DNA from: Narcine bancroftii
Lineage: Eukaryota
NCBI RefSeq assembly: GCF_036971445.1
Contig: NC_091473.1
Coordinates: 216,876,001 to 216,940,000 of the forward strand
DNA length: 64,000 nt
Direction: 5' to 3'
Part shown: piece after piece, positions 1 to 64,000 of the stretch
How positions within the stretch are numbered: the stretch's first letter is position 1
Layout of the letters: each line of letters begins with the position of its first letter
The notes under the pieces: generated by a model
Told to the model about the DNA's origin: nothing
What the model saw: only the letters and a program-made list of their open reading frames with translations
Database searches by the model: none
Position numbers and translations under genes: made by a program

Positions 1-63
1 AGCAGTCAGGAAGGCTTTTAACACTTGCAACGTGTTCTAAGACACCTGAAAAAAAGCTGAAAA

Positions 64-845
64 ATGAAGAATGAAGTGTTGCACTTAGGGGCGACTAACC
101 AAGGTGGAACATATACAGTAAATGGTAGGGGACTGAGGAGGGCAGTAGAATATAAGGATCTGGGAATACACATACGTAATTCCACTAAAGCAGTAGCTCG
201 GGCAGATCAGGGCAAAAAGAGAGCTTTTGGCATGTTGTCATTCATAAATCAAAGTACTGCATACAGGAGTTGGGGTGTACGATGAAGCTGTAGAAATGAC
301 CGAGGCCAGATTTGGAGTTTTGTGTGCAGGTTTGACCATGTAACTACAGGAAATATATTTATAAGATTGAAGGAGTGCAAATAAAATGTAAAAGAATGTT
401 GCTGGGACCTCAGGAATGAAGGAACAGGGAAAGGTTAAGCAGGTTAGGGCTTTATTCCTTGGAGCAGAGACAAAAGGGTGAATTTTGATAAGGGTATGTA
501 GAATTATGACAGAGTAAATTCAATCAGGGTTTTTACCCACTGAAGGTGGATGAGACAAGAACTCTTGTTCTTGTCCAATGACAAGGGTTAAGGGTGAAAG
601 GTGAAATGTTTAAGGGGAATATTCAGGGTATCTTGTGCATGCAGAGAATTTTGAGAGAATTAATAAGGTGCCAGCAGAGGTGATAAAAATGTATGCTCAA
701 TTTTGACATTTAAGTAATATTTGGATAGAAACATGGATGGGGGGAATATGGAGGGCAAAGGTACACATTGGCATGAGACAGAATAACAGTTTTGCACAAA
801 CTAGATGGGCCCAAAGAATTCTTTCATTTCTGAAATGTTCCATGG
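64..845 (+). mobile_element. CR1 LINE 3' fragment (degenerate RT C-terminus and 3' UTR)
   Basis: Translation NEVLHLG..YKDLGIHI..AFGMLSFI matches CR1 ORF2 C-terminal motifs (KCEVLHFG, RDLGV); many stops and frameshifts. Confidence 0.8.
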
Positions 846-1940
846 CAGTGCATTTACTGAGGTGCCACGTGCTTATGAAGTACTTAAAGTTTGTGACATG
901 CCATTGATTTAAAAGAGGGTATTGCATTGCATCACCGTAGGAGATGCAATTGTCCAAAGAATAAAATTACAATGGAAAATGATGATTTTGCTTCCTGAAG
1001 ACTTTTGATCATGAAAATAGCTTTAAACATTTCCTAGCATGTACCTTTTTAAAACGATATCTTGTTGTGCTTTCCTGCCATAGTTTCAGCCTATTTATAT
1101 ATTACCCACAAAGCAAGCTGTTTAGGTCAATTCAAGCATGTGCAGGTGTTATGCAAATGTTGTCTTAGGCCTGGCATGCTTAGTCAGGACAGATGCAGAC
1201 AGTCAAAAAAATTAGATCATATATACAGATACATTTCATTGATATAGATTGAACACATGTTGTTGCACATGCTCATCAGGCCATAGCTTATTAAGTATAC
1301 TTAAAACAACAGTATTTAATGTCTTCAGAAAGATTTGAAACAGCAGGAAAATTGAGTATATGCTTAAAGCTCAGTGACGCAGCATGACCACACTTATTTT
1401 AAAAAGCCTCTGAGCTCTACTTCAGTTGTAAAATTGGAGACCAAGACAAACCTTGGGCACCTCACATTTGTCGGGCAACACGTGCAGTCAAACTGAGAGC
1501 TTGGCTCAGAGGTACTCAGAAGTCAATGCCATTTGCAGACCCAATGATTATGAAGGTTCACGTGACCACCTGTTACTGCTGTATAATCAATGTATCTGGC
1601 TTCTCTGTAAAAATAAAAAATCTATTGAATGCACCAATCTGCCTTCAGCCATGAGACTAGTATCCTTGATTGACTAAGAAACGTTAATTATTTTGTTGTG
1701 GAATTTCTGGACTCCAAATGTGAAATTTAACATCTGGTATGTTGTATTTTGATGAGAAGTTATGTTAATCTGAGGTGTTATTGCATTTATAACTTTTAAA
1801 CACAATTTATGAAGAAGTGTGGCATATTGTGGAATACTCTATCAAACATCTACAGGTGTCATTTGGAAGGTTGCAGTAGAGCCTGGTTTGGGAATTCGAT
1901 TTCCCAGGAACACAGAAGGCCCAGAAGGTAACACATAGTG

Positions 1941-3768
1941 ATAGGAACATAGGAACATAGGAAGTAGGAACAGGAGTAGGCCAAAAATGGCCCATCGAGC
2001 CTGCTCCGTCATTCAATATGATCATGGCTGATCTAATTTATGACCTAACTCCACCTACCTGCCTTCTCCCCATATCCCCTAATTCCTCTATCATGTAAGA
2101 ATTTATCTAACCGAATTTTAAATATGTTTAATGAAGCAGCCTCAACCACTTCCCTGCTTAGAGAATTCCAAACATTCACTACTCTCTGGGAAAAACTATT
2201 TTTCCTCATCTCTGTCCTAAATCTACTCCCGCGAATCTTGAGACTGTGTCCTCTCATTTTAGTTTCCCTGGCCAGCTCAAAAAACCTTCCTACATCTATC
2301 CTATCCATACCCTTCATAATCCTATATGTTTCTATAAGATCTCCTCTCATTCTTCTGAACTCGAGCGAATACAATCCTAGACGATTTAATCTTTCATCAT
2401 AAGTCAACCCCTTCATCCCAGCGATCAACCTAGTAAACCTCCTCTGGACCGTCTCCAAAGCCAGTATATCCTTCCTCAAATATGGAGACCAGAACTGGAC
2501 ACAGTACTCCAGGTGTGGACTCACCAGTACCTTATACAGTTGCAACATTACCTCCCTACTCCTGAATTCAATTCCTCTAGCGATGAAGGCCAACATTCCA
2601 TTTGCCTTCTTAATAACCTGCTCCACCTACAACCTAACTTTTTGCGATTCATGCACAAGCACTCCCAAGTCCCTCTGCACAACAGCATGCTGTAGTTTTT
2701 CATCTTTTAAATAATATTCAGCTCTTTTATTTTTCTTGCCAAAGTGGATAACCTCACACTTACTAACATTGTACTCCATCTGCCAGACCTTTGCCCACTC
2801 ATCCAGCTTAACTATATCCCTCTGCAGACTCTCCACATGCTCATTAAAATTTGCTCTTCCACTCAATTTGGTGTCATCCGCAAACTTGGCTACACCACAT
2901 TTTGTCCCCTCCTCCAAGTCATCAATGTGAATGATGAACAGTTCTGGGCCTAACACTGACCCCTGCAGCACCCCACTTGCCACTCTCTGCCAACCTGAAA
3001 AACTCCCATTTATCCCGACTCTCTTCCACTGTTCCTCAACTGTTTCATCAATTAGCCCGTGCTCCCAGTCCACTCTGCCCAATTTCTCCCTCATCCTATG
3101 GTAGTCATCCCTGTTTAAGCATAATATATTAGTTTTAGATCTAACTATTTCCCCTTCCATCTGAATGAGAAATTCAATCATACTATGATCGCTATTTCCC
3201 AGATGGTCTCTGACTATTACATCATTTACTCTACCTATCTCATTGCACAACACTAGATCCAGAAGAGCATTTTCTCTTGTGGGTTCCTTAACATGCTGCT
3301 CAAGAAAGCTATCGCAGATGCATTCTATGAAGTCCTTTTCCAGACTCCCACGACCAACTTGATTTTCCCAATCTATGTGGAAGTTAAGGTACCCCATGAC
3401 TACTGCCGTATCATTATTACATGCCTCACTTATCTCTCTATTTATTTCCTGTGCCACTAAACTATTGTTATTTGGTGGGCGATAGATAAGACCCACCAAT
3501 AACTTTTTCCCTTTGTTATTCTTTATCTCTACCCAAATGGAGTCAACATTATGCTCTTTAGATCTTATATCATTCCTCACTACTGCCTGGAGCTCATCTT
3601 TGATTAAGAGTGCAACTCCACCTCCCTTACCATCCTGTCTATCTCTTTGCACCACCTGATACCCTTGAAAGTTTAATTCCCATTTAGGGTCACCTTGTAG
3701 CCATGTTTCCGTGATGGCTACCAAATCATAGGCATGGGTACCGATTTGTGCCTCAAGTTCACTAACCT
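1941..3768 (-). mobile_element. CR1 LINE ORF2 (APE endonuclease and RT C-terminal part, internally deleted), interrupted by an L1 insertion
   Basis: ORFs 2627-3724 (VAITETWL, GGGVALLI, SDH, GSVLGP, KFADDTK) and 2045-2626 (LEYCVQFWSP); 8-bp ATAGGAAC tandem 3' tail at 1941-1961; the element resumes at 9832. Confidence 0.92.
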
Positions 3769-4057
3769 GGGGGAGTCACATGATGGAGTAGTGGCCGGTA
3801 GGGGAACTCCAGCCCTCTCCAGAAAAGTTAAAATAGATAGAGAAAAAGCAAAGGGACAAACATAAAAACCAAAACAAAGTGAAAATTGTGGAGAAAATGG
3901 CAGCAAAGAAAGAAAAAACAAAAATAATAGGAAGAAAAGAAGAAGGAAAGACGTCGGAAGAAGAAGGTAAAGGCCTTACCGGTACGAGGAGGCCCGCCAT
4001 GGAGAGAGAAGCCAGCTCCCTGAGGTCAGTCGAAGTCGTGAACTTGGGACTACAAAA

Positions 4058-5258
4058 ATGGCTCATGGAGCCAAACAAAAGTGCGCATCGCGCATGCGCG
4101 AGGACAAAAATAACACTGACGGGTGGGGGGACCAGCTGATGAGTAGATCTCCACAGCTGAAACAGACAACTACAACACAACAGCAAGAGGAAAACATAGA
4201 AAATAACGAGGGCAAGAAAGAAGAGAGTAAAAATAAGAAATCAAAGAAACAACAGATGACCAACCCAGAGGAAGAAGACCAGCATCAAGACACTTCTAAT
4301 AAAAATAAGAAGACCAAAAATACCCAACAAAATAAAACAAACAACCCAACAAGAAAAGCAGAAGAGACAGAGGTAAAGGACACAGATCCTGGAGTGGACT
4401 CAGAAGAAGAGGAGGAAGAGCACAGAGAAATGGAAGATGAAGGGAAGGGCAAGTACATGGATATATTTTTTTTGAAAGAATATATGGAAACAGTAAAAGA
4501 ATGGCAGTCACAAGAATTGAGTGAAATAAAAAGAAGAATAAAAAGTACAGAAGGAAAAGTGAATAGATTAGAGATGATCATGACAGATATAGGAAAAAGA
4601 GTAGACAAGGTGGAAGAACGAGAAACAGCCATAGAAATGGAAGTAGATGACTTAAAAAATAAATTAGAAGAATCTGATAAAGAAGTTAAAGAAGCACAGG
4701 AGCTGTTAGCTCAGAAGATGGATATAATGGAAAATTATAATAGAAGAAACAATATAAAGATAGTGGGCCTTAAGGAAGATGAAGAAGGCAAAAATATGAA
4801 AGAATTTATAAAAGAAAGGATCCCCAGGGTCCTAGGAAGACCAGAATTACAGGAAGAAATGGAAATAGAAAGGGCACACAGAACATTAGTCCCTAAACCA
4901 CAACCACAACAAAAAACAAGATCCATTCTAGTAAAATTCCTAAGATATACAACAAGAGAAAATATATTGGAGAAGGCAATGAAGAAAATAAGAGAAGATT
5001 TAAAAAAAAAACACTGCAATACAAGGGTCAAAAATTTTTTTATATCCAGATAAAAGTTTTGAACTCCTGAAGAAGAGGAAGGAGTTTAATGCAGCAAAAA
5101 TGACCCTATGGAAAAAAGGTTATAAATTTATGTTAAAATACCCAGCAGTACTTAAAATAGTTATTCCGGGGCAGCAAAACAGACTATTCTCGGATCCGGA
5201 AGAAGCTCAAAAATTTGCAGAACAACTACAAGACAGACAGAGAGATGAAGAGATGTAA
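4058..5258 (+). pseudogene. L1 ORF1p (coiled coil, RRM, CTD), frameshifted near 5000-5050
   Basis: ENYNRRNNIKIVGLKE and EIERAHR are L1 ORF1p (Transposase_22-type) motifs; the frame breaks at an A-run. Confidence 0.88.
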
Positions 5259-5280
5259 CAAGAACAAAAATGACAACAAA

Positions 5281-5345
5281 CTATATGTATGTGTGTATGT
5301 AGGTATATATATATATATATATATATGTATATGTGTGTATGTGTG

Positions 5346-5380
<35 letters not shown>
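5281..5380. repeat. (TA)n/(TG)n microsatellite in the L1 inter-ORF spacer
   Basis: Two TA runs separated by TATGTG units. Confidence 0.95.
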
Positions 5381-5388
<8 letters not shown>

Positions 5389-5773
5389 GGTAAGAACTAA
5401 GAAAGGGAAGAGAGGAAGTAAGGAGGGAATTAAGAGAGTGACCTTTGTTGTATATGAAAATTAAAATCTTTTCTGGGGGGTGCTGGGTGGGGAAGAGTTA
5501 TGGTCACTGCGAAATCAGTTGACGCTTGCGAGTGAATTTGGAAATCCAAATGGAGAGGGGAGATGTGGTTGCCCGACAAGGGACAAAGGGCAACTCAGAA
5601 AGGGGAGGGACTATTGGGGTTAAAAGAATTTTAGATATGGGAATAGTGGAAATATTTTAAGTTTTAGAAATGTTGTCTTGTTGTAATTTCATGTTCAAAA
5701 AAAGAAAGCAGAAATGGATAAGAAGGGAAGGTGTTGATGAGGAAACGGAAAGGAAAGATAAACAAAGTATGAA

Positions 5774-8700
5774 ATGGTTACGTTGAACTATATGACTTTA
5801 AATATTAATGGAATACATAACCAAATCAAAAAGAAGAAACTGTTAAATTTACTGTAAAAAAGAAAAAAACGATATAGCATTCGTACAAGAAACACATCTA
5901 ACTGAAGTGGAACGCAAGAAATTAAAGAGAGATTGGATAGGACATGTAACAGCAGCATCATATAATTCAAAAGCCAGAGGAGTAGCTATATTAATCAATA
6001 AAAATGTACCAATCAAAATAGAAGAGGAAATAATAGATCCAGCAGGGAGATATGTAATGATAAAATGTCAGATATATTCAGAATTTTGGAATTTACTCAA
6101 TGTATACGCACCTAATGAAGAAGATCAAAAATTTATGCAAGATATCTTTTTGAAGATAGCAGATACGCAAGGGAACATACTAATAGGAGGGGATTTTAAC
6201 CTTAATTTGGACTCAAACATGGATAAAACTGGAAAAAAAACTAACAAAAGAACAAAGTAACCAAATTATAATTAAATCGATGCAAGAAATGCAACTTTTG
6301 GATATATGGAGGAAACAACACCCAAAGGAAAAGGAATATTCATATTATTCAGGTAGACATAAAACATACTCAAGGATAGACCTATTCCTGTTATCAGCCC
6401 ACATTCAAGGGAGAGTTAGGAAAACGGAATATAAAGCTAGACTATTATCGGAGCACTCACCCCTGTTATTGGCAATAGATCTAGAGGACATCCCACCAAG
6501 AATGTATAGATGGAGATTAAACTCCATCCTACTTAAAAGACAGGATTTTAGAGAATTCATTGAATGACAAATTAAAATGTACTTTGAAATAAATACGGAA
6601 TCAGCGAAAGATAAGTTTATACTATGGGACGCAATGAAAATGTTCATCAGAGGGCAAATAATAAGTTATGTAACTAAGATGAAGAAGGACGACAATCGGG
6701 AAACAGAACAGTTGGAAAGGGAAATAACAAATATAGAAAAAGAATTAGCAATAAAGGAAGATACAACTAAAAGAAGAGAATTGGCAGGTAAAAAATAAAA
6801 TATGAAACACTACAAACATTTAAGGTGGAGAAGAACATAATGAAGAAAACAGAAATATTATGAGCTAGGAGAAAAAATGCACAAAATTCTAGCGTGGCAG
6901 CTTAAGACAGAACAAACTAAAAGAATGGTATTGGCATTAAGGAAAAAGGACAAACAAATTACATATAATCCAACGGAGATCAATGAAAACTTCAGTGAAT
7001 TCTACGAGCAGCTATTTCAAACTGAAACCGAAGGGAAAGAAGACAAAATAAATGAATTTCTAACTAAAATTGAACTACTGAAATTACAAACAGAGAAGCA
7101 AAATAAATTAATAAAACCATTTGAAATAGAAGAATTACAGGAGAAATTTAAAAAACTACCGAACAATAAAACACCAGAGGATGGATTCCCAATAGAATTC
7201 TATAAAACATTTAAAGACTTATTAATTCCTTCCCTTCTGGAAGTAATCAACCAGATTGATAAAACACAAAGTATACCAGATTCATGCAAAACACCAATAA
7301 TTACAGTAATACCAAAGACAGGGAAAGATCCACTTGCACCAGCGTCATATAAACCAATATCTTTACTTAACACAGATTATAAGATAATAGCTAAACTATT
7401 AGCAAACAGATTGGCCGACTATGTACCAAAAATAATAAATCTAGACCAAACTAGATTTATTAAGAAAAGAGGAACACTGGACAATATCTGTAAGTTAATT
7501 AACTTAATCCATGCAGTACAAGGAAACAAGACGCCAACAGTGGCAGTTGCCTTAGACTCAGAGAAAGCCTTTGACAGAGTAGAATGGAATTATTTATTCA
7601 AAGTACTACAAAAATTCAGCCTACCAGAGAAATATATTAATTGGATTAAAGCATTATATAAGGGGCCATTGGCGAATGTGACAGTAAATGGATATATATC
7701 AAAACAATTTAACTTAAGCAGATCAACAAGGCAGGGATGTCCACTATCTCCCTCACTGTTCGTGTTAGCTATAGAACCACTAGCAGAATTGATAAGAACA
7801 GAAAATAAAATAAGAGGGATAAAAATAAAAGAGAAGGAATAGAGAATCAGTCTATTTGCAGATGACGTTATAATATACTTAACAGAACCAGAAATATCAA
7901 TAAAAGAATTACATAGGAAATTGAAGGAATATGGAGAAGTTTCGGGTACAAGATCAACGCAAATAAAAGTGAAGCAATGCCAATGAATAATGCGGATTTC
8001 TCAAAGTTTAAGAAAGATCGCCATTTAGATGGCAAACGCAAGCAATGCGATACCTAGGTATAAAACTAAATAAAAACCTCGGCCATCTATATAAATGCAA
8101 TTACCATCCATTAATGAAAAAATTACAAGATGACTTAGAGCATTGGAAAGGCTTACCACTAACACTGATAGGAAGGATAAACTGTATTAAAATGAACATT
8201 TTCCCAAGGATACAATACCCATTTCAGTCATTACCAATACGCCTAACAGAGAAGAATTAACAGAGAAATTCTTCAAGGAGTTAAAGAAAATAATAAGGAA
8301 TTTTTTATGGAAAGGGGGGGGGGGAAACTGAGGATAGTTCTAGATAAATTAACAGAATGGTACAAACAAGGAGGCTTACAACTACCAAACTTTAAAAATT
8401 ATTATAGAGCCGCACAATTAAGATACCTATCACATTTTTATCAAACAAGGGAAAAACCAGATTGGACCAGATTAGAACTAGATAAAATAGGGGAGAAGAT
8501 ACCTGAACATATACTATATAAATGGGATGAAAAATTGGTGCAACGTAGGAATTCACTGGTATTGCATCATCTGCTCAACATTTGGAAGAAGATTCATGTA
8601 GAAAGGAATAAAACAAATTACCAACTACCAAAACTAATATTGACGCAAAATCAGCTAATCCCTTTTACAATAGATAACCTTTCCTTTAGAGAATGGGAGA

Positions 8701-9572
8701 GAAAAGGGATCAAAAGAATAAAAAATTGTTTTTCGGGAGGTAAATTATTGTCCTTTGAACAAATGAAGGATAAATATAATATAACTCACAGTACAATGTT
8801 GGCATACTACCAACTGAAAACCTACTTGAAGGACAAATTGGGAAACAGTCTGAGGTTACCAGAAGAAAGAAATTTTGAATATGTGATTACAGACACAATG
8901 ATAATTAAAAAATTTGTAACAAACATGTACATCAAACTGCAAGAAAAGCAGAATGAGGAAACAAATGGTAAACCTAAACAAAAATGGGAACAAGATCTAA
9001 ACATAAAGATAAAGAATGAAACATGGGAGAAGCTATTCTCCGGAACTACGAGAAATACAATAAACACGAGGTTACGCATGATACAATATAATAGGCTATA
9101 CATTACACCCCAAAAGTTAAATAGATGGGATCCAACAGTATCAGACAGATGTTTTTGTTGTAAAAAGGAAACGGGAACAACAATTGATGCAATTTGGACA
9201 TGTGAGAAAGTGGAAAAAGTTTGGGAAGATCTAAACCAGATATTAAATAAAATCACAAAAAGCAATATACCAAAAAACCCAGAGATCTTCCTCCTAAGTA
9301 ATATAAGAAGCAATGAATTTGGACTCGATTTGGATGGAGCACAAAAAAGATTTGTTATGATAGCCCTAGCTGTAGCAAAAGAATTTATTATGTCAACCTG
9401 GAAATTAGAAGACAACTTGAGAATACAACAATGGTATATAGAAATGAATAAATGTATTCCATTAGAAAAAAAAACATATAATTTAAGAAATAATATAACA
9501 ATATTCAAACAAATATGGGAGCCATACATGAAATACGATAGAGAAATCCTACCGTGGACATCTATCACCTAA
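5774..9572 (+). pseudogene. L1 ORF2p (APE endonuclease, RT, Cys-rich C-terminus), disrupted
   Basis: NVYAPN, GGDFN, SRID, PISLLNTDYKI, EKAFDRV, TRQGCPLSP, LFADD and a C-terminal CxxC motif; several stops and frameshifts. Confidence 0.93.
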
Positions 9573-9831
9573 AATGACAGAAGGAGAAGACAACGAAAAG
9601 AACTGACTCAGTAAAATTTCTTGTTTATTTTTATTAAGTGACAACATTGTTTAACGGGTTTAATGTATCTTATAGATTGAACTTTAAATAAATGGGGAAG
9701 GGAGTGAGGGAGGGAGGGAAGAGAGGGGGAAAAAGGGGGAGAAAACGACTGTATATATTTAAGAAGAAAAATGTCTGTATGTATCTTCGTCAACATGGTT
9801 TATAGTGTGAAAAATTTAAAAAAATTTTAAA

Positions 9832-10230
9832 AAGTTCACTAACCTTATTTCTAATACTGCGAGCATTCAGATAAAGTGCCCTTATGCTCTTTGTTCTTTT
9901 AATATCTAGTGACTTCTGTAACCTTTTCTTTTGATTTTTCTGCCCACTATTTTTCTTTGTCATTTTCTTAACACTATCATTGACCCAAAAACTCACTGCA
10001 CCATCTGATTTTTTACTTTCTCCTCCCAACATTACTTTTCCTATTTTACTTTTCCTGGCCATTACTTTATCTTCCCTACCCTTTTCCCTATCACTCTGGT
10101 TCCCATACCCCTGCCAAATTAGTTTAAACCTTGCCCCACTGCTGTACCAAACATACTTGCCAAAATGTTGACACCTTTTGGATTTAGGTGCAACCCGTCC
10201 CTTTTGTAAAGATCATGCCTTCCCCAAGGT
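9832..10230 (-). mobile_element. 5' continuation of the CR1 split by the L1
   Basis: ALYLNARSIRNKV is the CR1 endonuclease N-terminus and continues across the TSD into the 1941-3768 piece. Confidence 0.85.
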
Positions 10231-10620
10231 GGTAGATAAATCCATCACAACCTCGAACCTCCCACCTGATTACATCCATGTGAGGAAATCCCTCCAGATA
10301 AACAATCTCTGGTCGGCACCTCTTCTTACTTCCATCTTCGGGACGGCCCGTACCTCCAGTTTCAAGAACGGATTATTTCCTTCGCTTTTTACACTAGTAT
10401 CGGATTGCTCCAATACCACAAAAGGATTGTCCGAATGAATGCAAATTCAGAATGTGAAGATGGACAACTGTATATATAATCTATTTTTTGTAATTATTTT
10501 CTCTATTGTATTGAGTTTTTCAGTTATTTTCCAGTTTTTTTAAACAAAGAACCGATTTGGCTTTTTTTCCATGCATATGAATATTGTACATATTACATGA
10601 CAATAAACTGATAATAATTT
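10230..10620 (+). mobile_element. Rex1/Babar-like LINE 3' fragment
   Basis: Degenerate 3' end with AATAAA tail, homologous to 20045-20370. Confidence 0.5.
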
Positions 10621-11122
10621 TCCTCTTTCCTTGTTTCCTCTATTCGTTTACATCGTCTTTGAGAATCTGAGATTCCCCATATCTTGGACCTGCGCTGTTT
10701 GATAAACTTTGTGAGACCGAAGAACGAATTTAATTCCAGCACTCGTCTACTTCGACGTTGTGATTTTATCTCGAGGGATACCATGCGATTCATGCTTTCC
10801 TATTTTAGATTTGAAGCTTCTATTTCTTAAATGTTCTGTTATTATAAAATTATAGGCTTATCCCAGATGAAGTGTGAAATCAAATTGAGCATGAGACACA
10901 CGAGTTGAAATTAATTCAATTCTTCGAGCTGAATTTAATTGTTCTTTTCGTGGATCTATTTGTGATAATTTATTATATGAAGTGATAAGGATCCAACAAG
11001 GAGGAACTTCCTGGCTTGATATGACGCGCTAATAAGGCATAGAACCCACAATAGACCAGTGTGTACACAAATCGATTGTAGAGTGCGGGGAGGGTGCATC
11101 GACACCGATTCCTCAATTTCTC

Positions 11123-12024
11123 TCAGCAATGGATGCGTTTAGAAATGAGAATGAAGGGGGATTTCACCACGTCCTTCAACTGGTCCCGGAACCTGGTCTG
11201 TGTGACGGCGTAGAGAGCAGTGTTGGTGCAACAGCTCAGGAGCTGCATCATAAAACACAACTCCCGCAGAGGTGCAGGTGGAAACATAGACAGATATCCC
11301 AGAAAACGCATTCGGTTCCAAATGTAATAAAGGATAAACAGTGCCCACAAGAGGATGAAATTCCCGGAAATGACCAACAATAAAATAAGAGATTTTCTAC
11401 GACTCGCCATTTCTGGATCATGGGCACCTTCCCCACTGCTGGGAGCCCGAAGTCTCCTGCGGGCTCGACTCGCCACTAACACGTGTCTGATGGTCAGAGC
11501 ATTGAACAGGAGAACCAGGATGAACGGGATTATCGGGGTGAGGATGTAATGGAGAAGCTCAATCGATCCCCAGATTTGCGATTCCAGAAGTCTGGCTCTC
11601 GGCATGCAAAACCAGCGGGCGTAAGCGAGGGAATATTCCGAGGTGAGCATGAAACACCAAAAAATGTTCTTTAAACAGCTGAGAGCGGTCACTGTCCCCA
11701 GAACCACCAGCGCCGTTCTCTCGGTACAATAGTTAGTCTTCAGTTTCTGACAACAGATGGAGACGAATCGATCGAAGGTGAAGGTGACGGTGAACCAGAC
11801 AGAACAGTCGGTGGCGGTGTACAGCAGGAAGGCGTGGACATCACACACGCGGATGGACCGCACGAAACCAAAGTAATCCCGATATGCAATTGGAATCTTC
11901 CTCAAAATCACGTCCATGAAAACGACCATTAGATCCGTGGCTGCCATGGCAACCAGGTAGCGAGTGACACCTTTGGCGAGTCCGCACTTTCCCCGGGACA
12001 GGATCACAATGGTCACAGTGTTCA
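11123..12024 (-). CDS. GPR139/GPR142-like class A GPCR paralog 1, exon 2 (TM1 end to TM7); spliced protein ~377 aa
   Basis: Intact ORF with N1.50 (PVN after splicing), LVAMAATDL, FTFDRF, TM3/ECL2 cysteines and CCTNTALY; AG acceptor at 12025-12026. Confidence 0.9.
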
Positions 12025-12214
12025 CTATTTGTGGGGAGGGAAATGGGGAAATTGCAGGTTAAGCAATGGTTTTGTGCAATATTTACAGAGAACTAAAGTA
12101 CGTTTATTATTCACGTATTCACAAACGTTGTAATACCTGCAACACAGTTTAATTGGGATAAGTTCAATAAAATCAAAGAGGAAATTACAATTCGTGTTTT
12201 CATTTGGAAGTGAA

Positions 12215-12860
12215 ATCAGTGGAGCAGCAGCTTGTAGAAGCGGCGGTTGGGTCTCTTTATAAAGTGGTCAAGTGACGGATAAAAGTGGGGAGAAAGTTTT
12301 GCGGGCGGCCATTTGAGAGCTGCACCTTGGGAGGGTAACAAATGCAATGGTCGCGTTTAAGTGCTGCGGCTTTGGATCGAGAGGCTTCAGCGAGGACAGG
12401 TAGGATGTTTTCTGTCTTTAAGTGGTTTTATCATTGACCGGCAGCATTCGAGACATCAGGGATACTTGAATGTGGCCACGCAAGTCAGATTGGAGGTAAG
12501 AAGGCGTATCTTCACCAGGGAGGGGCGGGGTGGGGGGTGAATAAATGGGAAGTCATATTGTTGCCATATAAAATGTCGGTTCTGCCTTACTTGTGTGCAA
12601 TTCTAGTCAAGCTGTTACAGCAAGAATATTGAGGCTTTCCATGGGGTACAGAAAAGATTGACTAATATGTGTCCTGGATTTGAGGTAGGACAGGTCGCCG
12701 AAATCTGGATTATTTTCTCTGGTTCACCAGCGGCTGATGACAGACCTCATGGAAGTTCATAAAATTATCGGAAGCATTGGTAGGATAGACAGTCGAAACC
12801 TTTCTCCCAGGATAAAAATGCCATTTTAGAATACATTTATTGAAGGTAGGGGTTGGGATC
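12215..12860 (+). mobile_element. Old CR1 fragments in intron of paralog 1 (shared with paralog 2 intron)
   Basis: Aligns with 23595-24410 (e.g. GCGGGCGGCCAT); degenerate CR1 C-terminal coding sequence. Confidence 0.6.
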
Positions 12861-13297
12861 CTCCATGATCACTTCATGGTGGGACACAGTGAAGAGATGC
12901 AGTGACCTAGTCCCGCTACTTCTTTTCAACGTTGTTATGCTTCGCTATTCAAAAGAGCGGGTACTTTGTTTCACGGAGTAATTTGATGAGACTGACCGTT
13001 GACTTTGACGCAGAGGAGTTGAAATGCTGAAAAACATGGGGGACCTGTATATTCGGGGGAAGATTATTAGATTTCAATAAAATTAAACTAGTGGAGAGTC
13101 CGGAAATGTTGCACTTTTCTCGGGCTCTGAAGGCTTCCTGGTCGCGTCGGAAGTTTGGACCTGGAGCTCAGGCTCCCAGATTCCTCCCCCGCCCGCCGCA
13201 TAAGCCGCATGCGCTGCGCCACGGGCTGCGAGAGGTCTGGCTTGAATCCACTGACCCCTTGTGACTCTGAGGGGACTCTCTTTTGTTTCTCTACACT

Positions 13298-13469
13298 TCT
13301 TCTTTGGCTTGGCTTCGCGGACGAAGATTTATGGAGGGGGTAAATGTCCACGTCAGCTGCAGGCTCGTTTGTGGCTGACAAGTCCGATGCGGGACAGGCA
13401 GACACGGTTGCAGGGGAAAATTGGTTGGTTGGGGTTGGGTTTTTCCTCCTTTGCCTTTTGTCAGTGAGG
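13298..13469 (-). mobile_element. Short RTE-clade 3' end insertion
   Basis: Nearly identical to 17576-17760 and the reverse complement of 61041-61229; encodes RVCLSRIGLVSHKRACS. Confidence 0.85.
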
Positions 13470-14067
13470 TAATGACTGAACTAATGGCGACTGTTTGTCT
13501 ACCTGACAGCAGGCAAGTGGAAAAGGCATGTTCTGCATTGTGACATGACAGTAAAGAATGTTGCTCTCATGAGTACTGGGATACGGATTTCCCTGTTTCG
13601 CAAAACAAAATGCGTTTCGCTGATGAATAAAATTCCTTCCAGAGGTCGAGAGATAATCATGCCAACTGATGTTTAAACACAAAGCTTGTGTCTGTCCTTG
13701 TGTTGTGTTGTAGCGCTGTTTTCAGTGAATGATAAATAGCTAAATATGTCGGGAGAGAAAGAGAGACGGAAGGGAGAGAAAGTTCAAACGACTTGAACTG
13801 TCTTGTAAGAATTTGAGTTTGAAAGCAACCAACGAATTTTCTGATCTTTACGTGGCAAGATCGTTGATAGAATGGAGGTCTACAACACGTTTACATTGTT
13901 CAATTCTGACTGCAGTTTCAAACTGCTGAACAGATTGTGACCGTGTACACATTATTACATGAAGTCACGCTGCAAACAATAACGTGGAAAGGACGGGGTA
14001 ATTCACGGCATGAAAATCAATTAGTTAGAGGATTAATTACATTCATTCATCGGACAAAGAGACTCAC

Positions 14068-14299
14068 CGGGAACGGCGACGACGGCGAGGGTGGGATAGT
14101 AAATCAGTTTAAAGGCTCGCAGTGCATAGTAGATCCGAAGGTTTAATGTGAGCCAGTCATCAGAAGCCAAAATATATTGGGCCATCCAGAAGACATTCTT
14201 CTTCTTGCCGCTCAGGCTCCAAACGGCTGTTCGCAGATTCAGATCCATTGCAGTTGCAGCCTCCTCTGTCGTCCCCAGGATCCTCCCTCTGCTCTCCAT
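14068..14299 (-). CDS. GPR139-like paralog 1, exon 1 (N-terminus and start of TM1)
   Basis: MESRGR...KKKNVFWMAQY...IYYPTLAVVAVP; donor G|GTGAGT at 14068/14067, phase 1, in frame with exon 2. Confidence 0.85.
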
Positions 14300-14391
14300 T
14301 GCTGCGGAGGAACGGCTCTCTGCTGATGCTCGTTGAAAAAAACCATTATTAGTAGAAGAGAGGACGTCACTGGTGATGAAATTTGACTCCA

Positions 14392-14452
14392 CGGAGACTG
14401 ACGTTAATTACACCGAGAACACAACAAGGATGCAGTTAACTCCTTTATATCC
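14392..14452 (-). promoter_or_regulatory. Core promoter of paralog 1 (TATA box and TAATTAACGTCA motif)
   Basis: GGATATAAAGGAGTTAAC with TATAAA at 14444-14449; the same arrangement lies upstream of all four paralogs. Confidence 0.65.
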
Positions 14453-15496
14453 AGGTCGATGATCGGAGAAGTGGGAAAGTGGCTGGAATCCAGGTTTTGG
14501 ACCTGGATGCCCGTTTCTACTCAATTTACCGTAGATTCTAGCCGGAACCCATGATTTATCAATTCTCTTTGTTTTTGATTTCAACCCCAAATATGAATTG
14601 CACATTGATTCAGAGATCTCGCTGGTAATTATTTGGAATATGTTGTCCATATTTCACAAGAGGTTGCTTTAGCGTATTGAGTCTCCATTTAAAATTTAAA
14701 CAATCTTGCATCTGTTAATTTGATGATTCCAGTTTAATTGGATCATATCAATTATTAGTAAAAGCTGTAATGATCCCATGGAGGAGAACATATTATTAAC
14801 ACCAGAGGTCTTTACACCCTGTGGTCAGAACGGTTCAAATTTAGGCCCCGTTGAAGATTTGTTGACCAATTTGCACTTTCAAATGGCCGTTACAATTACG
14901 TCCTGGCCTCTGCTATTCTATCTTTTTTTAAAATCTCCACTGCAGTTTTTAATTTTGGTGGCATTGCGACAAGGCAAGATATGTGCATGATAAATATTTT
15001 CTCTGCAAAAGGATACAAGTCAAGACTTCTCGCCGATACGCTGCGAAACATCTTCAAAACTATTAGCAACACCCTGTATCATATTGCGACAAACATTTCC
15101 ATCGATGGTTCCATCATTTATGGTTCATTGCCAGTCAGTAGTTTTGAAGAGAAATGAACTGCAAACCTAAATTGATTCTCGTTATTTTAACATAAACCCT
15201 ACCGGACCTTGCATTCCTGAATTATCTCCCATTGCTCCATTTTCTGTCATCACATAACTCGCGGTTTATATTCAAAGTTTCATGCTTGTTGGCACCGTCA
15301 CATTATTTTAATATTTTATATATTTCTCACCCCACCTTTGTTGTCTGGCTAACAAAACCTATAACACCACATTGTTTGTGAATTCGACTGCACAGGAATA
15401 CAGAAGGCGCCAGGAGGTAAGAGACATACAACCTTGTCCATCACAGGTTTTGATCTCGCAACCACTGTGAGGCGCTGCATCAAGAAGACAGCCAAC

Positions 15497-18400
15497 ATCC
15501 ACCGGGAGAGGAGGGACTTCCAATAGAATTCTATAAAACATTTAAAGACTTATTAATTCCTCCTCTCTTGGAAGTAATGAACCAGATGGAAGAAACATAA
15601 AACATGCCAGATTCATGCAAAACAGCAATAATTACAGTAATACCAAAGACGGGGAAAGATCCACTAACACCAGCATCATGTAGACCAATATCTCTACTCA
15701 ACACAGATTATAAGATAATAGAAAAACTATTAGAAAACAGATTGCCGACTGTATACCAAAAATAGTAAAACTAGATCAAACTGGATTTATTAAGAAAAGA
15801 GGAACACTGGACAATATCTGTAAGTTAATTAACTTAATCCATGCAGTACAAGGAAACAAGACGCCAACAGTGGCAGTTGCCTTAGACTCAGAGAAAGCCT
15901 TTGACAGAGTAGAATGGAATTATTTATTCAAAGTACTACAGAGGTTCAACCTACCAGAGTAATGTTTTAATTGGATTAAAGCATTATATAAGGGACCATT
16001 GGCGAAGATGATAATAAATGAATATATATATCAAACCAATTTAAATTAAGCAGGTCAACTAGGCAGGGATGTCCACTATCTCCCTCAGTGTTCGTGTTAG
16101 CTATAGAACCCTTGGCAGGACTGATAAGCACAGAAAATATAATAAGAGGGATAAAAATAAAAGAGAAGGAATATAAAATAACTCTATTTGCAGATGATGT
16201 CATAGTATACCTAACAGAACCAGAATTATCAATAAAATAATTACATAAGATATTGAAGGAATATGGAGAAATATTGGGGTACAAGATCAATGCAAATAAA
16301 AGTGAAGCAATGCCAATGAATAATGTAGATTTCACAAAGTTTAAGAAATGGCAAACACAAGCAATCCGATACCTAGGTATTCAACTAGATAATAATCTAG
16401 GCCATCTATACAAATTAAATTATCAACCATTAATGAATAAATTACAAAATGACTTAGAACATTGGAAAGATTTACCACTAACACTGATAGGAAGGGTAAA
16501 TGGCATTAAAATTAATATCTTCCCAAGGATACAATACCTATTTCAATCATTACCAATTCACCTAACAGAGAAATTCTTCAAGGAGCTAAAGAAAATAATA
16601 AGGAAATTCTTATGGAAAGGGGGGGGGGGAAACGAGGATAGTGCTAGTTAAATTAACAGAATGGTACAAACAAGGAGGCTTACAGCTACCAAACTTTAAG
16701 AATTATTATAGAGAAGCACAATTAAGAAATCTATCAGATATTTATCAAACAAGGGAAAAATCAGATTGGACCAGATTAGAGCTAGATAAAATAGGGGAGA
16801 AGGTACCTGAACATATACTATATAAATGGGATAAAAAGCTGGTGCAACATAGGAATTCAGCAGTACTGCACCATCTGCTCAACATTTGGAAGAAGATTCA
16901 CGTAGAAAGGAAAAAAACAAATGATCAACTACCAAAATTAATATTGATGCAAAAGCAACTAATCCCTTTCACAATAGATAACGTTTCCTTTAGAGAATGG
17001 GAGAGAAAAGGGATCAAAAGAATAGAAAATTGTTTTTCGGAAAATAAATTATTATCTTTTGAACAAATGAAGTACAAATATGGTATAACTCACGATACAA
17101 TGTTTGCATACCACCAACTGAAAACCTACTTGATGGATAAATTGGGAAGCAGGCTGAGGTTACCAAAAGGACGCAGTTTTGAATATGTGATTACAGACAC
17201 AAATATAATTTAAAAATTTATAACAAACATGTACATCAAACTGCAAGAGAAAGAGAACGAGGAAATAAGCTGTAAACCCAAACAAAAGTGGGAACAAGAT
17301 CTAAACATAAAGAGAAATACAATAAATGCAACGTTATGCATGATGCAATATAATTGGTTACACAGGCTATACAACATGCCCCAAAAGTTAAATAAAGGGG
17401 ACCCAACAGTATCAGATAGAGGTTTTTGCTGCAAGAAGGAAATGGGAGCAACAGTACATGCAATTTGGGCATGTGAGAAAGTGGAAAAGTTTTGGGAAGA
17501 TCTAAATCAGGTATTAAATAAAATCACAAAAAGCAACATAACAAAACATCCAGAGATTTTTCTTCTAAGTAATATTCTCTTTGGCTTGGCTTTGTGGACA
17601 AAGATTTATGGAGGGGTAATGTCCACGTCAGCTGCAGGCTCGTTTGTGGCTGACAAGTCTGATGCGGGACAGGCAGACACGGTTGCAGCAGTTGCAGGGG
17701 AAAATTGGTGGGTTGGGGTTGGGTGTTGGGTTTTTCCTCCTTTGTCTTTTGTCAGTGAGGTGAGCTCTGCGCTCTTCTTCAAAGGAGGTTGCTGCCCGCC
17801 GAACCGTGAGGCACCAAGATGCACAGATGGAGGCGATATCAGCCCACTGGCGGTGGTCAATGTGGCAGGCACCAAGAGATTTCTTTAGGCAGTCCTTGTA
17901 CCTCTTATTTGGTGCACCTCTGTCATGGTGGCCAGTGGAGAGCTCGCCATATAACACGATCTTGGGAAGGCGATGGACCTCCATTCAGGAGACATGACCT
18001 ACCCAGCGCAGTTGGATCTTCAGCAGCATGGATTCGATGCTGTCAGCCTCTGCCATCTCGAGTACTTCGATGTTGGGGATGAAGTCGCTCCAATGAATGT
18101 TGAGGATGTAGCGGAGACAACGCTGGTGGAAGCGTTCTAGGAGCCATAGGTGATGCCGGTAGAGGACCCATATTTCGGAGCCGAACAGGAGTGTGGGTAT
18201 GACAACGGCTCTGTATACGCTTATCTTTGTGAGGTTTTTCAGTTGGTTGTTTTTCCAGACTCTTTTGTGTAGTCTTCCAAAGGCGCTATTTGCCTTGGCG
18301 AGTCTGTTGTCTATCTCATTGTCGATCCTTGCATCTGATGAAATGGTGCAGCCGAGATAGGTAAACTGGTTGACCGTTTTGAGATTTGTGTGCCCGATGG

Positions 18401-20029
18401 ATTGCGATTCCCCCTTCAAAACAAGTGTCGCATCACCCTCATCTGTGTCTATGCTCCAACCCTTCAGGCGGAACAAGCAGAAAAGGACAAGTTCTACACT
18501 GATCTGTGAAACCTCATTCAACGCACCCCTGCAGCCAACAAGGTTGTTATCCTTGGCGACTTCAACGCTTGCATCGGCAAAGAGTTAGAAACCTGGCCAG
18601 GAATCCTGGGCAAGCATGGTGTCGGCAAGTGCAACAACAACGGGCACCTCCTGTTGGAGCTTTGCGCAGAACAGTGGCTTGTCATTACAAACACCCTTTT
18701 TCAGCAGAGGGACAGCCTGAAGACTACCTGGATGCATCCCTGATCCAAACACTGGCACCTCCTGGACTATGTCCTGGTGCGAGAAAGAGACAAACGAGAT
18801 GTGCTCCACACCAGGGTCATGCCCAGCGCGGAATGCCACACTGACCACCGGCTGGTTCGCTGCAAGCTCAACCTTCACTTCAAGCCAAAGTCCAGGAACA
18901 GTAAAGCCCCCAGAAAGAGGTTCAATGTTGGAAACCTGCAGTCAGACGAAGTGAGAGGAAACTTCCAGGCAAACCTCAAAGCAAACCTCGAGGATGCAAT
19001 CCGCCTCACGGACTTGTCCCCTGAAACCCTCTGGGATCAGCTGAAGACTACCATACTGCAATCCACTGAAGGGGTACTGGGCTTCTCCTCCAGGAAAAAC
19101 AAGGACTGGTTCGACGAAAACAACCAGGAAATCCAGGAGCTGCTGGCAAAGAAGCGAGCTGCCCACCAGGCTCACCTTGCAAAGCCATCCTGGCCAGAGA
19201 AGAAACAAGCTTTCCATCGCGCTTGCAGCCATCTTCAGCGCAAACTCCGGGAGATCCAAAATGAGTGGTGGACTAGCCTTGCCAAACGAACCCAGCTCAG
19301 CGCGGACATTGGCGACTTCAGGGGTTTTTACGAGGCTCTAAAGGCTGTGTACGGCCCTTCACCCCAAGTCCAAAGCCCGCTACGCAGCTCAGTCGGCAAA
19401 GTCCTCCTCAGCGACAAGATCTCCATCCTCAACCGATGGTCAGAACACTTCCAATCTCTCTTTTCAGTGCCAACCGTCTAAGTAATATAAGAAGTAAAGA
19501 ACCTGTCCTCGATTTGGATGAAGCACAAAAAAAGATTTATAATGATAGTCTTAGCTGTAGCAAGAAAATGTATTATGTCAACCTGGAAATCAGAAGAGAG
19601 CCTGAGAATACAGCAATGGTACATGGAAATGAATAAATGTATTCCATTGGAAAAAATAACATATAATTTAAGAAATAACATCACAGTATTTGAACAAATT
19701 TGGGAACCGTACATGGAACACAACAGAGAAGTCCTACCGTGGACCTCCACCACCTAAAATGACAGAATGAGAAGAAGACGAAATAAACTTACCCAGTGTG
19801 TAAAAGTAGATGACACAATTTTCTTGTTTATTTTCATTGTGTGATGACATTGTTTAATGTGTTTAATGTATTGTATATGTTGAACGTTTAGTGGGGGGTG
19901 GGAAGGAGGAAGGGAAGGGAGGGAGGAAAAAGGGGAGAAAATGACACTGTATATATTCAAGAGGGAAATATTTATGTGTATTTTAGTTAATATGGTTCAT
20001 AGTGTGTAAAAATTTTAAAAATTTTTAAA
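15497..20029 (+). mobile_element. 5'-truncated L1 (same family as 3769-9831) inserted into a Rex1-like fragment and carrying an RTE insertion
   Basis: TSD AAGAAG(A/G)CAGCCAAC at 15482-15496 and 20030-20044; ORF2 RT and C-terminus closely match the first L1. Confidence 0.92.
17576..19476 (-). mobile_element. RTE-clade LINE with inverted 5' segment and 12-bp TSD
   Basis: TSD TCTAAGTAATAT at 17564-17575 and 19477-19488. The 3' part is on minus (FTYLGC, QLRWVGHV, RLPKIVLYGEL). The endonuclease/linker part is on plus from ~18402 (VYAPT, LGDFNA, LLDYVL, TDH). Confidence 0.93.
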
Positions 20030-20513
20030 AAGAAGGCAGCCAACTGCATTGGAAATGGGTAGAAGGTATGAAGACTGGAGTGGCATCTCTCGGATCAAGC
20101 ACAACTTCTATCCAACAGGCATTAGGCTCTCGACTCTCATCTTATCACACTAATCAGGGACTGCTAAGACAAAAATATTGTCTGCAATATCGTTGTCACG
20201 TTTTTTGCACTCAGATAACTGAATATTTAATATGTTGATTTTCTTAAATTGAATAATGATATTATTTTAATTGTTTTTCAGTTTAAAAAAAAACAAAGAT
20301 CAGATGCAGCGAATAAGAAGTTCCGTGCAAGTGTACCCATTTTTCAAAATAAATATCAATAAACTCGTTATCATTTTCATATCTTCTTGCTTCCTCCATT
20401 TGTATTTGTGATTTCCTGCATTTCAGTACTGCGTGGCTTGATATACTGTGAGACTGAGGACTACTCTAATTATGCGTTGTGATTTTATCTTGCGTTTTAT
20501 TGTGCCATGTCTG

Positions 20514-22215
20514 TTAGAACCATAAAACCATTACAACCAAGACCTCTGCCCCTCTCGTCTGTGCAGACCCATTTTTGTCCTAGTCATACTGACCTGCACC
20601 CAGCCCATAACCCTCTATACTTCTCCCATCCATGTACCTGTCCAAATTCTTCTTAAATGTTAACATTGAGCCCACATTTAGTACTTCAGCTAGAAGGACG
20701 TTCCACACTCCCACAGCTCTCTATGTGAAGTCGTTCCCCTCATGTTCCCCCTAAACTTTTCCCCTTTCACCCTTAACCCATGTTCTCTGGTTTGTATCTC
20801 AGCTACTCTCAGTGGAAAAAGCCTATCTACATTTATTCCATCCGTTCCCCTCATAATTTTAAATATCTCTATCAAATCTCCTCTCATTCTTCTATGCTCT
20901 AGGGAATAAAGTCTTAACCTGTTTAACCTTTCCATGTAACTTACTTCCTGGAGTATGGGCATCATCCTAGTAAATTTTCTCTGCACTCTTTCTATCTTAA
21001 TGATATATTTCCTGTAGTTAGGTGACCAAAACTGCACACAATATCCAACTTTGGCCTCACTGGTGTCTTTCTTATATAACTTCCACATAACATCCCAACT
21101 CCAGTACTCAATACTTTGATTTATGAAGGCCAATATGCCGAAAACCTCTCTTTACAACCTATCTACCTATGATGTCACTTTCAGTGAAATATGTATTTGT
21201 ATTCCCAGATCTCTCTGTTCTACCATATTCCTCAGGCCCTTTCTTGGTTTGTCCTTTCAAAATGCAACACCTCACACTTGTTTGCATTAAACCCCATCTG
21301 CCATTTTTCAGTCCATTTTACCAGCTGATCCAGATCCCTCTGCAAGCTTTGAAAACCTTCACTATCCACAACACCTCCAATTTTTGTGTCACCTGCAAAC
21401 TTGTTGATATAATTTGCCACATTATCATCCAGATCATTGATGTGGATGACAAATAGGAATGGACCCAGAATCAATCCCTGAAGCTCACCACTAGTCACAG
21501 GCTTCCAATCTGAGAAGCTATCATCTACCACTACTCTTTGATGTCTCACATCCAGCTATGGTTGAATCCAGTTCACTACTTCACCATGAATATCCAGCAT
21601 CTGAACCTTCCTGACTAATCTCCCATGAGGGACCTATACGGATTGTACAATGTATGTGATAATAAACTCCATGTAGACAACATCCACAGCCTTTCCTTTC
21701 TCAACCTTTTGGGTGGCTATACATGACCTACCACGTACAGACACATATTGATTATCCCTAATCAGTCCCTGGCTATCCAAGATATTGTGTATTCAATCTC
21801 TTAGAACACCTTCCAATAATTTATCTACTACTGTCATCAGCTCTATAATTTCCAGGGTTATATTTGGAGCATCTTTTAAACAATGGAACAATGTGAGTTA
21901 CCCTCCAATCCTCTGGCACCACACCCGTGACTAAGGACATTTTAAATATATCTGCCAGAGCCCCTGCAATTTCTACACTATCCTCACTCAAGGTCCAAGG
22001 GAATATCTTGTCAGGCCCTTGGGATTTATCCACACATTTTCTTCCTCTTCCTTAATCTGAATAGGTTCTATGACCTCACTGCTTATTTTACATACTTCCC
22101 TCGACTCTGTTCCCGTTACCTGAGTGAATACAGATGGAAAATAAACACTGAAGATCTCCCCTAACTCTTTTGGCTCCACACAAAGCCGACCACTCTAATT
22201 TTCAATGGGACCAAT
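20514..22215 (-). mobile_element. CR1 LINE fragment
   Basis: KSQGPD, VPEDWR, GLILGPFLF, KFAGDTK and YCVQFWSP motifs. Confidence 0.88.
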
Positions 22216-22559
22216 TTCGTTGATGTCACTTTGAGAATGATTTCGTGCATGAGGTTAGATTCCTAAATGCTCTTTCAATAAAAAATCTTTATTGCTGATG
22301 CAGAACTCGACAAACATTTCATGAGGCAGAGGAAATTACATAAATTCAAATTTTCTGATAATATTTGTTATTTTGCTGGATGCAAGAAAAGGGGAAGTAC
22401 AGATTATTTAAAATATGAAGTGAAAAGGATCCAACAAGGAACTTCTTCGCGTTATATGGCAGCTGTGCCTTCCCACCCTAATAAATCACAGAACTCCAAT
22501 GCGCCAATGTGTGCCCACACCGTTGGCTGAGTGCAGGGAGCGAACGGCAACGCCATGTC

Positions 22560-23461
22560 TCAGCAATGGGTGTGTTTTGAAATAAAAGTGAAGGGGGATT
22601 TCACCAAGTCCTTGAACTGGTCCCGGAACCTGGTCTGGGTGACAGCGTAGAGAGCAGTGTTGGTGCAACAGCTCAGGAGCTGCATCATGAAACATAGGTC
22701 TCGCATCGGTTCAGGTGGAAACACGGACAAATACCCCAGTAAACGCATTCGGTTCCAGATATAAAAAATAGAAAATAACGCCCACAAGACGATAAAATTC
22801 CCGGAGATGGCCAGCAATAAAATGAGAGCTTTCCTGCGACTCGCCATTTCTGGATCATGGGCACCTTCTCCGCTGCTGGGAGCCCGGAGTCTCCTGCGGG
22901 CTCGACTCGCCACTAACACGTGTCTAATGGTCAGAGCATTGAACAGGAGAACCAGGATGAACGGGATTATCGGGGTGAGGATGTGATGAAGAAGCTCAAT
23001 CGATCCCCAGATTTGCGATTCCAGAAGTCTGGCTCTCGGCATGCAAAGCCAGCGGGCGTAAGCGAGGGAATATTCCGAGGTGAGCATGAAACACCAGATA
23101 ATGTTCTTTAAGCAGGTGAGAGCGGTCACTGTCCCCAGAACCACCAGCGCCGTTCTCTCGGTACAATAGTTAGTCTTCAGTTTCTGACAACAGATGGAGA
23201 CGAATCGATCGAAGGTGAAGGTGACGGTGAACCAGACAGAACAGTCGGTGGCGGTGTACAGCAGGAAGGCGTGGACATCACACACGCGGATGGACCGCAC
23301 GAAACCAAAGTAATCCCGATATGCAATTGGAATCTGCCTCAATATCACGTCCATGAAAACAACGATCAAATCCGTGGCTGCCATGGCAACCAGGTAGCGA
23401 GTGACACCTTTGGCGAGACCGCATTTTCCCCGGGACAGGATCACAATGGTCATTATATTCA
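22560..23461 (-). CDS. GPR139/GPR142-like GPCR paralog 2, exon 2; spliced protein ~377 aa
   Basis: Intact ORF paralogous to 11123-12024; AG acceptor at 23462-23463. Confidence 0.9.
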
Positions 23462-23594
23462 CTATTTTCGCATAAAAATGGAAATTACAGATCAGGTTTG
23501 GAGCAAAGGTAGCAAATTCACAGACTTGTATCGGTAGATGTTAGAGATTTATTATACCTGGCTATTGCAAATCGTACTATCTTTTCCAAGTCAA

Positions 23595-24410
23595 GCAGTA
23601 GGAGCACAGCTTGATTAAGCGGCAGTTGAGTCTCTTTTCTGAGTTGTGAAGTGAGGCTCAGCAGCCAATAAAAAGGGAGACGAGTATAGCGGGCGGCCAT
23701 GAGCGCTGGAGTTTACGTGCTGTGGTGTGCGTCGAAGGTCTTCAGCAAGGATAGGTAAGTGTTTATTTTGTCGTTACGTGTTAGTGCAGTGGGGATGTCA
23801 TTCGGGGGTTCTCCTGCAAGATGTGGGGCATTTGGAATCCTGGAATGTGACCACAAAAGCAGGAAGGTTAAAGGCCTTCACTGGGAGGAGAATTTTGATG
23901 AAAAGTTCGGTAGTTTTATTGCAGTCCTACAACATTCAGGTTCAATCTCACTTGAGGCTTTCCGTGCGATTCTGGTCACCTCGTTATAGGAGGTGCGGGT
24001 ACAGATAGTTTGCTAAAAATGTATCCTTGATTAGATGGCATGAAGTTAAAAAGAGGATGTCGACGCATGGGTTATCTTCACTGGAACAACGGGGGCAGTG
24101 GGGAGATCTGATGGAATTTAATGGAATTATGAGAGCCATTGATAGCCTGGACATTCAAAATATTCTTCACAGGGCAAGAATGCCACATACGTGAGCGCGT
24201 TCATTTCACATGAGTGGTAGGGTAAATTTAAAGGGAGAAGTGCGTGGCAGGATTTTTTTCGCACAGCGTGTCATGTGGCTGGAACGTGTCACTGTAGTAA
24301 AACACGCAGATCAAATAGCAGCTTTATGAATTTGGATGTAATGGAAGGATGTGTATTATGTGGAAACAAACGTTGAGTATCATGTTCGGCCCAAACACGC
24401 GGGCCGAACG
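23595..24410 (+). mobile_element. Old CR1 fragments in intron of paralog 2
   Basis: VRFWSPRY remnant; homologous to 12215-12860. Confidence 0.6.
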
Positions 24411-25199
24411 GCGGTAGAAGATGGAAGATGTTGAAGTACAAGCAAATATTGTTACAGCCTGCACAGGTCCTAAAACTTTAGCGAGTGGTTGAAGCAGCCG
24501 GTTGGGAAAGCAACTTCCACCTCGTCTTTATAGCAAGGAAATTAGAGTGTTGAAATCCGAACATATGTTAAATAAGTCTTGCATCTTATCCCAACCACGG
24601 CTGAAATACTGTGAACGCTAGTGTCTTCCTGGTCGATGGAAGAATGCCCTGAAACTGAGGCAGTCCAAAACGATTCACTCGGCCAATCTGGAATTCTCCA
24701 CCCTTGAATGATTATGGGGTCTTGGTCATTGAAGGTTATGAAAAAGGAACAGACATTTTTTTAACGAACTGGAACAGAACAAAAAAAATCGTTCTGACTA
24801 TGGTCGTGTTGCAGCTGGCTGGAATTACATAGGTGATGTACCAAAGCGTGGTGAACGCGAGGGACCAGGGCAAGAGCGATGCCATCCTTATCAGAGACAG
24901 GGGAGTGAGACGTGTTGTGTGCTTATTGTGAGTGTCACCCTGAAGCAGAAAGGGGAGAGATGTGCGACAAATTTCCCAAGTCAACTTGAGATGACACTAA
25001 AGGTTAGTTGTAAACTTCATAAACTTGAGGAATTCTGAGCTGAATCAGGAATAATTTGAGTGGTTTGTTATAGTGAATCTTTTCATCATACAGATGCCAC
25101 GATGTCTCATCTTGCATTGAATTAAACTCCTATACTTTGAAATTAGGAGATTGAGGTAGATAAATAGCTACAGTAAATAGCTAAAGAGAATGTGTGTGA

Positions 25200-25290
25200 G
25201 AGCGAGGGGGGAGGGACGGACGGAGAGAGAGAGAGAGAGGCAGGGACGGAGAGAGAGAGAGGGGGAGAGACGGAAAGAGAGGGAGAGAGA
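25200..25290. repeat. (GA)n-rich microsatellite
   Basis: GA runs interrupted by GGACGGA units. Confidence 0.85.
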
Positions 25291-25578
25291 ATTCGAGACA
25301 TAAAAAGTGACAGTTGCTTAAAATATTTCCATTTGAAATCGGTCGACTGGCTTTTCTAATCTTTACCTGTCAAGAATATTAACGGAATAAAGGTAACACG
25401 ACAAGTGGACAACGTTCAATTCTGACGGCTGGAGATGGGCATGAAGGAAGTACCCTCATCGGCTGTTTGTAACTGCAAATTATTTCTTGAAACGTGGTGC
25501 AACCGTTGGAAAGGAGGGAGCAAATAATGGCAAGAGGATAAATGGAAGGTAGAATTAACTCTCGGCAAAATAACTCAC

Positions 25579-25810
25579 CAGGAACAGCGACCAGGGCGAG
25601 GATGGGATAGTAAATCAGTTTGAAGGTCCGCAGCACATACTGGACCCGAAGGTTTAACGTCAGCCAGTCATCAGAAGCCAAAATGTATTGGGCCATCCAG
25701 AAGACATTCTTCCTCTTGCCGCTCAGGCTCCACTTGACTGTTGGCAGATTCAGATCGATTCCAGTCGGAGCCTCCTCTGTGGTCCCCAAGTTCCTTCCTC
25801 TGCTCTCCAT
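25579..25810 (-). CDS. GPR139-like paralog 2, exon 1
   Basis: MESRGRNLG...KRKNVFWMAQY...IYYPILALVAVP; donor G|GTGAGT at 25579/25578; 232 nt, the same length as in paralog 1. Confidence 0.87.
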
Positions 25811-25900
25811 TCCCGGGGAAGAACGAGTTCCTGTCGATGCTCTTTCAAATAACCACCATTAATAGAAGAGAGGAGGTCCCTGGTGATGAGATCCAACTTC

Positions 25901-25961
25901 GGGGAGATTGACGTTAATTACACTGAGTAAAGGAACAACTTCAATTAACCCCTTTATATCC
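25901..25961 (-). promoter_or_regulatory. Core promoter of paralog 2
   Basis: GGATATAAAGGGGTTAAT (TATAAA at 25953-25958) followed by TAATTAACGTCAATCTCC. Confidence 0.65.
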
Positions 25962-26929
25962 AGGCCGAGGTAACACCAAGGACAGGAGAGAACGGGGAAG
26001 CCGCCAGAACCCAGGATTTATATCTGTAGGTTTGTTTCTATTCAAATTACCCTCAGGCTTCCGGCCTGAACCATTCCGGATGACGAAAAACCGAGCAAGT
26101 TTTAAATATTAGCGTATCAACAGAAACCATGTCAAATAAAGATCATCAAATCCTGAAATTAGTCGTCAAAACTATACAACCTCCTTTCTCCAAATCTCTG
26201 GTAATTTTTAAACCTGAAGTGAAACTGTGGACATCGTTCGATCCACGACTGATTAATGTCCTTTGTTTTCGATTTGCAAACATCCCTTCAACGTTGAGTA
26301 TTAGTTGCACATTAATTCTAACCGATTGATTCGCAACAGGATTCATGCTGTTACCCGCTCGTAATGTGTTGCCCATACACCCTGTATATCTAGCAAGTTG
26401 CTTTGTCCTTCATTTGAAGTATAAAAACAAAACCTACGTTAATTTGATAAGATCGTCCCGTTTAATATCCCTTTGTGGCAAAAAGCAGTGAATTGTCGGA
26501 TGTAGATGGAGAGAACGGTTTTAGTTGAAGCGCCCTCTAATCTGGCGACTTTCACCCGATCCTTGACCTTTCAACTGTGCGCTGAGGACGGACCAACGTC
26601 AGATTTTATTTCTGCAATTTTCTTATAAATATTTTGCTTCAAAAGCAACTAATGCAGGATTTCTTTTCCGGCTGGCATGGTGTTAAAAAAAAATACAGAA
26701 GGAACAAATTGATTCACGTTGAATCCTGCGATGGATATTTGGGCTAATGCTTGTCAATTACGGTTGATGGTCATTTTGGTTCGTGGTTGTTTCTAAGATC
26801 CTGTGCTGAGGCACGTGGCTGGATCGCGGACATCCAGAGGATGTCTCGCATTCCTGAAATAACTCTCATTGCTGAACTTTCGGCCGCCTTCACATTCACT
26901 ATTAGTTAAATTTCTTTCCTAAATTTAGG

Positions 26930-27430
26930 GAAAAAAATCAGATATAATGTCAAAGATGTCGATTGTCTCGAGCACTGCCAGACTGAGGCCACCCGTGAAT
27001 TGAAGGAATCTTCCGCCTGGGCGTCCCTCAACTGGATGGTATTTATATGACTTTTCCGGTTTCAATTCAGCCATCCGGTCATTCGTTGTCTCTTTTCCTC
27101 CCGTTATCTCTCTCTCTCTATTCCCTTTTCCCTCTGTCCCCTTTCCACAGAGCCCTAACAGTCCCCACTCCTCAATCAATAGATCCTCCCCACTGTTAAG
27201 GATCTCTTCTTTCTCCTGTTCCATTCATCGCCAATTAATAGCTTTTGGTCTGTTGATCTGTTCTCTGCCTATTCCTCCTTCTCCAGCCTTTTATTCGTGT
27301 GCCTGCCTGCTTTTTGCTCATGTCTTGAAGAAGAACTCAGGCCTCAAACTATGGACGTTGTGAGACCTGTTGAAATCCTCCAGCATTCAAGTGTTTTACT
27401 ACAACCGCAGCGTCTGAATATTTTCTTGTT
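26930..27430 (+). mobile_element. Penelope-like element 3' fragment
   Basis: HCQTEATRELKE..FRLG..QLDG remnant followed by a pyrimidine-rich tail containing a GAAGAA..CTCAGGCC motif. Confidence 0.55.
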
Positions 27431-27539
27431 TCACTCGCCTTAATAGGCAGATGACAACGGATAAGGGGAACCAGGTGATAAGAAAATCACAGGACGTTTA
27501 CGTGGGGTTTATACAAATTCAACAAGGCCTCCTTTCTTG

Positions 27540-28075
27540 AGACAGGACTACAAAGGACAACCCGCACCATGACAACATTCTACAGGAGTGCAATTGAGAG
27601 TGTCCTGTCTGGCTGCGTCATTGTGTGGTATGGTATCTGCAACGTATCGGACCGGAAGTCAATATAGAGGATCCTTAAACATCTGAGAAGGTCACTGGGG
27701 TTTCCTTTTCCTCTATGATGACATTCACCGGACCGTTGCTTAAATAGTGTTCAGAGAAATATGGAAAATACTTCCCATCCACCGCAAGAGACCCTTCACC
27801 AACTACCATCAGGAAGGAGGTACAGTACTGCCAGGCTGGGAAATAGCTTCTTCCTGCAGGCTATGAGATTGATGACCAGTATCGTGTAAATTAGCGCTTT
27901 TATTGATGAAACGAGTAAATTATTCAAAATATTTCCAGCCCTATATTTATTTTGTATCTTTATATAAATGTGTAATTATTGCTTTGGATTATGTGTGTAT
28001 GCGTGTGCACCTTAGTCCGTAGAAACGCTGATTCATCTGGTTGTATATGTGTAGTCAGCTGATCATAAACGAAGA
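27540..28075 (+). mobile_element. Rex1/Babar-like LINE 3' fragment
   Basis: Remnants FYRSAIESVLSGCVIVWYG and LPSGRRY..SFFLQA. Confidence 0.7.
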
Positions 28076-28314
28076 AGAGAAGCGGACATTAGATTTAACA
28101 ATTTAATAATGTACTTTGAATCAGTTGATGAGGCATTCCGCGACCACTGGAAATGATAGACTGTGTGGGGTTGCAGGCTGAAAAGCGCTCTTCCAGTTCA
28201 GAGTCACGGCCCAGTGGATTGGAATTACAACTGCATGATGTGACACACGGAAAACATGACACACGAGAACATGGGTTCAGAAAAAAAGGTTTGAATATAT
28301 AGTTATTTTCGAAT

Positions 28315-29043
28315 TTACAGATTTAAGCAGTCTGGGGGTCTGGAGATCCTGGTGGAGTGCCTTAGCACTGGAGGGCCTTGAACTCCTGGCCCCCTTGTGA
28401 GGGAGGAGAGGTGGGCTGGGTTTCCAGCTCAAAGGTGCAGGGGGATGCACTTTCCTTCTGAACTGGATCCTTTGAGGCCCTGACTAGGGGGTGGCGAGAA
28501 TTAGTTCCATGGTTCGCAGGCCACTTGAGGCAACGGACCCGCTGTTCCAGTGGGTGCCAGGTCTCTGCTGGAGACAGTGTCTTCCCTGCCATCCGAGTAC
28601 TCCACATAGGTGTATGTGGGATTGGCATAGAGCAGTTTCACCCTTTCCACTAGGGGGTTGGTCTTGCTTCTCCTCATGTGCTTCCTGAGAAGGACTGGAC
28701 CAGGAGTAGTGAGCCAGGTTGGGAGTGTACTTCCAAATGCCGACCTTCTTTTGAAATTGAATAGGAGCTTGTGAGGAGTAGTGTTGTTCGCAGTACATAG
28801 TAACGACCGGATAGAATGGAGCGCCAGAGGGAGGACTTCCTGCCAGCGTGAGTTTGGAAGATCTTTTGACTTCCAGGCCAGCTGGACAGGCTTCCAGACT
28901 GTGGCATTCTCCTTTTCAACCTGCCCATTCTCCAGGAGGTTGAAGTTAGTAATCCTGCTGGATGTGATGCCCCTCACCAGCAGGTACTGACGTAACTTGT
29001 CACTCATAAAGGATGAGCCCCAGTCGCTATGATACCTGGTCAT
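28315..29043 (-). mobile_element. Gypsy/Ty3 LTR retrotransposon integrase C-terminal fragment
   Basis: HSDWGSSFMS...NGQVEKEN integrase core and terminal STRISRPPDCLNL*. Confidence 0.85.
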
Positions 29044-29064
29044 AATATCAACTGTTCGGTACAG

Positions 29065-29700
29065 GGTTTAAATGGCCTGTTAAAGGAGTCAACCATATTT
29101 ATTTTTCTAAATCCTGCACCACGGCTATCTGCTCTCAAGGCAGCAGCACTTCTGCTGGGCACCTTGCAGACTCCGGGGAAACAGTGGACTGAGGCCAGGG
29201 ACCAGAATCGGGAGGACCCCCCCCCCCCCACCCAAGGTTGTGAAGGAGAAACATGGGAAACGTTCCTACAAGGAAAGTGACAGAGAGGGCGGACCAATGG
29301 CTGAAGGACCTACACAGGCTGCGGGCTACTGGAGACCATATTATGAGAACCAGTTATCAAAAGAAGGATTCGAAAGTGTGCTGAGGACAAGAAGGGCTCC
29401 CTAAGGACCTTGGGCGCTGAAAGCTTTCTGGTTTTATTGGAGGTTTGGATCTGGAACTCAGGTTGCCGATGGTTTAAACAGGAGTCTGTCCGAGAGCAGA
29501 TGCTACGGGAGCACTGGAGGAGAATCCACAGACTCGGTGACTCTAAAGAGGGTCTCTTTTGCTTCTCTTTGCCTTATTGTTAGGGATGTCGGGCCATGGT
29601 CATGGTGACTATTTTGCCATTGGGCAGATAAAAGTAGGTGTACTATGAATATTGCATTTCTTGTCACGTGACAATAAAATGAACCTTGGAATCTTTTTAT
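29065..29700 (+). mobile_element. Non-autonomous retroelement (~630 bp), family also at 46650-47290
   Basis: AATGGCCTGTT 5' region and AATAAA..GGAATCTT tail shared with the reverse complement of 46650-47290. Confidence 0.55.
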
Positions 29701-30506
29701 AGTGACCTCTGCACCTCCCAGCCTTTACTGCACTGCAGTATTTGAGACGTTGTTGTACCTTCAAATGACGAGATGCCACATTATTCTGAAATGATTTGTG
29801 TTGGTGATGTGACTTCCTTTTGTGCGGACGATGCCTTCCAGTACCACTTAAGGTTTGCTGTCGACAGAGTTGTGTTATCTTGAAACGATTCGGAATTGTG
29901 TTATTAATTAGATTCTGAATTTTCTGGACCGCGATTGTGATCTTAAATTTTGATGAGATTTTACAGTTCTGGTATTCTATTGAGACTTCACTTTGATGTT
30001 AGGTTCTATTGCATTAGGCCACTTATATTTCGTTGTTTCCTCCGTTAGTTTCTATAGTCTTTGAGAATCTGAGTTTTGGTTCACTTTCTGCGTGTAAATA
30101 CTGCGGAACTTGATAAAATTTATGAAACCGAGGATCCAAATTGAATCCAGTTTTTTCTAAAATATAGGCGTTACTTTTTTTTATCTTGAGGTTTGAAGTG
30201 TTTGAAGTATTCGGTAACTTTTCTTTGATAATGAATTTCTGCACGAGTTGGCATTTGCAAAATTCTCTGTGAGAATAGAGTTCTTTATTGGGCCCAGATG
30301 AGACGGCAAAGCTGAATTCAATAGAGTTCCTTTCCCTGATTCATTTTTGAGAATTTTAATTACGAAGTGCTTAACTATCCAAGCAGGAACTTTTATTTTG
30401 GCAGGCGAGGGGCCTGCGGCTCGGGCGCTCTAACATTGCACAGAGTCCCAGAGAGCCAAGTTTTCCCACAAGGTCTGGAGGGTGGGATGGGACTCTCCAG
30501 TTCCTC

Positions 30507-31408
30507 TCAGCAATGGATGTATCTTGCAAGAAGCATGAAAGGGTATTTGACCACATCCTTCAGTTGCTCCTGGAACTTGGTCTGCGTGACGGCATAGAGA
30601 GCAGTGTTTGTGCAACAGTTCAAGAGCTGCAACATAAAGCATAAGTCTCGCATAGGTTCAGGTGGAAACACGGAGACATTACCCAGAAAACGCATTCGGT
30701 TCCATGCATAATAAATAGTAAACAGCGCCCACAAGATGATGAAATTCGCAGAGATGACCAACAGTAATATGAGCGATTTCCTCCGATTTGCCATTTCTGG
30801 GTCATGGGCGCAGTCCCCACGACTTGCAGCGTGGAGTCTCCTGCGGGCTCGACTCGCCACTAACACGTGTCTGATGGTCAGAGCATTGAACAGGAGAACC
30901 AGGATGAACGGGATTACAGGGGTGAGGATGTAATGAAGAAGCTCAATCCACCCCCAGATTTGCGATTCCAGAAGTCTGGCTCTCGGCATGCAAAACCAGC
31001 GGGCGTAAGCGAGGGAATATTCCGAGGTGAGCATGAAACACCAGTAAATGTTCTTTAAGCAGCTGAGAGCGGTCACTGTCCCCAGAACCACCAGCGCCGT
31101 TCTCTCGGTACAATAGTTAGTCTTCAGTTTCTGACAACAGATGGAGACGAATCGATCGAAGGTGAAGGTGACGGTGAACCAGACAGAACAGTCGGTGGCG
31201 GTGTACAGCAGGAAGGCGTGGACATCACACACGCGGATGGACCGCACGAAACCAAAGTAATCCCGATATGCAATTGGAATCTGCCTCAATATCACGTTGA
31301 GAAGAACGAGGCTGAGATCCGCCGCTGCCATAGCAACCAAGTATCGAGTGACAGTTTTGGAGAGACCGCATTTCCCCCGGGACATGATCACAATTGTTAA
31401 TATATTCA
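30507..31408 (-). CDS. GPR139/GPR142-like GPCR paralog 3, exon 2; spliced protein ~366 aa
   Basis: Intact paralogous ORF; AG acceptor at 31409-31410. Confidence 0.9.
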
Positions 31409-32708
31409 CTTTTTTTTTCAGGGGTCAAAACGAGAAAGGAATTATTAGGATGGGAACAAAGATAATAAATTCATTTAAAAAACTACATGCAAAGACGTTA
31501 TTATATAGTACATGCAATGCAATTGTATCTGCTGCCACAGTTAATATCTTGCAACAAAATGAAAGAGCAAATGGGAAATCGTGTTTTCTTGACAAATAAA
31601 TGAGAGGCGCTAATTAAAGATGTCCGACAAAGCTCGCTAATCATTGGATGATTCCTTGCATGACCTTTATATAAGCCAGAGCTGGGAGATTCTGATTCAT
31701 GTTTCCGACCAGTGCTTTGTGGTCCTGGGCATGTGTGCGCAAATAAGGCAAAAGACCTATGTCTTGGTTTTCCTCAGAGATACCAGATCAATGTGGGAAG
31801 GGGAAAAGTCCCGCGCTGGTGTCTATTCCTAAATATAACTCCGTATTCGTGAGTTAATATGGCAAATAAGATCAGGCTACTATTCCCGATCGTTACCCAA
31901 AGATACTGACAAGATAGTGGAATCGGCGAGGCTCCCTCTCCAGATCATGGTCTCCTTATGAAACAATATTGCAGTGATTATAACAGTCATGGGTTCGTAA
32001 TCAAATACACAAACAGCCCCTTCCCCCTACCATGAATCAATAACTCGTCTATGCTAATCCAGACACAAGAAACTGCAAGATCAAGAATGCTGAGCAAAAT
32101 TAAACAAAGTGATAGATGGGCTCAACTGTTCGGTCAGCATTTGTGGTGAGAAATTGACTCTTGACATTTCTGGTCGAAATCCAAACCTTTAACACACACC
32201 CGGACATTGTATTTCAGATTCCTCAGCAATCTGAACAAAAAACTCTATTATATATTCTCCGAAATTCTTGCATCTTCTTCTGAAACCATTTACTCCGGTT
32301 TTAGACATTTATTCCGTTGAACCTTCCTTCCAGACGTCCGTTTTATCTATTCACAAGATAAAGGAACAGGGCCATTCGACCCATCGAGTCTGCTCTGCAT
32401 CTCGACCCTGAGCTAAACTGTTCTTACATCTAGTTCCAAATTCCGGCCTTTTCCCCATATCCTTTAATGCCCTGACTACTTAGAAACCTATCAATCTCCT
32501 TTAGCTCCCCCCAATGATCGGGCCTCCACACCTGTATGCGGCAACGAATTCCACAAATCCACTACCCTTCAAAACATAACACATCCTATCAGTTCTCTAT
32601 AAGCCTCTTCAACTGAATAGAAAATAACCTCGTCTTTCGAGCCCCTCCTTATCAGTGACATTTTCCACCACAGACAGAATCCAATCAATGTCGTTTGAGC
32701 TCTCTCCA

Positions 32709-33030
32709 AGACAGACGTGACGCAACACCGCCTGACCTATTTTTACAAAATACTAATCTGCCACCGAACGTGAGTGTGGTAGGAACAGACGAGGGCACGC
32801 AACCCAATTTGTAGTGCCATCTTCCAACACAGACGTGTATGGTAATTCATTCTTCCCCCGTACAATTAAAGCCTGGAATAATCTTCACCCTACCATACTC
32901 ACACAACCAGACCCAGTTACATTTAAGACAGTTCTTCTTCAAATATCTCCTCCTTCAGTACACCCTCCCCCACCTCCAGTTTAAATTCCATGCGGAATGA
33001 TTTGGGGGATCAAGCACCAGGAACCAAGAA
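32709..33030 (+). mobile_element. 3' end of a divergent CR1-superfamily LINE inserted into an older minus-strand CR1
   Basis: Encodes GHATQFVVPSSNTDVYGNSFFPRTIKAWNNL; ACCAAGA-like tail; TSD CTCTCTCCA at 32700-32708 and 33031-33039. Confidence 0.7.
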
Positions 33031-33699
33031 CTCTCTCCAGTACAATTACACCCTTCTTACAACGTGCCGAACAGCATTTCACACAGAATTGCTACTATGG
33101 CCTTATCTATGCTTGACAAAATTGTAAAAGGGCCTTTGCTCATATTCCATTCCGCGAATGAATGCAAGCGTGTTTTCTATTCACTCCTTGATTTGCCTGT
33201 GCTTCCCATTTCAGGGATTTCCTGTCTTGTACACCGAGGCTTGTCTGTTCCCAAGAGCTTCCTTGAACAGAGTTCAATTCGATGTTATAATTTCACCTAA
33301 TTGAGACCAATTCATCATCATTTTGGGTTAAAATTTCTACTCACATTGGTCTGCCGCATGAAGCAGTGGTCAATATTATGCGCTTAAATAAAGACCTCAC
33401 CGTCAACAGTACCACGTAGTCTGCAACCCTATCTGCTATATCCCTGTCTAAATCAATGATGCGCATTACATATCGACAAATCGCAGTGTGACGGCACTGG
33501 AGCAGCACATAGATTCACATGGAGCATACTTGATGCTGAGAACTGTGTAGATAACACCTTTAGTGGTTAGATCGCGCCGCAGTTTAAAGGGTTAAGGAAC
33601 TATAAGGAACAGGTGACCAATGGGAAAACAGCAGCAGGAAGGTAATGCAGGAGACTTCGGTAATCTTCTCCTTCCATCTCTGGATGCTGTTCATGTGCA

Positions 33700-35725
33700 T
33701 AAAGGGGAGATAAATAGTTGCAGAATTATTAAGGAAAGGGATTCCTTGGGGAAGGGGATAGAGACAGGTACTTTTGTGGCCGCAAACAGGACTCCGGCTT
33801 GATATTGTGACTTCCAGGTTCAAGCCTCAAAGTTGTTTTCCAGCCGTTTCATGAAATTCTAGAGGGGATCCAGTTAGCGTAGTGGAAACAATACAGGATG
33901 AGGTCCTTCAAGCCGAATTTGGGGAACGAGGAAATAATTTATGTCGAACCACTGAGGTTGTAATTTCGGGGTTGCTACCAATCCCATATGCGAGTCAGAG
34001 CAGTAATAACAGGGTAGCTGAAACAAATACTCCTGTAAGCAATGCTTCTGGAGGGATAATTCGAACTCCTTGGAACCGGTTCGAGGAAAGTGGGATCAGA
34101 AAAACGAATACATTTGAGCGGAACAGAAATCCTCAGGACGTTTTTTTGAGTCTTGAGGGGGAGAATTTAATCTAATATAAAAGGGTAGGATTCCATGAAG
34201 AAAGGCAGGAGTAGGTCGTGTGGAAAACAAAGTTACGTTTGGAAAGATAAAAGCAAAAGCAGAAAAGAGAAAAGGCACGTGAAAAATACAAAATGATCAG
34301 TAGATTCTTAAATGAGCTTTCAGGAACCAGCAGATTCAGATATTGTCTGGAAAATTGCAAATGTCACCCCATTATTCAAAAAGAGAAGGCGGCAGTAGAA
34401 TGCAGAAAATAACTTGCAGACGGGTTAGCCTGATGTCAGTGGTTCTGAAAGTGTTGGGGTCAATTGTCAAACATGAGGCTGCCGAGTATTTGGAGGCACA
34501 TGACAAGCCAAAGCCAGCATGGTTTCGTGAAGGGTAAATCTTGCTGGACAAACCATTTGAAATTCTTTTCAGAACCGGCAAGCAAGCTGGATAAAGGAGA
34601 TGCAGTGGATGCTGTGTGCCTGCATTTTCAGAAGGCCCTTGACAACATGCCACACATAAGGCTGCTTAACAAGAGCGCATGGTAAAACAGGACACATACT
34701 AGCGTAGGTAGAGCATTGGCCGACAGGCAGGAAGCAGAGAGTTGAAATGCAGGGATCATATTCTGGTTGCCTGGCAGTTGCTGGTGTTCCACAGGAGTCG
34801 GTTTGGGGACGCTTTTTTGATGTATATTAGTGATTTAGATGAATGGCTTTGTGATAATGTTTGCAGATGATAGGAAGGTAGGTGGAGGAGCAGGTAATAT
34901 TGAGGCAGAAGGATGTAGACAGATTAGGAGAATGGGCAGAGAAGTAGCAAATTAAATACAATGACGGAAAGCGTAGGTCACGCACTTTGGTATATAATAA
35001 AACTAAACGGGCAGCCTACTTTCTAAATGGGGAGAAAATTGAAAATACCAAGATGCAAAGTGACCTAGGAATCGTAGTGCAGGATAACCTGCATGTTAAG
35101 ATGATGATGAAGAAGGCAAATGTAATTCTGACATTCATTTCAAGAAGAATATAAGAGATGTTGAGGCTTTACAAGGCATTAGTGACACCCCACTTGGACT
35201 TTAGTGAGCAGTTTTGGGCTTCTCATTTAAGAAAGGGTGAACCGACATCGGAGAAGGTTAAGAGGAGGATCATAAGGATGATCCTGAGAATGAAAGGGTT
35301 ATGATATGAGGGGTGTGTGACAGTTCTTGGCCTGTATTCATTGGAATTCAGGGAAATGCTGGAGTATCTCACAGAAATATTTCAAAAATTGAAAGACTTG
35401 GAGTGAGTAGATGTCTAAAGGTTGTTTCTCTTGGTGGGATAGTATATCATAAGATAGGATAACTTCATGATTGAGGGGTATCTGCTTAGAACAGACATAA
35501 AGGCATTTCTTTAAGCAGAGCGTGGTAAATCTGTGGAATTCATTGTGACAGGCAGCTGTGAAGGCAAAGATTGGTAGGTTCTTGATTAGCCAAGGCAGGA
35601 TAGAGGAGAAGGCCAGGCAGTGGGGCTGAGTGGAAAAATGGGTCAGCTCATGATTCAATGGTGGGGCAGACTTGATGTTCTGAATAGCCTATTACTGCTC
35701 TTATGAATTATGGACCTATGGTCTA
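33700..35725 (+). mobile_element. Degenerate CR1 LINE in intron of paralog 3
   Basis: SQHGFVKGKSC, FQKALD and FADD remnants, with a 3' tail. Confidence 0.8.
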
Positions 35726-36049
35726 ATGAGTGTGCATCTGAATGTCCATAGTATTCAAAACAAAGTCAATGAGCTTTTGCCATTACAGGGACATGACGTT
35801 TGGTTGGAGATTATAGGGAAATAAATATCAAGAGGAAGTAATGGAGGTGTGGTTGCACTCTCAATTAGGAGATCAAAGTGGCAGGGAGAAATGATGTATG
35901 TGCCCATGAGCTGAATGTTGAATGGAACGGGTAAAATCTATACTTTTATATGGTAATTTCTTCTGAAGTTGAGTAGTAGATGAACTGAGGCCTACCTGTA
36001 CAGCTGAATCCACGGAGTCGTTGTTGGGAGCCTCCAACCCTCAGAAGGA

Positions 36050-37413
36050 CTCCTGTCCATTCAAGCTTGACTTCGGAGCTGATCCTACAGTCGCAAGATG
36101 GCGCTGGCACTCTGGTGAGTTTGGTCGTAGCCGACTCACATGCATGTGAAGCCGTGTGCATGGGCGGCCCAACCGACAAAGGGGCCCGTGAGCCCACAAC
36201 ATTGTTGGGTGGCCCAAGGATGTGCAGTGTAGTGTCAGAGGGCGCTCCTGCATGTCCGGCGGTTCTGCCGAGCATGCATGGGGCATCCTGGGTCTCTGAC
36301 CTTTTGGAGAAAGTGTGGGCTGTGGGGGAACCTGAGCACCACACAGTCAAAGGACCTATGATGACTGAAGAAGAAGAGAAACTTACCTTATTGGAATTTG
36401 CCCAGGAGGAGGAGCCTGCAGTTAAAGAAGGAAGACCTCAAAAAGTGGCTATAGAATCTGGATAGGACTCAGTGTTCCCTGTTTTTGAAGGGATTGCTTC
36501 TCAAATAGATCATATGTCAAAACAAATGTCAACTCAAATGACCCAAGGATTTATGGAGGTGAAAACAAAAATGAATATCTTGTGTGATGAAATGTTAACT
36601 ATGAAAGAAGAAATGACTGTAGTTAAGAGTGATATTAATAGATGTATAAAAAAAGTGGATATCGGTTTTATTTTTTCCAAGGATGATTGGTTAGATATTT
36701 GTTATGATAGTGTAACTAGATTGATAAATGCACGTTATGCAATGATTAATTATAATTTTTTACATCAATTATACTTAACACCAGAAAAACTAAACGGTAT
36801 GATTTTCATGAATCAGATTTGTGCTTTAGATGTGGTAACTCTGTTGGAACATTTTTTCATGCGGTTTGGTTATATATATACACAATTTTTTTGGAAGTAA
36901 GTCCAATTGTTTCTAGAATACTTGTATAAGATTAAAATACCTTTAGATCCGACAGTATTTTTATTGGGTAGTTTGCAACCTCTGAAAGGTTTGGGATTAG
37001 ATAAGTTTCAACCTGCTTTTGTATATTTAGCATTATCTCTAGCAAAAAAATGTATTGCTAGTATGTGTAAAGATACAAATATGATTGATATTAATAGATG
37101 GCATAATGAGATGAAATATTGTTTAATAATGGAAAAAATTACGTTTCATGTGATAACTATAGTTTCTTTATTAATAAGTGGTTGTTATATTGAGAATATT
37201 TACATTTTGATTTATATTGATTAGATCTTAATATGTATGCATAATTTTTTTTCTCTTTATGGCTCTCCTTAGGAAAGTTGGCTGAAGGGGTGAATTCTTT
37301 TTTTTCTCTCTTTCTTTTATATATATAAAATATCACATTCATGTTTATGGTTTATTGTTATATATGTAACTTATTATCTGTATTTTGAATGAATAAATAA
37401 AGTTTAAAAAAAA
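36050..37413 (+). mobile_element. Internally deleted L1 of a second family (ORF1 start fused to ORF2 C-terminus)
   Basis: CAAGATGGCG 5' motif; coiled-coil-like peptide joined to NYNFLHQLYLTPEKL and LAKKCIA; AATAAA and poly(A) at ~37393-37413. Confidence 0.7.
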
Positions 37414-37659
37414 ATTTCCGTGATCCATTTTGCAATCTTTCATTTTCGATGATTCTCGACCTAGAACAAGGTGACCAGTGCTACACACAGTATTTCAAAC
37501 ATGACCTTATCAAGATCATATACATTCCATGGAGCGCCTGGGGTCTGTAATAAAGGAATAAATCATGAATCATTCATGTAAACTTGGTGTAATCACGTAA
37601 AGTTGATTTTGGGTTTTTTAAATGAGTCAATAATTTTGTTCATTTTTTTGAGTACTTTT

Positions 37660-38660
37660 CAAGAATATGTGCAGGAGAGGATGAGGGTAGAAAGGGAGGG
37701 AAAGAGAATGGGTTGGGTTAGGTGAGTAAAGTGCCAAAATGGGGTTAAGGGAACATAGAAGCATGAATCAGAAGCGGGACAAGTTACCTGAATTTGGAAA
37801 ATCAAAATTTATAGTCTCTGGAAAAATATCACCCAGGTAGAATAAAAAGTGTTATTTCTCTAGTTTACGGTGGAAATCACCCTGCCAGTAAAGAAGGCCA
37901 AGGGTGGATAGGTCGGTCTGGGAATTGAAATTGCATGCTACTGTGACCTCCCTACTGACTAATGTGGACCGAGCCCAAGGGGTCTTCAAGACGACCTCAA
38001 GTCTTCTCCTAGTCTATCTGATGTAGAGGAAGTTACATATTGAGTATCTATTATAGTGGAGGAGGGATACGCGAAACTTTTCCGAACCTAAAAGGGTTGT
38101 TTCGTCCCCTGATTGATAGTGAGGGAAGAGGTGTAAGATCAAGCGTTGCTCATTCTGCTGTTGCAAAACAAAGGTCATGGAGAGGCGAGTAGAGATGAGA
38201 AGGGGTGTGTAATGTTTGGCTTGTATTGCACCTGGCGGAAAATACGAAGAATGATAAGCTGAACCGGAGGCTGGTGGAATGAAAAATTAGGGTATCCTTA
38301 TCGCTGTTCTGTTTCGAGCGAGGGATTGAGTGCAGATCTCTGAGAAATGGAGAAAACGTGGGACCTCTGTTTCCTTGAAGTAGGAAGACCTTTCAGATGT
38401 CCTGGAATGGAAGCCATCATCTTGAGACTAGATGCGCAGGAGTTAGGGAACATGAGAGAAAGGGGTGGCAAGCTTACAGGAGTCAGGTTGGGACGATGTG
38501 CAGCGGAGGTAGCGATGGGAGTAACTTAGTTTGTCGTATCAGCGCAGATGGAGGCAGAGATCACTAGCAAGGATGGAGAACTATCAGAAATTCTGCAAAT
38601 AAATTTAAGAACGTGTTGAGGTTCATGGCTAGGCTTACAGAATTGAGGAGTTTGCAGGAG
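37660..38660 (-). mobile_element. Penelope-like element fragment (GIY-YIG region)
   Basis: Minus-strand LYI..TRRRL remnant and purine-rich end; highly degenerate. Confidence 0.5.
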
Positions 38661-38803
38661 TTCAGGAATATTTCGCGACCTTAAAATGACAGTTTTCGTG
38701 ATAACAGTTGGATAAAGTCGATTCCTGGCATTGCATTATACCGCTATCCTCTGATGGGGAAAGACCGAGAGACAAAATACCAAACCTGTGTGGGCGCAGT
38801 GGA

Positions 38804-38807
<4 letters not shown>

Positions 38808-38841
<34 letters not shown>
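38808..38841. repeat. (GA)n microsatellite
   Basis: Perfect GA run. Confidence 0.95.
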
Positions 38842-38843
<2 letters not shown>

Positions 38844-39514
38844 CATTTAAGACTGGTGAAAGATGAGGCGAATAGGGACAAGAAGTGATTAACTTATTAA
38901 TATATTAATGTTATAATTAATATATTTCACGGACTTCAAATTAACACAAATCAGAGGGCACAAAGCTCGGTAACAGGGCAGCTGGATATTGGAAACAGGC
39001 AGCAGAGTGTGCATGCAATTACTCTTCCTGGAGAATTGTAAGAGTACTGCCCAACGAGGGGTTAGAGACATAGTGGCGCCACAAAGATCGCCACTGACAC
39101 GCCAAACCAATCCAATGGACCGTTAGGCGGCTTTTTATCAGGGACTTTCGGAATGGTTGGAACGGAGAGAAGCGTGAACGAGATTCGTATTAGAGTTCGG
39201 ATGTGAAATATTTGGTGATTGGAACTGAAGGGGAAGATTAAGAATTTGAGATTGAAGGCGGCCTCCTGTCTTCCTGGCATTTACCTGGCAATAATGTTAA
39301 ATGAATAAAGACCATACAATAAATAAAATGGAGGCTCCTCCATCAACCGCGAGAGAGAGAGTACGTGACAAGAACCGTAAAACGGTTAGCAACTGTTCTC
39401 AATCACTGTTTGGAGTTCCGAACGTGCTAAAAACAAACATTTGGAAAGGAGGGTAAAGTTAGTAGCAATTGAGTAAATGGATTGCAAATATCACTGTCAG
39501 ACAAAGAGACTCAC

Positions 39515-39713
39515 CAGGAACGGCGACAAGAGCGAGGATGGGATAATAAATCAGTTTAAAGGTCCGCAGCGCATACAAGATCCGAAGATTAAATGTCAGC
39601 CAATCGTCAGCGGCAAAAATGTGTTGGGCCATCCAGAAGACATTCTTTCTCTTGCCACTGACATTCCACTCGACTGTTCGCAGATTCAGATCCGTTACAG
39701 GCTCCTCTACCAT
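39515..39713 (-). CDS. GPR139-like paralog 3, exon 1
   Basis: MVEE...KRKNVFWMAQH...IYYPILALVAVP; donor G|GTGAGT at 39515/39514; the MESR ATG of paralogs 1 and 2 is absent (GGG GAG AGC AGG). Confidence 0.82.
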
Positions 39714-39847
39714 CTTCAGGTTCCTTTCCCTGCTCTCCCCTTCGAATACAGCTCGGATCTCCAGCGATTACATGGGCGCTCCGCGAATTTAATTGATTAA
39801 CCATTATTAATAGATTAGAGAATGTCCCTGGTGATGAAATGCAACGC

Positions 39848-39909
39848 CGTGGAGATTCACATTAATTACACCCAATAACGAAGCTGCTGCCGTTAACCCC
39901 TTTATCTCC
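39848..39909 (-). promoter_or_regulatory. Core promoter of paralog 3 (GATAAA at the TATA position)
   Basis: GGAGATAAAGGGGTTAAC followed by TAATTAATGTGAATCTCC. Confidence 0.55.
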
Positions 39910-40846
39910 GAAAAAGAACATGATACATCTGTCGAAGTTTGCCAAATGTCATACCGATCCCAGGAATTTAAATTTGCCTACCCTGTCCACCTCCGATCCC
40001 CCCCAATTAATCACTGTTTCGTCTACCTCTGCTTTTCCCTTCCTAAAGTCTACAATTGGCTCCTTGATTTTTTTTTGCATCATTGAGAGTGAGATTGTCG
40101 GTGCGCCATCCCGCCAGGTTTTCAATCGCCCTCCTGTACGCTGACTCGTCGCCCCTTCTTTCTACAGCTCACTTCTGCCAAGGGGTCTGATTGATGTTGG
40201 TTTATCATCCATTTGTGCTTTTTGCGGAGGGCAGGACAGGGTACCTGGAGGGACATGGCGTCGACAGTGAAATTCTCTTAGATTGACTCCTATTGCTGCG
40301 TTCTGCATTGTCTCCCGCCTTATGCGTCCTCTTCATCGTGTGATAAATCACACGCACTAATGTGACCATGTCCTTCCAAGTACATGGCTCGTGTTTATAT
40401 TCAAGATTTATCTCCACTGTTTTGCCTAAGTTTCATGCTTCTTGCCGCCGTCGTCATTCTAATATTCATAAAGTTGGCCCCGCTTTTGGCCTTTTCTTTC
40501 CGTTTCACGTTCATTTTTTTTGGTGTGTGTGGTCATTGTAGTCTTGACTCAGCAAATCACGATCAACATCGAATCTGTGAATTGATTCCTGCAGGCTCAT
40601 TGGGCGGCACATGCTGAACTCTGGGGTAAAAACAGGCGGCTAATGGATCCAGCATCCTCGGTGTCGGGCTGAGATAAATGAGGATAGATCGCCAGAGTAA
40701 AGAGGCAACAGGATAGGGGTGAGACAGACAGCGGCTGGTAGGTATCGGGCAAAACCGGGTGAGGTTTGGGATGGTGGACAGAGGATGACAGTTGAAAGAG
40801 AAGATGAGAGTATTCATGGAATCAATTAAGAGAGTGATAATGAGGA

Positions 40847-41091
40847 CGGGGGGCACGGTTGGCGTAGAGGTTAGAGCAAAGCGCCAGCGATCGGGACTCG
40901 AGTTTGAATCCCGCGCTGTCTGTAAGGAGTCTGTACGTTCTCCCCTTGCCTGCGTGGGTTTTCCACGGGGGCTCCGGTCTCCTCTCGCCGTTCGAAACGT
41001 ACCGGGGCTGTAGGTCATTTGGGTGTAAATTGGGCGGCAAGGACTAATGAGCGGAAATGGCCTGTTAGTTACCGTGCTGTAAGTCTAAATT
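40847..41091 (+). mobile_element. tRNA-derived V-SINE (HE1-like)
   Basis: A box TGGCGTAGAGG, B box GAGTTTGAATCC and V-domain GTACGTTCTCCCC..TGCGTGGGTTTTCC. Confidence 0.8.
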
Positions 41092-41258
41092 GGCGGTGGG
41101 AGGAGGGAGGGCAATGACAGAGGGTGGTCGGTAATCGATGGGAACAGATAAGGGAAAATGATGTAGATGAAAGCGGATTAGAGCAGAGGGAACATGAATC
41201 AAATGAGAAACGAAATAGCAAGAAGAGAGGCATATTGGGGAAATCGAACAAGGTAGGG

Positions 41259-43320
41259 GTGGGTTTCAAACGTTTTCTTTCCACTCACATCTCACTTTGA
41301 TTCCTGTGCCACCGGTGCTCCGTGATTAGTAAGGGATTGCTTAAGGTGGTATGTGAGAGGGAAGGGAAGGTTGAGAATCCCTGCTCGATACTCGATTGTT
41401 GCGGAAATATTTTCCTTGAGACTTACCACTAACACTGATAGGAAGGATAAACTGTATTAATATGAACATCTTCCCAAGGATACAATACCTATTTCAATCA
41501 TTACCAATTCACCTAACAGAGAAATTCTTCAAGGAGCTAAAGAAAATAATAAGGAAATTCTTATGGAAAGGGGGGGAAACCGAGGATAGCACTAGATAAA
41601 TTAACAGAATGGTACAAACAAGGAGGTTTACAACTACCAAACTTTAAGAATTATTATAGAGCAGCACAATTAAGACACCTATCAGACTTTTATCAAACAA
41701 GGGAAAAACCAGATTAGAACTAGATAAAATAGGGGAGAAGATACATGGACATATACTATACAAGTGGGATGATAAATTGGTGCAACGTAGGAATTCACCA
41801 GAATTGCACCATCTCCTCAACATTTGGAAGAAGATTCACGTATAAAGGAATAAAATAAATTATCAACTACCAAAATTAATATTGACACAAAATCAACTAA
41901 TCCCTTTCACAATAAATAACCTTTCCTTCAGAGAATGGGAGAGAAAAGGGATCGAAAGAATAGAAAATTGTTTTTCGGGAAATAAATTATTATCTTTTGA
42001 ACAAATGAAGGACAAATATAATATAACTCACGATACAATGTTTGCATACCACCAACTAAAAACCTACTTGAAGGACAAATTGGGAAACAGTCTGAGGTTA
42101 CCAGAAGGAAGCAATTTTGAATATGTGATTACAGACACAATGATAATTTAAAAATTTATAACAAACATGTACATCAAACTGCAAGAAAAGGAGAACGAGG
42201 AAACTAACTGTAAACCTAAACAAAAATGGGAATAAGATCTAAACATAAAGATAAAGAATGAAACATGGGAAAAGCTATGCTCCGGAACTATGAGAAATAC
42301 AATAAACACGAGTTTACGCATGATACAATATATTTGGTTACTCAGGCTATACATCACACCCCAAAAGTTAAATAAATGGGACCTAACGGTATCAGACAGA
42401 TGTTTTCGCTGTAAAAAAGGAAGCGGGAACAACAATTCATGCAATTTGGACATGTGAGAAAGTGGAAAAAGTTTGGGAAGATCTAAACCAGATATTAAAT
42501 AAAATCACAAAAAGCAATATACCAAAAAACCCAGAGATTTTCCTTCTAAGTAATATAAGAAATAAAGAATTTGGACTTGATTTAGATGGAGCACAAAAAA
42601 GATTTATTATGATAGCCTTAGCTGTAGCAAAAAAATGTATTATGTCAACCTGGAAATTAGAAGACAACTTGAGAATACAACAATGGTACATAGAAATAAA
42701 TAAATGTATTCCATTAGAAAAAAATAACATATAATTTAAGAAATAACATCACAATATTCGAACAAATATGGGAACCATACATGAAACACAATAGAGAAAT
42801 CCTACCATAGACCTCCACCACCTAAAATGACAGAAGGAGAAGACAACAAAATGAACTGACCCAGTATGTAAAAGTAAAAGACAATAATTTCTGTTTATTT
42901 TTATTAAGTGACAACATTGTTTAACAGGTTTAATGTATCTTATAGATTGAACTTTAAATAAATGGGAAGGGGGGATGAGGGAGGGAGGGAAGGGAGGAGG
43001 GAAAAGGGGGAGAAAATGACACTGTATATATTCAAGAGAAAAAATGTCTGTATGTATTTTGGTCAGTATGGTTTTTAGTGTGAAAAATTAAAAAAAATAA
43101 TAAAAAAAAAGAAAAAGTGTCATTGGCCCATTTCCTTTGGAGTTATGAAACTGTGCACATAACGAGTCAATGAGGTATGATTAAAGCAGTGGTTTTCAAA
43201 CTTTTTTTCTTTCCACCCACATATTACCTTAAGCAATCCCTTACTAATCACAGAACACCTATGGTATAGGGAATACTTAAGATGGTAAGTGAGTGGAAAG
43301 AAATATTTGGAAACACTAAC
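41259..43320. mobile_element. hAT-like MITE (41259-41420 plus 43111-43320) split by an L1 insertion
   Basis: CAGTGGTTTTCAAACT-type termini and internal palindromes; the uninterrupted junction TTTCCTTGAG/AAAAAGTG is seen in the copy at 44141-44360. Confidence 0.65.
41421..43110 (+). mobile_element. 5'-truncated L1 (same family as 3769-9831)
   Basis: ORF2 C-terminus, G-rich 3' UTR and A tail closely match 8150-9831. Confidence 0.92.
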
Positions 43321-43674
43321 CTTTCACGAGACAGTGCCACAATAGTCTGCGTTCACTAGCCAAAGGATCAGATACAATTTTCCCCAAATCTCTTTCCCTA
43401 TCCTTTCATCTAGCTCTCCAGCCACTTCCCTTCTTTCTCCTATCCAAGAACTTACCTCTGCCTTCACCCCGTCACTTCTCAGCTTTTATTTTACCCTCCC
43501 ACCTTTATCTATTTATTACCTCTTAGCTGGTAGCTTGTGCTCCTCTCTGCCCCTTCCTCCTTTTACCCCACTCCTCCCACCTTTTTATTCAGGCATTTTT
43601 TATGTGTTCCTGACCAAGAGACCAGATCCAAAATGTTTGTTACCCTTTACTTCCCGTGGAGGCTGCGTGACCAT

Positions 43675-46330
43675 TGAACACTACAGCCCAGCATCAGGTC
43701 CTTTCAGGCCTTCTAGTCTGTGCCCAACCATTTTTATTTTGCCTAGTCCCACTGACCTGCACCCAGTCTACAGCCCTCCATACCACTCCCATCCAAATTC
43801 TTAAATGTTAAAATTGAGCTCGCATTCACCACCTCAGCTGGAGCTCATTCCACACTCCCACCAAGCTGAGTGAAAAGGTTTCTCCTCACGTCTCCCCCCA
43901 CCCCTCAACCCCCAAACTTCTCCCTTTTCACTCTTATCTCAAGTTCTCTGGTTTTTTTTTAATTTCACATATCCTCAGTGCAAAAAAAAAACCATTTATA
44001 TTTACTCTGCTTTCTCCCTTATAATGTTAAATACCTCTATCAAATCTCCCCTCATTCTTCTACACACCAAGGAATAAAGTCCTAACCTATTTAACCTTTC
44101 CCCGTAACTCAGTTTCTGAAGTCCAGGAAAGGTGAAAAGTTAGTGTTTTCAAACGTTTCTTTCCACTCACATACTGACTTAAGTATTTCCTATGCCATAG
44201 GTGTTCTGTGATTAGTAAGGGATTGCTTAAGGTAATATGTGTGTGGAAAGAAAAAAAGTTTGAAAACCATTGTTTTAACTGTACCTAATTGACACGATAT
44301 GTGCACGGTTTCTTAACTCCAAAGGAAATGGGCCAATTACACTTTTTCTCAAGGAAAATCCAAGTACATTTTTTCTGTGCACTTTAAATCTTATTGATAG
44401 CTTTCCTGTAGTTAGGTGACCAAAAAATGGCATACAATACTCCAAATTTGGTCTCACTAATGTTTTATACAACTTTACCATAATATGCCAGCTCCTCTAT
44501 TCAGTACTTTGATTTATGAAAACCAATATGCCAACAGCTTTCTTTACAACCTTATCCATCTGTGATGCCACTTTCAAGGAATTATTCTCAGGTCTCTGTT
44601 CTACTGCACTCCTCAGTGCCCTGCCATTTACCATCTACATCCTTTCTTGGTTTGTCCTTTCAAAATGGAACACCCAACACTTGTCTGCATTAAATTCCAT
44701 GTGCCATTTTCCAGCCCATTTTCCCCAGGTGATCCGGATCCTTCTGCAAGCTTTGAAAACCCTCACTGTCCACAACACCTCCAATCTTAGTGTCATCTGG
44801 AAACTTGCTGATCCAATTTACCACATTATCATCCAGATCATTGAAATAGATGACAGACATCAATGGCCCCAACACCAATCCCTGAGGCACACCACTAGTA
44901 GACAAGCCCTCTAGTCTATCCTACCTGAGTACAGCAGTGATATTTTTCCTGATGAGCAATGCCACTCCCCCCCCTTTCATCACCCCCCCACCCCCGAATT
45001 CTATTGCATTTTAAGCAACAATGAGCTGCCAGTACTGCACCTCCCATAACCAAGTGTCACTAATGGCCACAGAGTCATAATTCCACGTGCCAATCCACAC
45101 TCTAAGCTTGTCTGCCTTTCCCACAATACTCCTTACATTGAAATAGATGCACCTGAGAACATTTCCACCATATACAACCCGTTGACTTCTAACAATGCAT
45201 GGAATTTTCACATACTTTTTCTTCCTCTTCCACTCTATCTACTCTGGCTCTTTGGTTCCCATCCCCCTGCAAATCTAGTTTAAATCCACCAAAACAGCAC
45301 TAGCAACCCTTCCCATAAGGATATTAATGCCCCCATGCAAACCATCCTGTTGGAACAGGTCCCACTTTCCCTAGAAGAGAGACCAATGATGTAGAATCCT
45401 GAAGCTCTCTCTCTCTTGCACCATGTCTTCAGCCATGTGCATTAAGCTGTATGGTCCTCCTATTTCTAAACTCACTAGCACGTGGCACAGGTAGCAATCT
45501 TGAGATCACAATCTGGAGGACCTATCCTTCAATCTAGTGTGTAACCTCCAAACTTTCCTTCCAGGACCTCTTCATCTTTCCTATAAACGTCATTGGACCC
45601 CATCTTGCTGCTCACCCTACCTCCTGAGAATGCTGTGAACTCAATCTGAGAGATCATGGACCCTAGCACCAGGGAGCCAATATACTATTCAGCATACTTG
45701 ATCTCATCCACAGAACCTCTTATCCATCACCTTAACTGTAGAATCCCCTATCACTACAGCTCATCTCTTCATCCTTCTCTTCTTCTTAGCTACAGAAACA
45801 TGATCACAATTGCTTGTGCCTGTATTCATAATGGTATACTGTTTATTGAGGGGAACAATCACAGAGTTGCCCTGCACTGCCTGCCTGTTCCCTTTACCTC
45901 TTCCTCTCCTGGCTGTCACCTATCTACCATCCACCTGCCTCCTAGATGTGATAGTGTCCCCATAACTCCTGTCCATCTCCCCCTCCAGAATGATCCAGAG
46001 TTCATCCAACTCTAGCTCCAATCTCTTTGGTTGTCAGGAACTGCAGCTGGATGCATTTCTGACAGATGAAGTCATCAGCAATACTGCTGGCCTCCCTGAC
46101 AACCCACATTCTGCCAGAGGGAGCACTTGCCTGCCTTGGCTGCCATTCCCACTGTTTATGTCTAGAGGAACAAAATATATGATACCTAAACCCTGCCCTT
46201 ACCTTTGCCTACCTGCCAAATCTTACTGCAGCCACTATTTCTCACCTCTTATCTGTTCTCATCAAAGCCTGCTGAGCTAAAGTCTCTGACTCAATCCACT
46301 GGACAATGACCTTCTTCCTCCAATCAGCTT
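43675..46330 (-). mobile_element. Degenerate CR1 LINE (ORF1 remnant, EN and RT pieces), interrupted by a MITE
   Basis: CIYFNVRSI, SGVPQGLVLGPL, KFPDDTK and LVRPNLEYC motifs. Confidence 0.8.
44141..44360 (-). mobile_element. hAT-like MITE, inverted copy of 43111-43320
   Basis: Reverse complement aligns with 43111-43320. Confidence 0.7.
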
Positions 46331-46649
46331 CCAGCTGATGCCAAGCCCCTTTTTAAATTCTGCTGAATTTCGGTCGCACATTTGTCATTGCAGTGGAAAT
46401 TACCATTCACCTTGGCAATCCAGTGAATGGAAATGATCATGGCATATGAGGCGACAAACAGTTTGCACTGCTCCCGCCAGATGTCACTGTTGAGCTGGAA
46501 GGCCAGATCACTGCTGGTGCATCTGGCTTGGTTTCCATCCTGAAGATGTTCGCGTTACTCTGAATTATCAGAGCAGATTGTACTCTTTATTGCAGCCCAG
46601 GGGCCACTTATCGTTGTGGAGGATTCAGCCTACGTCCTGCCTCTTTTGA

Positions 46650-47290
46650 TTTAAAGATTCCAAGATTTCGAGATTCCTTTATTGTCTTGTAATTATGCAT
46701 AAAGTATAATATTACATGAAATTTCCTTTTGCCTGCTGTAAGGCAGTGTCACCATTAGTATTTCCCAGTAAGAGAGAAAAAGTAGCAAAAGAAAGTCCTT
46801 TCAGAAACACTAAGTTTGTGAATTCGCCTCAAGTGCCTCTGAATCCTGCACAGACCCCCTGCTTGATCCATTGGCAGCCCAAGCTCCAGACCCAAACCTC
46901 CGACATGATCAGGAAGCCCGAGGCCCCTTGGGAGCCCTTCCTGTCTTCAGCCCCCTCATGAATCCCGGTTCCGATACCGATATCTGGTTCACATGAGCGA
47001 TTCTCCAGCAGCCTGCAGCCCGAGTGAATCCATTGACCGCGTTGCTGACTGTTTGGGTCTTTCAACTGCTGAGCCCCTTTGCCGGTCTGCTGCCGTGGTC
47101 ACCGTCCTATCGGATCGTCTCCTCTGCTTCTCCTTCTCAATGTAAGGGTGCATTTTCCACTACTGGTGCTCTGCACTGGTCCGCTGCTTCCCTGGAATCT
47201 GCAACCCCTCGTGTCTGCTGCAATCCTGGCCACAGACCCTGCTGTTGCAGGAATTTAATCAAAACTACCATTGACCCTTAAACAGGCCAT
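46650..47290 (-). mobile_element. Non-autonomous retroelement, family of 29065-29700
   Basis: Shared 5' region and (GGAATCTT)-like tail. Confidence 0.55.
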
Positions 47291-47339
47291 TTACATCCTA
47301 TACTCATCAGAAACTGTAAACAAACTGACTGTGAAAATC

Positions 47340-48600
47340 CAGTTGTTTAAGTATTCAGCAATAAATAGCGAGCTATGAGTCGTTAAATGGATGTCTGAAT
47401 GAGTCTATTGTTCAAGTGTCCGATAGTTGAGGGGTAGCAACCATTCCTGAACGTGGTGGTATGAGTCCTGTACCTCCTTCCTGATGGCAGCAGTGAGGAC
47501 AGACCATGCCCTGGGTGATGCAGATCCTTGATGCTACTCTTTGCTGGCAGCTTTCCATAGAGATATGATGGGGATAGTTTTGCCTGTGATGTGCTGGGCT
47601 GAGTCCAGCAGCTTTTGCAAAATATTTCGCTCAGAGGTATTAATGCAGCTGGTCAGTGTACTTTCCACCACAGATCTGTAAACGTTTGCTAAGATTTCCC
47701 ACAATATATTGGACCTTTGCAGACTTCTAAGGAAGTAGAGATGTTGTTGTGCTATATACAATATGACATTCAGTGCATTCAGATCCTCCGAGATAGTGAC
47801 ACCCAGGAATTTAAAGTTGCTAACCCTCTCCACCTCTGAACCTCTAATGCTTACTGGATCGTAGACCTCTGGTTTTCCATCCCAAAGGCTGTTGTTACTA
47901 CACCATTTATCCATGTTTTCAATCTCTCTCCTCTAAGCTGACTTGTTACCTCTTTTATACAGGCCACTACTGTGGTGTCATCAGCAAACTTGCTGTTGTT
48001 CTTAGCCTCACAATCACAGGTATAAAGTGAGTAGAGCAGGCGGCTAAGTACGTTTTTGCCACTTCACACCGACTGGTTTTTAGAGGTGAGGAAATCTAAG
48101 ATCCAATAGCACAATGGGGTATTGAGCCCCAGGTCTTACAGATTATAGATTAGTTTTGAGAGGATGGTGATATTCAATGTTGAGCTGTAATCAATAAAGA
48201 ACATCCTGTTGCATGCTTTTTTACTCTACAGATGCTATGGGGTTCTGTGAAAAACCAATGAGATGCAGCTGCCGTAGACCTGTTACTATGGCATGGAAAT
48301 CAGAAGCGAGCCATGTCATCATTCAGGCAGGAGATGATATGCATCAACACGAGCCTCTCAAGAGACTTCATCATTGTGCATGTAAGTGACATTGGTATGT
48401 GGTCATTTAGACCGGTTACCACACTCTTCTTGGGCGTCGGTATAATTGATGCCTGTGTGAAACAGGTGGGCATCATGCCCTGTTAGTGTGAGGTTGAAGA
48501 TCTCTGAGAATACACCAGCCAAATGGCCTGCACAGTGCCAGGCCAGGAAATCCATCTGGACCAGATGCTTTCTTGCGTTCATTCTCCTGAAGGCCACCCA
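47340..48600 (-). mobile_element. Rex1/Babar-like LINE fragment
   Basis: KASGPDG, LAGVFSEIFNL, VERVSNFKFLGVTISEDL and QHLYFLRSL motifs. Confidence 0.82.
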
Positions 48601-48610
48601 CCCACCCATT

Positions 48611-48830
48611 GAAGCCTAATAGCCTGAATATGCATGACATTGTCTGAGCTTGGAAACTAAGCACGCACAGGCCTGGTCAATACTTGGAGGGGAGGTTTCT
48701 GTGAAGGGTGCTGGACAAAAGTGGCGACTCTGCCTGCTTTATGGTAGACAAAAGTCAAAGAATATCATGTATGTGAGATATATGTGAGCATGTATAAATG
48801 TAGTATTACCTGATATTAATGGAACCTTTA
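48611..48830 (+). mobile_element. 5S rRNA-derived head joined to a retroelement tail (SINE3-like, or 5S pseudogene)
   Basis: GTCTGAGCTTGGAAACTAAGCACGCACAGGCCTGGTCAATACTTGGAGGGGAG matches the 5S internal control region GTCTGATCTCGGAAGCTAAGCAGGGTCGGGCCTGGTTAGTACTTGGATGGGAG. Confidence 0.7.
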
Positions 48831-50199
48831 CATCTTTTTCAAAAACTGAAAGTAAAGACTCATCAGGAAACATAGTCCACCTACTCTGTGCTGCTCACAG
48901 CCTCCAAGACTTTGAGGCTGCAATTTTACTTAATTCTCCAGCTTCGGATTAACCAGGAAATCACATGGATGCACCATCGCCTGATGACTTCTGCACCTCA
49001 CATCCTGCACTCCTGTTCTACATTCAAAGAATATGATGCCACATTATTCTGCAGTGTTTTGTGTTCAGTAGGCTGGTATGCTCCAATCCATCAACAGCTT
49101 CAAGGAAGGAAGGGTTAGATTGATATGAAATTAGTTTACAAAGGCTGGCACAGCATCATGACCAAAGGTCCCATAATATGTTGTACTGTTCTATGTTATA
49201 TTCATTTGTAACCTAGTAACTGAAACCACTGCCCTCGTGCTGGATTTATTTTTTTTTGTGGTCAGGCTCCTCGCATACTCCCCATGAACCTGTGGCTGGA
49301 ACTGCACTTTATTCTCCAGCCTTGCACTAACCTCACTAGATAATATGGATATAACCTTGCACTAGATAATATGGATGCACTGTAACCTCCCTGCAGTTAT
49401 ATCCACCTCTTCAACATGACCACTGATCATTACATCCTTTAATACACTCAGCTATTTAATGTGATGTATCACCTTCAATGGATGAAGTGCCATATTGTGG
49501 TGAAGTGCTTTGTGTTCAGTTATTTTACTCTGTGACATGACAATTCTACTGTTTAAGGAAGTGTTCCCTTGACAGAGCTATATAATCCTGGGGTATATGA
49601 GGAATTTTGTTATTTATTATTCTGTGAGATATCTAGGTCCCATTTGTGGTCTTATACTTTTATGAGATTTACAGATCCAGTTTGCAATATTCTTTTCAAA
49701 GTTTACATGAAACTGAGATGCCATGGCATTAGGTGCTGCGACTTGGTTAGATGAGTAAAGAGGTCGAAGGTCACTGCCCAAATGAAATTGAATGTCAGAC
49801 CCACACACAGCCAACATCATCTTATGGTTGGTTGCCTTAAGTTACCTTAGGATTGGTCAATGGAAGTCCCATCAATCTGACCGTATTCTCCAGCCACTCT
49901 CTTTCTCCTTTTTCCTCTTACTGAGGTAACTTCCTGAGCCACCCCTGACTAGGCATGACCAACAGTGCTGGAGAATTAATTGTGAGGTGGGTAGATGGGT
50001 CAAGGCTGTTCACATGCATGTCAAAGGGAACTATCCTGGGTTGTCTGATCTAATTTTTAAATAGCTTCTGCAAGTTGAAAACTGTCCTGTTTGGTGGGGG
50101 AGGGGCGGAAGATATTGTGTGTTGTAACCATCTGTAATTGTGGATGTGTGTAGTTCACTTGTATTATAGCATAATTAATGTGCATGTGGGTGTGCGTAG

Positions 50200-50965
50200 A
50201 ACCACAGGACAATTACAACACAAACACAGGCCACGCCGGCCCCTTTAGTCTAAGCTGAACCATTTTTTACTAATCCCACTAACCTGCACCCTGCTCATAC
50301 CCTTCCATACCTCTCCCATCCTCCTTTGAAGGACCTCCACTTACCTCACACATCCTTGCCAGAAAACAACCTATCCGAATCTACTCATTGTAGGTCCTTT
50401 CTAATTTCCTTGAAATTGGCCTTTCTCTAATTGAGGATCTCAACCTGAGGCCCAGACCTATCTTTTTTTTTTCCATAATTAACTTGAAACTAATGACATT
50501 ATGATCACTGGACCTAAAATGTTCCCCTACGCATACTTCTGTCACTTGACCTGTCTAGTTCCCTAATAGGAGATCCAGAATTGCACTCTCACTAGTTGGT
50601 ACCTCTATATATTGATTTAGAAAATGATCCTGAACATATTTGATAAACTCCATGTCCTTCAGTCTTTTTTACAATATGGAAGTCCCAGTCAATATGTGTG
50701 AAACTAAAACCTTATGTTTCCTGCAGCTATCTCCATCTCTCTACAGATTTGCTTCTCCAATTCCCGCTGACTATTGGCCCGTCTATAATACAACTCCATG
50801 AGTGTGGTCATACTTGTCCCGCTCCTCAGCTCCACCCATACAGCCTCAGTAGACGAGCCCTCTCGTCTGTCCTGCCTGAGCACAGGTGAGATATTTTCTA
50901 TGTCTAGCAATCCTACTCCTCCCCCTTTCATCCCCCTCCAAGCCACCCGTGTCTAAAGCAACGGA
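50200..50965 (-). mobile_element. CR1 LINE fragments (endonuclease part and 3' end)
   Basis: KGGGVGLL, EAVWVEL and YYRRANS motifs. Confidence 0.78.
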
Positions 50966-51528
50966 CGCGTGTCTTCTGTTTGGTATTTGTCCCCTTTGAA
51001 AGTGAAGTTCGCGGTTTAAAACCAGGACGTGTCCTTTGAACCTTGATCTCCACCACATCACTTTGTTCATCTCTCCTCCTCTGTCAGTTGCAACTGCCTT
51101 TGAGTCCAGAGAATTAGAATTAGATTGAAGCATTCGCTGTGTCTGAGCCCTTGACTGCAAGACATGCTACATGAGACCGAGGAACGAAATTATGTGCAAA
51201 TCCACTATAATTATCAGTGCGATCACGAGGCTGAAATGCGATATTTTGAGGTTGAATTGCTATATTAGATTTAGTACTCTGTAAACTGTTATTACAAAGG
51301 TCTTTATTTACTTCAGATGCATTACTAAATAGAAATTAGATGAGACCGAAGAGAAGAACATAATTGATGAGTTTCTTTGCTAGATAGCATTGTGATAAGT
51401 TTGAACTAACCATTCAAACAGTAACTGCTTGTCTTGAAAGCATCAGGTGTGCGCCCCGATTACGCACAGAAACCGATTGGGTCAGAGTGTACCCAAGCAG
51501 TTCGGGAAGTCGACTGTGCCGTGGTGTC

Positions 51529-52424
51529 CTAGAAGCGTTTTAGAATAAGTGCGAGGGGAGATTTCACCACGTCCTTGAACTGGTCCCGGAACTTGGTCTG
51601 GGTGACGGCGTAGAGAGCAGTGTTGGTGCAACAGCTCAGGAGCTGCAGTAGAAAGCACAACTCGCGAATGGATTCGGGTGGAAACACGGACACGTGCACC
51701 AAAAACCGCACCCGGTTCCAAATGTAATAGACAGTAAACAACCCCCACAAAAGGATAAAATTCCAGGAGATGACCAGTAATAAAATGAGCGACTTCCTAC
51801 GACTCGCCATTTCTGGATCGTGGGCACCTTCCCCACTGCTGGGAGCTCGGAGTCTCCTGCGGGCTCGACTCGCCACTAACACGTGTCTGATAGTTAAAGC
51901 ATTGAGCAGGAGAACCAGGATGAACGGGATTACAGGGGTGAGGATGTAATGGAGAAGCTCAAGCAATCCGCAGACTCGCGATTCCAGAAGTCTGGCTCTC
52001 GGCATGCAAAGCCAGCGGGCGTAAGCGAGGGAATATTCCGAGGTGAGCATGAAACACCAAAAAATGTTCTTTAAGCAGCTGAGAGCGGTCACTGTCCCCA
52101 GAACCACCAGCGCCGTTCTCTCGGTACAATACCTAGTTTTCAGTTTCTGACAACAAATGGCGACGAATCGATCGAAGGTGAAGGTGACGGTGAACCAGAC
52201 AGAACAGTCGGTGGCGGTGTACAGCAGGAAGGCGTGGACATCACACACGCGGATGGACCGCACGAAACCAAAGTAATCCCGATATGCAATTGGAATCTTC
52301 ATCAATATCAGGTCGAGGAAAACGACTATTAGATCTGTCGTGGCCATGGCAACCAGGTAGCGAGTGACACCTTTGGACAGACCGCATTTTCCTCGCGACA
52401 GGATCACAATTGTCACGATGTTCA
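51529..52424 (-). CDS. GPR139/GPR142-like GPCR paralog 4, exon 2; up to ~407 aa spliced
   Basis: Intact paralogous ORF ending LKRF*; AG acceptor at 52425-52426. Confidence 0.9.
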
Positions 52425-52580
52425 CTTTTTAGTTTGCAGGGAATATAAACGAAGACATTACTGATTAGGCTGGGAAAACAGATAACATTCTCCAAATACT
52501 GCGTGAAAGTTTACGTTCCTCTATCCGGATACCTCTATTTGGAATTTAACCTCTGTAAACAGGAAATCTAACAATAATTG

Positions 52581-52897
52581 TGTTAGAGGCGCCAGTGGTC
52601 ATGTAGAGAACTAATACTCGGGTCATAGGGCTTGTGTGAGTAAACGAGGCCCAAGTTACTATGCCCACTCTTTACCCAGGGACCCCATGCAATGAGGGAT
52701 GGAATAATGGAATGGAATGGAATAAAGGATGGAATCATGGTTTGCCCCAACTATCAACCCATGTTCATGGGTTAGTGTGGCCGAATAATTTCAGGTTACT
52801 ACTCCAGATCATACGCCAAAGACACTGACTTGATGTAGAGGAGCAGGTAAGGCTCCTTCTCCTGGCCATGATCTGTTTTTTTTTTCCCCCTGTAACA
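52581..52897. mobile_element. Possible solo LTR (TGTTA...TAACA), homologous to ~31600-31985 in the paralog 3 intron
   Basis: Short terminal inverted repeat; shared CAGG(T/C)TACTA..CCAAAGA(C/T)ACTGAC..AGGCTCC block. Confidence 0.4.

Positions 52898-64000: not shown

Follow-up and report, generated by a model that had tools for sequence, protein, structure and literature searches.

Partial concerted evolution of the central coding tract in a cluster of GPR139-like receptor genes of the electric ray Narcine bancroftii

Clustered receptor genes of Narcine bancroftii carry an identical stretch in the middle of their second exon, next to coding sequence that has diverged and introns that barely align, and the question is which process keeps this central part uniform and whether it serves a common ligand. 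We analysed a stretch of 64,000 nucleotides (the window), which contains four class A GPCR genes on the minus strand, each with two exons and an intact reading frame, separated by GT-AG introns of 2.0-8.1 kb. Codons are numbered from the Met of MAQ.

14068..14299, minus strand: gene 1 exon 1, coding part, starting with MESRG as in record P0121; phase-1 donor G/GTGAGT
11123..12024, minus strand: gene 1 exon 2 (end of TM1 to stop), with the 7tm_1 domain
11762..11898, minus strand: 137-bp block identical in the four genes (end of TM2, ECL1, TM3 through DRF)
11579..11898, minus strand: strongly homogenised core, codons 83-188 (ECL1, TM3, ICL2, TM4, ECL2); 3/96 synonymous-capable sites variable
11451..11578, minus strand: partly homogenised shoulder, TM5 to the start of ICL3; pS 0.116 against 0.3-0.57 further 3'
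25579..25810, minus strand: gene 2 exon 1, coding part
22560..23461, minus strand: gene 2 exon 2, with the block at 23199-23335; the protein is P0001
39515..39632, minus strand: gene 3 exon 1, from the MAQ Met
30507..31408, minus strand: gene 3 exon 2, with the block at 31146-31282
56474..56591, minus strand: gene 4 exon 1, from the MAQ Met
51529..52424, minus strand: gene 4 exon 2, with the block at 52162-52298; the protein matches P0127
14068-14470, 25579-25970, 39515-39910 and 56474-56870, minus strand: regions with the upstream motif

The 7tm_1 domain was found in all four exon-2 products (59-66 bits, against a curated cut-off of 30.5), and the structure predicted from an alignment of 80 of 136 proteins has seven TM helices and helix 8 (pLDDT 75.5), with fold matches at probability 1.0 in a structure search. 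The class A anchors N1.50, D2.50, C3.25, D-R3.50-F, P5.50, W6.48 and N7.49-x-x-x-Y are present, in a residue numbering that we take to be the standard one. An additional N-terminal helix is predicted before TM1. Among the four genes the 270-bp stretch preceding MAQ is 65-81% alike, and each gene has kept in it an AT-rich box, then GGGGTTAA and a motif resembling TAATTAAC, possibly a promoter element common to the four genes. Just upstream of gene 4 there is an inverted repeat of ~560 bp (57709-58264 and 59608-60171, arms 1.3 kb apart, perfect stretches of 279 and 99 bp), which may be a young inverted duplication or transposon ends.

The products of the window genes match N. bancroftii records named 'probable G-protein coupled receptor 139' by NCBI. 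A protein search gave 2289 matches among 5147 candidates; the best 120 of these 2289 all came from sharks, skates or rays, including 46 Heptranchias and 45 Heterodontus clusters, and the 118 that were named were all called 'probable GPR139'. A cluster look-up of 10 proteins yielded five further Narcine paralogs on the same 257.7-Mb contig, bringing the array to nine copies, and completed the close skate co-ortholog set, which then counted nine proteins. The five additional paralogs carry the same core protein, and three of them are short models named 'prolactin-releasing peptide receptor-like'. DNA-level comparisons rest on 4 of the 9 Narcine copies and nine-copy comparisons on protein.

Human GPR139 was the best solved-structure match by sequence (E=7.8e-6, 29 bits), and its structure 7vug ranked 15 by fold with 21% identity, so that by fold GPR139 is no nearer to the ray receptors than chemokine, opioid or somatostatin receptors. 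The agonist-site residues of GPR139 are F3x33, H5x43, W6x48 and N7x38, according to the accessible part of PMC5430874, and their ray equivalents are Y108, H198, W266 and F297. The W at 6.48 and the H at 5x43 are thus common to the ray receptors and vertebrate GPR139/GPR142; in contrast, the ray receptors carry F where GPR139 has N271. Orthology to GPR139 was rejected on this E value and on the partial difference of the agonist-site residues and, judging from sequence and fold, the name on the ray genes is a nearest-hit label.

The original prediction that a 137-bp block is shared letter by letter by the four genes was correct, and the block contains 12 CpGs, where about that number had been proposed, 8 of them with the C at the third codon position. 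The identity claimed to extend over 219 bp in genes 1-3 (11680-11898) also holds, the longest pairwise identical tracts being 223 bp (genes 1 and 3) and 234 bp (genes 2 and 3), and the ECL2 block (codons 165-188) differs, as had been said, at a single base (11611). The label 'ECL1-TM3' given to the 137-bp block was appropriate for the loop and the helix, both of which it contains, but it was incomplete, because on the predicted structure the block also covers the last turn of TM2 and ends at the intracellular DRF; the 219-bp extension would bring in ICL2 and most of TM4.

Synonymous-capable sites were variable at 0/44 positions in the block and 3/96 in codons 83-188, against 60/137 outside (Fisher p=1.4e-13). 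In 100,000 permutations no window was equally quiet (minimum of 10 variable sites, against the 3 observed), and the longest invariant run (45) was matched in 2 of 200,000 permutations. For pairs of genes pS came to 0 within the block but to 0.25-0.45 across TM1-2 and 0.37-0.57 across codons 231-337, in agreement with the divergence of TM1-2 and TM6-7 described earlier; pooled pS stood at 0.03 for the core and 0.12 for codons 189-230, with 0.31-0.57 everywhere else, exon 1 included. Synonymous divergence compared in windows, the check proposed with the original prediction, is therefore far from uniform along exon 2. The introns, said to barely align, were alignable in only 2 of the 6 pairs, in patches of 78-151 bp at ~70%, and the 3' flanks of the four genes likewise only in short patches. 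In a comparison for GC-biased conversion, the unpolarised GC count at 4-fold sites of gene 1 was 42/53 in the core and 44/74 in the exon-2 flanks (54-68% across the four genes).

Such an identity might come from the assembly itself. Read-derived contigs were compared from 4 of the 16 listed runs, and two studies give evidence on the block. In run X1, possibly the source sample, 11867-11873 is covered by one contig alone, with a depth of 72, in contrast to the 6 contigs with other letters found at the flank sites 11201 and 11287. In run X6, from another study and under another organism label, 11771-11898 is represented with 0 other letters by a contig of depth 14.8, against ~3-5 for flank contigs, which stops exactly at the block edge; 11441-11795 likewise shows 0 other letters there. 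Moreover, the single-base differences within the core are distributed patchily between the copies. Contigs can conceal single-base variants, those of Logan lose rare ones, and the tract lengths of 100-234 bp are on the scale of short reads and are also met in LINEs, all of which would suit a polishing or collapse artefact. However, the block is present as one collapsed contig in the contigs of two studies, which excludes wholesale polishing, and we regard an artefact as highly improbable.

Identity of the block across distant species, which had been named as a sign of constraint on the DNA or RNA (a structure or a regulatory element), was not what we found. The block is identical in the differently labelled X6, but this organism looks very close to organism A in the flanks too. 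The nine skate co-ortholog proteins differ within the block; organisms C and D, whose contigs were used for the presence of differences alone, have other letters at 11867/11873, and their core pieces, among those listed, are ~8-17% different. The fold of the block RNA was unremarkable (z=0.13). The differences in skates and in C and D, together with this fold, practically exclude ultraconservation, the least probable of the explanations considered here.

The core does evolve. Protein distance in the core was 0.027 within the nine Narcine copies and 0.203 between Narcine and skates, against 0.204 and 0.334, respectively, in the flanks, and the ratio of columns variable within Narcine to columns fixed between Narcine and skate proteins was 8/8 in the core and 59/4 in the flanks (Fisher p=1.6e-4). 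In the core tree the Narcine stem has a length of 0.14 (support 100/99) and the tips 0-0.02; in the 3' tree the tips reach 0.21 and the Narcine clade is without support. Every one of the nine Narcine copies carries G92, V102, F105, L145, A153 and C163, six residues with a frequency of at most 0.03 in 126 other proteins. The divergence from skates and the fixation of rare residues in every copy indicate that changes in the core arise and spread throughout the array. Together with the synonymous contrast and the read-derived contigs, this upholds the recurrent gene conversion of the original prediction, and interlocus conversion is very probably the mechanism of core homogenisation.

From one part of the gene to another, the 31 informative sites favour different topologies (runs p=0.015), and two proteins encoded outside the window look chimeric: P0122 has a gene-2-like N-terminus joined to a largely gene-1-like C-terminus, and P0123 has the N-terminus of gene 1 with gene-2-like residues in outer TM2. 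Such combinations of halves of different genes would also be produced by unequal crossing-over in the conserved core, with chimeric genes arising from different old lineages and crossover driving their turnover. Long identical flanks would then be expected, yet among the four window genes little of the introns and 3' regions can be aligned; crossing-over and conversion moreover come from one repair pathway, which makes this a variant of conversion rather than an alternative, and as the main process we find it very unlikely.

The pattern was compared with that of shark paralogs using the ratio of core to flank distance, in a test whose pairs are non-independent, whose borders were set on Narcine and whose lists are mostly 90% cluster representatives of top hits. 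A ratio below 0.35 was obtained in 28 of 29 Narcine pairs, 2 of 792 in Heptranchias, 0 of 945 in Heterodontus and 0 of 17 in Pristiophorus (the skate sets gave no pair in range), with medians of 0.14 in Narcine and 0.97-1.09 in the sharks. The absence of the pattern from shark paralogs indicates that geometry alone does not force homogenisation of the core.

Three frameshifted, same-strand LINE copies, 86-89% alike overall, lie between the receptor genes and contain identical tracts, each one at a different place.

7454..7610 (partner from 15784), plus strand: 157-bp tract identical in two broken LINE copies; 0/20,000 permutations
16517..16625 (partner from 41468), plus strand: 109-bp tract identical in LINE copies; 19/20,000 permutations
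9187-9286 (partner 42439): 100-bp LINE tract (a/c pair); 500/20,000 permutations, failing correction for 10 tests

Of the 10 repeat pairs tested, 6 showed no excess identical run, and the remaining non-LINE pair was the inverted repeat at 57.7-60.2 kb. The LINE tracts likely reflect neutral conversion and, as these elements are dead, they suggest that conversion here seems to strike homologous neighbours whatever their function.

We therefore favour, with moderate confidence, a conversion driven by homology and anchored on the most constrained segment of the family (TM3), without being aimed at the pocket. A GPR139-like receptor of cartilaginous fishes would have been duplicated in tandem long ago, and its copies would swap tracts of ~100-250 bp by non-allelic gene conversion, exon 2 acting as a 900-bp island of homology between intron and 3' DNA that do not align. 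Purifying selection on the protein would have left TM3-ICL2 least diverged, so that pairing keeps working there, and every conversion would restore identity and thereby favour the next. Exon 1 and the edges of exon 2 would have drifted below the identity required for pairing, and ECL1 and ECL2 would be swept along as neighbours of TM3-TM4. As we infer it, this feedback would work without any selection acting on the conversion events.

Among windows of 45 codons, conservation across the family is highest at codons 99-143, in the middle of the core. A toy model of identity-dependent conversion in a bounded exon, with no selection on conversion, was tuned over three parameter grids and gave homogenised islands in 0/480 and 1/420 runs of the first two (80 of these 900 runs being no-conversion controls) and in 150/384 of the third. 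The island centre lay at or before codon 135 in 10/71 cases with the constraint of the family and in 1/79 with uniform constraint, the observed centre being 133. The model suggests sufficiency in kind and is not a proof; the observed flank polymorphism (0.45) was above that of the highest simulated island (0.44).

This position at the edge of the neutral simulations is one of several points that suit the main rival to the homology-driven reading, namely conversion with selected borders, in which conversion left to itself would make the whole of exon 2 uniform and selection removes those tracts that overwrite functional differences in outer TM2 and TM6-ECL3-TM7. What is held in common would then be the ligand-entrance half (ECL1, TM3, ECL2), as the original prediction had it, a TM3-TM4 dimer or a G-protein surface. 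At its 5' end the tract breaks off very abruptly, at codon 82, and adjoins variable pocket-rim residues of TM2, which calls for caution about the homology-driven reading, and the tract sits 5' of the exon centre. Further, ECL1 and ECL2 are variable loops in the family and, as had been noticed, unusually uniform in Narcine (p-distance 0.04 and 0.02 among the 9 paralogs, against 0.42 and 0.55 among 40 family members sampled), and comparable peaks of divergence are known in opsins, as far as the accessible part of PMC3924837 reports. On the other hand, pooled flank dN/dS was 0.10-0.45 and did not exceed 1 in any region (four sequences, with little power), the synonymous divergence of exon 1 (N-terminus and TM1) equals that of the exon-2 flanks, and dead LINEs seem to be converted as well.

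The pocket itself can be examined by position. On the model, the core (codons 83-188) would comprise the end of TM2, ECL1, the whole of TM3 with DRF, ICL2, TM4 and ECL2. We assumed a list of 37 typical class A pocket positions, placed by motif anchors rather than by a liganded structure. Twelve of these 37 presumed positions lie in the core; none is variable, and across 117 other proteins 9 of these 12 are conserved to 90% or more. Among the 25 outside, 11 are variable, with charge changes at 2.57 and 2.61, which again would suit selected borders, and 14 are invariant, including W6.48, F6.51, Y6.55, N6.58, R6.59, F7.39 and Q7.42, amid pS of 0.3-0.6. In TM6, in contrast, pocket positions vary less (1/7) than non-pocket ones (9/15), which speaks against a defended rim. 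Weighing these points, we consider selected borders possible but rather unlikely.

The proposal that conversion preserves a shared ligand pocket is not supported as an explanation, since the tract also spans DRF, ICL2 and TM4 and contains only the 12 positions mentioned. None of the six Narcine-specific core residues is on the presumed pocket list. Of the equivalents of the GPR139 agonist residues only 3x33 is in the core, and the other three, outside it, are invariant in the 9 Narcine and 9 skate proteins; W266 and F297 are invariant in regions with pS of 0.3-0.6, so that purifying selection, and not conversion, keeps them. The nine receptors probably share a ligand class, but ordinary purifying selection would account for the shared pocket without conversion, and it is doubtful that the tract is aimed at the pocket as its purpose.

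In a combined reading, cartilaginous fishes would have a large and possibly sensory family of GPR139-like receptors with diversifying extracellular loops, and the ray cluster would do the reverse: conversion would hold one half of the ligand entrance (ECL1, TM3 and ECL2) uniform in the nine copies, and selection would keep the TM2 and TM6-ECL3-TM7 rim different. We think it unlikely; if true, the receptors would all bind the same chemical core and discriminate between its substituents, and the tract borders would map the specificity residues of an orphan family.

The family in which the array is embedded has a polar, near-invariant deep pocket (D2.57, R2.61, H3.28, D3.37, E5.39, H5.42, R6.59 and Q7.42) and a variable N-terminus and ECL1-3. 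With many genes per shark or ray species, this large GPR139-like family is the lead most worth following, as a candidate unrecognised sensory or metabolite receptor repertoire. Literature searches over freely accessible main texts found no published description or ligand of it and no report on the ray cluster. Term look-ups in the accessible text of PMC12208981, PMC11979771, PMC8455134 and PMC6504862 found no description of the family, which a supplementary gene-family table of some genome paper could still list; in the accessible part of the whale shark paper, GPCRs are described as scarce in cartilaginous fishes (PMC8455134). As a separate observation, the Heptranchias proteins P0004, P0005, P0061, P0067, P0022, P0024 and P0094 have identical runs of 100-148 aa from TM5 to TM6-7 or the C-terminus and differ in their N-terminal halves, a mirror image of the electric-ray pattern.

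In the ray cluster, the partial concerted evolution of a GPCR array is seen cleanly and with unusually sharp limits, beside apparently converted dead LINEs that serve as an internal neutral control. Its homogenised core distorts trees, gene counts and read mapping for the ray receptor family, and candidate functional differences among the paralogs are narrowed to residues of TM2 and TM6-TM7.

The mechanism is a textbook one, and the ray array is another instance of the partial conversion already known in GPCRs. The accessible parts of the sources describe CCR2/CCR5 and CCR1/CCR3 with partial conversion, mainly of TM regions and in some lineages of ECL1, ECL2 or ECL3 (PMC2880985). Like these mammalian pairs, the ray genes are clustered class A paralogs with partial conversion; unlike them, they form an array of 9 copies with one fixed central tract in all and flank pS of up to 0.57. 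In chicken FFAR2, conversion has affected 24 of 26 paralogs and positive selection has acted near the groove, and the authors infer conservation of ligand-binding residues (PMC4453067, as far as its accessible text goes), so that the idea of a conversion that conserves ligand residues is already published there. Both are lineage-specific GPCR arrays with pervasive conversion, although the ray tract is restricted to the middle of the exon and there is no dN/dS above 1. Finally, in the red/green opsins conversion extends to the introns, what resists it is a narrow peak under selection, and neutral and selected models of conversion are reviewed in the same source (PMC3924837, accessible part). 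As in the opsins, converted parts of the ray genes that have diverged little adjoin strongly diverged ones, but the ray introns no longer take part in conversion and a wide region resists it, which is compatible with a loss of homology as much as with selection.
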